From the NCBI GenBank assembly GCA_009777935.1, contig WRKU01000004.1, positions 3,097 through 67,096 on the forward strand: a stretch of 64,000 nucleotides of DNA, in the 5' to 3' direction. Position numbers and translations under genes: made by a program. This document shows positions 1 through 64,000 of this stretch, in pieces. Positions within the stretch are counted from its first letter, which is position 1, and each line of letters begins with the position of its first letter. The DNA comes from Coriobacteriia bacterium. GTDB lineage: Bacteria; Actinomycetota; Coriobacteriia; WRKU01. The notes beneath the pieces were generated by a model that made no database searches, had not been told where the DNA came from, and was given only the letters and a program-made list of their open reading frames with translations.

Positions 1-76
1 GATCTTCCCCGCCGTCTTGCTCGATAAAGCCGTAGCCCTTGTCCGGATTGAACCACTTCACTTTACCCTCTGCCAT
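1..76 (-). CDS. cspA: Cold-shock protein, 5' part (runs off window start)
   Basis: Manual translation from ATG at 76 gives [25 protein letters not shown], the CSD N-terminus with the RNP-1 motif KGYGFI. Not in the ORF track. Confidence 0.93.
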
Positions 77-181
77 GCAACCCTGCTTTCCGCCTCCTCT
101 ACGAAGAGGCTCACTCAACGACGCATCTTTGCGCCGCATAAACCATGGAGCTAATTTTTCAACTCCGCGTAAAGTATAACA

Positions 182-1261
182 CTATTTTGCACAATGCAAG
201 CCAAGATGAATATAAGCCGCTTCGGTAGCCTGGCGTCCGCGCGGTGTCCGCACGATAAGCCCTTGCTGCAACAGAAACGGTTCGTAGACGTCTTCGAGCG
301 TGTCGGGCTCCTCGCCGCACGCATTCGCCAACGTCGTCAGCCCAACCGGTTTGCCGGCGAAGGTCTCACACAAAAGCGTTAGCAGCTTGACGTCCATCCA
401 GTCGAGGCCGAGGTGGTCCACCTCGAAAAAGCCGAGCGCATCGGCAGCGATGTCCTCGGTAATCGTCGCATGACCGTTAACTTGTGCGTAGTCGCGCACA
501 CGCTTGAGGAGCCGATTTGCGAGGCGTGGCGTCCCGCGGCTTCGTCGCCCAATCTCGACGGCCGCGTCCTCTTCACACGCGATGTCAAGAATGGTGGCGC
601 TTCGCCCTACGATCTCGGCGAGCTCCTCAGGCGCGTAGTAGTCAAGGCGCATGACCAAGCCAAAACGATCACGCAACGGTGAACTCAGAAGCCCGGTACG
701 TGTCGTCGCACCGACCAGCGTAAAGCGCGGCAGTTCAAGTTGAATCGAGCGCGCTGCGGGACCTTGGCCGATGACGATATCGAGCTTGAACTCTTCGAGT
801 GCCGGATACAAAATTTCTTCCACGACACGGTTGAGCCGGTGTATTTCGTCGATGAACAACACGTCGTTCGCTTCAAGGTTCGTCAGAATCGCCGCAAGAT
901 CACCGGAGCGCTCGATGGCCGGACCGCTCGTGACGCGCAGACGCGCGCCGAGCTCGTTAGCGACGACGGCGGCGAGCGTCGTCTTCCCTAAGCCGGGTGG
1001 CCCCGCAAAAAGCAGATGGTCGAGGGCATCGCCACGCTGCTTCGCCGCCGTAAGCAGCACCGAAAGATTGTCTTTAACGCGCGTCTGGCCGATGTATTCG
1101 GCGAGCGTCTGCGGACGCAACGTCGGCTCAAGCACCTCGTCTTCGCTGGCAAGGTCGGTCTCGACGAGGCGCGCACGCTCACCGTCCGAGCGCTCTTCGC
1201 CGGCGTAATCATCGTCGGGACGTGCGCCCACCGTCGCTTCAGCCTCCCAGCGCGCCGTCAC
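182..1261 (-). CDS. ruvB: Holliday junction branch migration helicase RuvB
   Basis: [12 protein letters not shown], Walker [35 protein letters not shown]; follows ruvA. Confidence 0.98.
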
Positions 1262-1848
1262 GAGCGGGCACCCCCGAGATTGCGCAACGCCGCCGCGATA
1301 ACGGTCGTCGTCTCGCCATCGGTATCGACCCCTTTGAGTGCGGCAGCTATCTCGACGGTGGTAAAGCCCATTGCCGCAAGCGCCGCGTGAACGTCGTCGT
1401 CACCGAGCACCGTGGCAACGCCTGCTCCCCCTTCGCCGTCTCCGACAAAACCGAGCTTGCCTTTGAGATCGATGATGATGCGCTGTGCTGTTTTTTTCCC
1501 GATACCGGAGACCTGTGCAAGCGCCGCGACGTCATCGGCCGAGATAATGCGCGCGAGCTGCGCGGCATCATAGAGCGAGAGAATAGCGAGTGCCATACGC
1601 GGCCCCACGCCGGAGACGTCAAGAAGCGCCACAAAGGCATCACGTGCGTCTGCATCGTGGAAGCCGTAGAGCGCGACCTCGTTCTCGCGCACCTGCATAT
1701 GCGTGAGGATCCGCACCGTCTGTCCGACACCACCAAGGGCAGCAATCGGGACCTGCCCCATCGTTACCCGATAGCCAACACCGCCGACTTCGATAAGCAC
1801 CGCATCGTCAGTAATAGCAGCAAGCTCTCCGCTCAGCGAGCCAATCAT
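1258..1848 (-). CDS. ruvA: Holliday junction branch migration protein RuvA
   Basis: MIGSLSG...EVGGVGY, HhH motifs [14 protein letters not shown] and [12 protein letters not shown]; ATG at 1848 overlaps the ruvC stop. Confidence 0.97.
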
Positions 1849-2354
1849 GCGCACGCCCTACGTTCAGCGCGTCCGATGCGCTCGCTCTTCGTACGCATAT
1901 AGAGGTGCGTGAGCGCGACGGCGCAGGCGTCACTACAGTGATCGGGCGTCGGCACGTGGTCGAGACCGAGCGCCATCTGCACCATATAGCCGACCTGCTC
2001 CTTTGTGGCGTTTCCACCACCGACGATCGCTGACTTGATTGTAGCGGGTGGATACTCGGCGACCTCGCGCAGGTCGGCACAGGCAAGAATCGCCGCGCCG
2101 CGCGCCTGACCAAGCGCAAACGCGCTGCGTGCATTGGCGCCGAAATAGATGTCCTCGATAGCCGCTTCTTGGACGGCGTAGCGCTCGATAACCTCGCGCA
2201 GCGCATCGTGGATTGTCGCAAGACGCGTCGCGGTCGATTCGCGCGCCACGGTGTCGATACACCCATACGCGCGCGCCTGACACACGCTGCCGCATGCCTC
2301 TACGATAGCCCAACCGGTGTGCTTTAACCCCGGATCTATACCTAAGATGACCAT
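1845..2354 (-). CDS. ruvC: Crossover junction endodeoxyribonuclease RuvC
   Basis: ILGIDPGL, AIEDIYF, LGQARG, DHCSDA catalytic motifs. Confidence 0.97.
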   Translation of the reverse strand: MVILGIDPGLKHTGWAIVEACGSVCQARAYGCIDTVARESTATRLATIHDALREVIERYAVQEAAIEDIYFGANARSAFALGQARGAAILACADLREVAEYPPATIKSAIVGGGNATKEQVGYMVQMALGLDHVPTPDHCSDACAVALTHLYMRTKSERIGRAERRACA

Positions 2355-2383
2355 TCGCACCTCGTTACAATAGAACGTTTGTT

Positions 2384-3424
2384 CTATTGTACCACAACGA
2401 CAGGCTCGTCAAGAGGAAGTGGCTCGACGGTTACCTCGCTCCACATTCCGACGATTTGAAACCACGTCTTTCCGGGATTGAGTAACAGCAGCTGCCCCGC
2501 CTCGTCAACAAGGTGGAGTGAGCCATCCTCAAGCGTCGTCCATGTGCCATCGAAACGTACACCACTCTTAAAGACGCTCACCATACCACCCACGTCGAGG
2601 TTTTCAATGTTAGCCCACAGCACGACAACGTTATCGGCGTTTATCTGGCGATCCGTCACCGCATCGACATGTTCCACCTCTCGCTGCCAACGATAGTACG
2701 TATGGTCGATCTCATCCCATCGCCACTCGCTCGCCTGCGCCGGCCCAATCGGTGCCACGATACGCGTCACCGTCGGAGTCTCCTCAAACGATGCCTCATC
2801 GAACTCGAGAGCACGCAGCGTCCACGAAGTCTCGATGCTATATTCAGCGGCGGTCGTCGGCACATTCACCGGCTTCACAAACAGGTTGTGCGGTGCCCAG
2901 CGATCGCTGACGCGCTCCCAGATTCTCTCGTCGCGCTTCTCGTTGATGCGCTCAATCCCGGCCGTACTCAGCGCGTTTTCGACATGCATCGCTGCGCCGC
3001 TATACATCAGATACGAGTCCCACTGCCCAATAACCCAAATGTCGCTGAGGCGCGCCGAGCGTACCGGGCCGGCTTGATTGGGCAACGTCGACTGAAAGAT
3101 AGCGTGAAAGCGTGAGATGCCACCCTCAGCTTCGATTTCATAGACAAGGTCGGCATCGATCAAACCCTCCTGAGGAAAGGCGTTGGGATCGTTGTCGATC
3201 TTGACCGAGATAGGACGACGGTTGATGATAAGACTGTCGGGAGCTTCGAGCCCGGTCAGCGGCCAAAAGTACTGAGGTGTCGGGGTCGTCTCTTCAGAAA
3301 GCTCACGAAAGTCAAGTGTGCGCGACGCGTGCTGACAGCCGGTAGCTGCCATAGCAGCAACGCCGAGCATCACGGCAAGCGCGACCGCTATCAGAATCGA
3401 CCCCTGTCTGCGCATCGGTTGCAT
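2384..3424 (-). CDS. DUF3048-family lipoprotein
   Basis: Start chosen at ATG 3424 (MQPMRRQ...AATGC lipobox). PLTGL, VKIDN...ARPQ-like segment, EGGISRF, GPVRSAR and RWAPHNLF resemble DUF3048 (recalled family motifs). Confidence 0.75.
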   Translation of the reverse strand: MQPMRRQGSILIAVALAVMLGVAAMAATGCQHASRTLDFRELSEETTPTPQYFWPLTGLEAPDSLIINRRPISVKIDNDPNAFPQEGLIDADLVYEIEAEGGISRFHAIFQSTLPNQAGPVRSARLSDIWVIGQWDSYLMYSGAAMHVENALSTAGIERINEKRDERIWERVSDRWAPHNLFVKPVNVPTTAAEYSIETSWTLRALEFDEASFEETPTVTRIVAPIGPAQASEWRWDEIDHTYYRWQREVEHVDAVTDRQINADNVVVLWANIENLDVGGMVSVFKSGVRFDGTWTTLEDGSLHLVDEAGQLLLLNPGKTWFQIVGMWSEVTVEPLPLDEPVVVVQ

Positions 3425-3437
3425 CGATTGCCCTCTC

Positions 3438-4019
3438 TTACTCGTCGTCGGCTTCGAGTTCGGCACGCACGTCATCGCTGAGCTCCATCGTGTGGTACAC
3501 GGCCTGCACATCGTCGAGCTCTTCGAGTGCCTCGATGAGTCGCATAACCCTCTTTGCCGTCGATATCTCGACCGCCCATGGCGCCTTCGCCACAAAGTCA
3601 TCGCCCTCGCGCTCAAACTGAAAGGCGACCGAGCCACTCGTGCCAAGGTTGCCTCCGTGCTTGCTGAAGGATGAGCGCACATCGGCAACGGTGCGATTGC
3701 GATTGTCGGTCAGCGCCTCGACGTAGAGCGCAACGCCGTCGGGCCCGTACCCCTCGTAGATGATTTCATCCCACACTTTGCCGTCGGCACCGGTACCGTG
3801 TGCCTTGGCAATCGCGGCATCTATCTTATCTTTTGGCAAACTCGATGCCTTCGCTTTTGCGATAGCCGTCGCAAGCGCTGCGTTGTTATCGGGATTCGCA
3901 TCCCCACTCTTTGCCGCTACATAGATGTTGCGCGTCAACTTGCTGAAGAGTGCGCTACGTTTCTTGTCTTGGGCTGCCTTGCGATGTTTTGTCGTCGCCC
4001 ATTTGGAGTGTCCGGCCAT
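3438..4019 (-). CDS. yebC: YebC/PmpR family protein, internally shortened (193 aa)
   Basis: [34 protein letters not shown] are present; the region between FEREG and the C-terminal helix is about 55-60 aa shorter than the usual ~250 aa family. Confidence 0.92.
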
Positions 4020-4023
4020 AAAG

Positions 4024-4923
4024 CTACCACCCACGCTCAGACATCAGTTCGTGTTCGGGAATCTCGTTGATATCGATGCCGACCATCGCCTCGCCCAGCC
4101 CTGCCGACACTTCGGCGAGCACGTCCGGCTCATCGTAGTGAGCGACCGCCTTGACGATTGCACGGGCGCGTTTGGTCGGATCCCCGCTCTTGAAGATACC
4201 GCTTCCCACGAAGACGCCATCACAGCCAAGCTGCATCATGAGCGCGGCATCGGCCGGCGTAGCGACACCACCTGCACTGAAGTTGGCAACGGGTAGTTTT
4301 TGGTTATCGCGAATCCACTCGATAAGCGCAAGCGGCACACGTTCGAAGTCGGCGATCATCTCAAGCTCATCGGCCTCTGCTTTCTGTAGCCACGCTATCT
4401 CGTCGGCCACGGCACGGACGTGTCTGACTGCCTCAACGATGTTGCCGGTACCGGGCTCCCCCTTCGTGCGTATCATCGCCGCGCCCTCATTGATGCGGCG
4501 CAGCGCTTCGCCGAGGTCACGACAGCCACATACAAATGGCACGTCAAACGCCCACTTGTCGATGTGGTGCTCTTCATCGGCGGGAGTCAGTACCTCTGAT
4601 TCATCGACACACGCTACTCCCAGCGTTTGGATAATCTGTGCTTCAACAAAATGTCCGATGCGCACCTTCGCCATAACGGGAATCGTCACCGCATCGAGAA
4701 TCTCACGAACCATCTGCGGATCGCTCATGCGCGAAACGCCGCCGTCAGCACGAATATCGGCCGGCACACGCTCAAGCGCCATAACGGCAACGGCTCCGGC
4801 ATCTTGCGCAATCTTTGCTTGTTCAGCAGTCACGACGTCCATGATGACGCCGCCGGTAAGTTCGTCGAGAAAGCCCGTTTTCACCCGCAGGGACGACGTG
4901 TCGGAGGTATCGGCAGTGCTCAT
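4024..4923 (-). CDS. pdxS: Pyridoxal 5'-phosphate synthase lyase subunit
   Basis: [53 protein letters not shown]. Confidence 0.98.
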
Positions 4924-5738
4924 CGTTGCTCCTTTGCATTCATCGTTGTTTTTAGGCGTGTTCCAGTATACAACAGCACTGCGACGCCCGCGAAGATCAT
5001 CGGAATCGACAACACCATGCCAAGCGTAAGCCAGCCGCCGACAAGATAACCAATCTGCGCATCGGGCTCACGAAAGAACTCGGCGAAGATGCGTGCTACT
5101 CCGTATAGGATAAGAAACATCCCGAACAAAAGACCGCGGCGCGGTGGCGGCGTACGCAGAGCAAGCACCAGCATCACGCCAAAGATGACCACACCTTCGA
5201 GAAAGGCCTGATAAAGCTGGGAAGGGTGGCGCGCAAGAGGGCCGGCCGCCACAAAGACGACACCCCAGGCGACATCGGTCGTTCTCCCCCATAGCTCGCC
5301 ATTGATAAAGTTTGTTATACGCCCTATCCCAAGCGCGAGAGGCGCCCCGATACTGCCGAGGTCGAAGAGGAGCCACGGTGAGACGTTGACAAGTTTTGCC
5401 GCAATGAGCATGCCGATGACAAGTCCGATGAGGCTGCCATGAAACGACATTCCTCCGTCGGTGAGCGCAAATATCTTGAGCGGATTGGCCCAATAGTAGC
5501 CGCCGCCATAGAAGAGACAGTAACCGAGCCGTCCTCCCACAATCGTCGCTATGACAGCCGCGAGCATAATCGTGAGCATGTCGTCGAGGCTCAACTGCTG
5601 ACCCCATCGCTTCGCAAAGTAGTATGCACACAGAGCGCAGAATGCGAAACCGAAGAGATATGCTAAGCCGTACCAGTGCACGGTAAGGGGGCCGAGCGAA
5701 AAGGCAACTGGATCGATGGCGGCGAACGCTTCAAGCAT
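4920..5738 (-). CDS. lgt: Prolipoprotein diacylglyceryl transferase
   Basis: [48 protein letters not shown]. Confidence 0.97.
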
Positions 5739-5744
5739 CGTGAG

Positions 5745-6032
5745 TTAGACGTCGTCAATCGTGTCGGCTGCGGCGGGGGCATCGTCGCGGATAACAACTG
5801 CTTTCTTCCCAAACTCAGACGCACGGTCCGAGGTACGTCGCGGTGCATTCGTCAAGAAGAAGCGGCACCACAGACATCCTTGTTTGAGTGCTTGGTTGCG
5901 ATCGATCGTCGCGTCGAAAACGAGTTCGGGGTCGTTGGTAAACTCATAGGTAGGCCTATCACACGTCTCAAACGAACACTTCGCCGGACACATGTCGAAT
6001 TCAGTCAATGCGTGCATACAGGCATCACGCAT
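5745..6032 (-). CDS. Small Cys-rich hypothetical protein
   Basis: ORF fills the gap between the oxidoreductase and lgt; C-x3-C-x4-C and C-x2-C patterns; start chosen at ATG 6032. Confidence 0.6.
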   Translation of the reverse strand: MRDACMHALTEFDMCPAKCSFETCDRPTYEFTNDPELVFDATIDRNQALKQGCLWCRFFLTNAPRRTSDRASEFGKKAVVIRDDAPAAADTIDDV

Positions 6033-6095
6033 ATCAGCTTCGCAGTTTCGTGTTCTCCAACAGGCGGCCATGATAGATTAGTGTAGCATGTTCGT

Positions 6096-7169
6096 CTATA
6101 AGTGGTAAGTCGCCTTATTGATAACGGGTTGTGGCACATAGCCCATCATCGTCTTGCCGAGCCGGCTGCTCACGACCGGGAACGCACGCAGGCGACGACC
6201 AATATCGCGCCTTAAATGCTCGACGTCGGCAACATAGGTGCCGAGAAGCGTCTCGGGGCGGTCCTGTGCGATGGCACGTCCGGCCGCACGACCGGTATCG
6301 AGCGCCCAGCTGATACCCTCGCCCGAAGTCGGCGACAGATAGCCACCGGCCTCACCGGCCAGCAGCACGCGTCCTTTACCGGGACAGATATCGTCGATTG
6401 AACGATGCTTGAGCGCGACCCACGCCTCACGTTTGAGCGACTCGCCCAGAGGAATGCGTTCACGCAGAATGTCGAGCGCGCGGTCCTGTAGCTTGTGCGC
6501 CTGTTTCGTACCCGGATAGTAGATGAGTCCGACGAGTACGCGTTCCGACTTTGGAATAATATAGCCGATGGCAAACTCAGGGATGCCCTCAAACCAAAAG
6601 CAGTCGAACGCTGGCGCGATCTCGCCTTCACGCACACAGAAATCCTGCAAGGTGACGTAGCGGTCAAACGCAGGAACGCCCAGCGCCTTGCGCACGGTAG
6701 AGCGCGTACCGTCGGCGCCAACAAGATAATCGCACGTGATCTCGATTGCTTCGCCACGACGGTCTGCCGTCACCTGGAGCTTACCATCACGCTCTTCGTG
6801 GGTGATATATCGAGTAGCATCCATGACCTGCACATTTCCGGGAAGTTGTTCAAGGAGCCACTCGTCGAACGGCGCACGATCGACGTTGAGAAAGGTAAGG
6901 TCGGTGTCGACAATCTTTTGTTTGTCCCAGTCGTTATAGCGGAAGTAGACCTCTGCCGGGTCGAGCAAAAGCTCGGTCGGGAACGGCGCAATGTCGTTGA
7001 GTATATCGAGCGCCAGCGGATGAATCATGCCGCCACAGCTCTTGTCGCGCGGAAGCGTAAAGGCGTCTATCATGAGAACGTCACCGGCAGGTGCGCCGTA
7101 GTAGGCCGCCGCAAAGCCGGCCGGCCCACTGCCCACCACGAGCGTCTTTACCGTCATCGTCGCCGTCAT
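6096..7169 (-). CDS. FAD-dependent oxidoreductase, geranylgeranyl reductase/CbrA-like
   Basis: GSGPAG Rossmann motif, RDKSCGG, LVGADGTRS, AGEAGG...SPTSGEGIS. Confidence 0.85.
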   Translation of the reverse strand: MTATMTVKTLVVGSGPAGFAAAYYGAPAGDVLMIDAFTLPRDKSCGGMIHPLALDILNDIAPFPTELLLDPAEVYFRYNDWDKQKIVDTDLTFLNVDRAPFDEWLLEQLPGNVQVMDATRYITHEERDGKLQVTADRRGEAIEITCDYLVGADGTRSTVRKALGVPAFDRYVTLQDFCVREGEIAPAFDCFWFEGIPEFAIGYIIPKSERVLVGLIYYPGTKQAHKLQDRALDILRERIPLGESLKREAWVALKHRSIDDICPGKGRVLLAGEAGGYLSPTSGEGISWALDTGRAAGRAIAQDRPETLLGTYVADVEHLRRDIGRRLRAFPVVSSRLGKTMMGYVPQPVINKATYHL

Positions 7170-7206
7170 CGTCGCTATGGCACAATCCACGCGTATGTGG
7201 GCGTGC

Positions 7207-9492
7207 CTACGCGCATTTACTGTAGCCGCAGGCTCGACATACCGCACAGCCACTCTCGTGTTCGAGGGCACCGCCGCACTCCGGGCAGGCACCGTTAAGA
7301 TTATCGAGCGAATCGGTGTGCTTCGTCACGCCGTTGGACACACTTCCCGTCGCAATGAACTCTACCGCATGCTCCATCGCAATGGCCACCGCATCGGCAC
7401 ATGAGAGCACCTTGCCGCCCCCATCGACCCACGCCGGGCTCGGACAGCGAATACCGCGAAGTTGCTTGATGAGTGACTCAGGGTCAACCCCGGCACGCAA
7501 GCCCGTCGATATCATGCGCGAAAGTGCCTCACACATCGAGGATGCGCAGCCACCGCTCTTACCCATCTGGCTGAAGACCTCACACATGCCGTACTCGTCC
7601 CAGTTCACCGTGATGTAGAGATTGCCGCAGCCGGTCGGCACCTTCTCGGTACGTCCCATCGTCACGGCACCGCGTGGGCGCGGCTCAAGCGTACCGGGCA
7701 TCGCAGCGACCGACGTTGGCGTGGCGGCATCTACCACCTGCTTGCCCGCCGATTTACCGGTCGTGAGTACCTGCATATCCTTAGAGCCATCGCGGTAGAT
7801 GGTCACACCCTTAACGCCCAGTTCATAGGCGAGATCGTAGACGAGACGCACGTCCTCGGGCGTGGCATCGCCCTCAAAGTTGACGGTCTTTGACACGGCG
7901 TTGTCGGTGTAGTCCTGAAACGCCGCCTGCATTTTGATGTGCCAGATTGGCTCGATGTCGTGCGCCGTTACAAAAACGTTCTGAATATCTTCGGGCACGT
8001 CCTCAATCCCATGAAGCGTTCCGGCATCGGCGATCATGCTCATGAGCTCAGGCGTGTAGAAGTCTCGATCTTTGGCCACGCTCTCGAAGAGAGGATTAAC
8101 CTCGATGAGACGATCGTTATCCATAACGGTACGCACGTAGCTGATAGCAAAGAGCGGTTCGACACCGCTTGAACACGCCGCAATGATTGAGAGTGTGCCG
8201 GTCGGTGCAATCGTGGTGACGGTCGCGTTGCGAATCGGCTCGGCGTCTTTGGTGTCGTAGATCGAGCCTTCAAAATTAGGGAACGCACCGCGTGTTTTAG
8301 CGAGCTCGCGCGAGGCCGCCTTCGCCTCGTCGTCGATAAACTTCATCACCTTTGCACCCAGCTCAACGGCTTCATCGCTGTTGTACGGGATACCGAGCAT
8401 GATAAGCATATCGGCCCACGCCATCACGCCGAGGCCGACCTTACGATTAGCACGCGCCATCTTATCGATTTCGGGCAACGGATAATTGTTGACTTCGATG
8501 ACGTCATCGAGGAAACGAATCGAGCGATGAACGACATGTTTGAGCTTATCCCACGCGACATCCATGCCTTCATCGGTCACTTCAAGCATGCGCGAGAGAT
8601 TGATCGAGCCGAGGTTACACGCTTCGTACGGTAAAAGTGGCTGCTCACCACAGGGGTTCGTCGCCTCGAACTCGTCAACCTGAGGCGTCGGATTACCGGC
8701 GTTGATGCGGTCGAGAAAGAGAATGCCGGGGTCTCCGGTCGCCCACGCAAGATTAACGATGAGCTCGTAGACTTCGCGCGCATCGAGCTCGCCTTCGACC
8801 TCCTTGCTGCGTGGATTGTAGAGGTTATATGTCTCGCCGGCTTTGACCGCCTCCATAAACTCTTCGGTCAACGCAACAGAGATGTTGAAGTTGTCAAAAC
8901 CGCCGTTTTCCTTACAGGTGATGAACTCCATAATACTGGGGTGATCGACACGCAGCACGCCCATGTTTGCGCCACGACGCGTCCCTCCCTGTTTGACGGC
9001 CTCGGTCGCCTGATTGAACACGCTCATGAACGTAATGGGACCGCTTGAGACACCCTGTGTCGAGCGCACGGTATCACCGGCGGGACGGAGCCGACTGAAC
9101 GAAAACCCGGTGCCCCCGCCCGACTTATGAATAAGCGCAGTGTTGCGCACGGCCTCGAATATCTCTTCCATACTGTCGCCGACCGGCAACACGAAACACG
9201 CGCTAAGCTGTTGGAGCTCACGCCCGGCATTCATAAGCGTAGGAGAGTTCGGCAGGAACTCAAGATCGGCCATAAGCGCAAAGAAGTCTTGGGCGACCGC
9301 CGCGATTTCGTCATCGCTTGCACCCCACACTTTCTCGGCATTCGCAATGTTTTCGGCCACACGAATGAACATGTCGCTCGGCTTTTCTGTGGGGTTGCCG
9401 TCATCGTCTTTCTTGAGGTAACGACGCTCCAAAACGGTAACCGCGTTCGGGGCAAGCCGCTCGTTAATACTCGTGTCGTACGTCCGTGTCAT
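7207..9492 (-). CDS. nrdJ: Vitamin B12-dependent (class II) ribonucleotide reductase with C-terminal TSCPD/Zn-ribbon
   Basis: FLPNSPTLMN, QLSACFV, TNPCGEQPL, TIAPTGT, IDNAVSKT-like motif, C-terminal CPECG...CRACGYSKC; start ATG 9492 (MTRTYD). Confidence 0.95.
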   Translation of the reverse strand: MTRTYDTSINERLAPNAVTVLERRYLKKDDDGNPTEKPSDMFIRVAENIANAEKVWGASDDEIAAVAQDFFALMADLEFLPNSPTLMNAGRELQQLSACFVLPVGDSMEEIFEAVRNTALIHKSGGGTGFSFSRLRPAGDTVRSTQGVSSGPITFMSVFNQATEAVKQGGTRRGANMGVLRVDHPSIMEFITCKENGGFDNFNISVALTEEFMEAVKAGETYNLYNPRSKEVEGELDAREVYELIVNLAWATGDPGILFLDRINAGNPTPQVDEFEATNPCGEQPLLPYEACNLGSINLSRMLEVTDEGMDVAWDKLKHVVHRSIRFLDDVIEVNNYPLPEIDKMARANRKVGLGVMAWADMLIMLGIPYNSDEAVELGAKVMKFIDDEAKAASRELAKTRGAFPNFEGSIYDTKDAEPIRNATVTTIAPTGTLSIIAACSSGVEPLFAISYVRTVMDNDRLIEVNPLFESVAKDRDFYTPELMSMIADAGTLHGIEDVPEDIQNVFVTAHDIEPIWHIKMQAAFQDYTDNAVSKTVNFEGDATPEDVRLVYDLAYELGVKGVTIYRDGSKDMQVLTTGKSAGKQVVDAATPTSVAAMPGTLEPRPRGAVTMGRTEKVPTGCGNLYITVNWDEYGMCEVFSQMGKSGGCASSMCEALSRMISTGLRAGVDPESLIKQLRGIRCPSPAWVDGGGKVLSCADAVAIAMEHAVEFIATGSVSNGVTKHTDSLDNLNGACPECGGALEHESGCAVCRACGYSKCA

Positions 9493-9583
9493 GATATTCC
9501 CTTCAGCCCTTTTTTGATAAAACTCGGTGTAGCGTGTGGTAGTTTGGCGTAGTCGAGCGCGTTTAGACGCAACGAGTGCGAAA

Positions 9584-9599
9584 CCACAATATGTTGAGT
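9584..9599. promoter_or_regulatory. Putative NrdR box 1
   Basis: CCACAATATGTTGAGT, upstream of nrdJ, matches the acaCwAtATaTwGtgt NrdR consensus. Confidence 0.7.
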
Positions 9600-9616
9600 T
9601 ATGCGAGTGTACGCTA

Positions 9617-9632
9617 CCACAAGATGTTGTGG
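9617..9632. promoter_or_regulatory. Putative NrdR box 2
   Basis: Near-palindrome CCACAAGATGTTGTGG, 33 bp from box 1; tandem boxes about three helical turns apart are typical. Confidence 0.75.
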
Positions 9633-9756
9633 AACAGGATGAGGGCCGTCGTAACCTAATGGACACTCTTCTGCCGTGTGGCTGTAGGAATGTGTCACTG
9701 GCGCGTCGAGGAGAGTTGTCGGGCAGGTGACGGGAAAAGCCTCGTGAGTGGCAAGC

Positions 9757-9786
9757 GAAAGAACCCCGCGAAGTTGCGGGGCTCTT
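9757..9786 (-). terminator. Rho-independent terminator after surface-protein paralog 1
   Basis: Minus strand AAGAGCCCCGC-AACTTC-GCGGGGTTCTT TC; 11-bp stem with one G-U pair. Confidence 0.7.
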
Positions 9787-9845
9787 GGTGTGGGCGGCGT
9801 GTCATGTTAGCGCCGAACTAGAGAGGCTGCAGTCACAATTGAATG

Positions 9846-12072
9846 TCACCGACGCACCCAGAGGGCCGGACGAAGGCCGACGTCTGTCTGAGTAACGGAA
9901 TTGCCAGCCGGGTTGCCCCACACGCCGGTAGCACTGAGCTGACCCCACGAGCAGCGTATATCACCACTGCTGAGCACGTAGCCCGAATAGCCGCTCGTCT
10001 GACCCCGCGAGCGCATATGCCAAAAACGCGTAGTAGTCGATTCGGCGGTCTGATGATTGCCCCCGGCAGCTACCCCATAAGCGCGTGGGGCAAGCTGGGC
10101 ATCCGAGGTGATATTGGCTGTGCCCGTATTCGGGAAATAGCGCAATATCTCGGTACCGGAGAGCGAGAACGCTACGATACCTGTACCGGCGGTCGTGCTG
10201 GTGGTAGTAGTGCCGGCAAATACACCTGAAGGTCGTGACTGAGCCTGGGGGAAGCTCGTAAAGTTTACATTGGCCGGACTCAAAGCATTAAGAGGATTGA
10301 CATCGGTCTCAATGCCGAAGTTACGCGTGGTAACCACACCGGTAATGATGCCGTCTTCGTTACCAAAGTTTGCTTGGACGGCAAAGGCGTTTAGATCGGG
10401 ATAAAACATCGGTGTCATGTTATTCCACCACGTATCCATACCCTGTTGCATATTGGACACGTTGGTCGGTGCGCTGCCCGTACCCGTGTTTGCGAGCCAG
10501 AAATTGGCATTAGTCGTAGTAGCATTAAACCGCGGGCCGGTATCGGTTCCCGTAAAAGCAAGGTGAGGATCGGTGCGATAGATATGTTGCGTAACGATAA
10601 GGTCATAGGGCCCGTCTGAGGCGATGCGCCAGAAGGGAACGCCATCGATAAGAATACGTCGCGGAGAACCTATGGTAATGGGAGTCCCACCAATACCGGG
10701 AATCGTAACGGTAATCATATCGGACGCCGCGGTATGGTCGGTGCCTTCGACTGGTGCGCCGCCAGAGTTAGACACGAGGACCTGAAACTCAAAGGCGTTC
10801 GGGCGCGCAGTATTAACAGTATATTCAGTCTCATTGTTAGTCCCTGAAGCCGGACTCCACACGCCATTGATGCGTTGTTCCCATCGATAGGTCAAGTTGG
10901 GGTCGTCACCGGCATCTACCTTGAGAGTAACCAGTGTGTTGTAGGGTATCGTTATCGAGCGAACATCGTTGTCATTAATGGTCATGCCGAAGATTATCGG
11001 CGTGGGGTCCCAATTAATCGCATCGAGTATCTCTTTACCCTCGATGCTCGCCGCACGCAACGGCACACCATCGGTGCCAAAGGACGGCATGCCACCATCG
11101 CGCATCCTACTAAAATCATCGCGTGAGACGACTTCCATCTGAAGATCGATAGCGTAGTAGAAAGCTCCTTGCACGGGGTCAAAACCGGGCTGCGCCGAGA
11201 TAGTCGTCAGCAGCGGCAAACTCGTGTTGTTTGTATCACCGGGACGAATGACACTCGTATAGTAAAAGAACCCGTCATCGGCCAAGACCCACTTGTTAGA
11301 ACGCTGCGAAACAGGAGCTGCTGTCCACTGGGCATACGTCATTGCATGAGGCTGAGTCCAGTCCCAGTATTCGGCAAAAGGCATGCCGTCTGCGTCGTGT
11401 CCTCTGAGAGGGGCAGCTTGAGCAAGGCTTGTGAGGTTGGTGAGGCCGCGTATCGACCACATGTCATCGGTCACCGCAAACCAGGCCGTCTGGGTATCGA
11501 TTGCACTCCCAAAGGGTGCCTCAAGCGTGGCCGTCATCGTAGCTTCAGCGCTCGGAATAAGCGGCGCGAAGGTTGTAATATCGGAGATGATGTTGCGTCC
11601 ATCTGCCCACTCGGTACCATAGATGAACTGCATAAACTCGGCGGCCGAAATGCGCGCAATAAACGGTGTGATGCCAAGATTGTCGACACGTACAAGCTTG
11701 TCCCAAGTCCGCTCATCTTTGCGCGCAAACTCGTCGATAAGTACCGCTGCGGGAACAGTGTTGTTGGCAAACTGATTGAGACCGCGCTGAATTGCTCCCC
11801 ACGCAAAAGTACCGAGCAAAAGAAGAAGCATCACAATGATTGCTGCAATGAGAGTGTTTTGACGTTTGCGACTTTTGGGGGCGGTGCTTTCTGAGTCGTC
11901 AGTGCTGACCACCACGACAGTGGACGGATTGCTTGCGGTTTCGACTCCAGCTTCTTCGACGGCCTCCTTTACCGCTTCTTTGACGATTTCTTTAAGCGCA
12001 GGAGCATCGGAAGGGTTTAGTTCAGAAAGTGGGGACCCCCCCCCCCCGTGTGGTTTTCTCAGTTGTGCTCAT
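9846..12072 (-). CDS. Surface/secreted protein paralog 1, frameshifted at a G12 tract (ORF track shows 9846-11915)
   Basis: ATG 12072 with GAGGG RBS reads MSTTEKTTRGGG then hits TGA with G12; with G11 it joins the 689-aa ORF (741 aa). Basic RKRQ + hydrophobic helix + GTFAW, Ig-like middle, C-terminal W-x-x-RSRG...GLRPALWVRR. Confidence 0.85.
12036..12047 (-). repeat. Poly-G12 tract (C12 on + strand) in paralog 1
   Basis: Counted directly: ggga-cccccccccccc-gtg. Confidence 0.97.
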
Positions 12073-12247
12073 ATTGCCCTCATTTCATGCAAAAAACGCA
12101 TGTGTCGTTATGTTGACTACCGTTTTCAGTCTACCAAATTATGCTACCTTGACACAAGCACATTTCCTGCTTTCATTCTGTCGATTCCAACGCACTTTCT
12201 TCAACATAGGCAAACGCTACGCTTGCAGAATTTTATGGATACATTGC

Positions 12248-13315
12248 TCAGGCGATTCTTTCCTCGCGCAGAGCATCGTAATCAAGTTGAGTAGGCAAAA
12301 TACCGGTGAGTCGTTGTGCTGCTTCGCGTTCGAGCACGAGGTTGGTGCTGGCGATAGCGACCTCAACCATATCGATCGTGGGCTCGGCGGTGGTAAGACG
12401 TTGCATCTGTACGCCCGGCCACAGCATCACCTTCACGAGAGGGTTATCGGGACGTTTCCCCGCCCACTTGACCGTTACCTCGTAAGCAAGGCCCGCAACG
12501 AGCGGCAACAAGAGGATGCGTGAAGCCATGACGATGAGCGTCACCAGTACCGCATTCTCGATGCCAAGACTCATAACGGCTGCGCGTATCGGCACGAACG
12601 TGAATACGACGATAGAGATAACCGCCACCATCAAAAGAAATGACGTGCCGCATCGTACGTGCAGTCGCGGATAGTTCATGCAGTTTTCCGGGGTCAGCTC
12701 CGCGCCGTGTTCGACGGCACTGATAACCTTGTGCTCGGCACCGTGGTAGGCAAAGATACGCTTCATGTCGGGCATGAACCCGATGAGCCACACATACAAA
12801 AAGAACGCCACGAGACTCATAGCGCCATAGACGACGTTCCAGAGGAGTTGGCCGCGCGTGATGGGGCCGACGACGAGGTTGGTGAGCAGCGTCGGTGCGA
12901 CGACGAAGATACCGATAGCAAGCGCAAAGCCCGCAACGAGCGCAAACGCGGTCTCGCCGCGCCCCAGAGTCGGCTCTCCCCCACCGGTACTGCCGACGCC
13001 GGTGTCGATGCTCTCGTCGGCCTCATCGGTGCCGTCGCCTCCGCCTTCCATGCTGGCCATCTCGGCGCTAATCGTGAGTGCCTTGGTACCCAGCTTGAGC
13101 GAATCGACGAGAGCAACACAGCCGCGGACAACGGGCCACTTCATCCATGTCGGTCGGTCTTCGGCAGGCGTAAGATCGTGCTCCTGTGAATGGATAGTGC
13201 CCTGTATGTCACGTGCCGATACGGCCCAGCTGTATTTTCCGCGCATCATGACGCCTTCGATGACCGCTTGGCCCCCCAGATGGGTACAGGTTGGCTCCGC
13301 GTGCTCGTTATTCAC
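12248..13315 (-). CDS. DUF1385 (YqhQ-like) membrane protein
   Basis: GGQAVIEGVMM, YHGAEHK, HVRCGTSF, QRLTTAEP; start chosen at GTG 13315. Confidence 0.9.
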   Translation of the reverse strand: MNNEHAEPTCTHLGGQAVIEGVMMRGKYSWAVSARDIQGTIHSQEHDLTPAEDRPTWMKWPVVRGCVALVDSLKLGTKALTISAEMASMEGGGDGTDEADESIDTGVGSTGGGEPTLGRGETAFALVAGFALAIGIFVVAPTLLTNLVVGPITRGQLLWNVVYGAMSLVAFFLYVWLIGFMPDMKRIFAYHGAEHKVISAVEHGAELTPENCMNYPRLHVRCGTSFLLMVAVISIVVFTFVPIRAAVMSLGIENAVLVTLIVMASRILLLPLVAGLAYEVTVKWAGKRPDNPLVKVMLWPGVQMQRLTTAEPTIDMVEVAIASTNLVLEREAAQRLTGILPTQLDYDALREERIA

Positions 13316-13988
13316 GAGTAATCCGCTCGAACGGCTCACCACAAGCCATCTTGCCTTCAGGACAGGGGCCACGGCGACAGCTTGCACCGGCGTCCATGAA
13401 GATATACGGCGCCGTCGAATCGACGAGCTCGAGCATGCGATCGCTCACCTCACGAATCTCCCATTGTGCGCGACGGCAGCTTCGTAGGCTGAAGAAGTGC
13501 AACAATTCGCGCATATTCATCGTCACGACGATTTTTGTCTCCATCGCATTGGGCAGAAGGTAGCGCGCGTCCTCGGCCGCCACACCTGCCTCGATAAGCG
13601 CGCGGTACGAACGAAACGCCTCGGCACATGCAGCGAGAAATGCCTCGTGCATCGCGGTATCTGCCTCGATGTGGGGCGGCACGATGAACGTCGGCTCCTC
13701 GCGGTAATCGACGTAGCGCTGCGACTGCTGGTTATAGCTAGCGATACGATGGCGCACGAGCTGGTGAGTCATCGCACGCGACACCCCGTCGATAGCGAAA
13801 GTGTAAACGGCATGTTCCAGCGCCGAGAGATGGCCACTCGTCATGATGATGCGTAAGATTCGACGTACCTCGTCGTCGCTCATCGTCTCCACAAGCTCTG
13901 CGGCACCGACCGGCGCATAGCAGACGCGCGCAGCGGCTGCGATGGCACGCTCGGGGTATGGGGTACTGTTCAATAGCCGGACATCCAT
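13308..13988 (-). CDS. thyX: FAD-dependent thymidylate synthase
   Basis: GHLSALEH, HQLVRHRIASYNQQSQRY, ARYLLPNA, RSCRRAQWEIR; start ATG 13988. Confidence 0.97.
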   Translation of the reverse strand: MDVRLLNSTPYPERAIAAAARVCYAPVGAAELVETMSDDEVRRILRIIMTSGHLSALEHAVYTFAIDGVSRAMTHQLVRHRIASYNQQSQRYVDYREEPTFIVPPHIEADTAMHEAFLAACAEAFRSYRALIEAGVAAEDARYLLPNAMETKIVVTMNMRELLHFFSLRSCRRAQWEIREVSDRMLELVDSTAPYIFMDAGASCRRGPCPEGKMACGEPFERITRE

Positions 13989-14093
13989 GTACAATGCTCC
14001 TATTCGCAGGTGTCTTATTCTAACATGCGCCTGCACCGCTGGCAGAGTATTGATACGGTTTATTGATGTGCTTCGGCAGAAGGGCTGTCTTAC

Positions 14094-15014
14094 ATGCCAC
14101 ATTCCCGATACCTCTTCATCGTCAACCCCGTCGCAGCGAGCGGGGCGGCGGCGACACGCTTTGAGGCCCTCGCATCACAACGTGCCACGCTTGACCACGA
14201 TGTCGCCTTTACTGAGGCTCCCGGCCACGCTACCGAGATTGCGGCCCACGCACACGGCTACGATGTTGTCGTCGCGTTTGGAGGTGACGGCACGACGGCC
14301 GAAATCGTCAACGGGCTTATGCAGATTGCCGATGAAGAGAGGCCGGTGCTTGCTCTGCTCCCCTGTGGGTCAGGCAACGATAGTTGTCGTATGGCGGGAG
14401 TGCCCCTTACTATCGATGCAGCCTTTGAGGTGCTACGGACGGGTACCCCACGCAGTTTCGATCTCGGACTCTGTAACGATACCTACTTCGTCAATAGTTT
14501 CTCGACCGGCGTCGATGCGCAGGTCGTCACACGGACTCACGAACTCAAAGAAGCGACCGGACACACCGGGTTTGCGCTGTACGGACGCGCGCTCATCGAT
14601 GTGATCCTGCGCAACATGAAGGCCACGATCATCGAGGTGACGCGCAAAGGAAGCGATGACCGTAGTGATGTCGATGGGGCCGCCACCCGCCACGATGTTT
14701 TACTGTGTACGGTCACCAACGGTCAGACGTACGGCTCTGGCTTTCGTATCAACCCCAGCGCGCGTCCCGACGATGGGACGCTCACGATGTCCCACATTGC
14801 CTGGATTCCACGCTGGCGTGTGCTCTCGCTTCTTCCGGCACTCATGCGCGCGACACATCCACGGGTTAAGCACTATCGGGTAGACGAAGTCATCGCCTGC
14901 ACCGTCACAAACGTAACCGATGAGCCACTCGTTGCCCAGTGCGACGGCGAGATAGTAAGAGAGCGCACCTTTGCGATTTCGGTGCGCCCTCAAGCGTTGC
15001 GTATTCTGGTGTAG
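14094..15014 (+). CDS. Diacylglycerol kinase family lipid kinase (YegS/BmrU-like)
   Basis: IVNPVA, GGDGT, PCGSGND, NGQTYGSG, DGE motifs. Confidence 0.92.
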   Translation: MPHSRYLFIVNPVAASGAAATRFEALASQRATLDHDVAFTEAPGHATEIAAHAHGYDVVVAFGGDGTTAEIVNGLMQIADEERPVLALLPCGSGNDSCRMAGVPLTIDAAFEVLRTGTPRSFDLGLCNDTYFVNSFSTGVDAQVVTRTHELKEATGHTGFALYGRALIDVILRNMKATIIEVTRKGSDDRSDVDGAATRHDVLLCTVTNGQTYGSGFRINPSARPDDGTLTMSHIAWIPRWRVLSLLPALMRATHPRVKHYRVDEVIACTVTNVTDEPLVAQCDGEIVRERTFAISVRPQALRILV

Positions 15015-15015
15015 G

Positions 15016-15420
15016 CTACTCGGCAGGAGTATCGTCGGCCGGCTCGGGCTCTTCAGCGGGAGCCTCTTCGGCCGGGGCGGTCGCGGCGAACTCGGCTGCG
15101 CGACGTTCCTTCTCTTCGGCCCGTGCCTCACGCTCGGCGCGCTTAGCAGCCTCAATCTCCTCGGCCTTCTTGCGCAGTTCATCGCGCTTGGCCTCTTCCT
15201 TCTTGAGCGCCTCGGCAGCAGCCGCGCCGAACTTGTCGGCAAAACGCTGGACGCGCCCGCCGGTGTCGATCAGCTTCTGAGTGCCGGTAAAGAACGGATG
15301 GCATTTATCGCACAGCTCGATGTGGAGCGTGCCGCCTTTCGTCGACTGCGAATCAAACTTGTTGCCGCAGCTGCATTCGTATTCGGTCGGCGCGTACGCC
15401 GGGTGTATCTCTGGTTTCAT
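15016..15420 (-). CDS. rpmE: 50S ribosomal protein L31 (Zn-binding type) with charged C-terminal extension
   Basis: MKPEIHPAY, CSCG, CDKCHPFFTG, DTGGRVQRF, followed by about 65 Ala/Glu/Lys-rich residues. Confidence 0.97.
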   Translation of the reverse strand: MKPEIHPAYAPTEYECSCGNKFDSQSTKGGTLHIELCDKCHPFFTGTQKLIDTGGRVQRFADKFGAAAAEALKKEEAKRDELRKKAEEIEAAKRAEREARAEEKERRAAEFAATAPAEEAPAEEPEPADDTPAE

Positions 15421-15473
15421 CGTATCTCCTTATGCCTTGATTTCTGACCAAGGCGTAACAGCCCTTAAGTATA

Positions 15474-17030
15474 CTACATCTTTCCGAGGTCGCCGCCGTT
15501 TTGCGCGAGTTTTTTCGCCATCTTGCGCAGGAGTTCCTTGTTGTCCTCGGTCTGGCGGAACCCGGCGAGCAGCTGTTGCATTGCGCGGTCGGGGTCGAGC
15601 GGGTTAAGAATGTCGCGCACGCCATAGATGAAGTTCTCCCACTCGGGCTCGAGCAATAGATCTTCTCGACGCGTACCCGAAGCAATAATGTCGATAGCCG
15701 GGAAGATACGGCGATCGGCGAGCGCGCGGTCGAGGCGCAGCTCCATGTTACCAGTTCCCTTAAACTCTTCGAAGATGACCTCATCCATCTTAGAGCCGGT
15801 ATCGATGAGCGCGGTCGCCAGAATCGTAAGCGAGCCGCCATGCTCGATATTGCGCGCTGCACCAAAAAACCTCTTCGGCGGATAGAGCGCCGTTGAATCG
15901 ACACCACCGGACAAGATACGACCCGAGGCCGGCGAAGCAAGGTTGTAGGCGCGTGCAAGACGCGTAATAGAATCGAGCAAAATGACCACATCCTGGCCCA
16001 GTTCAACGAGGCGTTTTGCGCGCTCGATGACGAGCTCGGCGGCGGCGATGTGATTCTCGCTCGGCATATCGAATGTCGAACTGATGACCTCGCCGCGAAT
16101 CGAGCGCTCCATATCGGTGACCTCTTCGGGGCGCTCATCGACGAGCAAGCACATGAGGTGTACGTCAGGATTGTTCGCCGCAATCGAGGCCGCAATGTCT
16201 TTAAGTATTATCGTCTTGCCGGCCTTCGGAGGCGAGACGATGAGGCCGCGCTGCCCCTTGCCAACGGGCGCAACGAGATCGATGGTGCGCGCAGTGAAGT
16301 ACTCTTTGCCGTGCTCCATCATCAGACGTCCGGCGCCCTGGCCCGTTGGCGACCAGTCGGCCTCAGGGAAAACAGGTGTCAGATCAGCGAACTTTGCGCG
16401 TCCGCGTGCTTCTTCGGGCGACATACCGTTGACGCTCTCGATTTCGACGAGCGCACCAAACTTCTCGTTTGAGCGTGCTGCACGCATCTTACCAGCGATT
16501 GCATCGCCACGACGCAGACCATTTTTACGTATCATTGCCGTGCCGATATACGCATCGCCTGTGCTGGCAAGGTATCCTTTTGTGCGGAGGAAGCCGTAGC
16601 CCTCTTTCATCGTTTCGAGAATGCCGCTGACTTCAAGAAGCTCGGCTGGCTCGTAATCGTGTTTCTGTTTGTGCTGGTCGCGTTTGTGTCGATTATCGCG
16701 CTTATCGCGCGTATTGCGGTCGGTGCGATGATCGCGGCCCTCACGTCCTTCGCGTGCAGACTTCTTGTCGCTGCCGCCCGCATCGCCGGATCCACCGATG
16801 TAGTACTGCTTCTCTGTCGTGACCTGTGCTTCGCTTGCGGCAATAAGCGCATCGACGAGCTCGGCCTTCTTAAGTTTGGTGTCAACGCCGAACTCTTCGG
16901 CCATCGTACGCAGCTCAGCAACTTTCAGTTTCGTTATGTCTTCGCGCTTAAGTGCCGGCTTGCGTGGCTCTTCACGATAGCGCTGGGGCGCACCGGGGAC
17001 GCTGCGGCGGGGACGTTTGCGCGGGCTCAT
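15474..17030 (-). CDS. rho: Transcription termination factor Rho
   Basis: [44 protein letters not shown]. Confidence 0.98.
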
Positions 17031-17689
17031 GCGTTAACCACTTTCTCCCAGTCGGCTGCAAATGACTCAAGTCCGCGATCGGTTAGCGGGTGTTTGATGA
17101 GGTTTTTGAGTACGGAATACGGTACCGTCGCAATGTCGGCACCCATAAGCGCGGACTGCGTGACATGGTGCGCACTGCGAATCGATGCGGCGATGACCTC
17201 GACCTTGTGGCCAAAATCATAGTTAGTGATAGCGAGCACGACATCGGCAAGCTGCGCGAGACCGTCCTCGCTAATGTCGTCAAAACGCCCGACGAACGGT
17301 GAGATGTAGCGTGCACCGGCACGAGCGGCCATAATAGCCTGCGGAACGCTAAAACAGAGCGTGAGGTTTGTGTCAATGCCATCTGCCGCCAGCGCTTTTG
17401 TTGCCGCAAGACCTTCGATTGTCGTCGGCACTTTAACGACAACGTTAGGGGCAATCGCACTTAGCCGCTTGCCTTCTTCGATGATGTCAGCACGCATCTC
17501 GCCGACCGCCTCGGCCGAGACCGGCCCGTCGACGAGCTTACAGATACGCCCGATGTGTGTCTCGAAATCGGCGAGCTTGCCACCGATACGCGCATAGAGC
17601 GTCGGGTTTGTCGTCACACCGGCGACGACGCCCCAGCTCGCTGCTTCCTCGACCTCGGCTAAATCAGCCGTATCCAAGAAAAACTTCAT
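17027..17689 (-). CDS. fsa: Fructose-6-phosphate aldolase / transaldolase
   Basis: MKFFLDTA, GVTTNPT, VVVKVP, YISPFVGRFDD, AASIR. Confidence 0.93.
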   Translation of the reverse strand: MKFFLDTADLAEVEEAASWGVVAGVTTNPTLYARIGGKLADFETHIGRICKLVDGPVSAEAVGEMRADIIEEGKRLSAIAPNVVVKVPTTIEGLAATKALAADGIDTNLTLCFSVPQAIMAARAGARYISPFVGRFDDISEDGLAQLADVVLAITNYDFGHKVEVIAASIRSAHHVTQSALMGADIATVPYSVLKNLIKHPLTDRGLESFAADWEKVVNA

Positions 17690-17869
17690 GGCTCGTAAAC
17701 CTCTCTCTATATCTGACGTGTCGAGCTTTTGCTTGCGACACGTATCCTACCAACGCTTAAATGTGGGATTATCAAGAAGGGTGCCCGCGAATGCGAACAC
17801 CCCTACTATACTAGAGGACGAGCACAAGTGCAAATGCTCGTACTGCACCGCTGCACGCACGCACAAACT

Positions 17870-18220
17870 CTAATAGTCAATCTCGTAAAAAACTTGGTTT
17901 ATCATACTTTCAAAAACACCAAGCGAAAAAACACCGCAGAGCAGAAGAATGAGCAATAGTATCACGACTGCACTGATAATGAGCATGGCCTTTGCCCAGT
18001 TCTGCAATGACAGATTCACCTTACCGCCAAAGGCAATAAAAGCAAGCGCTGCCATATACAAGATAAAACCGATGAGCGGAATGAGGTTCAAGAGACCGAG
18101 CGCCCATACCCCCACCCATGTGCCAATCGACACCGGCTCGTGCATGAGGTTTGCCGCTACACCCTTATCTGCAGCGACCTCAACGCTCGCTTTACCCGCA
18201 ATATCTGTTTCGTCGGTCAT
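17870..18220 (-). CDS. Small hypothetical membrane protein
   Basis: Two to three hydrophobic segments, LIPLIG and NWAKAMLI; RBS GAAAGGA upstream of ATG 18220. Confidence 0.75.
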   Translation of the reverse strand: MTDETDIAGKASVEVAADKGVAANLMHEPVSIGTWVGVWALGLLNLIPLIGFILYMAALAFIAFGGKVNLSLQNWAKAMLIISAVVILLLILLLCGVFSLGVFESMINQVFYEIDY

Positions 18221-18302
18221 AGCGCTTCCTTTCGTTCGGATTAACGTACGCCCCACTATATCATGTTACTGCGCGTCATACGAAGTGGTTCAGGTAAACC
18301 GT

Positions 18303-18401
18303 TACGCTTGGCTTGAAGTGGCTGCGCAGCCCGCGCTCGATATACTTACTTACATCGAGCGCGAGACGCAAGTCGCTTCGTTTGGGCGGACGACGTGTCA
18401 T
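18303..18401 (-). repeat. 99-bp repeat, copy A, downstream of paralog 2, containing a long hairpin
   Basis: 91/99 identical to 21466-21564 by manual alignment; inner arms 18333-18344 and 18351-18362. Confidence 0.9.
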
Positions 18402-18444
18402 GTGAGTGCCTTATCCAAAAAGACTGCGGCCTCCAAGTTGGATG

Positions 18445-20617
18445 TCACCGCCTCACCCAGAGGGCGGGGCGGATGCCGCGGCTCGTAAGGGTAACTGTGC
18501 CACCAGACGGTGAGGCCCACTCACCGCCGCCGAGCAGGTTGCCCCAAGAACCAGTCGCACGGCCACCAGCATCCACGATGCCCGCACGAACGGATGTGTT
18601 ACCACGCGAGCGTATCCACCAATCACGAGCTGTTCCCGGCGAGCCTGAATCGGCCGAATCATGCCCAATACGGCCCAGCTGCGTCGCACTCGTAGCACGC
18701 GCTGCCATACCGGACGTTCTCGCATCGTTGACGCCATCGGGAAAAAAGTTGACGACCTCAAGACCTGAGAGCGGAAATGCGATGATGCCGCCGGCATTGG
18801 CCGGGTTGGTGTCGGCCGCTGCGTTGTTTACGAGTGTTGTACTTGGACGCGATGCCGGACGGTCTCCATACGTTGCAAAGGTCGTATTTGCAAGCGTCCC
18901 GGTCACGATCGTACCGTCGGCATGCTCAATGCCCAGTGTAGCGGTCGTGTTGCCGTTGCCCCAGGCACCGGTGAAGGCAGGAGCGACTACCACATCGCGT
19001 AGCTCGCCGTTTAAGGGGGCGTTGTGGTTAAACCATGCGTCCATGTTGGCCATCAGATTAGATTTCGTGTTGTTAGGGCGATCGATGAGCCAGAATGCGT
19101 TGGTGTCCGACGTCGTGTTAACCATGTTGCTGTTTAGCGTATAAGGGGTGTCATGATAGACGTTTTCAGTCACGATTAAGTCATAGGTATAGGTGCCATC
19201 ATTGACACTGGCGATACGCCAAAACCATATGCCGTCAAACTGCATGTGTGCGTTAGCGGCTGTAGAGCCCAAGTGGCGTTGCGGGATGCCGCCCGTTGGT
19301 GCTTGGGGTCCCAGAGGTGAAGTGGGGCCGATAATCCTAATCTCACCCGAGATGCTTGTAAAGCCGTCACCTTCAACCGGTGCTGCACCGGAGTTTGAGA
19401 CGAGTGCACGGTAGGTGAAGGTTCCAGGCACACTCGTGCTGGCATAATAAGTGGCATTCGCATGAGACCCTGGTGCGGTCTCCCATTCATCGATGGTGTT
19501 CTTGCGCTGCCACAGATACGTGAGAGGCTGTATGCCGGTTGTATTGGCTTCGACGCCGAGCGCTGGAGTAGCGCTACCTAAGGTAACGGTTTTCTCGTTG
19601 CCAACAAGAGAGGTGGACTCGCCATTAATAGTAAGGTCAATAATGGAAGGAGCCGTCCACGTCATTGAGTCCAGAATGGCCCTACCCTGCGTTGATGCCG
19701 CACGCAAAGGTACGCCGTCGGTGCCGCTGCTGGGTACGAGGCCGTCTTTCATGGCACTCACATCATCTTGGGTGACGACCTCCATCTGGATGTCGATGGC
19801 GTAGTAGAAAGCGTGCTTGAGCGGATCAAAACCTGAAGCGGCGCTCACGCCGGTCATCAAGGGAAGCGTATTAGTCTCTGGTCTGATGACGCTTGTGTAG
19901 TAGAAAAAGCCATCATCAGCAAGTACCCACTTGTTTGAGCGCTGTGAGAGAGGTAGTGCGGTCCACTCGGTGTAGGTCAGGTGATCTGAGTTCCACTCCC
20001 AGTACTCGCTGAACGGAGTGCCGTCAGCAGCATGTCCTCGGGCAGGAGAAGCTTGCGTGAGGCTTGCTGGGTCAGTCAGACCGCGAATTGACCACATGTC
20101 AGGCGTGACGTTAAACCACGCTGTTTGAGTATCAATAAGGGTGCCATCTGCTCCCCACGTGCCTGAATCGAGCGTGGGAGTTAAGGTAGTCTCTATAGCT
20201 GCCGGAATAGGGTCGGCAAAAGGAACGCCTTCTATGATGTTTCGCCCACGGCTCCAGTCTTCAGCTTCTATCCACTGCATAAACTCAGATGCTGAGATAC
20301 GTGCTATGAAAGGTGAGTTGCCTGAGTTTTGTACCCATACTCTCTTTTGCCACTCAGTAGCATCAAGACGTCTGAATTCATCGTGCAGTACGGCTCTTGG
20401 TGTGTTTAGACTGGCAAACTGATTGATAGCACGCTGCATCGTACCCCACGCAAAGGCTCCTAAGAGTAGGAGGAGCAGGGCGATTATGATGGCTATGGTG
20501 GTGTTTTGACGCTTGCGACTGCGTGGTGCGTCGGTACCGGTAGCAGCGTCAATGGCAGAGGGCTCTACCTCAGAAAGTGGAGACCCCCCCCCCCCGCAGG
20601 GTGTGATTATCGCTCAT
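18445..20617 (-). CDS. Surface/secreted protein paralog 2, frameshifted at a G12 tract (ORF track shows 18445-20439)
   Basis: ATG 20617 with GAGGG RBS gives MSDNHTLRGGG then TGA with G12; with G11 it continues SPLSEVEP...RSRKRQNTTIAIIIALLLLLLGAFAWGTMQR into the ORF (723 aa). Confidence 0.85.
20584..20595 (-). repeat. Poly-G12 tract (C12 on + strand) in paralog 2
   Basis: Counted directly: aga-cccccccccccc-gcag. Confidence 0.97.
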
Positions 20618-20743
20618 GTGTGCCCTCATTTCATAGAAAAAACGTACGTGATTAGCTACTCTCTAGTGTAGCACCTGCTCGGCAAAACACAAAATTTTAC
20701 GTAGTTATAGTTTAGCGAATTAACGTTATTCGGCGGTACTTGA

Positions 20744-21019
20744 CTAGAATAAATCGCTATGTGTGCCGGTACGCGTAAGCGTAAGTGTCAAGATATCCTC
20801 CTCAATGCGGTACACGAGCAGCCAATCAGGTTGGATGTGGCACTCTCGGTGATGTGCGTAATTCCCTATAAGAGCATGGTCTCGATGGACGGCATCGAGA
20901 GGTTTTCCTTGCGCAAGCTGCGTGATAATCTCATCAAGGAGTTCAATATGAAGGCCACGTTTTACTGCACGTTTATATTCTTTGCGAAATCTGCCGGTTA
21001 GCTTTACTTGATATTTCAT
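20744..21019 (-). CDS. yafQ: Type II TA toxin, YafQ family mRNA interferase
   Basis: DHALIGNY...RECHIQPDWLLVY...RTGTHSDLF; overlaps the antitoxin stop. Confidence 0.93.
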   Translation of the reverse strand: MKYQVKLTGRFRKEYKRAVKRGLHIELLDEIITQLAQGKPLDAVHRDHALIGNYAHHRECHIQPDWLLVYRIEEDILTLTLTRTGTHSDLF

Positions 21020-21291
21020 GCTTTTAAGTCTGCAAACATTTCGTCAAGATCAGTATACGCCTTAACATTCGGGTCATAAGTAATACGCTCGGCCTCTTCT
21101 ATGGCTGCAAGCGTTACCGCATTTGGCTTATTGCGGGAAACCTCGAACGGGATACCTTGCGTACGCACAGCCTGTCGCAAAAATATGGTAATCGCGCTTG
21201 TCGTGTTAAGGCCTAAATCTGCAAACAAATTCTCAGCTTCTCTCTTGAGATCTGGATCCATACGAATGCTCATGTTAGTGCTTGCACCCAT
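21016..21291 (-). CDS. dinJ: Type II TA antitoxin, RelB/DinJ family
   Basis: SIRMDPDLK...GLNTTSAITIFLRQAV...GIPFEV, directly upstream of yafQ. Confidence 0.92.
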   Translation of the reverse strand: MGASTNMSIRMDPDLKREAENLFADLGLNTTSAITIFLRQAVRTQGIPFEVSRNKPNAVTLAAIEEAERITYDPNVKAYTDLDEMFADLKA

Positions 21292-21465
21292 AGCACTCTC
21301 CTTTCCAGTATGGCATTATTGTATTGCATAGTAGATACATTGTCAATACATAGTTATTTTTTGTAGCTGGCGGTTTTCTGCCACCCGTACATATCTACGG
21401 GCAAGACTGAGTGGTGTCTGTAGCAGTTAACCGAGCGTAGCGAGAGCGAGGGCACAGGCAAACGC

Positions 21466-21564
21466 TACGCTTGGTTTCAAGTGACTGCGCAACCCGCGCT
21501 CAATGTACTTGCTTACATCGAGCGCAAGACGCAAGTCGCTTCGTTTGGGCGGACGACGTGTCAT
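21466..21564 (-). repeat. 99-bp repeat, copy B, downstream of paralog 3
   Basis: 91/99 identical to 18303-18401; inner arms 21496-21507 and 21514-21525. Confidence 0.9.
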
Positions 21565-21603
21565 AGTGCGGCTCCGGCTGCTGGTTCAGCCATCGCTTGG
21601 ATG

Positions 21604-23753
21604 TCAACGCCTCACCCAGAGAGCGGGGCGGAGGCCGTAAGAGGTAGTAGTAATCGAAGCGCCACCGGGAACGTACCACGTGCCATTGTCGAGCACGCCA
21701 CCCCAGGAGCCGAACACATTGCCATCGGTGATCACGCGGCCCGCCGTATGGGCAGCCTCACCACGAGAGCGGGACCACCAAGCGCGCGCTGTCGTGGTGC
21801 CTGCGTGATTGGCTCCGGCTCCGCGGCCAATGCGGCCTAATGTGGAGTCAGTTGTGGTCGTTGCGACCCCACCGCCTCCCGTAGCAGTGTTCGGGAAATA
21901 GCGCAAGATTTCGGTACCGGAGAGTGCAAAGGTCACAATACCTTGACCAGCTGTGGTCGAGGTGGTGATAGCAGCTGCGGTGCGTACCGGATTCGAGGGA
22001 CGCGACTGTGCCTGCGGGAAGGTCGTGAAGTTCACGTTTGCAATGCTTCCGGCGTTATTCGTGGTAAGTCCTGTTTCAACGCCAAAGTTGCGTGTATCGA
22101 CTGCACCCGTAATGATGCCGGCACCCGTGCCAAAGTCAGCTTGGATGGCGTAGGCATTCAGGTCCGGATGGGTGGCAGGGGTCAGATTATTCCACCACGT
22201 GTCCATCGAGACTTGTAAGTTAGATACCGCACTCGGGGTCGACCCTGAGGCACTATTAGAAAGCCAGTAGTTGCCGTTGCCGCTTGCGTTAAACATAGGC
22301 CCGCCACTGCCGGTAAAGTTAACGGCTGGGTTGGTACCGTAGACGTATTGGGTCACGATTAGGTCATAGTAGCCATTTGAGGCAATGCGCCAAAACGGGA
22401 TGCCGTCGATAACGATGCGCTGGGGCGAGCCTATCACGATAGGATCGCCACCGATGCCAGGAAGTAGCTCTACTTCTACGGTAATCGTATCTGATGCGGT
22501 GGTGTGTCCGTCTCCCTCGACCGGCGCGTTGCCTGAGTTTGATACCAGCACCCTAAACTCGTAGGTGCCTACTACGCTGGTATCTACCGTGTATTCGGTC
22601 TCGTCGTTAGTACCTGGTGCATCACTCCAGGGTGAGTTGGTGGTTTGCCACAGGTAGGTCAGATCAGGGTCGCTACCAGCGTCAACTTCGAGGGTGACTG
22701 GCGTACCTGGCGCCACAGTTATCTCAAGACCTTCGATACCGTTGATGCTCAAGCCTCCGATAATCGGTGCAGTCCAGTTAATGCTATCAAGAATGGCCTT
22801 ACCCTGTGTGGATGCCGCACGGAGCGGTACGCCATCGGTGCCACTGCTGGGGACAAGGCCATCTTTCATGGCACTCACATCATCTTGCGTGACGACCTCC
22901 ATTTGGATATCGATGGCATAGTAGAAGGCATGCTTGAGTGGATCAAATCCCGTGGCGGCAGAGACTCCTGTCATGAGGGGAAGCGTATTGTTGTCTGGTC
23001 TGATGACGCTTGTGTAGTAGAAAAAGCCATCGTCAGCGAGCACCCACTTGTTAGCACGTTGCGCTAGGGGAAGTGCTGTCCATTCGGTGTAGGTCAGGTG
23101 ATCTGAGTCCCAGTCCCAATACTGGCTGAAAGGCATGCCGTCAGCTGCGTGTCCTCTGGCAGGAGCTGCATTCGTGATACTCGTTGGGTCAGTAAGGCCA
23201 CGAATCGACCACATGTCAGAGGTGACGTTAAACCAGGCTGTTTGCGTATCGATGAGAGTGCCGTCTACGCCCCAGGTGCCTGAGTCAAGCGTGGGAGTTA
23301 AGTTAGTTTCGATAGCTTCAGGTATGGGAGGAGCAAAAGGAATGCCTTCTATGATGTTTCTGCCACGCGTCCAATCTTCAGCCTCGATCCACTGCATAAA
23401 CTCAGATGCTGAGATGCGTGCAATAAAGGGTGAGTTGCCTGAGTTTTGTACCCATACTCTCTTTTGCCACTCGGCTGCATCAAGACGCCTGAATTCATCG
23501 TGAAGTACGGCACGTGGTGTGTTCAGGCTCGCAAACTGATTGATAGCGCGCTGCATCGTACCCCATGCAAAGGCTCCCAGCAGGAGGAGCAGGAGTGCAA
23601 CTATGATAGCTATGGTGGTGTTTTGACGCTTGCGACTTTTTGGTGCCGCGTTAGAAGTGTCCGCGCTACTGACAGCGCTCGTAGACGAGGGCTCTACGCT
23701 ATTTTGCGATGGCCCCCCCCCCCCAGCAAGCGTAAAAAGGGCTGTTCAAACAC
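21604..23753 (-). CDS. Surface/secreted protein paralog 3, interrupted at a G12 tract; start uncertain (ORF track shows 21604-23556)
   Basis: The ORF frame extends upstream through KSRKRQNTTIAIIVALLLLLLGAFAWGT to the G12 tract, but has TGA at 23748 and no in-frame start. TTG 23749 needs G11; GTG 23753 needs G13 or G10. Confidence 0.78.
23713..23724 (-). repeat. Poly-G12 tract (C12 on + strand) in paralog 3
   Basis: Counted directly: gg-cccccccccccc-agc. Confidence 0.97.
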
Positions 23754-23774
23754 CGTTACTGCGTACAGAAAGGG

Positions 23775-25052
23775 TCAGTGTCCGGCGGTATCGCGGGGGG
23801 TGGGGCGATAGAACTTCGTGTCTTTGAGAGCATCGGGCAGGTACTGTTGCTCGACGTAACCTTCTGCGTAGCTATGGGGATAAAGGTAGCGGCCGTAGTT
23901 TTCGCTGCCGGGACGATTGCGGTCACGCAGATGGCTCGGTACGTCGTACTCGGCACCAGCACGCACGGCGGCCAGCGCTTCGTCGATGGCGAGATACGAC
24001 GCATTGGACTTGGGTGCGCGCGCGAGGTAGATTGCAGCTTGCGACAGGATGATACGGCACTCGGGCATGCCGATAATCTCGGCCGAGCGAAACGCAGCCT
24101 CGGCGATAAGCAGTGCCTGTGGGTCAGCCATGCCGATGTCCTCAGAGGCCAGTATCATCATGCGGCGTGCGATAAACTTCGGGTCCTCTCCCCCGTGCAA
24201 CATGCGCGCGAGCCAGTAGACCGACGCATCCGGATCAGAGCCGCGCATCGATTTGATGAATGCGCTGATGATGTCGTAGTGATAGTCGCCGTCTTTGTCG
24301 TACGGTGTTTGCTTGGACGGCATTGCGTCGGCAACCATCTCAAGCGTCAGCTCGCGCGCTTCCTGTGCCATCGCAAGCTGAGCAGCGAGCTCGAGCGTAG
24401 TCAAGGCGACGCGCGCGTCACCGCCGGCCATCGCGGCGATGGCTGTGACGACTTCGTCGGTCGCGCTGAGCTGCCCGTTGAGGCCTCGCTCATCGGCCAG
24501 TGCGGTGCGCACAATAGTGGCGACATCTTCGTCGGTAAGGAGCGCCAGCTCGATAACGCGCGAACGCGATACCAGCGCACTGTTGACCTCAAAGTAGGGG
24601 TTTTCGGTCGTCGCACCGATAAGTACGACGATGCGATCTTCAACGGCGTGAAGAAGCGCGTCTTGCTGAGACTTCGAGAAACGATGAATCTCGTCGATGA
24701 AGAGAATGGTGCGCCGCCCTTCAAGGGCGAGCCGCTCGCGTGCCGCAGTCAGCGAAGCGCGCAGATCGGCGACGGTGCCGCCGATGGCCGAGACCTCATC
24801 AAAAAACGACTCGGTCGTCGCGGCGATGATGCGCGCAAGCGTCGTCTTGCCGGTGCCGGCCGGCCCAAAGAGCAGAATTGAAGAGAGCGCATCGGCTGCG
24901 ATTACGCGACGAAGCCAGGTGCCCTCGCCCACGATGGTGCTCTGTCCCACGAACTCGTCGAGCGTGCGCGGGCGCATACGCACCGCAAGCGGCGCGACGG
25001 CCTCAACGGCACGTGCGCGAACATCGGCGAAAAGATCGGGCTGTTTTGGCAT
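23775..25052 (-). CDS. rarA: Replication-associated recombination protein A (RarA/MgsA)
   Basis: PLAVRMRP, GPAGTGKTT, FIDEIHRF, GATTENPYF, SAFIKSMRGSDPDA, ASEDIG. Confidence 0.97.
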   Translation of the reverse strand: MPKQPDLFADVRARAVEAVAPLAVRMRPRTLDEFVGQSTIVGEGTWLRRVIAADALSSILLFGPAGTGKTTLARIIAATTESFFDEVSAIGGTVADLRASLTAARERLALEGRRTILFIDEIHRFSKSQQDALLHAVEDRIVVLIGATTENPYFEVNSALVSRSRVIELALLTDEDVATIVRTALADERGLNGQLSATDEVVTAIAAMAGGDARVALTTLELAAQLAMAQEARELTLEMVADAMPSKQTPYDKDGDYHYDIISAFIKSMRGSDPDASVYWLARMLHGGEDPKFIARRMMILASEDIGMADPQALLIAEAAFRSAEIIGMPECRIILSQAAIYLARAPKSNASYLAIDEALAAVRAGAEYDVPSHLRDRNRPGSENYGRYLYPHSYAEGYVEQQYLPDALKDTKFYRPTPRDTAGH

Positions 25053-25093
25053 ATGTTATTATAACATCACTGAACGAGACGAAAGGTTCGTGC

Positions 25094-25531
25094 TTGAAAG
25101 TATCAACGAAAGGCCGGTATGCAATCCGTCTGCTCCTCGATTTGGCGGAGCACCAGCACGACGGCTTTATTCCGCTCAAAGATATTGCGGCACGTCAGGG
25201 AATCTCGAAACAGTACCTCGAACATATCGTCACGCTCCTCAACACCTCGAATCTCCTGCGTGGCAGTCGTGGCAAACGCGGTGGCTATATGTTGACGCGA
25301 AAGCCGGCCGAATACTCCATCGGTGAGATTTTACGCGCAACCGAAGGTGATCTGGTGCCGGTGGCGTGTCTTGAAGACACGACGAACCGTTGTGAACGCG
25401 CTCCTTCGTGCAAGACGCTGGCGATGTGGCAGGGGCTGCGCAACGTGACCAACGACTATCTCGACAGCGTGACCTTGCAGGATTTGCTCGACCAGCACTG
25501 CGAACAGGGTGTGATTGACTACATCATCTAA
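25094..25531 (+). CDS. Rrf2 family transcriptional regulator (CymR/IscR-like)
   Basis: TTG start after GAAAGG; KVSTKGRYA, GISKQYLE, RGKRGGY, three Cys in CLEDTTNRCERAPSC. Confidence 0.92.
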   Translation: MKVSTKGRYAIRLLLDLAEHQHDGFIPLKDIAARQGISKQYLEHIVTLLNTSNLLRGSRGKRGGYMLTRKPAEYSIGEILRATEGDLVPVACLEDTTNRCERAPSCKTLAMWQGLRNVTNDYLDSVTLQDLLDQHCEQGVIDYII

Positions 25532-26388
25532 TTAAGGTTAGCCATAATATCGGCGGCAATATCCGGTTTGTTCATTGTGTAGATATGAATATGTGTGACC
25601 CCCTGAGCCATGAGGTCGGTGATTTGCTCGGTTGCATACGCCACCCCTGCGGCACGCATGGCGGCAGCATCATCGGCATGCGTTTTAACGAGCGCTGCGA
25701 GCCGAGGCGGCAGTTCGGTGCCGGAAAGCGCGCAGATACGGGTGATTTGGGCCGCATTGGTGACCGGCATGATACCGGCAACGATCGGCACGTCAATACC
25801 GGCGCGAGACAGCCGGTCCAAGAAGCGGTAGAGGACCTCGTTGTCAAAGAACATCTGCGTCGTCAGAAACTCACAGCCACGCGCAACCTTAATCTTAAGG
25901 TTCTCGATGTCGGCCTCGATTGAAGCGGCCTCGGGATGTCCCTCGGGGTAACACGCGCCACCGATACAGAAGCCGCCGAAGTTAGCGATCTCCTCTATGA
26001 GCTCGCTCGCGTAGCAATATCGCCCCTGCTCCTGAGTGGGAAACGACCTGTCTTCGGGAATGTCACCGCGCAGTGCCAGTACGTTCTCGATACCACGCGC
26101 ACGCAGCTCGGTGAGTATATCACGCACCGTAGCGCGATCATGAGAGACACAGGTCAGATGCGTGAGCACCGGAATACCGCAGACGTTTTGCACCTCGTCG
26201 GCAAGGCTGATGGTGTAGTCGCTCGTGCCGCCGCCGGCGCCATAGGTGACGCTGATGAAGGCCGGTTTGAGCGCGGCCGTTGCGTGCACCACTTCGCGTG
26301 CTTGGGCAAGCTGCTCGCCGTGCTTGGGCGGAAAGAGTTCACACGATATCGTGGGACGCCCCGTGTTGAGCAGATCGATAATCCTCAC
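25528..26388 (+). other. See minus-strand metF; no supported plus-strand feature here
   Basis: Only short spurious ORFs on the plus strand. Confidence 0.05.
25528..26388 (-). CDS. metF: 5,10-methylenetetrahydrofolate reductase
   Basis: [44 protein letters not shown]. Confidence 0.96.
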
Positions 26389-27395
26389 GTAACGACGACC
26401 TCGTTATCTGCAATGTCGGAAAGCGGCGTGCTCAGGTATCGCTCACCTGAATCAGGTAACATCGCCACGATTGTCTTGCCGGCGTTTTCCTCGTCTGCCG
26501 CAAGCTGCAAAGCCGCCCACACCGCCGCGCCCGACGAAATACCGGCGAGCACACCGTCCTCCTGCATGAGTCGCTGAGCGGTATCGAATGCGTCTTCGTT
26601 CGTTACCCGTACAATCTCGTCGATAACTGCGCGATTGAGCACCTTTGGCACAAAGCCGGCACCGATGCCCTGTATGCGGTGTGGACCCGGTTTCTCGCCT
26701 GAAAGTACCGCCGACGCGTCTGGCTCAACGGCGACAATCTTAACGTCAGGCTTGCGTGCCTTGAGCACCTCGCCCACGCCCGTAATCGTGCCGCCGGTAC
26801 CGACACCCGCGACAAAGATATCGACCGCACCGGCGGTGTCGTTCCAAATCTCCTCAGCCGTCGTCTCACGATGAATCTGAGGATTAGCGGGATTCTCGAA
26901 CTGCATCGGCATGAAGCTACCTGCGATCTGCGCCTTAAGCTCGCGCGCCTTCTTGACCGCACCCGCCATACCTTCGTTGCCCGGCGTGAGGACGAGCTCG
27001 GCACCGAGCATCTGCACGAGCTTGCGCCGCTCGATCGACATCGTCTCAGGCATCACAAGTATCAGGCGATAGCCCTCTGCCGCGCAGGAAAAGGCCAGCG
27101 CAATGCCGGTATTTCCGCTCGTCGGCTCGATGATGACACTGCCCTCTTTGAGCTTGCCATCGCGTCGTGCCGCATCGAGCATCGCGGCACCGATACGACA
27201 CTTGACGCTGCCGGCCGGATTAAAGGCCTCAAGCTTGCCCAGCACGGTAGCGGGCAGACCTGCGCTTATCTGAGGAAGATGTATGAGCGGCGTTGCACCA
27301 ATCGCATCGGTGATGTGATCGTACGTCCGCGCACGAAACAGCGTGTCGCGTGCGGTGTCGGACGCAGAGGTGGCGTTCGTAGTGTTTTTACTCAT
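26385..27395 (-). CDS. cysK: Cysteine synthase A
   Basis: [11 protein letters not shown] (PLP Lys), [32 protein letters not shown]. Confidence 0.96.
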
Positions 27396-28264
27396 ATTGA
27401 ATACTCGCTTTCATGGATAATATCATACCTGAAAAGTGAGGTGATGCGCTCTTTTAATACGAGAAGCTCGGGATCGGTACGCCGACGCGGACGAGCGAGA
27501 TCGACGCTGAACCGATTGCGCACAACCCCCGGACTCGGTGAGAATATCACGACTTCATCGGAGAGGTAGAGCGCCTCATCGGTGTCATGAGTCACCAACA
27601 CGATAGTGATGCCTGTCTCATCCCACAGGCGTAGCAGATCGTCCTGTAGGCGCTCGCGCGTCAGGGCGTCGACAGCAGCGAATGGCTCGTCCATCAAGAT
27701 AATGCGCGGCTGCACCGAAAGCGCACGTGCGAGCGCAAGGCGCTGGCGCATCCCGCCCGAAAGCTGGGACGGATATTTACGCAGCGAGTCGGCCAGCCCA
27801 ACTTTGCGCAGATATTCCCGGGCTATCCTCTTTCGCTCGCCGCGCTTGACGCCACGTAACTTAAGCGCAAAGGTCACGTTCTGAAGCACGGTCATCCAAG
27901 GAAAGACGGCGTAGTCCTGAAAGATCATTGCTATATCGTGCTTTGGTCGATTCCTGAAAAGACTATTGGCCAACGGCGAGAGAAACCAATGTCGACGCCG
28001 ATACCGAATCATCTCACGACGCGTAGCTGGCAGCGGCTCGAGCACGGTCTTGCCATCGATATAGACACAGCCCTCGGTCGGTTCCTGCAGACCCCCGAGA
28101 ATTTCAAGAAAGGTGGACTTACCGCAGCCCGACGGCCCCAGCAAGCTCACGATAGTGCCGTCTTCGATAGTCAGCGAAACCGAAAGGAGTGCGGTAGCGC
28201 CATCGGCGGTGCGATCTTCGTTGACGACTGAGAAGAACTTAGTGACATTGTGCGCCTCAATCAT
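27392..28264 (-). CDS. ABC transporter ATP-binding protein (SsuB/TauB-like)
   Basis: [31 protein letters not shown]; about 25-aa insertion before the Q-loop. Confidence 0.92.
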
Positions 28265-29088
28265 CGCGCGCCGCCCTTCCATACGGCAAGTTTAAGCTCA
28301 ATGAACTTGAGCACTTCGATGAGAAACCAACCAATACCACCGAGCGTAATCATACAGACCATCATCTTCGGTATTTGGAAGTAGTCCTTCGCTTCGTTGA
28401 GCACAAAACCAATGCCGGTACGCCCGCCGTACATCTCAGCAATAACGAGCATGACAAGTCCCATCGCTACCCCCGTCTTCACACTCATGATAAGAGCGCC
28501 GAGCGCATGCCAGAAATAGACGCGCACAATAAGCGTGAATTCGCTGGCACCGAACATGCGCGCACTGGCGAGGTAGCGCGAATCGGTGTCTTTGACGGCC
28601 TGGTAGGTATTGAAGAGAATCGGATAGAACGCGCCAATGAAAATGAGAAACGTCTGCATCGGAAGGCCAATTCCGAACAATATTATCGTGATGGGCACCC
28701 ACGCCGGTGGCGGTATGGGGGCGAGCAGCTGAAAGAGCGACAACGTGCGTTTACGAATCGCAATGTTCCATCCCATGAGGATTCCGAGAGGGATGGCGGT
28801 TACGATTGCGATGCCGAGGCCAAGGAAGAACTTGCCCATACTGTTGATGATATCGTGGATAAAGCCCTGATGAACGAAGAGATCCCACGCAGTGACGATG
28901 ACGTCGCTCGGTGGCGGGATGAGTGTACGGGGCACAACGCCGAGCTGCGGAAGAAGCTCCCAGAGGGCAACAAGGGGAATAAGTACGGTCAGAAACTCCC
29001 ACGAGAATATGTTAAGTGCCGCTCCCTTGAAGAAGTAGCCGAGCTCACGCAAAACAACGCGAATCGTGCCACGCGTGTTAGTCATCAT
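28261..29088 (-). CDS. ABC transporter permease (SsuC/TauC-like)
   Basis: LIPPPSDV, PIPPPAWVP, ARMFGA EAA-type loop, VIAEM...GIG. Confidence 0.92.
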   Translation of the reverse strand: MMTNTRGTIRVVLRELGYFFKGAALNIFSWEFLTVLIPLVALWELLPQLGVVPRTLIPPPSDVIVTAWDLFVHQGFIHDIINSMGKFFLGLGIAIVTAIPLGILMGWNIAIRKRTLSLFQLLAPIPPPAWVPITIILFGIGLPMQTFLIFIGAFYPILFNTYQAVKDTDSRYLASARMFGASEFTLIVRVYFWHALGALIMSVKTGVAMGLVMLVIAEMYGGRTGIGFVLNEAKDYFQIPKMMVCMITLGGIGWFLIEVLKFIELKLAVWKGGAR

Positions 29089-29971
29089 GATCCTCGGCAG
29101 CTTCAACGAAGAGCGCGACGAGCTCGTCATCGGCACGCGAAAACTCCGGTACCGGCTGGCCTTGCAGCGTATCGAATGACAGCGTCGTGCTGGTGACTAC
29201 TGCTTGGCGTAACTCATCGGGTGAGAGCTTCTGCGTCGCATCGAGCGCTTCAAGCAGCGGCTGCGCTGCGTCCTCTCTGTCACGTTGCACTAAGAGCACA
29301 AGCTCGGCCTGGTCGATGATTGCCGGACAGCACTCATCGCCGGGCTCGACATCCCAGCTCTGATAGAGAACGGTGTGGCCTTCATGCAGCGCGAGTGACA
29401 TGTACGACCCTTTGATGACCGCCGCATCGATGACGCCCGCCTCAAGTGCGGGCAGCATGGCATCGAAGGTGAGATATTCGTACGTAACATGGTCGAGACT
29501 CGCACCGAGACGCTCGGCATCCTCGGCAAATCGATCGAGCAGCTTACAGGTGGGCGCCGAGGCCGCAATCACCAGACCATCGAGCTCCTGTAGACGCACG
29601 TCAAGATCCTTACGCACCACGACCGTCGCACCGTACGGATAGGTGACCTTACCGGCAACGGTCAGCTGCTCAAAACCATCGAGTGCCGCGAGTGCCGCGA
29701 GTTTCTCAGCCTCGACAAAGCCGACATCGACTGTGTTCGAGAGCAGGGCGTAGCCAACATCGGCATGCGAGCGAAACTCCTGAAGATCGATGGGCGTGCC
29801 CTGAGCTGCGAGCGCCTCATCGGCGGCATAGAGGGTGGCGGAAAGATATCCGCCACCCGTCCCGACGGTCAAGGGTGCGCCCTCGGATGTGCTCGTACCC
29901 ACCGTGTCGGAGCCACAGGCAGTCAGCGCTACGACGAGCACAAGCGTCGATGCAAGCAGCTGTTTTACCAC
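29078..29971 (-). CDS. ABC transporter substrate-binding lipoprotein 2
   Basis: Lipobox LTAC; SsuA/NMT1-like segments; DECCPA motif; lies within the ABC operon. Confidence 0.78.
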   Translation of the reverse strand: MVKQLLASTLVLVVALTACGSDTVGTSTSEGAPLTVGTGGGYLSATLYAADEALAAQGTPIDLQEFRSHADVGYALLSNTVDVGFVEAEKLAALAALDGFEQLTVAGKVTYPYGATVVVRKDLDVRLQELDGLVIAASAPTCKLLDRFAEDAERLGASLDHVTYEYLTFDAMLPALEAGVIDAAVIKGSYMSLALHEGHTVLYQSWDVEPGDECCPAIIDQAELVLLVQRDREDAAQPLLEALDATQKLSPDELRQAVVTSTTLSFDTLQGQPVPEFSRADDELVALFVEAAEDHDD

Positions 29972-30969
29972 GTAATTCCCTTAAAGGCTTGAGCAAACAT
30001 CGTATCGCCGGGATGTTCCTTGATATCACCGTTTGCGAGGAGTTCATCGCCCAGCGCTTTCAAGCCGGCAACTTCGAGCTGCGTACCAAACAAGAGCAGG
30101 TGATTACCGTGCCTAATGGCATCCTCCGGAGCCCCCGTGTATTTGACCGCGATTGCCACGATGTCATCGGCGACCGGGTCGGCCAGGATGAGCTCGTTGG
30201 CTTCATTCACTGCCTCGATGAAGCGCTGGAGTGCCTCGGCGTTGCTCGTCAGAATGCGATTGCTCGCGTTAATCGTACGACAGGGGATGTTCTCGGAGAC
30301 TTCGCGGAACATAACTTGGTAGCCTGCGAGCTCGGCGATGCTGGCGTGCGGCTCTTCGAGAATCGCACCATCGACACTGCCGCCCTCAAGAGCGGTGATA
30401 GCCGGACCGCCGGCTAAGCGCTCAAGGTTGAACTCGGCGCCCGCATCGCGCGCTGCAGTCGTCAAAGAAATGACGGCTTCACAGGTCGGTGAGATGCCGG
30501 CGATGTTCTTACCGTCAAGATCGGCGAGTGTCCGTATATCCGAGCCCTGTGGCACGAGCAGAACACTCGTACACGGCTTCTTAACCTGTGCGATAGTCTG
30601 AATCGGCGCACCGTTGGCGATAGCGGCGATAGCAACGGTCGGGCAGGTCCAAAAGACATCTGCGCCACCCGATACGACGAGGTCGCGTGCGGCCGCGTTG
30701 TCCTCGACCTCGATAATCTCTACGTCAAGACCGTACTTCTCGAAGAGTCCCTCCTCGAGGGCGGTGTAGAGGTTGAGGTGGTGGGTCGTCTTCGCATCGG
30801 CGACGACGATACGCGTTGGCGTTACCACCTGCTCCTCTGCGGCCTCCTTAGCAGGTGGCGCGCAACCTACGAGCAGAGATGCAGAGAGTATCGCGGCAAA
30901 AACGAGTGCCGTGACGCGCTTCGTTCGAAGACGTCCGCCTCCCTGCTTCTCTTCCTTTTTTGACAACAT
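29965..30969 (-). CDS. ABC transporter substrate-binding lipoprotein 1 (SsuA/NMT1-like)
   Basis: Lipobox LVGC; GLFEKYGLDVE, IRTLADLDGK, EEPHAS, NIPCRTI. Confidence 0.87.
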   Translation of the reverse strand: MLSKKEEKQGGGRLRTKRVTALVFAAILSASLLVGCAPPAKEAAEEQVVTPTRIVVADAKTTHHLNLYTALEEGLFEKYGLDVEIIEVEDNAAARDLVVSGGADVFWTCPTVAIAAIANGAPIQTIAQVKKPCTSVLLVPQGSDIRTLADLDGKNIAGISPTCEAVISLTTAARDAGAEFNLERLAGGPAITALEGGSVDGAILEEPHASIAELAGYQVMFREVSENIPCRTINASNRILTSNAEALQRFIEAVNEANELILADPVADDIVAIAVKYTGAPEDAIRHGNHLLLFGTQLEVAGLKALGDELLANGDIKEHPGDTMFAQAFKGITW

Positions 30970-31010
30970 CTGTTTCCTCCTTCTTCTTGCGTTCCGACAC
31001 TTTTCCTAAA

Positions 31011-31047
31011 ACCTATAAAACATACTAGTTTTATGTGTTTTATAGGT
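31011..31047. promoter_or_regulatory. Inverted repeat, candidate operator between divergent sulfur operons
   Basis: ACCTATAAAACA-N13-TGTTTTATAGGT, a perfect 12-bp inverted repeat in an AT-rich spacer. Confidence 0.6.
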
Positions 31048-31133
31048 ATAATAGGTTGAGTAGTTTGATTTGTCAAGCGGTATCGGCTTAAATAGAGAAC
31101 GGCCAATCGAGAACAACGGTGGGAGGCATATTA

Positions 31134-31932
31134 ATGGGCACGTCGATATATACGAGACCTGAAACGGCCTGCATACACGCTATGCGCGACAAAACGCAAT
31201 CGACCGGCGCCGTCATCCCTCCCATCTATCAATCTGCGATATTCGCACATCCGGGTTTTAATCAGAGCACCGGCTACGACTACTCGCGCACACAAAATCC
31301 CACGGCCGAGCACACCGAAAAGCTGCTCGCCGCCTTAGAGGGTGGAGCCGGCGCTGTTGCATTTGCGACCGGCATGGCGGCACTCTCTGCGCTCATGGAG
31401 CTCTTTGCACCCGGCGATGAGATTGTTGTCACCGACGATCTCTACGGCGGCACAATCCGCCTCTTTGAGCAGATATCGATAAAGAACGGCCTCGTCATAC
31501 ACTATGTCGACACGTCGGATCTGTCCGCCGTAGAGGCAGCCCTCAACGATGCGACACGTGCCGTGTTTATCGAGACGCCCACCAATCCGCTCATGAAGGT
31601 AACCGATATCGCCGGCGTACGTGCTCTTCTTGGGGAGCGCGGCCTACGAACTTTCACAGCGACAGGCACGCGGCTTCGGTGCGATGATAAGTTTCCATGT
31701 GGCCGATGCCGCAACGGCCCGTCATATCGTCGACAATACCGAGATGATCCTGTTCGCCGAAAGCCTTGGCGGTGTCGAGACGCTCATCACTCATCCGCTG
31801 ACACAGACGCATTGCGATGTACCGAAGACCACACTTGCCGCGCGCGGTATCGACGATACGCTCTTGCGTCTATCGGTCGGCATCGAGGCCGTTGACGACA
31901 TCATTGCCGATCTTGAGAGGACACTATCATGA
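31134..31932 (+). pseudogene. metB: Cystathionine gamma-synthase/lyase (MetB/MetC family) with internal deletion and frameshift
   Basis: The N-part (PPIYQS, YSRTQNPT, FIETPTNP) stops at KVTDIAGV (~31620). The C-part (GFGAMISF, AESLGGVETL, LLRLSVGIE) is in another frame. The VDNTF and HSxTK PLP-lysine region is missing. Confidence 0.85.
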
Positions 31933-33125
31933 GTTCTACAACCCACACGAACAACACGCCCGACACGCCAATACACTACGACTTCGATACCGTTATTGAC
32001 CGCCACAACACGAACTCCGTCAAATGTGACTTTGCTTGTGAGCGTGGCAAACCCGAAGGGCTGCTGCCGCTTTGGCTCGCCGACATGGACTTTGCGGCTC
32101 CACCCGAAGTTCTCGACGACCTCACGCGCGCCGTTGCGCACGGCATCTTCGGCTATTCGGAGCCACAAAATGCCTACTACGAGGCAGTCACCACGTGGTT
32201 TGCCACACGGTTCGGCTACCGAGTTGAACCACACGAAATCATCAAGACCCCCGGCATCGTCTTTGCCATGGCACAGGCGATTCGCGCGCTCACCGAGCCG
32301 GGCGAGGCGGTCCTCATCCAGACACCGATCTACTATCCGTTCTACCACGTCATCGCCGACAACAACCGCACGATTGTAAAAAACCCGCTCGCCTATCGTG
32401 AGGGGCGTTACTCGATCGATTTTGCGGCTTTCGAGCAGACTATCGTCGAGCAAGGTATCCGTCTCTTCATCCTCTGCAGCCCACACAACCCTGTCGGCCG
32501 CGTGTGGACGCGCGCCGAGCTCGAACAGCTGAGCGACATCTGCACCCGCCACAACGTCACCGTCTTCTCAGACGAGATCCATGGCGACTTCGTATGGGAG
32601 GGCCACGAACACACCTGTTTTGGGCTTATCGACGAACGTGCGATTATTGCAACGGCACCGAGTAAAACATTCAACCTCGCCGGTCTGCAGACATCCAACG
32701 TCTTCGTCAAAGATGTCGGACTACACGCTGCCTTGAGCGCCGAGATACAGCGCAGCGGATATAGCCAGCTCAATACGCTCGGCCTCGTCGCCTGCCAGAG
32801 TGCCTACACGCACGGTGCACCGTGGCTTGAGGCGTTGCGCGCCTATCTCGTTGCAAATATCGATTTTACGCGCGAGTTTTTAACACAGCGACTTCCGGGT
32901 GTAACGCTCGCCGAGCCCGAAGGCATGTACCTCCTGTGGCTCGACTTTTCCGCATACGGCCTCGGGCAAAAAGAGCTCGACCGTCGCATCGTCGAAGATG
33001 CCGGGCTCTGGCTCAGCAGCGGAACGGTTTTTGGTGACGAGGGTGTCGGCTTTCAGCGCATCAACGTCGCATGTCCGCGCTCAGTGCTCGCTGATGCGTT
33101 AGAGCGCCTTGCACGAGCGTTTTAG
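31929..33125 (+). CDS. patB: MalY/PatB family cystathionine beta-lyase
   Basis: PLWLADMDF, CSPHNPVGRVW, SDEIHGD, APSKTFNLAGL, RINVACPR. Confidence 0.92.
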   Translation: MSSTTHTNNTPDTPIHYDFDTVIDRHNTNSVKCDFACERGKPEGLLPLWLADMDFAAPPEVLDDLTRAVAHGIFGYSEPQNAYYEAVTTWFATRFGYRVEPHEIIKTPGIVFAMAQAIRALTEPGEAVLIQTPIYYPFYHVIADNNRTIVKNPLAYREGRYSIDFAAFEQTIVEQGIRLFILCSPHNPVGRVWTRAELEQLSDICTRHNVTVFSDEIHGDFVWEGHEHTCFGLIDERAIIATAPSKTFNLAGLQTSNVFVKDVGLHAALSAEIQRSGYSQLNTLGLVACQSAYTHGAPWLEALRAYLVANIDFTREFLTQRLPGVTLAEPEGMYLLWLDFSAYGLGQKELDRRIVEDAGLWLSSGTVFGDEGVGFQRINVACPRSVLADALERLARAF

Positions 33126-33144
33126 CTACTGCCTTTTGTGTACC

Positions 33145-34935
33145 CTAATTAACGCGCAGATGAACCTCTTTGAGCTGGCGAGAATCGAGCGCGTCAGGAG
33201 CACCGGTCATGGCATCGGCCCCCGATGACGTTTTCGGGAAGGCGATAACGTCTCGAATCGACTCGTAGCCTGCCAGCAGCATAACGAGACGGTCGAGCCC
33301 AAGCGCGATACCACCGTGTGGAGGCGCACCTGAGTCGAGTGCTTGGAGCAAGAACCCGAACTGCTCGCTGGCCTCTTCGTCTGCGATGCCGAGTGCCGCC
33401 AAAACGCGCCGCTGTACCTCGGCCGTGTGGTTGCGCAGCGTACCGCCGCCAATCTCGTAACCGTTCATCACGAGGTCGTAGCTGTAACTCAGCACCTCGC
33501 CGGGATGGGTTTCAAGCTTGCTGAGGTCATCGTCGAACGGACGCGTAAAGGGATGATGCGTCGCCGCCCAACGTCCCTCGCCACCCTGCGTGCCACCGCC
33601 ATCTTCATCGCGGCGCAACAGCGGGAAATCGACAACCCATAGCAGGGCATCACCGGTACGCTCGATGGCCAACTCCTCGGCGAGTGCAAGGCGTACCACG
33701 CCCAGCACCTCGTTGACGACATCACGCGTATCGGCACCGAAGACGAGCAGGTCACCCGGCTCAACGTCGAGACGCTCACGCATAGCGGCGATTTCATCGC
33801 TGGACAGAAACTTCGCAATCGGGCTTTTGACCTCGCCTTCGGGCGTGAAAACAATCCATGCCATGCCCTTCGCGCCACTGTCGATGGCAAGCTGGTTGAG
33901 CGCATCGATGCGCGAACGCGCGAACGAGCCTCCCCCTTTCGCGTTAATCGCCTTGACGACACCACCGGCCTTGACGGCTCCCGCAAAGACACCGAACTCG
34001 CTGCCGGCCACAACATCGCTGATGTCGACGAGCTCAAGGCCGAAGCGTGTGTCGGGGCGATCGGAGCCGTAGGTATCCATCGCATCCGCATAGGTCATAC
34101 GTGGGAGTGGCGCGGTGAGTTCACGACCAGCAGCGGCCATAACTTCGGCCATAACCTGCTCCATCATCTGCATGACATCGTCCTGGCTCACGAAGCTCAT
34201 TTCGATATCGACCTGCGTAAATTCGGGCTGGCGATCAGCACGCAGGTCTTCGTCACGAAAACAACGCGCAATCTGATAGTAACGCTCGATGCCGCCGACC
34301 ATCAGCAGCTGCTTAAAGAGCTGGGGCGACTGCGGCAATGCGTAGAACTTTGCGGCCTGTATGCGCGAAGGAACGACGAAGTCACGCGCACCTTCCGGCG
34401 TCGACTTGCACAGAATCGGTGTCTCGACCTCGATAAAACCGAGGCTGTCGAGCGCACGGCGAAATGCGGCCGTAACCTTTGCGCGTAACTCAAGCGTACG
34501 CGTCATCGCGGGGCGTCGGATATCGAGATAGCGCCACTGCATGCGTACGAGCTCATCGGTATCGGTCTCGTCTTCTATCTCAAAGGGCGGTGTATTGGCG
34601 CGGTTGAGCACCTCAAGCTCGGTCACCACAACCTCGGCCTCGCCCGTTATCATCTGCGGATTTTCGGTACCCTCCGGACGCTTGCGTACGGTGCCGGTCA
34701 CCTGCACGACCCACTCGGGGCGAATCGTTTCAGCAAGCTTGAACGCGTCGCCCGATGCGTCAGGGTCAAAGGTGCACTGCACGATGGCGGTACGGTCACG
34801 CAGGTCCACAAAGATGAGCCCGCCGTGGTCGCGCCGCTTCGCCACCCAGCCGGCAAGCGTGACGGTCTGCCCGATGGCAGCGGCCGTTATCTGTTCGTTC
34901 ATGTGGGTGCGTGTCGAAAAGTCTGCGGTTAGCAT
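33145..34935 (-). CDS. aspS: Aspartate--tRNA ligase
   Basis: RDHGGLIFVDLRD, ALPQSPQLFKQ, FRDEDLRADRQPEFTQ, GAPPHGG, VIAFPKT; start ATG 34935. Confidence 0.98.
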   Translation of the reverse strand: MLTADFSTRTHMNEQITAAAIGQTVTLAGWVAKRRDHGGLIFVDLRDRTAIVQCTFDPDASGDAFKLAETIRPEWVVQVTGTVRKRPEGTENPQMITGEAEVVVTELEVLNRANTPPFEIEDETDTDELVRMQWRYLDIRRPAMTRTLELRAKVTAAFRRALDSLGFIEVETPILCKSTPEGARDFVVPSRIQAAKFYALPQSPQLFKQLLMVGGIERYYQIARCFRDEDLRADRQPEFTQVDIEMSFVSQDDVMQMMEQVMAEVMAAAGRELTAPLPRMTYADAMDTYGSDRPDTRFGLELVDISDVVAGSEFGVFAGAVKAGGVVKAINAKGGGSFARSRIDALNQLAIDSGAKGMAWIVFTPEGEVKSPIAKFLSSDEIAAMRERLDVEPGDLLVFGADTRDVVNEVLGVVRLALAEELAIERTGDALLWVVDFPLLRRDEDGGGTQGGEGRWAATHHPFTRPFDDDLSKLETHPGEVLSYSYDLVMNGYEIGGGTLRNHTAEVQRRVLAALGIADEEASEQFGFLLQALDSGAPPHGGIALGLDRLVMLLAGYESIRDVIAFPKTSSGADAMTGAPDALDSRQLKEVHLRVN

Positions 34936-34960
34936 TGCTCGCCTCTTCCTTGGGCTTTCT

Positions 34961-36262
34961 TTAGCTTGCCTCGAGTACGGAAAGGAACTCCTCGTAGGCA
35001 ACGAATCGCTCCTCTTTGCTCTGCATGTCACGCAGCGTCACGCCGCCGCGCTCATCTTCATCGGGTGCCAGTATCGCAACGAAGTACGCGCCGGCTTTAT
35101 CGGCCGCCTTCATCTGGCTTTTGAGCGAACGGCCAGCAAGGTCAATCTGTACGTACCAGCCTTCATCGCGCACCTGTGTGGCGAAGTCAAAGGCGCGCGC
35201 GCGTAAACCGTCGCCTGCATCGGTGCTCGCGCACGCGACGTAGAGATCACACTCCCCTGCTGCGGCAAGCTCGGCACCTTGTGCCTCGAGCACAAGCAGT
35301 ACGCGTTCGAACCCGATGGCAAAGCCGATGCCGGGGGTGGACTTGCCGCCCAACGCCTCGGCCAGCCCATCGTAGCGCCCACCGCCGCCGAGCGCGTTTT
35401 GGGACGCGCCCAGGCCGGTGTCGGCCACGACCTCAAAGACGGTACGTGTGTAGTAGTCGAGTCCGCGCACGAGCGTGTCGTCTTGCTCCCACGTAATCTG
35501 CACGAGGTCGAGGAGCTCCTTGACCTGCGCATCATGCACGGCACACGCCTCGCAGAGGCTCTCGGAAAGCCGTGGCGCACCCGCGGCCGCAAAGACCGTG
35601 CGACAGGCAGGGTTCTTGCAGTCGAGCGCACGCAGCGGGTTCGTGTCAGCACGCTCCACGCACCGCTCACACAGCTCACCGGCGTGCGCACGGATAAACG
35701 CTTCAACAGCGTCACGATACGCGGGGCGGCACGCCGCACAGCCCATCGAGTTGATGAGCAGCCGCATGCTCTCGCGCGTAATACCAATCTCAGGAAAGTA
35801 CGCCATGAGCATGGCGATTATCTCGGCATCGGCCTCCGGCGTGTCAAATCCGAGTGCCTCGGCACCAATCTGGTAGAACTGACGCTGACGCCCCTTCTGT
35901 GGACGCTCGTAGCGAAATTGCGGGCCTGCGTAGTAGAGCTTCACGCCCCCGCCTTGTGCGATAGAACCAGCAACGCCTGCATTAATCGCCGCACGCACAA
36001 CGCCGGCGGTGTTCTCGGGACGCAACGTTATCTCGCGCTCGCCACGATCCTCAAAGGTATACATCTCTTTGCCGACGACATCGGTCGCCTCGCCCAATCC
36101 GCGCGTGAAGACCTCGGTTGCCTCGAATATCGGCGTATAGATAGGCTCGTAGCCGTAGCGCCCAAAAACCTCACGCGCCACGTTTGTACAAAACTCCCAC
36201 GCACGCGCCGTCACACCGATTAAATCGGTCGTTCCTTTCGGGGCGGTGTAGGTGTTAGCCAT
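34961..36262 (-). CDS. hisS: Histidine--tRNA ligase
   Basis: LRPENTA, FRYERPQKGRQRQF, LVRGLDYYTRT, GGGRYDGL. Confidence 0.98.
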   Translation of the reverse strand: MANTYTAPKGTTDLIGVTARAWEFCTNVAREVFGRYGYEPIYTPIFEATEVFTRGLGEATDVVGKEMYTFEDRGEREITLRPENTAGVVRAAINAGVAGSIAQGGGVKLYYAGPQFRYERPQKGRQRQFYQIGAEALGFDTPEADAEIIAMLMAYFPEIGITRESMRLLINSMGCAACRPAYRDAVEAFIRAHAGELCERCVERADTNPLRALDCKNPACRTVFAAAGAPRLSESLCEACAVHDAQVKELLDLVQITWEQDDTLVRGLDYYTRTVFEVVADTGLGASQNALGGGGRYDGLAEALGGKSTPGIGFAIGFERVLLVLEAQGAELAAAGECDLYVACASTDAGDGLRARAFDFATQVRDEGWYVQIDLAGRSLKSQMKAADKAGAYFVAILAPDEDERGGVTLRDMQSKEERFVAYEEFLSVLEAS

Positions 36263-36286
36263 GGCTCCCGGATTCGATTCGCCGAG

Positions 36287-36967
36287 CTAGTCGACCGCGA
36301 GCTTAACGCCGGGGCCCATCGTGGATGTGAGCGTCACCGACTTAAGGTACTTGCCCTTCGCCGATGCCGGCTTGGCACGCATGATTTCGTCGTAGAGCGC
36401 CTGATAGTTCCCCACCAGTGCAGCGGCCTCGAAGCTTGCCTTGCCAATCGGCACGTGGCAGATACCGAACTTGTCCGCACGATACTCCACACGGCCGCCC
36501 TTGAGGTCCTTGACGATTTTCTCGACGTCCATGGTAACGGTACCGAGCTTCGGGTTCGGCATGAGGTTACGTGGGCCGAGCACCTTACCGAGCTTACCGA
36601 CCTTCGCCATCATGTCAGGTGTGGCAACGGTCGCGTCAAAGTCGGTAAAGCCGCCCTCAATCTTGGCGATAAGGTCGTCGTCACCGACGATATCGGCACC
36701 GGCGGCCTCGGCCTCTTTGGCCTTGTCACCCTGCGCGAAAACAGCGACGCGCACCGTCTTGCCGGTTCCGTTGGGAAGCGAAATTGAACCACGAATCGCC
36801 TGGTCAGCGTGGCGAGTATCGACGCCGAGACGAAAGTGTGCCTCGATGGTTTCGTCAAACTTCGCCATCGCGCATTCCTTGACGAGCGCAACCGCTTCTT
36901 CAGGCGTATAGAGCTTGCCGGCCTCGACCTTGCCCTCAAGTGCCTTTTCTTTCTTACTCGTCGCCAT
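36287..36967 (-). CDS. rplA: 50S ribosomal protein L1
   Basis: [35 protein letters not shown]; start ATG 36967. Confidence 0.97.
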
Positions 36968-37523
36968 CGCCGGCCTCCTCGCCAATAACCTCGGGCTCTG
37001 CACCCTCTTCGCCCTCGACACCTTCGATCGCTTCGTCCTCCTCGACGATGACGATACGCTTCTCGCGCTCCTCAAAGCCCGGCAGCAGCTCGCCGTTATC
37101 ATCGGTAACCTGAATACCCATTGAACGAGCGGTACCGGCGATAACCTTTGCACCGGCTTCGATGTCGTTTGCGTTGAGGTCAGCCATCTTCTCTTGTGCA
37201 ATGTCGCGGCACTGTTGCAGCGTCACAATCGCAACCTTATCGGCCTGGGGCCAGCCCGAACCCTTCTCGATACCGGCTGCCTTACGCAACAGGTACGCCG
37301 CGGGCGGCGTCTTGATAATGTAGTCGAACGTTTTGTCCTCGTACACCGTAATTTCGACCGGCAGCGTCACACCTTGACGATCGGCCGTATCAGCATTAAA
37401 CGCCTGACAGAACTGCATGATGTTGACGCCCTGCGCACCGAGCGCGGGGCCAACGGGCGGTGCCGGATTAGCTTGCCCACCGGGAATCTGCAGTTTTATG
37501 AATCCTGCTACTTTCTTAGCCAC
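36954..37523 (-). CDS. rplK: 50S ribosomal protein L11 with acidic C-terminal extension
   Basis: [26 protein letters not shown], then about 45 extra Glu/Gly-rich residues. Confidence 0.97.
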
Positions 37524-37612
37524 TTTCGGCTCCTATCTAAGACTCGTCTAAATATTCTCTACACGGAGGAGAAGCGCATCGTCCACCGATGCCCTCCGCG
37601 ATAGTTCTCCTG

Positions 37613-38158
37613 CTATATCCGCTCCACACTCGCAAAATCAAGCGTGACAGGGGTTTCACGGCCGAAGAGCGTCACCGTGCAGGTGAGCACGCCCTTTTCT
37701 GGGTTGACCTCGGTGACCGTCGCATCGAAATCCTCGAACGCGCCGGTACGAATGCGAACGGTCTGGCCCACCTCATAGTTGCTCACGATAACCGGAGCCG
37801 CCGCACTTGACCTACTCTTGCCGAGCATGCGATTGACCTCATCGCGCGAAAGCGGTTGCGGCTGCGAGTTGGTGGCGCCGGACTTGCCGACAAACCCGGT
37901 AACACCGGGCGTATGACGCACGACGGCCCACGAGTGGTCGTCGAGTATCATCTGCACGAAAATGTAGCCGGGAAAGAGTCGATTCTCAACCTTCTTGCCG
38001 TCATCGGAACTGATAACGGTCTCGGTCGGAATCTTGATATCGAAAACCATATCCTCCATATTGAGCGACTCGACGCGATGGCGCAATGCCTCCTCGACCT
38101 TACGCTCATGGCCCGAGTAGGTATGAATGACGTACCACTTTTTGCTTTTGCGTGCCAT
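37613..38158 (-). CDS. nusG: Transcription termination/antitermination protein NusG
   Basis: WYVIHTYSG, LFPGYIFV, TPGVTGF, LFGRETPV. Confidence 0.97.
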   Translation of the reverse strand: MARKSKKWYVIHTYSGHERKVEEALRHRVESLNMEDMVFDIKIPTETVISSDDGKKVENRLFPGYIFVQMILDDHSWAVVRHTPGVTGFVGKSGATNSQPQPLSRDEVNRMLGKSRSSAAAPVIVSNYEVGQTVRIRTGAFEDFDATVTEVNPEKGVLTCTVTLFGRETPVTLDFASVERI

Positions 38159-38173
38159 CGGTTTTGTGCCTTC

Positions 38174-38428
38174 CTAATAGGCCGACAGGTCGAGTAAGAA
38201 CTCGATGGCGCCGGTCGAAATCCAGTCGACGACAAACGTGAAGATAGCAAAGAAAATCAGCGTCACGATGACGACGATCGTCGAATTGAAGACCTCTTGG
38301 CGCGAAGGCCAAACGACGCGCTTGAACTCGGCGACGACGCCCCTGAGGTAATCGCCGAACCGCTCGATTAGGCTTGGCTTCTTCGGCGCACCGTGCGCCT
38401 TCTTATTCGATTTTTTACCCTGTGCCAT
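38174..38428 (-). CDS. secE: Preprotein translocase subunit SecE
   Basis: EFKRVVWPS plus a TM helix, upstream of nusG. Confidence 0.95.
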   Translation of the reverse strand: MAQGKKSNKKAHGAPKKPSLIERFGDYLRGVVAEFKRVVWPSRQEVFNSTIVVIVTLIFFAIFTFVVDWISTGAIEFLLDLSAY

Positions 38429-38558
38429 AACATTACCCATCTCTTTCTATGCTGCGTAGGTCAGATGCTGTTGTAAGCGTGCCTTGCAAGGCGAAGCGTA
38501 CCGAACTTGTACGTGAGCCGAAGCAATGGTGCGCTTAGACGGTATCTGAGCTAAGCAG

Positions 38559-38580
38559 ATGGCAGGCCAGGAGGGATTCG
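38559..38580 (-). repeat. 22-bp duplicate of the tRNA-Trp 3' end
   Basis: ATGGCAGGCCAGGAGGGATTCG is identical to 38724-38745. Confidence 0.93.
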
Positions 38581-38724
38581 CATGTCTTCACTTCGTGAAT
38601 CCATGAGACCTCGCTCCGCTCGCCCCAAACAGCTCCCAAAGGTCGCTGTTTGCCCTCACGGGTTCGAATCCCAGCGTCTCGCACCAGAACTCTTGCCGTG
38701 CTTTCAAGTTGCTCTTACCTGTAA

Positions 38725-38800
38725 TGGCAGGCCAGGAGGGATTCGAACCCCCAACATCCGGTTTTGGAGACCGGCGCTCTACCGTTGGAGCTACTGGCCT
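38725..38800 (-). tRNA. tRNA-Trp (CCA)
   Basis: AGGCCAG acceptor stem, anticodon arm CCGGT-CTCCAAA-ACCGG, GTTCGAATCC, CCA end; canonical position between rpmG and secE. Confidence 0.97.
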
Positions 38801-38812
38801 AACTTCGTGTAT

Positions 38813-38962
38813 CTAGCGGGTTTCTTTATGAACCGTGTGGCCTTTACACCACTTACAGTACTTCTTAAACTCGATGCGCTCAGGATTGTTCTGCTTGTTC
38901 TTGTTCGTCGTATAGTTACGCCGCTTGCAGTCCTGACACGCAAGTGTCACGAGTGTTCTCAT
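38813..38962 (-). CDS. rpmG: 50S ribosomal protein L33
   Basis: Manual translation: [49 protein letters not shown]. Confidence 0.97.
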
Positions 38963-39052
38963 AAATCAACCTCCCCTTCTTGACTGACCTTCGGGCGAGG
39001 GGCCGCGCTTGCACGCAAGCCCCTCTTTCCCTGTTTCTCAATTAAGGCAAGG

Positions 39053-40237
39053 TTACTTGAGAATCTTCGTTACACGACCCGAGCCAACGGTACGGCCACC
39101 TTCACGAATAGCGAAGGACAGACCTTCCTCCATCGCAATCGGCGCGATAAGCTCGCCGCGCACCTCAACGTTGTCGCCCGGCATAACCATCTCAACGCCC
39201 TCAGGCAGATGAGCAACACCGGTTACGTCGGTCGTACGGAAGTAGAACTGCGGACGATAGCCATCGAAGAACGGCGTATGACGGCCACCCTCTTCTTTCG
39301 TGAGCACGTAAACCTGGCCCTCGAACTCGGTGTGCGGAGTCACGCTACCCGGCTTGCAGAGCACCTGACCGCGCTCGATCTCCTCGCGCTTGGTACCGCG
39401 CAGGAGGATACCGACGTTGTCGCCAGCCTCAGCGTAGTCAAGGAGCTTGCGGAACATCTCAACACCGGTCACCACCGTCTTCTGAGTCGGACGCAGACCG
39501 ATAATCTCGACTTCGTCGTTGACCTCGATGGTGCCGCGCTCCACACGTCCGGTCGCCACGGTACCGCGTCCGGTGATGGTGAAGACGTCCTCGACAGCCA
39601 TCAGGAAGGGCTTGTCGGTGTCGCGCTCGGGAACGGGGATGTAAGCATCAACCTCGTCAAGGAGCTCGTCAATCTTCTTGCCCCACTCCTCATCGCCTTC
39701 AAGCGACTTGAGTGCCGAGCCTTTGACGATTGGCGTGTCGTCGCCGGGGAACTCGTTAGCGGTCAGCAGCTCACGAACCTCCATCTCGACGAGATCGATA
39801 AGCTCGTCGTCGTCGACCATGTCGCACTTGTTGAGGAAGACAACGATGTAGGGTACGCCGACCTGACGAGCGAGGAGAATGTGCTCGCGCGTCTGGGCCA
39901 TCGGGCCGTCGGTGGCGGCGATAACAAGAATCGCGCCGTCCATCTGGGCCGCACCGGTAATCATGTTCTTGACGTAGTCGGCATGGCCGGGGCAGTCAAC
40001 GTGCGCATAGTGGCGCGATTCGGTCTCGTACTCGACATGTGCGATAGCGATGGTAATACCGCGCTCGCGCTCTTCGGGAGCCTTGTCGATGTCTTCGAAT
40101 GCCGTAAAGTCGGCAAGACCCTTGTCGGACTGACGCTTCGTGATTGCAGCGGTGAGCGTCGTCTTACCGTGGTCAACGTGACCGATGGTACCGATGTTCA
40201 CATGCGGCTTATTACGCTCGAACTTCTCTTTGGACAT
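39053..40237 (-). CDS. tuf: Elongation factor Tu
   Basis: [40 protein letters not shown]. Confidence 0.99.
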
Positions 40238-40309
40238 TTCTGTTCCTCCTTCGGAAAAACGCTGGTTAACATCTATATTCTATGTGGTGCGCCTGGTGGC
40301 GCTTTTGCC

Positions 40310-40386
40310 TGGTAGCGGTGACTGGATTTGAACCAGTGACAACACGGGTATGAACCGTGTGCTCTGACCAACTGAGCTACACCGCC
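40310..40386 (-). tRNA. tRNA-Met (CAT)
   Basis: GGCGGTG acceptor, CACGG-TTCATAC-CCGTG, CCA end; probably elongator. Confidence 0.95.
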
Positions 40387-40387
40387 A

Positions 40388-40463
<76 letters not shown>

Positions 40464-40625
40464 ATCTTGCTCGTCTAAATTGCGTTACTCGGTGTCGTGC
40501 TGCGCATCGATTGTTCGAACACGACCGTAAGGTCGCTTATCTCACAATCGGCTTGCACTCCTTGATTAACGCAATTTATACTTCGCAATACTTTGGCGAC
40601 GCGCTTATCATCGCCTCGTTATATC

Positions 40626-40710
40626 TGGTGGGGGCGGATGGATTCGAACCATCGTAGGCATAGCCAACGGGTTTACAGCCCGTCCCCTTTAGCCACTCGG
40701 GCACACCCCC
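40626..40710 (-). tRNA. tRNA-Tyr (GTA)
   Basis: 85 nt with a long variable arm, ACGGG-CTGTAAA-CCCGT, CCA end. Confidence 0.96.
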
Positions 40711-40928
40711 AAGGTGTGTTGTGCGACCCGTATTCTAGATACACTTGTCAAGGTACACACCTGCTCGCACAAGCTCGCCCGGAGGCGCCTGTCCGTACGC
40801 ACACAACAACTAAGCGCGCACGAGAAAACAATACTCGCACGTGCAAGCCTGTCCAGTCTATAGGAGTGGGACGATAGTGTCAAATATCTCTGTCGGTGCG
40901 AAATTGAGGTGTGCAATTGAGGGTGTTT

Positions 40929-42155
40929 TTACTGGCGATATCGGCTCAAGAAACGCGCGAGGCGCTCACCAACCTCAACGAGTTCGGCCTCTTGGGGCAG
41001 ATAGACGATGCGAAAGTGGTCAGGGCGATGCCAGTTGAAGCCACGTCCATGCACAACAAGCACCTGCTCGGCGCGCAAGAGGTCGAGCGCAAAACGCTCG
41101 TCATCAGTGATGTTAAAGCGCGCGACATCGAGCTTCGGAAACACGTACAGAGCAGCTTCGGGTTTGACGACCGAGAGCCCCTCGATGCCCTCGATGATGT
41201 CGAGCATCGTAGCGCGCTGCTCATAGATACGCCCGCCCGGCGCGATGAGGTCGTCGACCGACTGATGACCGTCGAGCGCGATGGCGATGACCGACTGACC
41301 GGGCACGTTCGCGCACAGGCGCATGTTCGAGAGCATGTTGATGCCCTCGATATAGCCGCGCCGCCCTCCTGCGAGAGCCTTGTTACCGGAGATAATCATC
41401 CAGCCGCTCCGATATCCGGCAACACGATGGGTCTTGCTCAAGCCCGAAAACGAGACACACAGCACGTCGGGCGCCAGCGATGCGAGGTAGGTGTGCTCTA
41501 CCCCGTCGAAGGTCATGCGGTCGTATATTTCGTCGGCAAAGATGATGAGGTTGTGCTCGCGCGCCAGCTCAACGATGCCTTCGAGAATCTCGCGTGGATA
41601 GACGGCACCGGTCGGGTTGTTCGGGTTGATGACGACGATGCCGACGGTGCGCGGCGTAATCTTGCGCTTGATGTCATCGAGATCGGGCCACCAGTGGTTC
41701 GTCTCGTCGCACAGATAGTGCACCGGTGTGCCACCGGCAAGCTTGGCCGTCGCCGTCCAGAGTGGATAGTCGGGCATCGGGATAAGCATCTCGTCGCCGG
41801 TATCGAGCAGCGCCTGCATACACAGCGTGATGAGCTCGCTCACCCCGTTACCGGTATAAATATCGTCGAGCTCAACACCGACAATACCGGCTCGCAGAGC
41901 GTACGTCTGGATAGCTTCACGCGCATCGACGAGTCCGTGCGACTCGCTATAGCCGTGGCTTGTGGGAAGTCGTCGGATGAGTTCATCGGTCATCAGCGTC
42001 GGCGCCTCGAAGCCAAACGGCGCCGGATTACCGATGTTGAGCTGGATAATCGTTTCGCCGGCCTCGCGCATGCGGCGCGCTTCATCAACGACGGGGCCAC
42101 GCACATCGTAGAGTACGCCATCGAGCTTCGTTGATTTACGGTGTTCGTTTCGCAT
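40929..42155 (-). CDS. alaA: PLP-dependent aminotransferase, AlaA/YfbQ-like
   Basis: LYDVRGPV, LNIGNPAPFGF, GNGVSELI, INPNNPTGAVY, SGLSKTHRVAGYRSGW. Confidence 0.9.
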   Translation of the reverse strand: MRNEHRKSTKLDGVLYDVRGPVVDEARRMREAGETIIQLNIGNPAPFGFEAPTLMTDELIRRLPTSHGYSESHGLVDAREAIQTYALRAGIVGVELDDIYTGNGVSELITLCMQALLDTGDEMLIPMPDYPLWTATAKLAGGTPVHYLCDETNHWWPDLDDIKRKITPRTVGIVVINPNNPTGAVYPREILEGIVELAREHNLIIFADEIYDRMTFDGVEHTYLASLAPDVLCVSFSGLSKTHRVAGYRSGWMIISGNKALAGGRRGYIEGINMLSNMRLCANVPGQSVIAIALDGHQSVDDLIAPGGRIYEQRATMLDIIEGIEGLSVVKPEAALYVFPKLDVARFNITDDERFALDLLRAEQVLVVHGRGFNWHRPDHFRIVYLPQEAELVEVGERLARFLSRYRQ

Positions 42156-42208
42156 AGAGATAAGTATATACTAAGAGGAAGAGGCACTAACAATACGGAG
42201 GAGTGGTC

Positions 42209-44110
42209 ATGAGGGCTTTGAAGTTCATGTGTGCGATGCTGCTGGGCATCGGTTTGCTCGTTTCGGTGACGGCGTGCGGCGGACACGATGCTCCCGGTGC
42301 AGATGGAAAGCTCGTGCCGGCCGATGACGACTTCGCCAATGTATTTGAGGCCGTTCTTGAGACACAGGGCGACGGCGCCATTGCGCGCGGAGGACTTGCC
42401 GAAGCAGGCTTTGCCTCACCCGAGTTCGCCACCACAAACGTTCAGGTTCCCGGTGTCGATGAAAGCGATCTGCTCAAGACGAATGGCGACCTTATTGCTC
42501 AGGTGACCGATACCGGCATCGAGGTCTCCCGCGCCAACGACGGCAATCCTCAACATCTTGCCACCATCGATCCTCACACGCCCGAGGGCACCGCACCGTT
42601 CGAGATATATCTCGACGGAACCACGCTTATCGCACTACGTAATGGAAGTTTTGCGATCATGCCGCTCATCGGTGATTTAACCGACGCTCCCACCCCACGT
42701 CTGGGCACCGGCGGCTCTGTTGAGGTCGATATCTACGACCTGCGTGACCCAGAAAACCCCCGCTACGTCACCACGTTTGGACAAAGTGGTATGTACTCTG
42801 CCTCACGCCTCGTGAATGCGCATCTCTACCTCGTTTCCACCTACGTGGTGATGGGCGAAATCGATGAGACACAGCCCGAGACGTTTGTACCGCTCGTCGA
42901 TGAAGCCGGTCACGAGCGCGCCGTCGCGGCAAACCGCATGTGGATTATGCCGAGCGTCGACATGAGCGTCTATACTGTGGTGACCGCCATCGATACGCGT
43001 GGCGACGGCGCGCTTGTCGCCGATATGGCCTTGCTCGGTGGCACGAGCGCGATCTACCAGACCGCCGATGCGCTCTATCTGTGTGCGAATCGCACGTGGG
43101 AGCACGGCGATCACGACCACGATTACACCGATATATTCAAGATAGCGCTCATGGCCGACGGTCTTGAGGTCGCTGCTCAGGGAACCGTCGAGGGTATGAT
43201 TTTTAATCAGTTTGCAATCGACGAGTATGAGGATGTGCTGCGCCTCGTTGCGACGATAGCCTCCGATGAGGATGATTCGCATGAAGGTGATGACGAGGGT
43301 GGTGTCGATGATGCCGCGCATGAGGACGATGTCTGGGAGGATGTCGGTGCGATTCGAGAGTTCGAGACGGCGATCTATACGCTCGACTCAAACCTTGTTA
43401 AGCTGGGATCAATCGAGAATATTGCGCCGGGAGCACGCGTAGCGAGTGTGCGCTTCATCGGTACGACCGGCTTTTTTACGACTCTCGAGGGAGCGGCCAG
43501 CTTCACGGACGGTGACGCAGGGACGCTCTTCAGTGTCGACGTAAGCAATCCGCGCCAGCCCCAGATCCTTGACGTGCGTACCGATGTGAACCTCACGGGC
43601 TATCTGCATCCGTGGAGCGCCGGTGAACTGCTGGGGCTTAGCAACCACTTCAACCCCGAGACAGGCTGGATGGACACGCTCGTACTCTCGATGTTTAATA
43701 TCTCGGATCCGGCACAGGTGGCAGTAGCACACGAGCTCGACCTCGGCGCGTACTCCTATACAGAAGCGACGATGAACCACAAGGCTATCTTCGTCGATAC
43801 CGAACGTGGGCTGATAGCGTTTCAGGCACAGGCTATCCCACACGTGCAGAGCGGACCGAACACGCCATTTGAGGGCAACTTGGGCGAGCCGAGCTATGCC
43901 TATCTCGTCTATCACTACGATGGAGAGACCGGCTTTACGCAGGTAGCGAATATCGATACCGATGCGTTTCGCCAGCAAGGTTTTGTGCCGTCGATGCGCG
44001 GTTTTGTGATAGCAGACGATGCACGCGAGCACTTCTTTGTGGGCAACGGCATCGCACTCGGCGCATTTGCGATGCCCAGCTTCACTCAGAGCGGCTTGCT
44101 CCGATATTAA
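42209..44110 (+). CDS. Beta-propeller domain lipoprotein
   Basis: GGAGGAG RBS, lipobox VTAC, TTNVQVPGVDESDLLKTNG, NQFAIDEY, YLHPW resemble the secreted Beta_propel family. Confidence 0.82.
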   Translation: MRALKFMCAMLLGIGLLVSVTACGGHDAPGADGKLVPADDDFANVFEAVLETQGDGAIARGGLAEAGFASPEFATTNVQVPGVDESDLLKTNGDLIAQVTDTGIEVSRANDGNPQHLATIDPHTPEGTAPFEIYLDGTTLIALRNGSFAIMPLIGDLTDAPTPRLGTGGSVEVDIYDLRDPENPRYVTTFGQSGMYSASRLVNAHLYLVSTYVVMGEIDETQPETFVPLVDEAGHERAVAANRMWIMPSVDMSVYTVVTAIDTRGDGALVADMALLGGTSAIYQTADALYLCANRTWEHGDHDHDYTDIFKIALMADGLEVAAQGTVEGMIFNQFAIDEYEDVLRLVATIASDEDDSHEGDDEGGVDDAAHEDDVWEDVGAIREFETAIYTLDSNLVKLGSIENIAPGARVASVRFIGTTGFFTTLEGAASFTDGDAGTLFSVDVSNPRQPQILDVRTDVNLTGYLHPWSAGELLGLSNHFNPETGWMDTLVLSMFNISDPAQVAVAHELDLGAYSYTEATMNHKAIFVDTERGLIAFQAQAIPHVQSGPNTPFEGNLGEPSYAYLVYHYDGETGFTQVANIDTDAFRQQGFVPSMRGFVIADDAREHFFVGNGIALGAFAMPSFTQSGLLRY

Positions 44111-44188
44111 CTTCGGTGTCGTGTCGGCGTGTTGGAGGCTTGTTGGAGTAAGCCCCTAGTTGCGCTATAATCGATGCTTGTGTGATGG

Positions 44189-44264
44189 GCCAGCCTAGCT
44201 CAATTGGTAGAGCAACGCACTTGTAATGCGTAGGTTAGGAGTTCGAGTCTCCTGGCTGGCTCCA
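44189..44264 (+). tRNA. tRNA-Thr (TGT)
   Basis: GCCAGCC acceptor, ACGCA-CTTGTAA-TGCGT, GTTCGAGTC, CCA end; TATAAT at 44166-44171. Confidence 0.96.
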
Positions 44265-44265
44265 G

Positions 44266-45039
44266 CTAAAAGGGAACGATTGCTCGAACGAAGGCAACCT
44301 TACGAGCAACGGGGCTCGTTGAATCATACGACGCAGCGATAACGCCCTCCTCATAAGGTTCGCCGTCATACCTATGGTCCGGATAACGATAAGCGAAGCC
44401 GAACGTCTCGGCAAAGTCCTCAGCCGGCTCGCTCATGGCATAGGTGGTCACAAACACACGGTCATAACCTGCCGGCAACACGTCAAAATCTTCCCACGCA
44501 GCACCCACATACGAAAACCCCTCGTTGAGCGCAACAAACTCTGCTTCCGGATCTTGGTCGATATCGAGGAGGTAGAAGTGTACGAGATGACCCATCTCGT
44601 GAATGAGTGCTGCATGTGCACCCTCAACATGAGAGACGACAAACTCCACGGCCTCATCATGAATCTCGACCGACGCCTCTTCCTCCTCGCTAGGAGTTTC
44701 AAAGATGAATATCGTGGGATACCCTTCATCACGATAGAACGCAACGAGCTCTCTGAGCAGCGTTGGACCGAGCGTATCGGCCTGCTGGTTAAATATCTCC
44801 ACAACCTGCGAGGTGTGCCAAACGGGGTCTTCGAGATGGATCTCAATATCGTAATAATCCTCAATCTCAGAGAGGGACTCGAAGCTATGAGTGGCCTCTT
44901 GCTCGAACCGGTCGTTCACCTCGGCAGAGTAACCATAGTCTTCATCGTCAAGAAAGTCGCATCCCGTCACCACGAACATGAACGCCAGCGCAATAAGCAC
45001 AAGACTGAGTGCACCACGTAACTTTCGCATGTTGCTCAT
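44266..45039 (-). CDS. Acidic lipoprotein with zincin metallopeptidase motif
   Basis: Lipobox VTGC; ALIHEMGHLVH (HExxH) and YAMSEPAEDFAETF. Confidence 0.75.
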   Translation of the reverse strand: MSNMRKLRGALSLVLIALAFMFVVTGCDFLDDEDYGYSAEVNDRFEQEATHSFESLSEIEDYYDIEIHLEDPVWHTSQVVEIFNQQADTLGPTLLRELVAFYRDEGYPTIFIFETPSEEEEASVEIHDEAVEFVVSHVEGAHAALIHEMGHLVHFYLLDIDQDPEAEFVALNEGFSYVGAAWEDFDVLPAGYDRVFVTTYAMSEPAEDFAETFGFAYRYPDHRYDGEPYEEGVIAASYDSTSPVARKVAFVRAIVPF

Positions 45040-45049
45040 GAGCCCTCGT

Positions 45050-45484
45050 TTAGGATGGGTGGGCAACGAGATGTTCTTCAAGCCAGATAGTAAGGCCCTC
45101 TTCGTCGATTTTACCCATTGCGAGCAGTCGCATGACGCGAACAACATCTTCCTGACAAGCCTTTATTCGAGCTCCGTTAATGAGTAAAAACGTGTTCATT
45201 ACCGTAAATGCCGTACGTTTGTTTGCGTCGTTATAAGGATGACTGGTTGCAATGCCAAACCCATAGGCAGCTGCAAGAGTTGCCAAACTCGGTGGCTCTT
45301 CGCTGTAGAGGTACTTATAGGTGGGACGGGAAAGTGCTGACTCGAGTGCTGCCTGATCGCGCGTTCCCGGCAAGCCACCGTCAGCGCGAAGCATCATATC
45401 GTGCAAGGCGTCGGCTTCCTGTACGTCAATCCATAGATAGTCATCTTCCGAAGAAATATGCGAACTACTTTCCTGAGAGTTCAT
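45050..45484 (-). CDS. doc: Death-on-curing (Doc/Fic) toxin
   Basis: LESALSRP, HPYNDANKRTA (Doc-type Fic motif); downstream of an AbrB-type antitoxin. Confidence 0.92.
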   Translation of the reverse strand: MNSQESSSHISSEDDYLWIDVQEADALHDMMLRADGGLPGTRDQAALESALSRPTYKYLYSEEPPSLATLAAAYGFGIATSHPYNDANKRTAFTVMNTFLLINGARIKACQEDVVRVMRLLAMGKIDEEGLTIWLEEHLVAHPS

Positions 45485-45692
45485 GAAGCGCCTCTCGATA
45501 TTCCCGCAATGTCTCTCGTCCCGCCGCCAAGACTGCTTCGGTCTTGGGATTACGTGGTGTCATGATGATTCGGCCATTCTCAACGCTCGTGTACACGGTA
45601 TCGCCTACCTCAAGGTGTAACTCTTTGGTGAACTCATGTGGCAAAGTTGCGCTTATTGACCCACCGGCTTGCCGTAGTTTTACCGCAGTCAC
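45465..45692 (-). CDS. AbrB/MazE/SpoVT-family antitoxin
   Basis: KLRQAGGSISATLP...LHLEVGD...ENGRIIMTP; overlaps doc. Confidence 0.88.
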   Translation of the reverse strand: MTAVKLRQAGGSISATLPHEFTKELHLEVGDTVYTSVENGRIIMTPRNPKTEAVLAAGRETLREYREALHELSGK

Positions 45693-46231
45693 AGCAACTC
45701 CCTTCGATAATATAGCACCTGCGTCCTTACCGCTTTCCTCATTATAGCATATTTATGCTACTTTCCAAACCTCTACTTGCCAAACCTGTCCGGAGCGACA
45801 TTTCGACCACATTCGGTTCAGCACATGCACAGGCCCGAGCGGTGCTGGTGTGCAACCACCCGAGCCCGTGCGTTTCCCTTTTTCGCCAACGCCCTATACG
45901 AACGCTACGCGAAAGGAGATGAGTTCCCTTACCTGCTCTCTGTATGCCGCTTAGCATACACTCCCTGGCATAGCCCACTTCACACGGAAGGGTCATGCGG
46001 GTAAGTCTGGACGCACGCCACGCGCCTCGGTGGCAGCAATGTCGCCCGCCACGGTCCCCCAGCTGTCCACGCGAGCCGCCGTAGTGGCAGAGTTGCCCGG
46101 AGACCGCAGCCACTGGTTCTGCCAGAAAGCGGCGGAACGCTATTCGTCCGCGTGCATCGTAACTCATTCCTACGACTGCGCCACTTGCCCTACAGTCGCA
46201 CCGCTAGTGTAACAGACTTACTACGGTGCCT

Positions 46232-46957
46232 TTACGCAAAAATGGCAGAGCCGATACGGACGAGAGTAGCGCCCTCCTCGATGGCGACTTCAAAATCGTT
46301 TGTCATGCCCATCGAGAGTTCGCGCACGTGCGGGTCGTGTATCTGTAGCTCGTCGCGCAACTCTCGTAGACGTGTGAAGTGAATACGCGCCTCTTCAGGT
46401 GCGCCTATCGTCTCGAATGGTGCCATCGTCATCAAGCCCTTGATGGCAACACTCGACATCGCCGTAGCGGCTTCCACGAGCACACGCACCTCATGTGGTT
46501 CGACACCGTGCTTGGACTCCTCGCCACTCACGTTGACCTGCACGAGTACCGGCTGTACGACACCAACCTCAGCTGCACATCGGTTAATAGCTTCAAGCAA
46601 GCGTAGCGAATCGACCGAATGGATGAGTCCGCGCGAACCGATGGCGCCAGCACCGTCGTCGGTATGAGGCGCAAGCGCATCGACAACCACACGTACCTTA
46701 TTGCGCTGTAGGGAACCGATAAAGTGAAAGTCCACCTCAGGACAGGCCACGCGCTTGCGCACGAGTTCCTGCGCACGATTTTCACCAAAGGTTGCCACGT
46801 CTAAGGCCGCAGCCTCAAGCACTACCTCAGGCTCAACGGTCTTCGAAACAGCGACGAGCGTCACCTCGCTAACTGCGCGACCAGCACGTTCGCATGCGGC
46901 CGCGATGCGCTCATGAACCGTCGTAAGGCGTTGCGCGAGTTTACAGTGCGCCGACAC
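46232..46957 (-). CDS. yggS: YggS family PLP-binding protein
   Basis: [49 protein letters not shown]; start chosen at GTG 46957. Confidence 0.95.
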
Positions 46958-47678
46958 GATTCTCGTCGATATCCTCGGGCCCTTCGCTGCGTTCAAGCTT
47001 GCGTTCCTCGGCCAGCTCTTCGGCGACCTCCTCAAGCGAAGCACGTTCGCCCGTTATCAAAAAGACGAGTCGCTCGCCGATATCGATTGAGTGATCGGCG
47101 ATGCGCTCAAGATAACGCGAGGCCAGCACCATCCGACTCGCCCACTTAATCTGCTTTTTCTCTTTGAGCCGCGCGACTTCACGGAAGAACTGCCCGTAGA
47201 GCTCGTCGATGGGCTCGTCGAGTTCGGGTAGTTTGGCGGCCATTTCGAGATCGTTTTCGCGCATCGCTGCAATCGTTGTATCGAGCACGCGATAGACGAG
47301 GTTGCCCTGGGCCTGAATGAGGTCGAGCATTGACTTGCTCGGCTCACCCTTATCGGCGGTGCGCAGCGTTGTGCGTGCGATGCTCACACACAGATCACCG
47401 ATACGTTCGATGTGCATCGAAATCGAGACGAGCGATTGAAGCAGCCGCACATCGCGCGCAACCGGAAACTGAGTCGCCGTGATTTGTAGAATCTTCTCCT
47501 CGAGTTCGGTCGTACGACGGTTAACCTCGTCATCGCCCTCGATAATCTTCTTAGCCGTCTCAACATCAGCCTCAACGAGCGCCTTGACCGATTGACGCAC
47601 CGTAACGGCGACGTCCTCGAAGATCCCAATCGCCTCATCGTATATGTCACGCAAATCCTGTCGGTATGTCTCTCTCAT
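46941..47678 (-). CDS. phoU: Phosphate signalling protein PhoU
   Basis: QFPVARDVR, IERIGD, LERIADH; start ATG 47678. Confidence 0.95.
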   Translation of the reverse strand: MRETYRQDLRDIYDEAIGIFEDVAVTVRQSVKALVEADVETAKKIIEGDDEVNRRTTELEEKILQITATQFPVARDVRLLQSLVSISMHIERIGDLCVSIARTTLRTADKGEPSKSMLDLIQAQGNLVYRVLDTTIAAMRENDLEMAAKLPELDEPIDELYGQFFREVARLKEKKQIKWASRMVLASRYLERIADHSIDIGERLVFLITGERASLEEVAEELAEERKLERSEGPEDIDENRVGAL

Positions 47679-47721
47679 AGTTATGCCTCCTCCCTTTAGT
47701 GTACCAGTGGTGGCTACTCTG

Positions 47722-48573
47722 TTAACCGAAGCGCCCGGTAATGTAATCTTCCGTGCGCCGGTCGCTCGGATTCGTGAACATCTCACTCGTTGGACCACTT
47801 TCCACGAGAATGGCCGGTTCGCCAGCGACCTCCTGGAGAAAGAAAGACGTAGTATCACTTACGCGGGCCGCCTGCTGCATGTTGTGCGTCACAATCACAA
47901 TCGTAACCTGATCTTTGATCTCGGCCATCAGGTCCTCGATTTTCTGGACCGAGGTCGGATCAATTGCCGAGCATGGCTCATCCATCAGAATAACCTCCGG
48001 CTGCACGGCCAGCACGCGCGCGATACAGAGCCGCTGTTGTTGCCCGCCGGAGAGTGCCAGCCCGTTTTTGCCAAGGTTATCTTTAACCTCTTTCCAAATG
48101 TTGGCCTTATCAAGCGCATGTTCGACGATGTCGTCGAGGGCGGCCTTTTTCTTGACGCCTTGTAGTCGTGGCCCATACGCAACGTTGTCATAGATCGACT
48201 GCGGAAACGGGTTGGGCTGCTGAAATATCATCCCGACGCGCCGACGCAAGTCGACAGGATCGACGCTCGGCCCATAAATGTTGGCGTTCTCAAAGAGCAC
48301 CGTTCCTTCAACTTTTGTGCCCGCAATGAGATCGTTCATGCGATTAAGGCAACGCAACAGCGTGGACTTACCACATCCCGACGGACCGATAAATGCGGTA
48401 ATCTCTTTCTTTTTGATATCGAGCGACACATCGGTCAGTGCATTGAAATCACCGTACCAAAAGTCGAGATTGCGCACGAAAAACGTCGCGTCCTCACCAC
48501 TCTGAACGAGTGGATTATTATAGCTGGTGTGCCCAATCTTAATCGCATTGCTCGTTATAACCGAATCTGTCAC
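47722..48573 (-). CDS. pstB: Phosphate ABC transporter ATP-binding protein
   Basis: [33 protein letters not shown]. Confidence 0.97.
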
Positions 48574-48585
48574 CGGATGCCCCCT

Positions 48586-49485
48586 CTATTCCTTAATCCG
48601 TGAATAACGTTTTGAGATATAGCGTGCAACAACATTGAATATCAGGATGAGTACAAGCAGTAGAAACGCCGTGCCATATGCCGCCTGCATGTTAATGCCT
48701 TCGACGGCGAGCAGATAGAGGTGCACCGGCATGGACCGACCGGAATCGAGTGGCGTGATGGGCAGGTTTATCGCCTGGCCCATCGTATAAAACACGACGG
48801 CCGTCTCTCCGATAGCACGTCCCATCGCCAATACGAGCCCCGTGATAATGCGTGCCGTTGCCGCCGGAAGGACGACACGCGAAACTGTCTGCCACTTGGT
48901 AGCACCCATGCCATAGCTACCCCACCGGATATAGCGTGGCACGGCACGAATCGCCTCTTCGGTCGTGCGCATAATGATGGGGAGCATCAATAGTGACAAT
49001 GATAGCGCCGCAGCGAGCATCGAAAACGGCAGGCCCAGCGTCTCAATAAAGAACGCAAAGCCAAACAACCCCATCACGATTGAGGGAACGCTTGCCAGCG
49101 AATCAGCGGCGAATCGGATTACGTTGACAATCTTTCCCTGTCGTGCGTATTCAGCCAGATATATCGCAGCAAGCACCGCAACCGGTGTGGCAATGAGCAT
49201 CGCAAGCCCGGTGACATATATCGTCGAGATGATGACGGGGAAGATGCCGCCCTCAGCGTTGACTCCGTGCGGCCACGTGAAAATAAAGGCGGGGGTAACA
49301 ACGCCGATGCCACGCACGATGACGTACAGCAAAATCGCGGCAAGTGCTGAAACGGTGATACCGGCCGCGACCCAAAAAAGCGCAAGCGCAACGTTATTAG
49401 CAACGTTTTTGCCCTGCGTGCTCCCCTTCTTATCCCGGCCTTGCGTCATCTTGGAGGCCGGCTCTCGTGTCATCTCCGGTGCCAT
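48586..49485 (-). CDS. pstA: Phosphate ABC transporter permease PstA
   Basis: LASVPSIVMGLFG, RAIGETA; second permease of the operon. Confidence 0.93.
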   Translation of the reverse strand: MAPEMTREPASKMTQGRDKKGSTQGKNVANNVALALFWVAAGITVSALAAILLYVIVRGIGVVTPAFIFTWPHGVNAEGGIFPVIISTIYVTGLAMLIATPVAVLAAIYLAEYARQGKIVNVIRFAADSLASVPSIVMGLFGFAFFIETLGLPFSMLAAALSLSLLMLPIIMRTTEEAIRAVPRYIRWGSYGMGATKWQTVSRVVLPAATARIITGLVLAMGRAIGETAVVFYTMGQAINLPITPLDSGRSMPVHLYLLAVEGINMQAAYGTAFLLLVLILIFNVVARYISKRYSRIKE

Positions 49486-50379
49486 CTATCCGTGTGCCCT
49501 TCCAAAACGCGCGACAAGTCGCACCGTCAGCACGAGCGCCATCGAGATAATGAATAGAATCGCGCCCATGCCAAAGAGCGCGGTGCGATGAGTACCGGTC
49601 GCATAGCCCATATCAAGTACAATCTGGCTCGTCAAGGTCGCAATCGGCGCCGTAATCCCCGCAAAAAGTTGTGGTGCGTTACCGACGACCATCAGTACGG
49701 CCATCGTCTCACCGATGGCGCGCCCCATACCCAGTATGATGGCATCGATAATGCCGAGTTTAGCCGCCGGAAGGACGACCTTATAGATTGTTTGCCACTG
49801 GGTCGCGCCCATCGCAAACGATGCTTCGCGTGAGCCCATCGGAATCGAGCCGAGCGCGTCCTCGGTCAAGGTTGCAATCGTCGGCACGATCATCACGGCC
49901 AAAATAATCCACGCGGTCAGCGGTCCGAAGCCGACGCCGCCCCACAGGCGCGCCACGATTGGCGCGACGACAACGACGCCGAAGAATCCGTAGACAACCG
50001 ACGGAATACCGGCAAGCAACTCGACGGCCGGACGCACCCATGCACGAAGCTTGGGGGGCGCCAGCTCAGAGAGAAACACAGCCGTCATCACCGCGAGCGG
50101 GGCACCTATTACAAGCGCACCGAGCGTAACGACAAACGAGCCCACAATAAACGGAAGGATGCCGAACTCACCGCTGCTCGCCGACCATCTCGTGCCAAAG
50201 ATGAAGTCGAGAAAGCCGATCTCGGTGATGACCGGAAAGGCCATGTAGGCAACAAACGCAAAGATAAGTGCCACACCAAGTACTGCCACGATAGCGCACG
50301 CAAAGAAAAGTGTCGCAAGCAAAGCTTCTTTTATACGCGAGCGCGAGGTTACGAGCTGTAAGGAGCCGGGTGTCGACAC
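49486..50379 (-). CDS. pstC: Phosphate ABC transporter permease PstC
   Basis: LAGIPSVVYG, MGRAIGETMAV; GTG 50379 after GGAGGAG. Confidence 0.93.
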   Translation of the reverse strand: MSTPGSLQLVTSRSRIKEALLATLFFACAIVAVLGVALIFAFVAYMAFPVITEIGFLDFIFGTRWSASSGEFGILPFIVGSFVVTLGALVIGAPLAVMTAVFLSELAPPKLRAWVRPAVELLAGIPSVVYGFFGVVVVAPIVARLWGGVGFGPLTAWIILAVMIVPTIATLTEDALGSIPMGSREASFAMGATQWQTIYKVVLPAAKLGIIDAIILGMGRAIGETMAVLMVVGNAPQLFAGITAPIATLTSQIVLDMGYATGTHRTALFGMGAILFIISMALVLTVRLVARFGRAHG

Positions 50380-50381
50380 CG

Positions 50382-51227
50382 TTACTCCTCCCCTCGCCAC
50401 GTGACGGGAATGTAGCCGGCATCAACGACAGCACCAAACTGTACTGCATCGGAAAGCACGTATTCGATGTAGCGCTTCGTCAAGCCGTCAGGCTCACCAA
50501 GCGTAAAGAAATGGAGAGTTCTCGATATCGGATAGACGCCATTGCCGACGTTTTCTCTCGTCGGATCGACACCATCGATAACAAGCGCCTTAACAGGGTT
50601 GGTGCCAAAACGCGGCGAGACAAAGCCTACTGAGATGTAGCCGATGGCGCCCGCCGAGCGTGTCACAACCTCACGTACCTGCCCCGTGCCGGGCAAAATG
50701 ACCGCTCCAACGTCAAAGGGAGTATCATCCATGACGGCTTCGGTGAAGGCATCGCGTGTACCACTCGCTTCATCACGATTGATAAGGTCGATGGGAATAT
50801 CGTCGCCTCCGACCTCGCGCCAGTTCGTAATAGCGCCGCCATATATGTCACGAAGCTGCTCGGTCGTCAGTTCATCGATAGGGTTGCTCAGGTTAACGAT
50901 AACGGCGATGCCGTCGTAGGCAATAGGGATGTCAACGAGGTCATGTGACTCGTTTGGGCGCAAGTGACGCGAAGACGTACCGATGTCGGCCGTGCCGGTG
51001 CTAACGGCCTCTATTCCAGCGCTCGAGCCCATGCCCGAGACAAGAACTGAGGCGTCAGGGGTGGACTGTACGAATTTTTCGGCCGCGACCTCGGCAATCG
51101 GCAGGATTGTGGTCGAGCCGGCAACGGTGACCGATTCAAGATAGCCGTAGTCGGAGCAACCGGTGAGAAAAGGAGTAGCGGCGGCGAGAAAGCCGATAAG
51201 AACAAAAGGTGTTAAGAGCAGACGCAC
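50382..51227 (-). CDS. pstS: Phosphate ABC transporter substrate-binding lipoprotein
   Basis: Lipobox LTGC, AGSTTI, GSSAGI, SSRHL, RDEASGT; start chosen at GTG 51227 and is uncertain. Confidence 0.93.
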   Translation of the reverse strand: MRLLLTPFVLIGFLAAATPFLTGCSDYGYLESVTVAGSTTILPIAEVAAEKFVQSTPDASVLVSGMGSSAGIEAVSTGTADIGTSSRHLRPNESHDLVDIPIAYDGIAVIVNLSNPIDELTTEQLRDIYGGAITNWREVGGDDIPIDLINRDEASGTRDAFTEAVMDDTPFDVGAVILPGTGQVREVVTRSAGAIGYISVGFVSPRFGTNPVKALVIDGVDPTRENVGNGVYPISRTLHFFTLGEPDGLTKRYIEYVLSDAVQFGAVVDAGYIPVTWRGEE

Positions 51228-52039
51228 GCGAGCGCGCCATGGCGTCCAGTGGTGCCGTTTTCGGCACGATAGGAAAACCACGCGCCGGTCGGTGCGCCGG
51301 CATGCGCCATGGTATCGATTTTCGGATTGATGATGTTGCACGCAACAACTCCCGCCCCGACAAGCGTCTCCTCAATCGCAACCCCTAAATCGAGTCGGAC
51401 TTCGTCGTCCGATTCAATGTAGGTTTCACCCGCAATAAGAGTACCAAACGTGGCGGAAAATTGTGCACCTATTTCATGATTCACGGTAAAATGTTGCAAA
51501 CCGATGTAGGGGCCGATGTAGGCAATGAGGTCGGCAGGGTCACAACCATACGTTTCGGTAAGCGCAATAATCGTACGAGCAGCAATTTTCTCAAGCGTTC
51601 CGCGCCACCCTGCATGCACGACTGCAAGAGCATCACGTGTGCGATCAACAAGGATAATCGGTACGCAGTCAGCAAAACAGAGGAGCAGCGGTGTGTCGGT
51701 ATGCGCCGTAATAAGCGCATCGGTCATAGGGTGTTCATACGCCCCATCGACGGCAACGGCAACGTGAGCTCCGTGTATCTGGTTGGCTGTGTTAAGCGTC
51801 CATATCGCATTTTCGTTGAGACCAAGCACGCGGCAAATACGTTCACGATTTTGCGCAACATGGTCGACATCGTCGCCTACATAGGTGCTAAGATTGAGCG
51901 TCGCATAGGGTGACTCGCTCACGCCACCATGGCGTTGGGTAAATGCAACACGAATGCCTGCTTCATCGAAAAGCGCGGCATCGGTCAAGAATGTGACCCC
52001 ATCGACGGTCTGTTCAGTTAGTGTCGGCTGCACGAGCAA
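51212..52039 (-). CDS. pgeF: Peptidoglycan editing factor / purine nucleoside phosphorylase (YfiH family)
   Basis: FTQRHGGVS, QIHG, ADCVPI, HAGWRG, FSYR; follows ftsZ. Confidence 0.93.
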   Translation of the reverse strand: MLVQPTLTEQTVDGVTFLTDAALFDEAGIRVAFTQRHGGVSESPYATLNLSTYVGDDVDHVAQNRERICRVLGLNENAIWTLNTANQIHGAHVAVAVDGAYEHPMTDALITAHTDTPLLLCFADCVPIILVDRTRDALAVVHAGWRGTLEKIAARTIIALTETYGCDPADLIAYIGPYIGLQHFTVNHEIGAQFSATFGTLIAGETYIESDDEVRLDLGVAIEETLVGAGVVACNIINPKIDTMAHAGAPTGAWFSYRAENGTTGRHGALACVCS

Positions 52040-52072
52040 GTGGTACGAACGGGTTCGACGGCGTGTGCCGGT

Positions 52073-53164
52073 CTAACGCGTCTTGAGGAAATCGGGCAGC
52101 TCGAGCCCGTCGCTTCCCGTGTCGCCGGATAACGGCGCAAACGAGAGATCCTCGTCGAGTGTTGAGCCAGCACCCGCACGTGCACCGGCACCACCGGCGC
52201 TAGCACGCGGTGCCGCACCCGAGAAGCCTGTCGCAACGACGGTCACACGTACGGCATCGCCGAGCGCATCGTCTATGACGGCACCAAAGATGATATTCGC
52301 GTCTGGTGAGGCCGAATTAGCCACGATCTCGGCGGCCTGGTTCGCTTCAATGATGCCAAGATCGCTGCCGCCCGCAATCGAGAGTAAGATACCGTTAGCG
52401 CCCTGAATTGAGGACTCGAGCAAGGGGCTTGAAATCGCCGCACTCGCTGCCTCGGTTGCACGCTCGTCACCGCTGGCCACACCGATACCCATCAGCGCAC
52501 TGCCAGCCTCTTCCATAATGGTACGGACGTCGGCAAAGTCGAGATTGATGAGACCGGGGATTGTAATAAGATCGGTAATGCCCTGCGTGCCCTGACGCAA
52601 GATGTCGTCGGCGTAGCGAAACGCGTCGAGCATCGAGGTCTTTCTTTCGGCAACCTGTAAAAGGCGATCGTTCGGGATAACGATAAGGGTATCGACCGAC
52701 TCACGCAGCTCTTTGATACCTTCTTCGGCCTGCTGAGCGCGCTTGCGTCCCTCGAAACTGAACGGACGCGTGCAGACACCGACGGTCAATGCGCCAATCT
52801 CTTCTTTAGCAATACGTGCGATAATCGGAGCCGCACCGGTACCGGTGCCACCGCCCTCGCCCGCCGTCACGAAGACCATATCAGCACCTTGGAGTGCCTC
52901 ACGAAGTTCGTCACGATTTTCCTCGGCAGCCTCAGCACCTACGTGCGGGTTGGCACCTGCCCCGAGCCCCTTTGTCAAATCAACGCCAATATGGACTTTG
53001 TAGTCGGCATCGCTCATCAAAAGCGCCTGCGCATCGGTGTTGACCGCAATGAATTCAACGCCTTTGACACCGGCCTCAATCATGCGATTGATGGCGTTCG
53101 TACCGCCACCGCCTACGCCAACGACCTTGATGACCGCGAGATAGTTTGCGCCTGTCTCCAACAT
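52073..53164 (-). CDS. ftsZ: Cell division protein FtsZ
   Basis: GVGGGG, GAGANP, GGGTGTG, NLDFADV, C-terminal ELPDFLK. Confidence 0.99.
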
Positions 53165-53387
53165 GAACGTCTCCTCTTCCGAAAGCCTTGCAAAAACTCA
53201 ACATTCAAGCACAACTTCAGGGCGTGTCGAAGCGTACGCCTATGCGCGCCACAACACATATAAGTCAGTAGTAATGTTCCCACTGCATGAAACTTTGCGC
53301 AATATTTTCCGCACGCACACCTCAAGCAGCAGTTTAAGGTTTGTTAAAAGTGCAGATAAACTGTAGTATTGTGTGAAGATGCCTACA

Positions 53388-54527
53388 TTACGGTTTGGTG
53401 GCGGCACCACCGGACGTATCGAGTCCTCGCCACGTCGGCCTATCGAGGCTGCGCACATTGATAAGCGTCACTTTGCCGGCGTGCTCGCTGAGAAGCTGGA
53501 CGGCGACCTTTGACTTTTCATTGATATCGACGGCCGAGCCAATGAAAACCTCAACATTATCCTTCGTCACAATCTTGGTGAGCGCCACCTCCGGGGCACT
53601 GAACAGCAGTGTCTGTGCACGCAGTTCCTCGTCGATACCGTGCCATACCGCGAGAACGTTGTTGACCTCATCGTTCACGCTCGACATACCGACGATGATG
53701 TCGGTCGTAGGCGGAATGTCGTTGACGGGAATGACGTCGTCGCGCTCAAACGATACGGGAACACTATCACTGCGAGGATCATCGGCAACAAGATCGCCAT
53801 CCTTCTCAAGAACCTGCCCGAGCCAAATACCGTCCTCGGCGATAAGCCAACGCGATCCCCCTGTCTCGGAGACAAGGCCAAACGGCATGCGCTCGGTCAC
53901 CACAATCTCAAGCGTTGAAGGATATCGCTTGTGGATTGCCACCTCCTCGACCCACGGATTGGCAAGCATCTCCCGACGAATCGCACCGGTATCAAGCGTT
54001 ACGAGTGAAGTGCTCTCATCGGTATCGACATAGGTTAACACCGTCTCGTTAGTTAGATGCGCATTTCCATTGACGATGTAGTCGGTGATATGAAAGTAGG
54101 GTGATGTCAAAAACGTGGTGGTGACACCGATCAGTATGACGGCCAGCGCACCGGCGGCAACGATGACGAGTATCGAACGGTTCTGGTCGCGTTTAGCGCG
54201 GCGTTCGCGTTCCTCTTTTTTGAGCACGACCTTGCGACGCTCTTTTGCAACGACTGCATCGGTCCCAACAATCTCGTCGGGGATATCGGGCACCACTTCA
54301 AACGACGAAGTGCGCTGTGACACCGAGCGCGAGGGCGACACACTTTTTTTACGCGCAGGTCGCTGTTGCTCTACCGGCGCAGACTTTGTATCATAGGTCG
54401 TCGACGAGCTTACCTCGACGCGACGCCTTGTACGAGGCACGGTTTCGTCACGACGTCTGCGCGGCGCTGCGTCATCGCGGCGCTTGCGCTCCCAGTACGC
54501 GGACTTCTGTCTGTAGTTCGACGCCAT
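53388..54527 (-). CDS. ftsQ: Cell division protein FtsQ/DivIB
   Basis: Charged N-tail, one TM, POTRA-like NPWVEEV...YPSTLEIVVTER; lies between murB and ftsZ. Confidence 0.88.
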   Translation of the reverse strand: MASNYRQKSAYWERKRRDDAAPRRRRDETVPRTRRRVEVSSSTTYDTKSAPVEQQRPARKKSVSPSRSVSQRTSSFEVVPDIPDEIVGTDAVVAKERRKVVLKKEERERRAKRDQNRSILVIVAAGALAVILIGVTTTFLTSPYFHITDYIVNGNAHLTNETVLTYVDTDESTSLVTLDTGAIRREMLANPWVEEVAIHKRYPSTLEIVVTERMPFGLVSETGGSRWLIAEDGIWLGQVLEKDGDLVADDPRSDSVPVSFERDDVIPVNDIPPTTDIIVGMSSVNDEVNNVLAVWHGIDEELRAQTLLFSAPEVALTKIVTKDNVEVFIGSAVDINEKSKVAVQLLSEHAGKVTLINVRSLDRPTWRGLDTSGGAATKP

Positions 54528-55470
54528 ATTCTTGAGCGACTCGTCTCTGAACAAGTTCAATAAGTTCCAACACATCGGCAGCAGTCGCCCCACCTCGGTT
54601 CACGATAAAGTTCGCATGCACATCCGAGATCTGAGCACCACCGCAGGTCGTACCTTTTAATTCTACCGCTTCTATGAGGCGTCCGGCACTTTCGCCTGCC
54701 GGATTACGAAAAACGCTACCAGCATTAGGGAGATTGAGCGGCTGAGTATGTGCACGTTGCGCATGCGCATCTGCAATACGCGCACGAAGCTCTGCAGGGT
54801 CTTCCCGGGCAGCAAAGTGGAGCTGCGCTGAAAGGATAAGGGCCGTATCACGTAAGCTTGAAGAGCGGTAACTCCATACAATTTCATCGCGTGTAAGAGT
54901 GCGAATCTCGGCGTGTGGGAGCGAAATGATCGTAACATCGTGGACAAGCTCGTCGATAAAGTGTGTCGCAGTGCCGGCGTTCATCGCAAGGGCTCCACCG
55001 AGCGTGCCGGGAATACCGGCAAGACGCTCGACACCGGTCAGGCCGTGTTCGACACCGTACGCCACGATATCGCGCAGGCGCGTGTCGGCGTTAACATGGA
55101 CAGCTGCGTCGTGGTCGCCGGGCTCAATCGTGCCGACCGAAGCCGGAGCTCTGAGGCAAAGTACCACACCGTCGAAGCCTTCATCAGGTACGAGCAGGTT
55201 CGAACCACCGCCCATTATGAAGACAGGCGCACCTGATGCTGCACACTGCTTCAGGACTTCACGAATGATTTCAAGGGTAGGAAGCGCCGCGATATCGAGA
55301 CCTACTAAGAGCGCAGCCGGCCCTCCAATGCGCCACGTCGTATAAGACGCAAGCGGTTCGTTACGCACTACTTCGATACCCGATTCATCGAGCGCGCGAA
55401 TCTCCTTGGCCAGCAGGTCGTAGTCGATGACAGCGTTACCCATCGTGCGATTCATCATCGTCTTGCTCAT
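54472..55470 (-). CDS. murB: UDP-N-acetylmuramate dehydrogenase
   Basis: GGGSNLLV, GIPGTLGGALAMNAG, AGSVFRNP, HANFIVN, LQTEV. Confidence 0.96.
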   Translation of the reverse strand: MSKTMMNRTMGNAVIDYDLLAKEIRALDESGIEVVRNEPLASYTTWRIGGPAALLVGLDIAALPTLEIIREVLKQCAASGAPVFIMGGGSNLLVPDEGFDGVVLCLRAPASVGTIEPGDHDAAVHVNADTRLRDIVAYGVEHGLTGVERLAGIPGTLGGALAMNAGTATHFIDELVHDVTIISLPHAEIRTLTRDEIVWSYRSSSLRDTALILSAQLHFAAREDPAELRARIADAHAQRAHTQPLNLPNAGSVFRNPAGESAGRLIEAVELKGTTCGGAQISDVHANFIVNRGGATAADVLELIELVQRRVAQEYGVELQTEVRVLGAQAPR

Positions 55471-56866
55471 GCAACTCTCGTAAGAGTTCAGGACCGATAG
55501 AGGTAACGTCACCAGCGCCCATCGTCATCACAAGATCGCCTCTGCGTAAACTTCGTGCCACGTATGGAACGATGTCCTTGCGATGCGGCAGATAGACAAC
55601 GTTCGCGCGCTCGTTGACATCAAGCAGTGCGTCGACGATAGAGCGTCCGTTCACGCCGGGAATCGGTGCCTCGCCGGCGCTGTATATCTGGGTCACGATG
55701 ACGAGATCGGCATGGGTAAGTGCGCGGCCAAACTCGTGGCAAAACGCCTCGACACGCGAATAGCGATGTGGTTGGACGATAGTAACGACGCGCGTAAAAT
55801 CGAGTGCTTGAGCAGCCTTGAGCGTTGCCTCAACCTCAGTCGGGTGGTGTGCGTAGTCGTCGACGATGGTGATGTCGCGGTACTCCCCAATGAGGCTAAA
55901 GCGACGACGCACGCCCGTAAACGTTGCGAGTGCCTTGGCAGCATCACGCATATCGAGCCCTTCGACGTATGCAACAGCAAGCGCACCACAGGCATTGCAA
56001 ACCATATGTTCGCCCGGCGTGGCAACACCGGCAGTGCATACGACCTCATCGTCGATGATAACCTCGAAACGCGTGCCAATGCCTTCACGACCCACGATGC
56101 GATAGCGCACATCGCATGCTTCATCGGCGCCATACGTAATGGTACGCACACCGGTGCTCACCGTCGCTTTGCGCATCACTTCGAGTAGATGTGAATCATC
56201 GCCACAGAGGATGAGCGTGCCATCTGCACGAATTTGTGCAGCAAACTTAATAAAGATGTCATCGATCTCGGTAAGGTTAGCGTAGTGATCGAGGTGATCG
56301 CGCTCGATGTTGGTGATGAGCGCAACGTCGGGCTCAAGAAAGAGAAACGAGCCGTCTGATTCGTCGGCCTCAACGACGTAGTAATCGCCTGTGCCATGCT
56401 CGGCGTTCGAGCCCGCCTCTTCGAGTAGGCCGCCGACACAGAAACTCGGATCGAGTTTCATGGCACGCAACATCGTCGCAATCATCGATGATGTTGAGGT
56501 TTTACCATGCGTACCGGCCACCGCAATCGTACGACGCTTTCCTGCAAGCGCGCTGAGCATCTGGGCGCGCTGCCACACGGTCAGACCGCGCTCACGTGCA
56601 GCAACAAGTTCGGGGTTGTTCTCAGGGATAGCGGTCGAGACGACAACGATGTCAGGTGTGCCATGAGGTGTGACGAGGTTCGCGGGATCATGGCCGCTCG
56701 TAATGGTAGCACCGAGTTCACGCAACGTGCGCGTATAGCGTGACTCCTTCATGTCCGAGCCACTGACGTTCGCACCACGTTGCACAAGGATGCGTGCCAG
56801 CGCACTCATACCGGCACCGCCAACCCCGATGAAGTGCACCGTGTCTAAAGGTAGTGTTGTAGTCAT
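55436..56866 (-). CDS. murC: UDP-N-acetylmuramate--L-alanine ligase
   Basis: HFIGVGGAGMS, GTHGKTST, EADESD, DDYAHHPTE, QPHRYSR. Confidence 0.97.
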   Translation of the reverse strand: MTTTLPLDTVHFIGVGGAGMSALARILVQRGANVSGSDMKESRYTRTLRELGATITSGHDPANLVTPHGTPDIVVVSTAIPENNPELVAARERGLTVWQRAQMLSALAGKRRTIAVAGTHGKTSTSSMIATMLRAMKLDPSFCVGGLLEEAGSNAEHGTGDYYVVEADESDGSFLFLEPDVALITNIERDHLDHYANLTEIDDIFIKFAAQIRADGTLILCGDDSHLLEVMRKATVSTGVRTITYGADEACDVRYRIVGREGIGTRFEVIIDDEVVCTAGVATPGEHMVCNACGALAVAYVEGLDMRDAAKALATFTGVRRRFSLIGEYRDITIVDDYAHHPTEVEATLKAAQALDFTRVVTIVQPHRYSRVEAFCHEFGRALTHADLVIVTQIYSAGEAPIPGVNGRSIVDALLDVNERANVVYLPHRKDIVPYVARSLRRGDLVMTMGAGDVTSIGPELLRELHEQDDDESHDG

Positions 56867-56870
56867 GGTG

Positions 56871-59117
56871 CTATTGTAGCGCACTCTCCCAGGCGGTGGC
56901 GCATGCGGTGACCGGTACGTCGATAAGGGAGGTGCCCTCGGTGTCGTTAATGCTTACGTGGTCGCCACCGACTTCGCCCAGAATGTGATGGGGTACTGCT
57001 GCTGCGCATAATGTGTCGAGTACACATACGCGGTCTTCGGGGGCGCAGGTCACGACGACACGTGATTGCGTCTCGCTAAAGAGCGACTCGTGTGGGGCGA
57101 GGGCGGTGGGCAGCGTCACGGTGCAGCCCATACCGCCAACAATCGCGCTTTCGGCGAGCGCCACGGCAATGCCTCCGTCGCTACAATCGTGCGTGGCGGT
57201 GAGCAATCCTGTACGAATAAGCGTACGAACCGCCTGCTGCACTGCCCGTTCACGCTCAAGATCGAGCGCAGGGATTTCACCGGCCACCATTCCATGTATC
57301 GTGTTCAGATACTCACTGCCCCCAAGCTCGGCAGCGGTCTCCCCTACGAGAATGATAGTGTCACCGACGTGCTTGAAGGCAAGTGTGCAAGCTTCATCGA
57401 CGTGGTCGAGCAACCCCACAACCCCAACAATCGGCGTTGGGTAGATGGGATTGCCGAAGCTTTCATTATAGAAACTTACATTGCCACTGATAACCGGCAC
57501 CTCAAAGCTGTGGCACGCATCAGCAAGTCCGCGTACCGCCTCGTAAAACGTCCAGTAGACCTCGGGCTTTTCGGGGTTGCCAAAGTTAAGACAATCGGTA
57601 ACGGCGGCCGGCTCGCCCCCAGCACAGGTGACGTTGCGCGTTGCCTCGGCAAGTGCAATCTGTGCACCGCGATACGGGTTGAGATATACGTAGCGTCCGT
57701 TACCATCGGTTGCGGCGGCAATCGCGCGCTCAGTCATCTCACCGCGCCCCGTATCTCCGATACGTATCACCGCCGCATCGCTTCCCGGCACTACGACCGT
57801 GTTGTTCTGCACCTGATGATCGTACTGTTCATATATCGCGCGGCGTGAGCATATGTTGGCACTGCCGAGCAACGTGAGTAACGTATTGTTAAGCTCCTCG
57901 ACCGTCACCGGATGTTCGAGCGTATCGATGTCAAAGGCCGCAAGTTCATCAAGGTAGGCAGGGCGCGACATCGCCGGGTCATAGATTGGTGCATCATCGG
58001 CGAGTGAGCGCGCCGGTATCTCGGCGTGCACAACATCGGCATCGCGTACCACGAAATTGCCGGTGTCGGTCACGGTACCAATGACGGTCGAGCGTAGCCC
58101 CCACCGCGTACAGACGTCAAACACCTCCTGAAGGTGGCTTGGCTCGACAACGGCGAGCATGCGCTCTTGCGATTCACTTACCATAACCTCGAACGGCTGC
58201 ATATTGGGTTCGCGCCGGGGCACCTGTGCTACATCGATATCGAGGCCCACGCCGCCACGGCTCGCCATCTCGCTTGCTGAGCTTGTCAATCCCGCGGCAC
58301 CGAGGTCACCCAACCCCACAAGCAATCTGCGTTCCAGTAGCTCAAGACACGCCTCGATGAGGAGTTTTTCCTCAAATGGGTCGCCCACCTGCACGGCAGG
58401 ACGCTTGGCCTCGGCCCCTTCATCGAACTCTTGGCTGGCGAGTACGCTCGCACCACCGATGCCGTCGCGCCCTGTCGTCGAGCCGATAAGCACCACATGG
58501 TTACCCACACCACTTGCTTGTGCACGGATGAGGTTTTCCTCGCGCATGAGCCCAATCGCCATTGCATTGATAAGACAGTTACCCTCATACGCTTTCTCAA
58601 AGTAAACTTCGCCGCCCACGGTGGGCACTCCAAGACAGTTTCCATAGCCACCGATACCGGCAACCGCGCCTTCGAGCAAGTAGCGTTGCCGCGGGCTATC
58701 GAGTGTGCCGAAGCGCAGGCTGTTGAGGCTTGCGATAGGACGCGCACCCATGGTGAAGATGTCGCGGATGATGCCACCTACGCCGGTCGCGGCTCCTTCG
58801 TAAGGCTCAATCGCACTCGGATGATTGTGCGATTCCATCTTGAAAGCCACGGCCCAACCATCACCGACGCTGATAACACCGGCATTCTCACCCGGCCCTT
58901 GCAAGACATGGGGTCCTTTTGTGGGAAAGAGGCTTAGATGCTTACGCGAGTGTTTGTACGAGCAGTGCTCAGACCACATGAGGCTATACATGTAGAGTTC
59001 GGTTATCGTAGGCGTGCGGCCAAGTATCTCAGCGATGCGCTCGTATTCGTCGGGTTTTAAGCCCAGTTCAACGGCGAGTTCAAGAGCACGTTCGGGAGTC
59101 AGTTCAGCGGCGCACAT
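56871..59117 (-). CDS. purL: Phosphoribosylformylglycinamidine synthase subunit PurL
   Basis: WSEHCSYK, ESHNHPS, GAATGVGG, SESQERM, NFGNP, LFSE. Confidence 0.98.
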   Translation of the reverse strand: MCAAELTPERALELAVELGLKPDEYERIAEILGRTPTITELYMYSLMWSEHCSYKHSRKHLSLFPTKGPHVLQGPGENAGVISVGDGWAVAFKMESHNHPSAIEPYEGAATGVGGIIRDIFTMGARPIASLNSLRFGTLDSPRQRYLLEGAVAGIGGYGNCLGVPTVGGEVYFEKAYEGNCLINAMAIGLMREENLIRAQASGVGNHVVLIGSTTGRDGIGGASVLASQEFDEGAEAKRPAVQVGDPFEEKLLIEACLELLERRLLVGLGDLGAAGLTSSASEMASRGGVGLDIDVAQVPRREPNMQPFEVMVSESQERMLAVVEPSHLQEVFDVCTRWGLRSTVIGTVTDTGNFVVRDADVVHAEIPARSLADDAPIYDPAMSRPAYLDELAAFDIDTLEHPVTVEELNNTLLTLLGSANICSRRAIYEQYDHQVQNNTVVVPGSDAAVIRIGDTGRGEMTERAIAAATDGNGRYVYLNPYRGAQIALAEATRNVTCAGGEPAAVTDCLNFGNPEKPEVYWTFYEAVRGLADACHSFEVPVISGNVSFYNESFGNPIYPTPIVGVVGLLDHVDEACTLAFKHVGDTIILVGETAAELGGSEYLNTIHGMVAGEIPALDLERERAVQQAVRTLIRTGLLTATHDCSDGGIAVALAESAIVGGMGCTVTLPTALAPHESLFSETQSRVVVTCAPEDRVCVLDTLCAAAVPHHILGEVGGDHVSINDTEGTSLIDVPVTACATAWESALQ

Positions 59118-59806
59118 TATGCGAACCTTTCGATGACGGTGGTAAAAAACGTCGCACCATCGGTGCAGCCGGTGTTGTTTTCGCTGATAGGGTCGGTCAC
59201 GCGCTCAGGGTGGGGCATCAGCCCAAATACGTTGCGCTGCTCGTTGCAGATGCCGGCGATACCGTCGGTCGCACCGTTAGGGGCACGCGCAATGTCACTG
59301 CCATCAGGGGCGCAATAACGTACGATAACTTGGTTGCTTGCGTGAAGCTGCGCGAGCGTGCGCTCATCACACACGTAGTTACCCTCACCATGGTTGATAG
59401 GCACGGTGAGCACCGTTCCTTGTGGTTTATCGAGCCAATCGCACGATGCTTCAACGCGCAGCGATACCGGCTTGCAGATGAACTTCATCTGCTCGTTGCG
59501 AATAAGTGCGCCGGGCAACAGGCGTGCCTCGGTCAATATCTGAAATCCATTGCAGATGCCAAGAACCGGTCCGCCCTCGTGGGCAAACCTCGTGACCGCC
59601 TCCATCACCGGGCTAAAGCGGGCGACGGCACCGCAGCGCAGATAATCGCCGTAGCTAAAACCGCCGGGAAGCACGACTGCATCAACCTCACCGAGTGAGG
59701 TTTCTTCGTGCCAGATGTAGGTAAAGTCCTGTTCGAGATAGGTAACGGCATGGGCGACATCTTGCTCGCAGTTCGACCCGGGAAAACGCACGATACCGAA
59801 ACGCAT
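59117..59806 (-). CDS. purQ: Phosphoribosylformylglycinamidine synthase subunit PurQ
   Basis: [30 protein letters not shown]. Confidence 0.98.
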
Positions 59807-59808
59807 AC

Positions 59809-60057
59809 TCAGCCCACCTCGACGATGCGATAGTCCTCAATGACCGGATTGGCAAGGAGCTTGGCACACATTTCATCGACCTGCTCGGCCGACACGTCAC
59901 CTTCAAGCTCGATGAACTTACCTATCTTGACGTCATCGATGCCGGTAAAGCCTATCTGCCCAAGCCCACGCAATGCCGTAGCGCCTGCGGGGTCGAAGAT
60001 GCCCTCCCGAGAGGTGACGTATATGTGATAGCGTGTCTTTGATGCTGTGTCCGTCAT
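59809..60057 (-). CDS. purS: Phosphoribosylformylglycinamidine synthase subunit PurS
   Basis: [22 protein letters not shown]. Confidence 0.96.
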
Positions 60058-60221
60058 GCGCCCTCCCCCTCTTGTCGGAGTACCGGCCGGCTGGACAACC
60101 TACCGGTAACGTAGTTCACTCTACCGCGTTTTTGAGAACGTTTCCTGTTTGTTGGCTATGGATTCACTATAATCTTTTTTGATTTTGCTCAGCTATGATT
60201 TCTGACAACATTTTTTCATGC

Positions 60222-60427
60222 TCACTCATAGTTTGCACGTATACCGTGACGCCGGTTCATATACTCACTGCAGATCGTTATAAACTTATCGATCTCTTCT
60301 TGTGTGTTGAAACTGTTACTTCGGTCGGAGACGTCCAATCGTTGTGGGCAGGAAAAATGTGACTACAAGCCGAAAAATATTCGTCAAGCTCTTCAGAGGT
60401 CAAAGAATAATAGAGTGTCATGTTCAT
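60222..60427 (-). pseudogene. Deleted/frameshifted paralog of the gene at 62782-63231
   Basis: The 3' ~95 bp encode FNTQEEIDKFITICSEYMNRRHGIRANYE, against FSTQEEIDKFIAICSEHMNRCHGIRANCE in the intact gene. ATG 60427 (with RBS) is in another frame. Confidence 0.75.
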
Positions 60428-60453
60428 TTTCCCTCTTGCTTCGTCATAGGTAA

Positions 60454-61257
60454 CTAAGATACATTCCGGCTACCACCTTCATCAGATGTTGTCTCTGTGG
60501 TCAGCCCATCGAAGTTTTCCGGCCGATATACCATTCGTGCGTATTGGCCCAGAAGGTTTCCCGATAGCAAGAGACCCCCAGTACGTATGAGTGATTGAGC
60601 AGCTGCGACTACCGCAATCACTCCGCTGTACATAAGACGAGACTGAAAAATATCAGATGATATGCAAGCGTGCAAAAGTTGATTGGCAAGTAGAATAATA
60701 AGGAGCACTGATATTTCTATCGCAATAATAATGAATAAGATTTTTTTATCGCAGAAAAAATCAGCAGGTCTTATGTCCGTGTGCGTGACGAATAACTTGT
60801 CAAAACGCACATATCTAATCCATAGAAGAACACTGGGAATAACTGCTGCGAAAGAAATAACTTGAGGCAAAGTGCTACCTATGTCAAAAGAAGAGATAGC
60901 AGATATCATTTCAAAAACCAACAAAAGGGGAAACATGAATGCAATTAGAATAGCAAAGAAAATAATCATTTTGCCAATACCGCGCCTTATGTGACGTAAC
61001 CAGTCAGAGAGAAGCGGTAGCCCCTCTGGGTTGCACGAATAGATATTATGTGCGTACGAAATACTGTATCCATTTTGGTACAGCATCACACAAAAAGAGA
61101 TGGGAATTAATAAAATTGCTGCTTGTGGTAAAAACACCCTTATCCATAAAACAAACTCTAGACCAAAAAGTATCAGTAAAGTAAAAAGAATCCTTGGTGT
61201 TTTTACTATCTCGACAACAGTATTTTTTAGAGAAATACTTTGATACGCCACTTTCAT
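60454..61257 (-). CDS. Hypothetical multi-pass membrane protein
   Basis: Several hydrophobic segments; AT-rich coding sequence. Confidence 0.75.
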   Translation of the reverse strand: MKVAYQSISLKNTVVEIVKTPRILFTLLILFGLEFVLWIRVFLPQAAILLIPISFCVMLYQNGYSISYAHNIYSCNPEGLPLLSDWLRHIRRGIGKMIIFFAILIAFMFPLLLVFEMISAISSFDIGSTLPQVISFAAVIPSVLLWIRYVRFDKLFVTHTDIRPADFFCDKKILFIIIAIEISVLLIILLANQLLHACISSDIFQSRLMYSGVIAVVAAAQSLIRTGGLLLSGNLLGQYARMVYRPENFDGLTTETTSDEGGSRNVS

Positions 61258-61338
61258 TTAGTCTCTCACTTTCATGGATTCAGTATATTGCCATACGGCA
61301 AATATCGTGTCTACTGAACTTATAGTGGCAATCGAATC

Positions 61339-61827
61339 TCATAGCTGTGTCCTTTTACGAGAAAATTTCTTGACCGTCTCTTTGCGGAAGTTGTTGTAAG
61401 CTTTCATGATGGGAAGTTCTTGCAAGACAAGACCGGCTGCAACAAATGAGATAGCATCAATAACAGAAATCCATAGCAGCCAACTTTCCCCATAGTCCAC
61501 ATCCCCAAAAATTATTACAAACAAGCTAAGGCCACCTTGGAATATCAGAAGAAAACTGGCAAGTCTTGTCGAGTTTGCTCTATAGACCATCATTAGTGCG
61601 ACGATAGAAAGAATCAACCACAAAAAAGACGTACCTGAGAGAACTTGCACCCATACCCACAGAAGAACAATAATGATTGCTATTCTTCGGGCTTTACGAA
61701 GACGGAAATTCTGCTCAATGGCATGGTCCATCTCTGCTCTTACATGCGCACGTCGCTTCTGGGGCGTAAGAGCAGCTACTCGCTGATCTTCGTTTTCCTG
61801 TTCGGCACTAGAAAATAGTACACTCAT
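61339..61827 (-). CDS. Hypothetical membrane protein
   Basis: About four hydrophobic segments; GGAG RBS. Confidence 0.75.
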   Translation of the reverse strand: MSVLFSSAEQENEDQRVAALTPQKRRAHVRAEMDHAIEQNFRLRKARRIAIIIVLLWVWVQVLSGTSFLWLILSIVALMMVYRANSTRLASFLLIFQGGLSLFVIIFGDVDYGESWLLWISVIDAISFVAAGLVLQELPIMKAYNNFRKETVKKFSRKRTQL

Positions 61828-61883
61828 GTTTCCTCCAGATCGCCACTTCGATTATATAGACGACCAGCATTTGATTAATCGAT

Positions 61884-62423
61884 TTAGTGTTTCAATCTGT
61901 CTTTTCCTGTGTCAATCTCATATTTTTCCAGTATCTCATTCGTGCGCACTCGATGCTGTTTGATGCTCTCCTGTGACAGCATAAGAAATCCTAGTACAAT
62001 AAGCAACAAAAACAGGAGAGTCCCTGGCCCAAAAGAAAGATACACGAGCATTACTGACAGGTGAAAACTCCCGCTGCCAATCATGAGTAGAGCGGGAATT
62101 TTTGTATTATTCAGTATGAGAATGGAATAGACTCCAAAAACCACCACTCCAATAACCACAAGATAGAGTATTCCTTCAAGAAATATGCGAAATATGGCTT
62201 CTGGGGGAAAATTTGCATTTATTCCGGGAAGTAGGTATTGCAGGAAAAGAAGTGTTTGGAAGAGCAATATAATAACGGCCCAAATAATCGTATAAGCAAG
62301 AGCAGAGCTCCTACCTCGCGCATATTGAGGATTTATTGAAGGCTCTCGCTTCATCTCACAAAGCATGCTGTCACGTCTGTCGTTTTTTGGTGAGTCGCTC
62401 GGCGCATGCCAATCTTTTCTCAT
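61884..62423 (-). CDS. Hypothetical membrane protein
   Basis: About four hydrophobic segments; true start may be a downstream ATG. Confidence 0.7.
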   Translation of the reverse strand: MRKDWHAPSDSPKNDRRDSMLCEMKREPSINPQYARGRSSALAYTIIWAVIILLFQTLLFLQYLLPGINANFPPEAIFRIFLEGILYLVVIGVVVFGVYSILILNNTKIPALLMIGSGSFHLSVMLVYLSFGPGTLLFLLLIVLGFLMLSQESIKQHRVRTNEILEKYEIDTGKDRLKH

Positions 62424-62425
62424 AT

Positions 62426-62671
62426 TCAGACCTCAATAAGGTCATGTGTGACAATGTTTTTGCCTGATTCAAAATCAGAAGCACGGGAAACAAGTTCGTC
62501 TTTGGTCAATACATCCGAAGTAATTTCAAAGGGCAAGCGACGATTGCGCACAACAGTTCGAGCAAACAAGTTGATTGCCGTAGAGGTCCCCATGCCTACC
62601 TCCGCACAAAACTCATCAAGCTGACGCTTGACATCAGAATCCATCCTAACGCTGAATGTTGAATTAGCCAC
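62426..62671 (-). CDS. RelB/DinJ family antitoxin, no cognate toxin seen
   Basis: SVRMDSDVK...GMGTSTAINLFAR...RLPFEI; GTG 62671 after GGAGG. Confidence 0.85.
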   Translation of the reverse strand: MANSTFSVRMDSDVKRQLDEFCAEVGMGTSTAINLFARTVVRNRRLPFEITSDVLTKDELVSRASDFESGKNIVTHDLIEV

Positions 62672-62689
62672 GGTAACCTCCACCTCATG

Positions 62690-62717
62690 CTATTACAATT
62701 TATATAAATTGTAATAG
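62690..62717. promoter_or_regulatory. 28-bp perfect palindrome upstream of the antitoxin, candidate operator
   Basis: CTATTACAATTTATATAAATTGTAATAG equals its own reverse complement. Confidence 0.75.
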
Positions 62718-62781
62718 ATATAGCAACTCATGTCAAACAACTGGTTAATATTTGTCGCTATTCAGTGATATTGAATCATGC

Positions 62782-63231
62782 TCACTCACAGTTTGCACGT
62801 ATACCGTGACACCGGTTCATATGCTCACTGCAAATCGCTATAAACTTATCGATCTCTTCTTGTGTGCTGAAGGCAGATTTAGGAATAATAATCCGCTTCT
62901 TAGGGTATCCATGCAAGATGCACAAAAACTTTTCTTCGTTGTCGATATTGCGCACTTTCTCCCAAGGAATTGGCTTCAATTGTTTCGGGTGCCTACGTTG
63001 TTTGGCTGCAAATAGTACAGATATCCCGTGTGCCATACCAAAAGCACGATAAGAGTAAACAGGAAACCACAGTGCGAGCGTTAATATAGGCACAAGAGCA
63101 ATGGAACCGACATAAAAAGCCCATATTAATCTTCTGAGAAACCTTGCATGCGTTTCGGTGCTGTACAATGCAATGAGATATTTGTAGACTTCATTGCTAT
63201 TCATCGAAATATTTACCGTTATAGACTGCAT
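62782..63231 (-). CDS. Hypothetical membrane protein, YcxB-like
   Basis: Two TM helices, then IPWEKV...RIIIPKSAF, resembling the YcxB C-terminal domain (recalled). Confidence 0.65.
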   Translation of the reverse strand: MQSITVNISMNSNEVYKYLIALYSTETHARFLRRLIWAFYVGSIALVPILTLALWFPVYSYRAFGMAHGISVLFAAKQRRHPKQLKPIPWEKVRNIDNEEKFLCILHGYPKKRIIIPKSAFSTQEEIDKFIAICSEHMNRCHGIRANCE

Positions 63232-63263
63232 ATTTTTTTATCCTCACTTTCTCTTAACTATCT

Positions 63264-63893
63264 CTAGCCTCCCTCTAGACTACTTTGAATTTCAACTTCT
63301 CCCAACCAGTTGGCATAACAAAGATTTTCGAGTTCATTGTCTTGGCGCGGCATGTCAAGAGCTGTTAAAGGAATAATGATGACTCGCCATGATAGAAAGC
63401 GAGAATGCCATGGCGGATTGACAAGAAAATACCATGCATCTGCCAGCCGATAGACTGCCTTGATTTCTTTCCACGGGATATTTTTTGTGGATCGTTCATA
63501 TTTTTTGTCAATGCTAATACCGTAAGAATCAATCACTAATTTTACTGTTCCAATCGCTCTTGGATAAGAGCGTGAACTTACGGCCAGTGTTGGATTAGGG
63601 TTCATAAATAGTTGATATCGCGTAATAGCATTGGCTATAACAAAGGGTGATGCAAAGATAAGAACAACGAAAGTTGCTATTGTTTCAAAAGAAAATAAAA
63701 CTCTTCTTTGCCCCAGTCCTAACACTATCGCTACACATATGATGACACCAATCAGGGTCAGAGGAATCTGTTTTCTCCAAAATAAATTTTTATAGAATCG
63801 CACGTATGATTCCTGCTCAAAAAGTGCAGTGAGATAATCTGCTACATCAGCATCAAGTAACGTAAAATTCACTATTACGCAAAGTGTATTCAT
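63264..63893 (-). CDS. Hypothetical membrane protein, YcxB-like
   Basis: Two TM helices, then IPWKEIKAVY...VIIIPLTAL. Confidence 0.65.
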   Translation of the reverse strand: MNTLCVIVNFTLLDADVADYLTALFEQESYVRFYKNLFWRKQIPLTLIGVIICVAIVLGLGQRRVLFSFETIATFVVLIFASPFVIANAITRYQLFMNPNPTLAVSSRSYPRAIGTVKLVIDSYGISIDKKYERSTKNIPWKEIKAVYRLADAWYFLVNPPWHSRFLSWRVIIIPLTALDMPRQDNELENLCYANWLGEVEIQSSLEGG

Positions 63894-64000
63894 CCCCGTG
63901 CCCCACTCTCTCCTCTCAAACAAAATAGATATCTCGAACCTCTAACGAGACGAAGGTTCGATTGCAACTATGACATCACCCACTTTAAATACACGCCCCA

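Follow-up and report, generated by a model that had tools for sequence, protein, structure and literature searches.

Each of three homologous genes in a 64-kb stretch of the genome of an uncultured Coriobacteriia bacterium (hereinafter referred to as the window) carries a run of exactly 12 G at its 5' end, and the locus raises the question of what these runs do to the genes behind them. Phase variation by slippage in homopolymers is well established for a few Gram-negative pathogens; among commensal actinobacteria, to our knowledge, it has been demonstrated only recently and in a single genus. The genome studied here has a size of approximately 1.1-1.3 Mb, and its assembly is 86% complete.

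A homopolymer scan of the window located the three G12 tracts on the coding (minus) strand at 12036-12047, 20584-20595, and 23713-23724, where the plus strand reads C12. No further run of at least 10 nt was found in the 64 kb, as the initial annotation had stated, and shuffled sequences gave an expectation of 0.01 such tracts against the three observed. Each tract forms the 5' end of one paralogous gene of about 2.1 kb; the open frames 3' of the tracts comprise 729, 712, and 702 codons in copies 1, 2, and 3, respectively, with mutual identities of 48-63%, and an RKRQ motif followed by a hydrophobic segment is present in all three. The run scan and the frame comparison thus bear out that the three genes are homologous and share a coding-strand G12 at the 5' end. 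The clipping of N-termini by ORF callers was likewise verified for copies 2 and 3, whose called products (664 and 650 aa) begin past the hydrophobic segment.

In copies 1 and 2, a common arrangement precedes the tract. Copy 1 has a putative promoter at 12157-12128 (TTGTGT, 12157-12152; 18-nt spacer; TAGACT, 12133-12128), a ribosome-binding site GAGGG (12081-12077), and an ATG (12072-12070) that opens the leader MSTTEKTT(R), which runs up to position 12048. The corresponding elements of copy 2 are a putative promoter at 20692-20665 (TTGTGT, 20692-20687; 16-nt spacer; TACACT, 20670-20665), GAGGG (20627-20623), ATG (20617-20615), and the leader MSDNHTL(R), ending at 20596. A generic sigma-70 scan did not call the putative promoter of copy 1; blocks of the form TTGnnn-N16-18-TAnACT, including those of copies 1 and 2, align upstream of eight family leaders. 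From the ATG at 12072 or 20617, 7-8 codons lead into the tract, and at the assembled length of G12 the frame is closed by a TGA at 12024-12022 in copy 1, after 16 codons, and at 20572-20570 in copy 2. These stops come 4-5 codons past the tract, and both genes are therefore OFF as assembled. With G11 (or G8 or G14), the same ATG would be joined to the bodies at 9846-12035 and 18445-20583, giving products of 741 and 723 aa that include RKRQ and the hydrophobic anchor. In copy 1, a long N-terminal tail leads to this anchor, which is followed by a BsaA/TasA-like N-terminal domain, an Ig-like middle part, and a variable C-terminal part ending in GLRPALWVRR.

In copy 2, the stretch that begins at the tract and closes with the anchor segment has no in-frame ATG, GTG, or TTG, and the leader ATG is therefore the only start from which the anchor could be made. 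Seven paralogs elsewhere in the genome lack the tract and use the same start in frame: C8:41059 begins MSTEK from the same leader ATG, and C1:2086 reads 'gaaatgagggcagcATG...ACGGGAAGCGCTGGC', with the leader in frame and a degenerate tract. Judged from these frames, the leader ATG is the true start of the family. The same observations bear on a control of the kind known from pil1 of Streptococcus gallolyticus, in which a short ORF through the tract would govern a terminator and the protein would start downstream. The OFF states do contain a short ORF of 15-18 codons; however, on the coding strand the leader ORF is not followed by any hairpin resembling a terminator, the stretch from the tract to the conserved anchor offers no start codon, and the leader is fused in frame in the tract-less paralogs, which makes such attenuation extremely unlikely.

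Copy 3 is built differently. Its body (21604-23712, minus strand) is intact and free of internal stops, and the tract joins a coding-class downstream flank to an upstream flank, 'cagccctttttacgcttgct' (23744-23725), that belongs to a promoter-proximal class of G tracts and is not a leader. This flank is also found ahead of a G9 tract at C2:118021, and related flanks precede G10-13 tracts at C9:48280 and C4:218, 18-19 nt upstream of a -35 box. No promoter, ribosome-binding site, or start codon of its own was found ahead of the copy 3 tract. At G12 the tract is in frame with the body, yet this frame opens at a TGA without a start, and use of an upstream GTG or TTG would require G13 or G10. The claim that none of the three genes can be translated from its apparent start as written thus holds for copies 1 and 2 and does not apply to copy 3, which has neither start nor leader. 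The proposal that three independent switches generate up to eight surface states fails for the same gene, because the one-base change that would turn on copies 1 and 2 cannot do so for copy 3. Copy 3 is probably a silent copy or one that is read through from the upstream gene; its flanks suggest that a deletion fused an upstream G tract of the promoter-proximal class to a coding tract. A RarA/MgsA-type AAA ATPase is encoded upstream of copy 3 (23775-25052, minus strand), its gene ending 50 nt before the tract, and a RelB antitoxin/YafQ toxin pair (20744-21291, minus strand) lies between copies 3 and 2.

The tracts are not peculiar to the three genes. The whole assembly (1.1 Mb) contains 38 G/C runs of at least 9 nt, with a mode of 12, whereas the longest A/T run is 9 nt. 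Counts for lengths of 5 to 15 nt were 683, 108, 12, 4, 2, 2, 3, 16, 8, 2, and 2, which is a bimodal distribution. Twenty-nine of the 38 tracts stand in or directly after the conserved leader context. About 10 more occur in the promoter-proximal context, a number that includes both tracts of a G9-T-G6 site (C9:50703) and the hybrid tract of copy 3, the latter being counted in both groups. The lineage-specific family has about 25 members in total, accounting for approximately 5% of the genome; about 17-24 of its paralogs are gated by a tract behind the common conserved leader, and the copy 1-type leader is kept at about eight loci. The genes are scattered, single or in tandem, and are not placed in sortase operons. 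G11 is the ON length at every scorable locus except C8:53107, which is ON at G12 owing to a T-to-G change that lengthens the run. At the scorable loci, both non-ON frames terminate 14-18 codons from the ATG and 4-7 codons past the tract. About 12 of the 15 loci that could be read reliably are exactly G12, one base above ON, and one is ON; G10 and G13 tracts also occur in the genome.

With most copies out of frame, and with promoter and start gone from copy 3, the family might be taken for a set of decaying pseudogenes, inactivated by frameshifts of the ordinary kind. However, all breaks fall at the same tract, bodies of 650-770 codons contain no internal stop in any copy (none in 35 matches), and the tract and leader form the best-conserved part of the genes, the leader averaging 82% identity against 55-67% for the bodies. 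The intact bodies argue against decay, and we consider this reading barely credible.

The observations are best accounted for by a classical random on/off switch driven by slipped-strand mispairing and operating on an unusually large scale, to which we assign a probability of about 0.7. In the proposed mechanism, the body of each gated gene is preceded by a cassette of promoter, short 5' UTR, GAGGG site, ATG, and 7-8 further codons, the last letter being C, and the G tract that comes next encodes Arg-Gly-Gly-Gly. At G11 (or G8 or G14), the leader ATG would be joined to the tail, RKRQ motif, hydrophobic anchor, and body, and the gene would be ON; at G12 or G13, translation would end 4-7 codons on, and the gene would be OFF because no other start precedes the anchor. 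Slippage of the strands during replication would alter the tract length. A profile search for MutS_V, MutL, and NucS_C detected none in the 86%-complete genome, while the controls were matched; since no MutS/MutL or NucS was found, slippage would be left uncorrected, and each locus is therefore proposed to flip heritably and reversibly. The tracts thus resemble contingency loci in exceeding chance, in having one productive length class, and in residing in a genome in which no mismatch-repair genes were found. Some loci have a further G tract, placed 18-19 nt ahead of the -35 box, that may modulate transcription; if the two tracts recombined, or if the DNA between them were deleted, the cassette of promoter and leader would be lost, which is the proposed history of copy 3.

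Tract alleles were compared between assemblies and relatives, as the initial annotation had suggested. In two of seven inter-assembly comparisons (copy 3 and C21:87), G12 versus G11 was the sole difference, and in the other five the length was the same, the samples behind the assemblies being possibly the same or related. Copy 3 is G12 here and G11 in an ENA assembly of the same strain; the two sequences (L040 versus C4) are 99.98% identical over 11.5 kb, and the tract appears as a single gap. C21:87 is likewise G12 here and G11 in ENA, where a 614-aa gene is called from the leader ATG; this locus sits in a garbled contig end. Because the compared assemblies may share samples or have related ones, an assembler that handles a long homopolymer inconsistently might account for both differences. 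Other alleles were reproduced. The copy 1 tract is also G12 in an independent ENA assembly (L042), and C18:2407 is G11, and thus ON with 774 aa, in two assemblies. Copy 1 and C15:2110 (G12) differ from C18:2407 (G11) in two or three assemblies alike, in near-identical sequence context.

Every assembly compared breaks at the tract loci, and the contig ends there are garbled with G/C-rich junk.

The reproduced alleles also weigh on the suspicion that the true length is G11 everywhere, the genes being constitutive and G12 an artefact of sequencing or assembly. Illumina sequencing is error-prone on long G runs, including a "G's end" effect, and tract lengths in databases are unreliable (Penno et al., 2022; PMC9187656); the garbled and broken contig ends at the tracts fit such an error. 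On the other hand, the alleles of C18:2407, copy 1, and C15:2110 are each reproduced by the same pipelines, G10 and G13 occur too, and a systematic gain of one base would be unusual because PCR and sequencing tend to drop bases (PMC9187656). Even a G11 run would remain a slippage hot spot. A general length error is accordingly judged very unlikely.

The near-uniform OFF length is the feature that fits a simple set of switches least well. Slipped-strand contingency, as initially annotated, is the best-supported mechanism in view of the tract placement, the early OFF stops, the tract-less paralogs, the G11 alleles, and the search that found no mismatch-repair genes; its independent-switch part does not agree with the accumulation of loci at G12 (ON+1), and some 20 gated paralogs and other gated genes are concerned rather than three. 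Since the pile-up at G12 is unlike that of independent switches, the slippage switch needs an extra assumption, namely a fast equilibrium centred on 12 G, conversion of leaders between genes, or a selective advantage of OFF. If switching is fast, the consensus at most loci would rest at the mutational mode, G12, one base off ON, and G11 would be seen only at loci under selection (C18:2407) or near 50:50.

The same pile-up, at about 12 of the 15 reliable loci here and at most loci of a second organism, could instead point to recoding, in which G12 would be the selected functional state and the frame would be restored either by ribosomes that slip into +1 on GGG or by slippage of RNA polymerase. 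Every cell would then make some of each variant, and G11 alleles would be occasional mutants locked at high expression. On the G run, tRNA-Gly could re-pair perfectly after a +1 shift, and one four-base step at CGGG brings the frame back; in addition, only tRNA-Gly(UCC) and tRNA-Gly(GCC) genes were found in the 86%-complete assembly, and GGG may be decoded slowly because no CCC isoacceptor was among them. However, general four-base reading of CGGN would disrupt the body, which contains 10 CGG codons in frame; the tRNA search of the 86%-complete assembly returned none whose anticodon is extended, and the tract is accompanied by no conserved stimulatory element such as a Shine-Dalgarno-like box or an adjacent stop. 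Natural G11 alleles exist, the tract-less paralogs are plainly in frame, and families in genomes of the same order vary in tract length and include both ON and OFF states instead of keeping to a single out-of-frame length. In Bifidobacterium breve, pili were obtained only in engineered in-frame strains (PMC9187656). A site-specific slip would still be compatible with these results, but recoding as a whole is unlikely. We regard as quite unlikely a combined scheme in which G12 would be a maintained setting that keeps about 20 genes one base out of frame and expressed at a low level everywhere through a +1 slip or RNA-polymerase slippage, G11 would lock single genes high, and recombination at the paired tracts would exchange or remove promoter-leader cassettes, copy 3 being a case of removal. 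If true, this would amount to a two-tier, family-wide system of recoding plus phase variation.

The family proteins may be membrane-anchored or secreted surface proteins; display at the surface is suggested by profile matches below curated cut-offs. Their layout has three parts, namely a BsaA/TasA-related N-terminal domain, an Ig-like middle with a weak PKD/Ig match, and a highly variable, mosaic C-terminal part. TIGR04090 matched the N-terminal domain with E-values of 2e-7 to 2e-4 (21-31 bits, below the 60-bit cut-off), which indicates a probable remote homology of that domain alone. A SipW-type peptidase was identified at C8:46066-46530 (TIGR02228; 78.5 bits, above the cut-off), and its gene adjoins two short tract-less BsaA-like paralogs and an isopeptide pilin-like gene. 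The AlphaFold model of the protein (pLDDT 52.8) was unusable. A Pfam search of the proteins returned no pilin domains, and copies 1-3 lack an LPXTG motif with anchor at the C-terminus, ending in GLRPALWVRR. A role as the first pilin of a Bifidobacterium-type sortase cluster was rejected, as neither LPXTG, pilin domain, nor sortase operon is present. The genome also encodes a reverse transcriptase (C10:2392-3537); the surrounding repeats match neither the family nor anything else, and the candidate that the family is the target of a diversity-generating retroelement was dropped.

Several known systems share parts of this design. In Neisseria opa, CTCTT repeats in the signal-peptide coding region gate about 11 gene copies for outer-membrane beta-barrels in a Gram-negative pathogen. 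The present family is similar to opa in being a dispersed, mosaic surface-protein family with a promoter and a slippery leader repeat for each copy, most copies being OFF, and differs in that the repeat is a homopolymer and not a pentamer. Promoter-associated poly-G is known from subfamily II tpr genes of Treponema pallidum and from Neisseria porA and opc. The second tract class found here (G9-13, 18-19 nt upstream of the -35 box) resembles these, but lies outside the -35/-10 spacer, unlike in tpr and porA/opc, and its effect on transcription is putative. The genome is also comparable to the phasomes of Campylobacter jejuni and Helicobacter, with tens of G/C tracts in a small genome, no functional mismatch repair, and both translational and promoter-located tracts in surface-related genes; H. 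canadensis, for example, has 29 tract-associated genes (PMC2823697). In those bacteria, tracts of G8-11 gate unrelated genes in mixed ON and OFF states, whereas here one paralog family and its cassette dominate and nearly all tracts are G12. The N-terminal domain, the SipW-type peptidase, and the two short BsaA-like paralogs recall SipW-dependent TasA/BsaA (TIGR04090), but the proteins here are 2-3 times longer, with extra Ig-like and variable C-terminal parts, and fibre formation is putative.

A close counterpart is the experimentally studied G-tract switch of the sortase pili of B. breve UCC2003 (bbr_0113 and bbr_1889), where a surface-protein gene is broken into two ORFs by an intragenic G10-12 near its 5' end, the prevailing genotype exceeds the ON length by one G, and replication slippage yields an ON subpopulation (Penno et al., 2022; PMC9187656). 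The phylum (Actinomycetota), the 5' intragenic G tract, and a dominant genotype of ON+1 are common to both. In B. breve, the tract follows the Sec signal, one gene is gated per pilus operon, the pilins carry LPXTG, and switching has been measured; here, the tract lies ahead of the anchor and 7-8 codons behind the ATG, one conserved cassette serves about 20 paralogs, the proteins lack LPXTG and end in GLRPALWVRR, and the switch is a predicted one. The initial view that such variation is undescribed in the group is supported insofar as a literature search found no report of this kind of phase variation in Coriobacteriia, and is limited by the same design having been described in Bifidobacterium, another actinobacterial genus (PMC9187656). 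The small genome spends about 5% of its DNA on one variable surface-protein family, nearly every member of which is gated by a G tract.

The arrangement extends beyond this strain. A second organism (Ga0099364 and ENA contigs) carries the same cassette, with 80-87% nucleotide identity in these genes and most loci likewise at ON+1. In further genomes of this order, tracts at the corresponding position gate other secreted proteins, with lengths and states that are mixed. In G010, an RCC1-repeat family has an ATG, eight codons, G12-14, and a signal peptide, and two of its five members are ON; G013 gates a BspA-LRR protein (Pfam LRR_5) and an apparent multihaem cytochrome, judged by eye from its CxxCH motifs; and G007 gates a membrane protein homologous to a C12-tract protein of the present genome. 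Because different secreted proteins are gated just before the signal peptide in these genomes, the pattern suggests a lineage-wide strategy of stochastic surface variation in symbionts that would lack mismatch repair. Annotation pipelines clip or miss tract-gated genes and assemblies break at the tracts, and the ON/OFF states of these metagenome-assembled genomes could be mined from population data.

Exactly three homopolymers of at least 10 nt were present in the 64-kb window, where shuffled sequences gave an expectation of 0.01. All three were C12 on the forward strand, at 12036-12047 (copy 1), 20584-20595 (copy 2), and 23713-23724 (copy 3), corresponding to G12 on the coding minus strand. 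Each was 5'-terminal in a long frame on the minus strand that continued for 729, 712, and 702 codons past the tract in copies 1, 2, and 3, respectively. The products showed 48-63% identity to one another, and an N-terminal tail, RKRQ, and a hydrophobic segment were present in all three. The tract feature is therefore real: the homopolymer scan confirmed the initial annotation in that no comparable run occurs in the window, and the three genes proved to be homologous as it had described.

In copies 1 and 2, an RBS (GAGGG) was followed by an ATG (12072-12070 and 20617-20615, respectively, minus strand; sequence reading), by 7-8 codons with a final C, and then by the tract. Read from this ATG, the G12 frame ends at a TGA located four codons past the tract (12024-12022 in copy 1 and 20572-20570 in copy 2, minus strand), and G13 leads to a stop slightly beyond it. 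With G11 (or 8 or 14), open frames of 741 codons (copy 1) and 723 codons (copy 2) are obtained. No in-frame ATG, GTG, or TTG was found in copy 2 from the tract to the end of the hydrophobic segment, so the anchor of this copy would be translatable from the leader ATG only. That the leader ATG is the true start is shown by tract-less paralogs that share the leader. The paralog at C1:2086 (contig:position in the genome) has an identical 'gaaatgagggcagcATG' leader, with ACGGGAAGCGCTGGCGCTGGC in place of the tract, which keeps RKRQ and the anchor in frame. A short BsaA-like paralog at C8:41059 has the N-terminus MSTEK, resembling leader type A (MSTTEK). Promoter-like blocks (TTGnnn-N16-18-TAnACT), leaving a 5' UTR of 50-90 nt, were common to eight upstream regions; they were deduced from the alignment of these regions in place of a generic sigma-70 and terminator scan, which did not call the putative promoters of copies 1 and 2. 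On this sequence evidence, the proposed switching mechanism matches a classical translational contingency locus, in which the tract length would either fuse the leader to the body (ON) or lead to an early stop (OFF). A leader-peptide attenuator was rejected, as there was neither a terminator nor a downstream start. Tract-spanning peptides would cover the sequence MSTTEKTTRGGGSPLSE....

The genome assembly (1.107 Mb, 21 contigs, 86% complete), in which the window occupies C4:3097-67096, contained 683, 108, 12, and 4 G/C runs of 5, 6, 7, and 8 nt, respectively, followed by 2 runs each of 9 and 10 nt, 3 of 11, 16 of 12, 8 of 13, 2 each of 14 and 15, and one each of 16, 18, and 29 nt; the longest A/T runs did not exceed 9 nt. 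Among the 38 G/C tracts of at least 9 nt, 29 lay inside or just past a leader. Three leader types were recognized, all with 'GAAATGAGGGC..ATG'. About 10 further tracts were promoter-proximal, a number that includes both tracts of the G9-T-G6 site at C9:50703 and also the copy 3 hybrid counted in the leader group. Family segments gave 35 matches in the genome, none with internal stops, and 17 bodies stood directly 3' of a tract, in addition to seven tract-less paralogs. A pseudogene or decaying family was rejected, since all bodies were intact. Several more leaders were located at contig ends, including C21:87, whose body was present only in another assembly (L038). A tandem array with neighboring tracts spans C9:45.7-50.9 kb.

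The ON length was G11 at all scorable loci except C8:53107, which is ON at G12 through a T-to-G change that extends the run. Of about 15 reliable loci, about 12 were at G12, one was G10, one was G13, and one (C18:2407, G11, 774 aa) was ON. The same cassette, mostly G12 and ON at G11, was found in a second organism (Ga0099364 and ENA contigs), whose family genes showed 80-87% nucleotide identity and which had no other nucleotide similarity to the genome. Such near-uniform G12 is not what would be expected from slow independent switches. We propose that switching is so fast that the consensus length at each locus is the mutational mode; in a single-colony culture of Bifidobacterium breve, one locus was about 37% G11 and about 60% G12, the dominant genotype being ON+1 (PMC9187656). 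Gene conversion of leaders may add to this uniformity, because the 70-nt leader was more conserved (mean identity 82%, maximum 97%) than the N-terminal (67%) and C-terminal (55%) parts of the body. The N- and C-terminal halves of the family clustered differently, which indicates that the genes are mosaics. MutS_V, MutL (DNA_mis_repair), and NucS_C domains were not found in the 86%-complete genome, with positive controls matched.

Other assemblies of the same strain (ENA ERZ27257348 and JGI 3300002469) were found through neighboring housekeeping proteins; searches for identical proteins, made with the clipped ORFs and with the genome's own paralogs, gave no match. Most contigs of these assemblies stopped at tracts. 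The comparison of tract lengths proposed in the initial annotation revealed a one-G difference in two of seven cases, in assemblies that may share reads. Copy 3 was G11 in the other assembly, the sole gap in 11.5 kb at 99.98% identity, and C21:87, G12 at a garbled contig end, was G11 and ON there, with a 614-aa gene called from the leader ATG. The remaining five were unchanged: copy 1 (G12), C18:2407 (G11), C15:2110 (G12), and two loci of the second organism (G12). These differences are suggestive of length polymorphism without amounting to proof. A uniform assembly error, by which the G12 lengths would be artifactual, is unlikely because different assemblies gave the same G11 or G12 at particular loci, although the surrounding sequences of these loci are nearly the same. 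In all three assemblies, many contigs broke off at G tracts, with garbled G/C-rich sequence (C4:1-300, C2:1-105, C12:45984-46083, and C19:1-80 in the genome). Such junk fits the Illumina "G's end" artifact described for G-tract templates (PMC9187656); tract lengths taken from contig ends are unreliable.

Runs of G11 or longer occurred in 188 of 401 sampled Coriobacteriia genomes, the present genome being among the densest. In G010, a genome of the same order, members of a secreted RCC1-repeat family have an ATG, eight codons, and G12-14 before the signal peptide; lengths were mixed, and two of five were ON. In G013, also of this order, G11-13 tracts stand before the signal peptides of two proteins, a BspA-type LRR protein and a putative multihaem cytochrome. 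Such variation of length and state among genomes of the order is consistent with ordinary contingency loci and argues against a special meaning of G12. It also opposes the special role that G12 would have under recoding, in which a +1 ribosomal slip or transcriptional slippage would restore the frame. ARAGORN identified 29 tRNA genes in the genome, with tRNA-Gly of the (UCC) and (GCC) types only, which bears on the decoding of GGG runs; the lack of a tRNA-Gly(CCC) gene among them, in an assembly that is 86% complete, speaks for recoding, but no unusual tRNA was found, and we consider this explanation improbable. Its global form, a four-base CGGN rule, was refuted, as it would break the body at 10 CGG codons. 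SelA, SelB, and tRNA-Sec were present on C8.

The tract design extends to other gene types in the order. In G007, G11 follows eight codons of a polytopic membrane protein, whose homolog (E 9e-14) in the present genome is the gene at C2:6377. The latter encodes a 377-aa polytopic membrane protein without a Pfam match, has a C12 tract (C2:6377-6388) 13 nt past its ATG, and requires C13 or C10 to be ON; given the G007 homolog, it looks like a second conserved type of tract-gated gene. A distant paralog family in G009 carries a conserved non-coding 'cgcaaaaatgta[G11-12]' element upstream, which is a promoter- or UTR-located form of the proposed switch. The element, 'gttcgcaaaaatgta[G11-12]ctc', was observed a few hundred nt upstream of genes on C75, C83, C94, and C122 of that genome (L019, L022, L026, and L028). 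On C88 of G013 (L072), G13 stood directly before the signal peptide of a multihaem cytochrome (by-eye reading of CxxCH motifs), the mature end of which starts with KYAGYE; components of extracellular electron transfer may accordingly be subject to phase variation in the order as well.

Gating had been proposed for all three copies in the window; the frames agree with it in copies 1 and 2, in which G12 leads to an early TGA, but not in copy 3, in which the leader, RBS, and start codon were all absent upstream of the tract. The upstream flank of copy 3, 'cagccctttttacgcttgct', lies 30 nt past the stop codon of the gene for a RarA-type ATPase and is of the type seen at a second, promoter-proximal class of G tracts (C9:48280, G10; C4:218, G13; C2:118021, G9; and others, by flank comparison), which elsewhere lies 18-19 nt upstream of the -35 box. 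Its downstream flank, 'ccatcgcaaaatagcgtagagccc', is the normal coding flank found after the leader tracts at C9:45743, C9:48408, and C17:3258. Because a promoter-proximal flank is thus joined to a coding flank, copy 3 appears to have arisen when deletion or recombination joined the two tracts of a single gene, with loss of the promoter, RBS, and ATG. An independent ENA assembly (L040) also has this junction, which is therefore real.

Pfam gave weak PKD-like and DUF6273-like matches only for the family. NCBIfam TIGR04090 (BsaA-family SipW-dependent biofilm matrix protein) matched the N domain at E 2e-7 to 2e-4, below the family cut-off, and in a profile comparison with PDB, residues 313-391 matched an Ig-like decoration protein. 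An AlphaFold2 model of copy 2 from a paralog-only alignment was unusable (pLDDT 52.8). A SipW-type signal peptidase scoring over its cut-off is encoded in the genome. This 431-aa enzyme belongs to a cluster at C8:39956-47050 (L054:2948-10050), which also encodes a 1122-aa pilin-like protein, bearing isopeptide domains of the DUF7601/SpaA/Cna_B/FctA types, and a pair of short BsaA/TasA-like family paralogs that lack a tract. The cluster is likely a core fiber operon related to the gated family, whose members we infer to be variable surface or fiber-associated proteins processed by SipW. A search of 5.8 billion proteins matched only proteins of this genome and two ENA proteins; the genome_contigs collection contained neither the leader pattern nor protein relatives, and distant N-domain matches occurred in only two of 40 related genomes. 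In these searches, the family is essentially confined to its own lineage. The conserved ...GLRPALWVRR end had suggested a DGR, which was rejected: a reverse-transcriptase gene was present (C10:2392-3537; RVT_1, 43.8 bits), but no template/variable repeat was detectable nearby or elsewhere in the genome.

In organization, the Neisseria opa family is the closest known system. Among studied cases, the Bifidobacterium pilus G-tract (PMC9187656) comes nearest. The present family falls outside the pilin/LPXTG class and is only remotely related to BsaA/TasA. The view that such switching is undescribed in this group stands insofar as no report of it was found in the literature for Coriobacteriia (the class to which the genome is assigned in the genome grouping used here), whereas the mechanism itself is classical and has been studied in Bifidobacterium (PMC9187656). 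What is new is the scale (about 20 gated paralogs, or about 5% of a small genome), the single promoter-leader-tract cassette common to them, the second promoter-proximal tract with an apparent tract-to-tract deletion, the near-uniform ON+1 state, and the reuse across an order of a tract before the signal peptide.

Toxin-antitoxin pairs and KilA-N genes repeatedly adjoined family genes, as at 20744-21291 of the window (a RelB/YafQ pair), L039:409-977 and 5076-5366, and L038:12163-12570; the pairs in the second organism were PhdYeFM/ParE. In addition, a repeat of approximately 125-190 nt was observed at about 46003-46128 of the window (C4:49099-49224) and in 12 other copies in the genome. Several copies on C9, C11, C14, and C17 lay 100-560 nt downstream of family genes, and C7 contained four copies about 1 kb apart. 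The repeat reads as a DUF6273-like C-terminal module (...QWLRSPG... [10 letters not shown] / GVRPALWVR-stop), a reading that is not the open frame in the window copy; gene ends, remnants, or a mobile repeat are the candidates for its nature.

Follow-up and report, generated by a model that had tools for sequence, protein, structure and literature searches.

Why does a 729-codon open reading frame (ORF) of an uncultured Coriobacteriia bacterium lie directly behind a run of 12 guanines that separates it, in frame, from its own start codon? The locus, hereafter called paralog 1, lies in a window (i.e., the whole stretch of DNA analyzed, 64,000 nt in length) that corresponds to C4:3097-67096 of assembly G000 (1.107 Mb, 21 contigs, 55.7% G+C, estimated to be 86% complete). 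We consider it about 80% probable that the G12 tract is a slipped-strand phase-variation switch (i.e., a contingency locus), for which G12 is the OFF length and G11 is the ON length.

On the minus strand, GAGGG is followed after 4 nt by an ATG (12072-12070), the leader AGC ACA ACT GAG AAA ACC ACA C, the G12 tract, and TCC CCA CTT TCT GAA CTA, in the stretch TCCCCACTTTCTGAACTAAACCC (Table 1). With 12 Gs, the frame opened by this ATG is closed after 16 codons by a TGA at 12024-12022. With 11 Gs, the same frame reads MSTTEKTTRGGGSPLSELNPSDAPALKEIVKEAVKEAVEEAG... and stays open for 741 aa, up to a stop at 9846. An earlier note on this DNA had described a G12 frameshift in paralog 1 that is undone by the loss of one G, and both frames, when recomputed, agreed with that description. 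The length that it had given for the gene was also reproduced (the span 9846-12072 is 2227 nt, or 3 × 742 + 1), and the ribosome binding site (RBS) that it had placed before ATG 12072 is present, within a block conserved in sister loci. The tract spans codons 9 to 12 behind this conserved RBS and ATG. A putative promoter was assigned to paralog 1 by alignment with the TTGCYG...TGCTACACT / TGGTAGACT upstream regions of sister loci; these conserved boxes, including those of paralog 1, were not called in a consensus promoter scan.

Table 1. Coordinates of the switch module of paralog 1 and of the related tracts in the window
Feature	Position	Strand	Basis
RBS GAGGG, 4 nt 5' of the ATG	12077..12081	-	Sequence; conserved block
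Start codon and 8-codon leader (MSTTEKTT plus the C of the Arg codon)	12048..12072	-	Sequence
G12 homopolymer, the proposed switch; R-G-G-G when in frame (G11)	12036..12047	-	Sequence; ENA contig L040
Double stop trap TGAACTAA; the TGA closes the G12 frame, and the TAA closes the third frame	12017..12024	-	Sequence
Main frame 3' of the tract, 729 codons plus stop	9846..12035	-	Translation
Putative promoter of paralog 1 (TTGTGT, 18 nt, TAGACT, with TG upstream)	12128..12157	-	Alignment only
Hydrophobic segment LIAAIIVMLLLLLGTFAWG, 19 residues; predicted signal anchor or SipW-type signal peptide	11796..11855	-	Best Kyte-Doolittle window
G12 tract of paralog 2 (ATG 20617); G11 would give 723 aa to 18445; out of frame (OFF) as assembled	20584..20595	-	
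G12 tract of paralog 3; frame to 21604; without promoter, RBS, or ATG	23713..23724	-	

The ATG in front of the tract competes with an internal GTG at 11915 as the start codon. No Shine-Dalgarno-like motif was present at this GTG, as the earlier note had remarked. A tract-free relative (P0019, 849 aa) matched the post-tract frame of paralog 1 with an E value of 2e-62; the alignment opens at the first post-tract residue (SPLSELNPSDAPALKEIVKEAVKEAVEEA versus SPIEEVS-SDAAALKEVIKEAVKEATDEA) and extends through KSRKRQNTLIAA and the hydrophobic segment. It follows that the 40 codons separating the tract from GTG 11915 are coding. In 9 to 10 of 13 complete paralogs, moreover, there is no in-frame ATG, GTG, or TTG between the tract and the membrane segment. 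GTG 11915 was rejected as the true start on the basis of the P0019 alignment and the start-free sister paralogs. The relatives support the ATG before the tract as the probable start codon and G11 as the predicted ON length, and GGGSPLSELNPSDAPALK is an example of a predicted tract-junction peptide.

Paralog 1 belongs to a paralog set, as had been claimed: a tblastn search delineated 26 family blocks in the assembly, which amount to 47 kb, or 4.3% of its length. A shared 5' module precedes the hydrophobic segment at about 25 of these loci and consists of GAAATGAGGGC(N2-5)ATG, a leader of 7 or 8 codons (three types), and a G10-14 tract, 3' of which stand one of a few short conserved sequences and then the long ORF. 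The leader class of paralog 1 (ATGAGCACAAYTGAGAAAACCACAC) was found at at least 8 other loci, and the leader, UTR, and body classes of the family form a mosaic. In all 13 complete loci, a stop closes each wrong frame shortly after the tract, at codons 4 and 6, in a stop-NN-stop octamer with five variants (TGAACTAA, TGAGGTAG, TGAGTTAA, TAGCGTAG, and TAAGGTAG). As a background rate, only 5.6% of positions within these ORFs have both wrong frames closed by 7 codons. This double stop trap probably reflects selection for clean OFF states.

The same module bears on whether paralog 1 is a decaying pseudogene, that is, a redundant paralog with a frameshift and no switching function. The gene is out of frame as assembled, and decay does occur within the family, given that paralog 3 has lost both promoter and start. 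However, the 729 codons after the tract of paralog 1 are open and carry no other lesion, and the post-tract frames of all 13 complete loci (599 to 846 codons) are similarly intact. The lesion falls at the same site every time, and the leader, RBS, and stop trap around it are conserved, which makes decay a highly improbable account of paralog 1.

Tract lengths in the 13 complete loci of G000 were G12 (10 loci), G13, G10, and G11 (one locus each). At the G13 locus, the T adjacent to the tract has turned into G, so that its frame state is the same as that of G12. Expressed as frame states, 11 of the 13 loci are thus one G above the ON length (ON+1), one is one G below it, and one is ON. Additional loci in the ENA and JGI assemblies, from the same or a very close population, provided clean interior tracts of G12 (five), G13 (one), and G11 (one). 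Two in-frame alleles share the RBS/leader/tract layout of paralog 1: a G11 gene at C18:2407 of G000, which was called as 774 aa from the leader ATG and is identical in ENA contig L044, and a G11 gene on ENA contig L002, which was called as 614 aa from the leader ATG (MAVDKTLRGGGSPLFEVEPP...). These full-length calls were made by independent gene finders.

Four assemblies were compared (G000, JGI 3300002469, Ga0099364, and ENA ERZ27257348). They share stretches with 99.9 to 100% identity, and because overlapping reads are possible among them, they are not fully independent. ENA contig L040 matched window positions 19975-7027 at 99.915% identity, with 11 mismatches and no gaps, and paralog 1 carries G12 in both, with no variation between the two. 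At sister loci, tract length does differ between assemblies. ENA contig L042 and window positions 35052-23554 are separated by one mismatch and one gap in 11.5 kb, and the gap is the tract of paralog 3 (G11 in L042 versus G12 in the window), in an otherwise identical promoterless layout. Similarly, G000 reads G12 at the C21 locus, where its contig ends in garbled sequence, and L002 (99.84% identical over 10 kb) reads G11 at an interior position. Contigs of JGI 3300002469 were 100% identical to G000, and one of them stops exactly at a tract. The length differences at sister loci are suggestive of changing tracts, with the reservation that the assemblies may share reads.

Because Illumina sequencing reads long G runs badly, the G12 of paralog 1 might instead be a sequencing or assembly artifact, in which case the true tract would be G11 and the gene would be intact. 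Many contigs break off at tracts, and the sequence past the tract is garbled and rich in G, much like the Illumina "G's end" artifact described for Bifidobacterium G tracts (PMC9187656), and the C21 locus reads G12 precisely at such a garbled end. Yet four different lengths (G10, G11, G12, and G13) are called at interior loci within the same assemblies, and if one G had been added to every tract in error, both full-length G11 genes would in truth be frameshifted; a miscall is unlikely for these two reasons. Paralog 1 also lies in a contig interior with clean flanks in two assemblies. The technical error measured at a G11 control in Bifidobacterium breve was at most about 6% and consisted mostly of deletions, not additions (PMC9187656). 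We therefore regard the artifact as very unlikely.

The excess of the ON+1 state needs a separate account. With the three frame states taken as equally frequent, the probability of finding at most one ON locus among 13 would be 0.039, although the 13 loci are not independent, because their 5' modules are near identical and mosaic. Purely random switching does not predict this excess, which would have to come from a mutational attractor at a length of 12, from selection that favors silence, from conversion among the 5' modules, or from some other mechanism. One such mechanism would be that G12 is a maintained functional state, from which full-length protein is made at a low, set level, either by RNA polymerase slippage (yielding an 11-G mRNA) or when tRNA-Gly slips into the +1 frame on GGG-G in the ribosome. 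The run of Gs would in that case attenuate expression instead of switching the gene at the DNA level. This reading accommodates the 11 of 13 complete loci and the majority of the extra ENA/JGI loci that are exactly one G over the in-frame length, as well as the recurrence of G12 at paralog 1 in a second assembly, and a Gly-tRNA could in principle re-pair perfectly in the +1 frame on a G run. It is opposed by the in-frame G11 alleles, which are stable in two assemblies, by the G10 and G13 alleles, and by sister loci whose tract length is not the same in every assembly. True OFF states would account for the conserved double stop trap, and an analogous family in an order-level relative (see below) mixes ON and OFF lengths. 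Nor did searches for terminators, hairpins, and Rfam families reveal an element next to the tract: no terminator-like site was found in 11850-12350, no hairpin was called near the tract, and Rfam yielded no match in the surroundings of the three paralogs or within the dispersed element discussed below. Productive transcriptional slippage in bacteria is documented chiefly for A/T runs, which also counts against a maintained G12. Taken together, we judge this alternative to be quite unlikely.

The out-of-frame state expected to be fixed in a programmed slippage or frameshift gene is not fixed here, as the G11 alleles at C18:2407 and on L002 and the G10 and G13 alleles show. A leader-ORF/terminator attenuator of the Streptococcus gallolyticus pil type was rejected because no terminator is present in 11850-12350; in addition, the main frame begins at the tract itself.

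Long G tracts are a general feature of this genome. The window contains three G12 runs (Table 1), and not one arose in 100 dinucleotide-preserving shuffles of the window. The genome-wide length distribution of G/C runs is bimodal: runs of 6, 7, 8, 9, and 10 bases occur 108, 12, 4, 2, and 2 times, respectively, and runs of 11, 12, 13, 14, and 15 bases occur 3, 16, 8, 2, and 2 times, respectively, with one run each of 16, 18, and 29 bases. Of the approximately 36 runs with at least 11 bases in 1.1 Mb, about 25 fall in the 5' modules of the one paralog family. At several family loci, a further tract (G9-13) stands about 20 nt before the -35 box (TTGCGC, 17 nt, TATACT); paralog 1 has no such second, promoter-linked tract.

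MutS_V and NucS_C were undetected in G000 and in 15 same-class relatives, whereas control genomes were positive; therefore, no known mismatch repair would be available to remove slippage intermediates. The incompleteness of G000 matters less for this absence because complete relatives also lack both domains. By Rho, the nearest named relatives were Adlercreutzia, Coriobacteriaceae, and Collinsella (63 to 71%), which supports the assignment to the class Coriobacteriia. Long G runs were absent from the nearest family-level relatives and abundant in several order-level relatives. The family itself was absent from 61 relatives, save for weak N-domain matches in one genome (G009), where a homologous N-domain family carries G11-12 tracts about 300 nt upstream of the ATG. 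In another order-level relative (G010), an unrelated paralog family has an RBS, an ATG, 8 codons, a G12-14 tract, and a signal peptide, and its tract lengths are a mix of ON and OFF.

Because the G12 puts paralog 1 out of frame and the same run recurs in about 26 related genes, a random on/off switch is very probable. In the phase-variation reading, the conserved RBS would direct translation to start at ATG 12072. Given 11 Gs (or 8 or 14), translation would proceed through R-G-G-G into the predicted cytoplasmic tail, the membrane or signal segment, and the ectodomain; given 12 or 13 Gs, it would end at a stop 4 or 6 codons past the tract. The gain or loss of one G during replication would toggle the gene in a heritable and reversible manner, and slips would be left uncorrected, no known mismatch repair system having been detected. 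We infer replication slippage as the cause, and likewise the reversibility and the rate of switching. The assembled (modal) state of paralog 1 would be OFF, one deletion short of ON. With the same module on about 25 paralogs, only a few members of the family would be displayed by any one cell, and which ones would change.

A more elaborate variant, which we consider unlikely, is that the tracts are not independent switches but parts of a layered variation system that combines an attractor length, recombination joints at tracts, and tail diversification. The modal length of 12 may be a mutational attractor one step above ON, and some 25 paralogs may thus be silent, each one deletion away from expression. 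The G tracts may double as recombination joints: paralog 3 combines the left flank of a promoter-type tract with the right flank of a coding tract, and it may be a silent cassette that arose from these two. Lastly, lectin-like tails may be diversified through template repeat (TR)-like elements together with an Avd-like/reverse transcriptase pair. At least 13 dispersed TR-like elements of 400 nt were found, and the Avd-like and reverse transcriptase genes form a pair on contig C10. A relation between the paralog tails and the TR-like elements, as in a diversity-generating retroelement (DGR), was not supported, however: the paralog 3' ends are only about 60 to 65% similar to the nearby TR-like element, and 5 of the 12 mismatches between C10:1-126 and the nearest copy lie at A, whereas the mismatches of a DGR pair are adenine specific.

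The product of paralog 1 is most likely a variable adhesin or ligand-binding surface protein. The tract is followed by an acidic or helical tail of 20 to 60 aa, R-K-R-Q, the hydrophobic segment, an N-domain, an Ig/PKD-like domain, and a C-terminal domain; the predicted ectodomain comprises about 650 aa. Expression, surface location, and the adhesin or ligand-binding role are all predicted properties. The N-domain of every family member scanned showed weak similarity to TIGR04090, the model for BsaA/TasA-type SipW-dependent matrix proteins (21 to 31 bits; E values of 2e-4 to 2e-7), and all scanned members stayed below the curated cutoff of 60 bits. A SipW-type (archaeal-type) signal peptidase was detected at G000:C8:46066-46530 (TIGR02228; 78.5 bits, cutoff of 51.85). 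The C-terminal domain of paralog 1 ends with GLRPALWVRR, and a G(L/V)RPALWV tail is common to all members. DUF6273 (PF19789), a C-type-lectin-like receptor-binding domain of phage DGR targets (PMC10743442), matched 6 of 20 family members (best E value, 2.6e-8) and did not match paralog 1 itself. Pfam searches with paralog 1, whole and in pieces, gave no match except a subthreshold PKD domain, and the N-domain relatives retrieved in a full HMM search were likewise without a Pfam family. An AlphaFold model of paralog 1 was poor (pLDDT of 57.5), with the Ig/PKD-like domain as the sole confidently modeled part, and Foldseek searches with this model returned generic Ig/PKD matches only. LPXTG motifs were absent from paralogs 1 to 3. 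A related-locus search of genome contigs with the single protein gave no match, and neighbor look-ups for ThyX and for a C17 ATPase returned no record. The full architecture is restricted to this lineage; the separate domains are widespread.

By phylum and tract type, the closest documented system is the pilin switch of B. breve UCC2003, in which bbr_0113 and bbr_1889 are switched by an intragenic G10-12 tract (Penno et al. 2022, PMC9187656). In culture, the out-of-frame length was in the majority there, with G12 at 59% and G11 at 37% (PMC9187656). Both organisms belong to the Actinomycetota, and B. breve is a gut commensal; in both, a G tract lies near the 5' end of a gene for a surface structure (a predicted one for paralog 1), its length would decide here, as it does there, whether translation goes on, and the same "G's end" artifact is seen. 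Paralog 1 is not a pilin, however. The B. breve tract lies between a signal-peptide ORF and an LPXTG pilin body, at two loci per genome, whereas the tracts described here precede a hydrophobic segment in about 25 paralogs without LPXTG, and some of these loci have a second upstream tract.

Reviews cover the poly-G/C contingency genes known from Campylobacter jejuni, Helicobacter, and Neisseria meningitidis (PMC8355987, PMC5084427, and PMC2823697). The likeness to these systems lies in the many long G/C tracts in a small genome, mostly in surface-related genes, in frameshift ON/OFF control, and in the bimodal run lengths. Their tracts are usually G8-G11 and are attached to unrelated genes (glycosyltransferases, methylases, and receptors), whereas those of the Coriobacteriia genome are G11-13, lie nearly all in one paralog family, and are part of a copied 5' module with a fixed double stop trap. 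The tract density is about 33 per Mb here, against roughly 18 per Mb in C. jejuni. The best match in logic is the opa family of Neisseria, in which CTCTT repeats within the sequence encoding the signal peptide control each of 11 or 12 paralogs. There, as proposed here, a multigene family of surface adhesins is switched independently through a leader-region repeat, with few copies ON at once and recombination among the copies; the differences are the pentameric repeat, the Gram-negative pathogen, and the unrelated outer membrane beta-barrel fold. Promoter-linked homopolymer switches are known from Treponema pallidum (tpr, poly-G), Bordetella (fim, poly-C), and Mycoplasma (vlp, poly-A). The G9-13 tracts upstream of the -35 box at several family loci and the upstream G11-12 tracts of G009 resemble these switches in layout, although paralog 1 lacks an upstream tract. 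The Mycobacterium tuberculosis complex, also within the Actinomycetota, makes adaptive use of frameshifting homopolymers (PMC10334774). Its tracts are short (7 to 9 nt) and affect metabolic and regulatory genes, with no paralog family. A literature search found no paper that joins Coriobacteriia to homopolymer phase variation; what is new here is the probable occurrence of a known switch type in a bacterial group and a protein family for which we found none described.

Contingency loci have entered the textbooks through a small number of pathogens. In the uncultured, commensal-type member of the Coriobacteriia described here, what is probably the same strategy occupies over 4% of a reduced genome, in a family whose main domain has no Pfam model. 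The family scale, the ON+1 mode, the double stop trap, and the second, promoter-linked tracts set the system apart. The family scale in G000 and the unrelated G010 family with the same design suggest that random variation of the cell surface belongs to the general lifestyle of this lineage, directed, for example, against phages, a host, or rivals for attachment sites. Gene finders shorten these genes or overlook them, and assemblies break at the tracts; the surface repertoires of such metagenome-assembled genomes are therefore systematically underannotated. Paralog 1 itself is called from internal starts, as a protein of 689 or 662 aa, on the ENA contig and in the protein database.

In all 13 complete loci of the surface-protein family (~25 loci), a stop-NN-stop octamer lies directly 3' of the coding G tract and terminates each of the two wrong frames, one at codon 4 and the other at codon 6. 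The octamer persists although its sequence takes five forms. A motif resembling it (TAGGCTAA, TAAGCTAG) is found 3' of the tracts of an unrelated family of signal-peptide proteins in an order-level relative, G010 (loci L022 to L027). The G010 family has the same design, namely, an ATG, 8 codons, and a tract of G12-14, and both the ON and OFF states of the tract are present. N-domain homologues in another order-level relative, G009 (L016, L018, and L019), carry a typical SipW-type signal (LLLGGAFAWTDF), with a G11-12 tract located ~300 nt upstream in the conserved context GCAAAAATGTA-Gn-CTC. Neither MutS (PF00488) nor NucS (PF01939) was detected in any of the 16 genomes searched (the source assembly, G000, and 15 others of the same class, complete ones included).

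A second class of tracts (G9-13) was observed, located ~20 nt 5' of a conserved promoter in which 17 nt separate the boxes TTGCGC and TATACT. In some family members, such a promoter-type tract sits ~128 nt ahead of the coding tract; these genes thus contain two tracts each, of which one is possibly transcriptional and the other translational. The G tract of paralog 3, a family member inside the window, combines the two types, its left flank being of the promoter-tract type (..CAGCCCTTTTTACGCTTGCT) and its right flank of the coding-tract type (CCATCGCAAAATAGCGTAGAGCC). Relative to a canonical two-tract locus (e.g., C9:48280-48419 of G000), paralog 3 looks as if it has lost the ~128 bp separating the two tracts. 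The public ENA contig L042 shows an identical layout, but with a G11 tract, and the layout is therefore not an artefact of the G000 assembly. Paralog 3 may represent a silent cassette.

Coordinates of features in the window and elsewhere (C-numbers denote contigs of assembly G000)
Feature	Location	Strand	Remarks
Stop-NN-stop octamer	window 12017-12024, 20565-20572		equivalent site in 13/13 complete loci
Promoter-type tracts	C9:48280-48289, C9:50703-50711, C4:218-230, C9:109-121, C19:62-74, C20:14096-14108		outside window
Paralog 3 G tract	window 23713-23724 (flanks 23680-23780)		without promoter, RBS, or ATG
YafQ toxin and RelB antitoxin	window 20744-21291	minus	116.5 and 51.2 bits, respectively
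Illumina adapter end CTTCCGATCT	L046:1-10 (ENA ERZ27257348 k141_3347604)		contig start
SipW-type (archaeal-type) signal peptidase gene	C8:46066-46530		
Divergent family members	C8:27118-29709, C8:39956-42366		
Dispersed ~400-nt element	window 45962-46169	minus	
Other copies of the element	C6:2538, C6:5183, C6:37774, C7:52806/53858/55021/55955, C9:47887, C11:46328, C14:2687, C17:1510, C10:1-126		
Reverse transcriptase (PF00078) and preceding Avd-like ORF	C10:2392-4031		reverse transcriptase 43.8 bits; outside window

In the public ENA contig L046, the Illumina adapter end is fused directly to the family leader, just ahead of a tract; this contig start is adapter read-through retained in the assembly at a break induced by the tract.

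The SipW-type signal peptidase gene shares its contig with three family members, two of which are divergent and gave no tract match. Together, the peptidase gene and the divergent members may be an ancestral, unswitched portion of the system. Within the window, the YafQ/RelB pair is positioned between paralogs 2 and 3. Family members on contigs L001 and L003 are flanked by Phd/ParE and RelB/ParE pairs.

A dispersed element of ~400 nt was present in at least 13 copies in G000. Four copies lie directly downstream of family paralogs. The element has no conserved reading frame and no match in Rfam, and mismatches showed no adenine specificity. When translated, its core resembles the template or the variable repeat of a lectin tail from a diversity-generating retroelement (DGR), and the contig-end copy on C10 is a true gene end (..GVRPALWVR*). 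This variable-repeat-like end is 2.3 kb away from the reverse transcriptase locus, in which the ORF immediately preceding the reverse transcriptase weakly matched the DGR accessory protein Avd (E value of 0.0055, below the cutoff for acceptance). The reverse transcriptase and the Avd-like ORF may together constitute a DGR.

Follow-up and report, generated by a model that had tools for sequence, protein, structure and literature searches.

The question raised by this locus is whether a minus-strand gene whose first codons run into a 12-base G homopolymer, with a long reading frame left out of register behind it, is broken, misread, recoded or switched. The locus lies within the window (the whole 64,000-nucleotide stretch that was analyzed), where its neighbors are YafQ/RelB, transaldolase and Rho, and on the minus strand it reads ...GAAATGAGGGCACAC ATG AGC GAT AAT CAC ACC CTG C[G12]TCTCCACTTTCTGAGGTAGAGCC. 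As assembled, with G12, translation gives MSDNHTLRGGGVSTF-stop, which we term OFF. When other tract lengths were simulated, G9, G12 and G15 each gave MSDNHTLRGG(G)(G)VSTF*, and G10 and G13 gave products ending ...LHFLR*. Only G11 (723 aa) and G14 (724 aa) gave the full-length product (ON), which starts MSDNHTLRGGGSPLSEVEP...RSRKRQNTTIAIIIALLLLLLGAFAWGTMQR; every other simulated length gave a product of 14-17 aa. The first-pass annotation had placed a frameshift at the G12 tract behind ATG 20617, and the sequence and the simulated lengths confirm it; the span from 20617 to 18445 is indeed 2173 nt, or 3 x 724 + 1, as it had stated.

Both OFF frames end inside the conserved 25-nt post-tract module, TCTCCACTTTCTGAGGTAGAGCC. 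The first ATG, GTG or TTG in frame past the tract is ATG 20439, and since this lies downstream of the hydrophobic anchor, a G12 allele without a frame change would yield no signal-bearing product. The locus therefore resembles translational simple sequence repeat (SSR) contingency loci in that a run of at least about 7 lies in the 5' coding region, with one length class giving the full product and the other two giving early stops. The leader follows the pattern ATGA[AG]CGATAA[CT]CAC.CC.TGC, which cassette alignment found to be common to many paralogs, and the GAGGG motif ahead of it lies inside a conserved ATGAAATGAGGGCA box of the leader-type cassettes. At the position of the putative -10 box the paralogs carry TATACT; a scan with consensus promoter models returned background-level matches only and did not call this box. 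The features of the locus and of its sister tracts are summarized in the table. The predicted peptide across the tract junction in the ON frame would read RGGGSPLSEVEP, or (R)GGGSPLSEVEPSAIDAATGTDAPR.

Table. Features of the G-tract locus and its sister tracts, in positions of the window.
Feature	Position	Strand	Remarks
G12 homopolymer and frame switch	20584..20595	-	codons 8-11, Arg-Gly-Gly-Gly; read directly
Leader: ATG 20615-20617 plus 19 nt (MSDNHTL + C)	20596..20617	-	upstream module type 'U-a'
GAGGG, Shine-Dalgarno-like motif	20623..20627	-	5 nt before ATG; read directly
Putative -10 box TACACT, preceded by TGC (extended -10-like)	20665..20670	-	by eye, from cassette alignment
TGA closing the 15-codon OFF product, G12/G9/G15 frame	20570..20572	-	sequence and tract-length simulation
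TAG closing the OFF product, G10/G13 frame	20565..20567	-	sequence and tract-length simulation
Signal/anchor segment RSRKRQNTTIAIIIALLLLLLGAFAWGT	20440..20523	-	translated in the ON frame only
Gene body, 712 codons after the tract	18445..20583	-	intact, under purifying selection
Sister G12 tract; leader MSTTEKTT, ATG 12070-12072	12036..12047	-	same register; identical in contig L148
Sister G12 tract ahead of paralog 21604-23712	23713..23724	-	lacks an ATG leader in this assembly

The tract is one of many. Runs of at least 9 G occurred at 3 loci in the window, compared with 0.16 matches expected from shuffles, and all 3 are minus-strand G12 tracts that share one register. The first-pass annotation had also noted that the locus shares its register with the paralog whose leader reads MSTTEKTT, their leader codons having diverged, and this proved correct; the body behind that sister tract spans 729 codons (9846-12035). 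The upstream half of the other sister tract resembles a promoter-side, 'class-2' tract context, and its paralog has a different 5' join in contig L146. Across the genome the same tract heads roughly 25-30 paralogs, with about 22 leader-plus-tract cassettes in the genome assembly (G000) and more on related contigs; family matches in the 1.1-Mb genome numbered 35. Each cassette consists of a conserved 5'-UTR box, a short leader, the G tract and a 25-nt module that closes both wrong frames, the stops being reached within 5-7 codons in both downstream module types. Leaders of 3 types are joined with post-tract modules of 2 types. At some copies a second G tract immediately precedes the putative promoter, about 17 nt 5' of the putative -35 box.

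The host is an uncultured Coriobacteriia-like actinobacterium with a genome of about 1.1-1.3 Mb, roughly 4% of which consists of the 25-30 poly-G-gated copies of this one surface-protein family. Searches for MutS_V, MutL_C and NucS_C found none in the 86%-complete genome. Campylobacter and Helicobacter likewise lack mismatch repair. G/C homopolymers were bimodal in length genome-wide (6-8, then 9-18 with a mode of 12), and A/T runs stop at 8-9. Nearly all of the long G/C runs sit in two conserved contexts tied to the family; thus, as in SSR contingency loci, long runs are over-represented relative to composition and are concentrated in the family cassettes.

Tract lengths among the family loci ranged from 10 to 15 (G10, G11, G12, G13, G14 and G15). 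The majority put the gene out of frame; at least two, both G11, leave it in frame. One of these, C18:2407, has a 763-codon reading frame behind the tract; the other, on ENA contig L091, heads a called ORF of 614 aa, and in G000, where this locus lies at the end of contig C21, the tract is G12. This last pair is the sole length difference seen at a single locus, and it adjoins a low-quality contig end, the last 95 nt of C21 carrying 16 differences from L091 after 10 kb of identity. Exactly G12 was found at about two thirds of the independent loci. A switch running freely, with one third ON, would produce less uniformity, so that the excess calls for mutational bias combined with selection for OFF, for gene conversion, or for a constraint of another kind.

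The first-pass annotation had taken the shared tract as pointing to selection. With respect to the presence and position of the tract this view stands, given the number of G000 cassettes, their intact bodies and the purifying selection on them. With respect to identical length it does not: a C12 run also interrupts a membrane-protein gene unrelated to the family (C2:6377), which makes length 12 a feature of the genome rather than of the family, and other lengths occur within the family. Since G12 is both the genome-wide mode and found in an unrelated gene, its recurrence is weak evidence for selection on length. Likewise, because G12 is the modal length, three G12 tracts in one window are to be expected (roughly 0.6 x 0.6).

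The genes behind the tracts bear the marks of use. All 17 of the 17 full-length bodies lack internal stops, and pairwise dN/dS across them had a median of 0.21 (range 0.11-0.32); because the bodies are stop-free with dN/dS of about 0.2, the family genes are in use despite the OFF consensus, and maintenance of the body despite OFF alleles is again as in SSR contingency loci. In the body, a PKD/Ig-like middle lies between an N-domain that weakly resembles BsaA/TasA and a C-terminus, ending GIRPALWVRR, that weakly resembles DUF6273. The match to TIGR04090 (BsaA/TasA, SipW-dependent; residues 77-261, E 1.8e-7) scored 31.2 bits against a cut-off of 60, and so denotes resemblance and not membership. 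The predicted structure was poor (pLDDT 52.5), with only the PKD/Ig-like middle matching solved structures, so that the N- and C-domain assignments rest on weak HMM matches. The genome does encode a SipW-type (archaeal-type) signal peptidase (TIGR02228, 78.5 bits against a cut-off of 51.85; C8:46066-46530). The protein C-terminus contains no LPXTG, the motif that, with an adjacent sortase, would mark a Bifidobacterium-type sortase-dependent pilin, and none of the neighbors named above is a sortase. From the weak BsaA/SipW-dependent match, the PKD/Ig-like domain and the peptidase, the protein looks extracellular, and the family appears to comprise secreted, BsaA/TasA-like, PKD-containing proteins, probably located at the cell surface.

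The family also appears to be lineage-restricted. No relatives were found outside its own genome among 185k species genomes, and a set of 40 relatives yielded only weak N-terminal matches, in one genome of the same order. Matches in a collection of 5.8 billion proteins came only from its own genome and two ENA contigs, and a pattern scan of JGI metagenomes saw the family in Ga0099364 only.

Taken together, these findings most likely mean that the tract marks an ordinary slipped-strand on/off switch and not a new recoding mechanism, and we regard slipped-strand phase variation of this secreted, BsaA/TasA-like, PKD-containing family as the probable explanation. The G12 tract would be a hypermutable homopolymer in the first codons of a gene for a secreted or cell-surface protein, i.e. 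a classical contingency locus. Mispairing of slipped strands during DNA replication would change the run by one G, so that switching would occur at the DNA level and be reversible; with neither MutS/MutL nor NucS mismatch repair seen in the assembly, such slippage is probably unopposed. At G11 or G14, a ribosome starting at ATG 20617 would read on into the signal/anchor segment and the 700-aa body (ON), whereas at G12 it would stop after 15 codons (OFF), a state in which transcription of the untranslated body is probably reduced as well, through polarity. The assembled length would represent the population consensus, with G12 as the modal, mutationally favored OFF length, one deletion away from ON. 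With roughly 25-30 paralogs behind such a cassette, the members of this diversified surface family that any one cell displays would be a random selection.

That the true length is instead G11, with an intact, ON gene and a G12 that arose as a sequencing or assembly error, is quite improbable to our minds, although the concern has substance. Poly-G is reported to interfere with Illumina reads and with the tract lengths recorded in databases (PMC9187656), the conserved cassette repeat breaks contigs, and the ends of G000 contigs that stop just past G tracts are visibly corrupted (C21 versus L091). The locus, however, is internal to its contig, bases specific to this paralog are reached within 20 nt on the upstream side of the tract and 25 nt on the downstream side, and an independent MEGAHIT contig (L146, ENA assembly ERZ27257348) is identical across leader and tract, G12 included. 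The sister loci were also reproduced as G12 in ENA and JGI contigs, and the same assemblies call G10, G11 and G13 elsewhere, which argues against a systematic +1 bias. The first-pass annotation had named uniform G11 in DNA as the observation that would overturn its reading; with both assemblies giving G12 at the locus, this is made unlikely. The ENA and JGI contigs overlapping G000 are 100% or nearly 100% identical to it (100% for L148 and L149) and are independent assemblies but probably not independent populations; the comparable assemblies all seem to come from one population or from closely related samples. Least probable of all is permanent loss, in which the frameshift killed a redundant paralog in a shrinking genome without mismatch repair. 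In favor of this, the assembled gene is out of frame, the small genome yielded no mismatch-repair genes, and the loss of one among many paralogs would be tolerable; yet the 712-codon body contains no second lesion, the 17 paralog bodies are likewise intact and constrained, and the defect always lies at the tract, itself a conserved element along with a start codon, a ribosome binding site and a promoter-like box. We rejected the pseudogene reading on the strength of these intact bodies and a dN/dS of 0.2.

It is likewise unlikely, though less so, that the DNA stays at G12 and the frame is restored by recoding, either because RNA polymerase slips on the C12 template or because tRNA-Gly slips +1 on the G run; a minority of full-length product would then provide steady, low-level expression of every paralog. 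The predominance of G12 in the family, its presence in every assembly examined and the purifying selection on bodies behind out-of-frame tracts are all consistent with recoding. Runs of at least 9 identical bases are known RNA polymerase slippage sites, as given in a review cited in PMC9187656. However, programmed transcriptional slippage, which the first-pass annotation had raised, gained no specific support. Where it would call for one fixed out-of-frame length across copies, lengths of 10, 11, 12, 13 and 14 occur; alleles of G10 and G13 would need a shift of opposite sign, and those of G11 none at all. Around the tract, neither a stimulatory hairpin abutting the run in the nascent RNA nor any significant structure was found in the four leader types (z +1.8 to -1.0), and hairpin-stimulated transcriptional slippage was accordingly rejected. 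The downstream modules lack a common shifty-stop motif (ACU UUC UGA versus GCA AAA UAG); with no shift site shared among them and the G run at least 7 nt upstream, a prfB-type +1 site was rejected as well. Moreover, length 12 in an unrelated gene better fits a mutational mode, and the closest studied case switches at the DNA level (PMC9187656). A composite arrangement is conceivable but doubtful, namely a two-tier, recombination-coupled system in which the coding tract, one base from ON, gates translation, the second tract tunes transcription at some copies, and the tract or its flanking segments may serve as a junction for reassorting promoter/leader modules and bodies; RNA slippage on G12 could then add basal expression. 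One gene body, that at 21604-23712, has a different 5' end in each of two assemblies (rarA side versus thrS side), and a four-gamete test for recombination at the tract saw 3 of the 4 module combinations, which falls short of strict proof.

If phase variation by replication slippage is the correct reading, the closest precedent would appear to be the pilus G-tract switch of Bifidobacterium breve UCC2003, where bbr_0113a/b and bbr_1889a/b carry intragenic G10-12 tracts that act as a replication-slippage switch (Penno et al. 2022, PMC9187656). Cultures of B. breve contain about 60% G12 and 37% G11, and loss of one base at the DNA level is the productive event there (PMC9187656), as loss of one G would be here. 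Both organisms are Actinomycetota. In each, a tract of G10-G12 near the 5' end of a gene for a secreted surface structure divides that gene between a short ORF upstream and a long body without a start of its own; the default or majority tract exceeds the productive length by one G, and the tract lengths given in databases cannot be relied on. In contrast to the B. breve proteins, the product here is not an LPXTG sortase-dependent pilin, but a protein with the C-terminus ...RPALWVRR that weakly resembles BsaA/TasA and DUF6273; its tract precedes the signal/anchor segment, whereas that of B. breve follows it; and the cassette here, known from sequence alone, is multiplied about 25-30x in one small genome, with a second tract at some copies.

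Similar comparisons extend to other phyla. The poly-G loci of Campylobacter, Helicobacter and Neisseria (hmbR/hpuA, pilC; phasomes) also feature over-represented long G/C runs in the 5' coding regions or promoters of surface-structure genes, with one length in three ON and tens of loci per small genome (PMC3786947, PMC6321876, PMC2823697). They differ in phylum and envelope, the present host being a monoderm actinobacterium, and in that their tracts lie in many unrelated genes, whereas those described here lie nearly all in one paralogous family with an apparently homogenized 5' cassette; the tract mode is 12 here compared with 8-10 in Campylobacter. In Mycoplasma (vlp/vsa, homopolymer promoters) and Treponema pallidum (tpr, upstream poly-G, PMC7864442), a large share of a ~1-Mb genome is likewise devoted to a diversified surface family with each member gated by a homopolymer. 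Their protein families are unrelated to this one, and their tracts lie mostly in the promoter or 5' region and tune transcription, whereas here the main tract is translational and a promoter-proximal tract is present only at some copies. Programmed transcriptional slippage (Thermus dnaX, Shigella mxiE, IS elements) and prfB-type +1 frameshifting share with the locus a homopolymer where two overlapping frames meet and the need for a net -1-nt (+1 frame) change. Known cases employ A/T runs or a defined shifty-stop, are fixed in length across orthologues and often possess a stimulatory structure. The run here consists of G and differs in length from copy to copy, some alleles are in frame, and no stimulator came to light.

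The mechanism, if the switch is real, is a textbook one and teaches little that is new about recoding. It would nonetheless carry the homopolymer 'phasome' into a setting other than the much-studied Gram-negative pathogens and the pili of bifidobacteria, and it points to strong diversifying pressure on the surface of the organism, whether from a host, from phage or from partner cells. There is a practical consequence as well, in that the cassette repeat fragments the assembly into contigs and gene callers cut every copy to an ORF without the anchor (e.g. 664 aa at this locus).

On the minus strand, the focal gene, for a putative surface protein, reads GAAATGAGGGCACAC-ATG AGC GAT AAT CAC ACC CTG C-[G12]-TCTCCACTTTCTGAGGTAGAGCC. 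With 12 G's its product is MSDNHTLRGGGVSTF followed by a stop, and the post-tract frame extends for 712 codons to a stop at 18445. When the gene was rebuilt in silico with 9-15 G's, G11 and G14 yielded proteins of 723 and 724 aa, respectively, and all other lengths gave a 14-17 aa product. These results bear out the frameshift at G12, with full-length protein at G11, that the first-pass annotation had read at this locus; its arithmetic for the span (2173 nt = 3x724+1) was likewise correct. The earliest in-frame ATG, GTG or TTG 3' of the tract is the ATG at 20439, and since it sits past the hydrophobic segment RSRKRQNTTIAIIIALLLLLLGAFAWGT, G12 without a change of frame cannot yield an anchored or secreted product. 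Runs of at least 9 G's occur at 3 loci in the window, all of them G12 and on the minus strand, compared to 0.16 matches expected from shuffles.

Coordinates of focal features, related G runs and corrupted contig ends (C, contigs of G000, the window's own assembly; L104, a contig from another assembly)
Feature	Position	Strand	Basis
G12 run	20584-20595	minus	read from window sequence
Start ATG	20615-20617	minus	read from window sequence
GAGGG 5' of ATG	20623-20627	minus	read from window sequence
Stops closing short products	TGA 20570-20572; TAG 20565-20567	minus	focal gene rebuilt
Other two window G12 loci	ahead of paralogs 9846-12035 and 21604-23712	minus	run scan
Class 2 loci	C9:48280-48289; C9:50703-50711; C4:218-230; C9:109-121; C19:62-74; C20:14096-14108; L104:176-188		
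Affected contig ends	C21:1-100; C4:1-70; C12:45984-46083; C2:1-105; C8:105-120		

All 17 of the 17 full-length bodies behind tracts were intact, with a median pairwise dN/dS (NG86) of 0.21 (range 0.11-0.32), values that are approximate owing to partly saturated dS. In every copy the tract is the sole lesion, conserved along with the RBS box and start. Intact bodies, low dN/dS and a lesion always placed at a conserved tract rule out simple decay; moreover, bodies under such constraint imply that out-of-frame copies must be expressed in a subset of cells or to some degree.

Genome-wide, G/C homopolymers were bimodal, declining at 6-8 and returning at 9-18 with a mode of 12; A/T runs in G000 stop at 8-9. 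A full listing of G000 runs of at least 9 revealed two recurring contexts. In class 1, the conserved box ATGAAATGAGGGCA precedes a 7-8-codon leader of one of three types (MNDNH/MSDNH, MSTxEKTT or MAVDKTL) and the G run, which is followed by one of two 25-nt modules (TCTCCACTTTCTGAGGTAGAGCC or CCATCGCAAAATAGCGTAGAGCCC), a hypervariable linker, a KSRKRQN anchor and the gene body. Leader types and post-tract modules (TCTCCACTTTCTGAGG... and CCATCGCAAAATAGCG...) occur in several combinations, suggesting that they may be exchanged by breaks in or close to the G run; only three of the four 'gametes' were seen, a pattern that leaves recombination unproven. Class 2 reads CCAGCCCTTTT..GCGCGC.AGCGCCT[Gn]AATTTTG.GGCTTTT, then TTGCGC-N17-TATACT. 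Its tracts (G9-G13, mostly G13) lie in conserved non-coding context immediately 5' of the next paralog's putative promoter, ~17 nt 5' of TTGCGC-N17-TATACT and ~130-165 nt before that paralog's coding tract, and may provide a transcriptional layer of phase variation. The focal copy is without a class 2 tract.

A leader ATG was visible at 22 class-1 tracts, and we computed the frame for each. Lengths 8, 11 and 14 put the body in frame with the leader (ON), except at two loci where a T-to-G change extends the run without shifting the frame, making 12 the ON length there. Most of the 22 loci carried G12 and were OFF, one deletion short of ON; one carried G10 and several G13. In-frame G11 was found at C18:2407, with 763 open codons behind the tract, and G11 was also present at C7:37, at a contig end. 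Related contigs of JGI metagenome Ga0099364 carried further copies, six at G12, four at G13 (with one more G13 tract on the promoter side) and others at G14 and G15. Taken together, tract length differs from locus to locus, with 12 as the strong mode. Outside the window, on the minus (coding) strand of C2:6377-6388, a C12 run splits an unrelated membrane-protein gene, in which the signal/TM start MKKWFFHIGRTAVICIALVALAVAGLF... and the ~390-codon continuation lie in different frames; this gene is a further candidate for a phase-variable membrane protein of the same modal length. Its presence argues that 12 is the mutational mode of the genome rather than a length selected in one family, making three G12 tracts in one window unremarkable. 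It is therefore the mode itself, rather than the shared G12, that needs explaining. The first-pass annotation had taken the common length and register of two paralogs to point to selection on the tract; conservation of tract and register is functionally meaningful, but identical G12 is the genome's modal length and no evidence for selection on length.

Several observations bear on whether the focal G12 is genuine. The focal leader has private bases (ATGAGCGATAATCAC vs ATGAACGATAACCAC) less than 20 nt from the tract, and the downstream sequence is private beyond 25 nt from it. An independent MEGAHIT contig (L146, ENA ERZ27257348) is identical to the focal leader, tract and body, with G12; G12 was found again for the sister locus at 12036 in contig L148 and for a locus on C9 in a JGI contig (dataset 3300002469). 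As the same assemblies give G10, G11 and G13 elsewhere, a systematic +1 error is unlikely. Where the ENA and JGI assemblies overlap G000, sequence identity is 100% or close to it; the assemblies probably sample one population, such that their agreement bears on consensus length and not on heterogeneity. ENA contig L091, with G11 and a called 614-aa ORF, is 100% identical to C21 over 10 kb up to the tract, at which C21 has G12, and the last 95 nt of C21 beyond the tract are corrupted, resembling the 'G's end' artefact known for Illumina reads crossing G tracts (PMC9187656). G-rich or corrupted sequence (e.g. G29 and G18 runs) likewise stands at other G000 contig ends just past G tracts. These ends look like poly-G read artefacts, and tract lengths less than ~100 nt from contig ends should be treated as unreliable. 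For the paralog at 21604-23712, two assemblies of this population give different 5' ends: the window (21604-23775) has a leaderless 'CAGCCCTTTTTACGCTTGCT[G12]' after rarA, and L146 (1-800) has a normal ATG leader, 'ATGAGCACAACTGAGAAAACCACAC[G12]', after thrS. Their ~60 mismatches all fall in the first ~250 nt past the tract, beyond which they are identical, reflecting either a genuine 5'-end exchange by gene conversion or a chimera in one of the two assemblies.

Functionally, the focal locus is best read as a translational-type contingency locus controlled by a homopolymeric tract. Its closest likeness is the pilus switch of Bifidobacterium breve. There the first pilus gene is interrupted by G10-12 tracts, which leave a short ORF and a body that lacks a start. 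Cultures contain ~60% G12 with 37% G11, Maximum Depth Sequencing placed the productive change, loss of a single base, in the DNA itself, and polarity lowers transcription past the premature stop (PMC9187656). The focal locus also resembles the Campylobacter phasome (PMC3786947, PMC6321876), as well as Neisseria hmbR/hpuA. The B. breve precedent favors a DNA-level switch, as does the spread of lengths, which includes in-frame G11 alleles. Transcriptional or ribosomal slippage on G12 could still add leak expression, and the first-pass annotation had raised programmed slippage; we consider this improbable, since G10 and G13 alleles would need a shift of opposite sign, no significant RNA structure adjoins the tract across four leader types (z +1.8 to -1.0), and the two post-tract modules share no shifty-stop site (ACU UUC UGA vs GCA AAA UAG). 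Programmed slippage thus found no specific support. A DNA-level switch is further favored by our failure to find a MutS_V, MutL_C or NucS_C domain in the 86%-complete G000 assembly, using searches that detected these domains in 11, 11 and 6 of 14 reference genomes, respectively; at that completeness, the organism may be without a known mismatch-repair system. In a hypermutable tract, the population consensus would show the mutationally favored length unless ON were selected, which would explain G12 at most loci and G11 at few.

The focal protein gave no above-threshold Pfam match and one weak PKD-like match. A PKD/Ig-like domain at ~residues 315-420 was indicated by a profile search of PDB sequences and again by an AlphaFold model that was poor overall (pLDDT 52.5) and confident only in this part. 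Residues 77-261 resembled the BsaA family of SipW-dependent matrix proteins in NCBIfam below its threshold (31 bits vs 60), and the absence of LPXTG sets the protein apart from sortase pilins. The genome encodes a signal peptidase of SipW type (TIGR02228, 78.5 bits, above cut-off) at C8:46066-46530; several paralogs share its contig. Weak DUF6273 similarity was seen at the C-terminus of 7 of 16 paralogs. From these weak similarities, we infer that the family may comprise adhesin- or matrix-like proteins that are secreted or anchored at the surface.

The family stands out for its scale. Restricted to one lineage, its ~25-30 copies occupy ~4% of a ~1.2-Mb genome; one homogenised cassette gates them all, and some have a second tract on the promoter side. 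A limited literature search returned no report of poly-G phase variation in a Coriobacteriia-like class. The G000 assembly (1.107 Mb, 21 contigs, GC 55.7%) appears to represent a divergent Coriobacteriia-like actinobacterium; the neighbouring RarA shares no more than 65% identity with Olsenella and Collinsella MAG proteins. A profile built from eight paralogs had 35 matches in G000, none with an internal stop, and essentially none in 40 relatives or across 185k species genomes; in a 5.8-billion-protein collection, the family appeared only as G000's own copies and two ENA contigs. Many G000 contigs terminate at the cassette, identifying the family as the cause of assembly fragmentation, and its true size probably exceeds the 35 matches. 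Two Ga0099364 contigs (L099 and L115, 56 and 80 kb) carry the cassette at one end, and their remaining 12-14 kb are without counterpart in G000, being either missing parts of G000 or a sister strain.

Copies are dispersed among core genes, with tandem arrays on other contigs; around the focal copy lie housekeeping genes for Rho, transaldolase, ribonucleotide reductase, MTHFR and RarA. Type II toxin-antitoxin modules are recurrently interleaved with the family: a YafQ/RelB pair (20744-21291, minus strand) directly upstream of the focal copy, and Phd/ParE on contig L092 (409-977 and 5076-5366). Across the order, long G runs are unevenly distributed: four relatives (G006, G007, G010 and G013) have many and the two same-family genomes have none, and contig-end artefacts may account for some of the runs. 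A same-order relative (G009) has G11 tracts at L002 (2070-2080) and L009 (1104-1114) in the repeated context CGCAAAAATGTA[G11]CTC, near genes whose N-termini match the family weakly.
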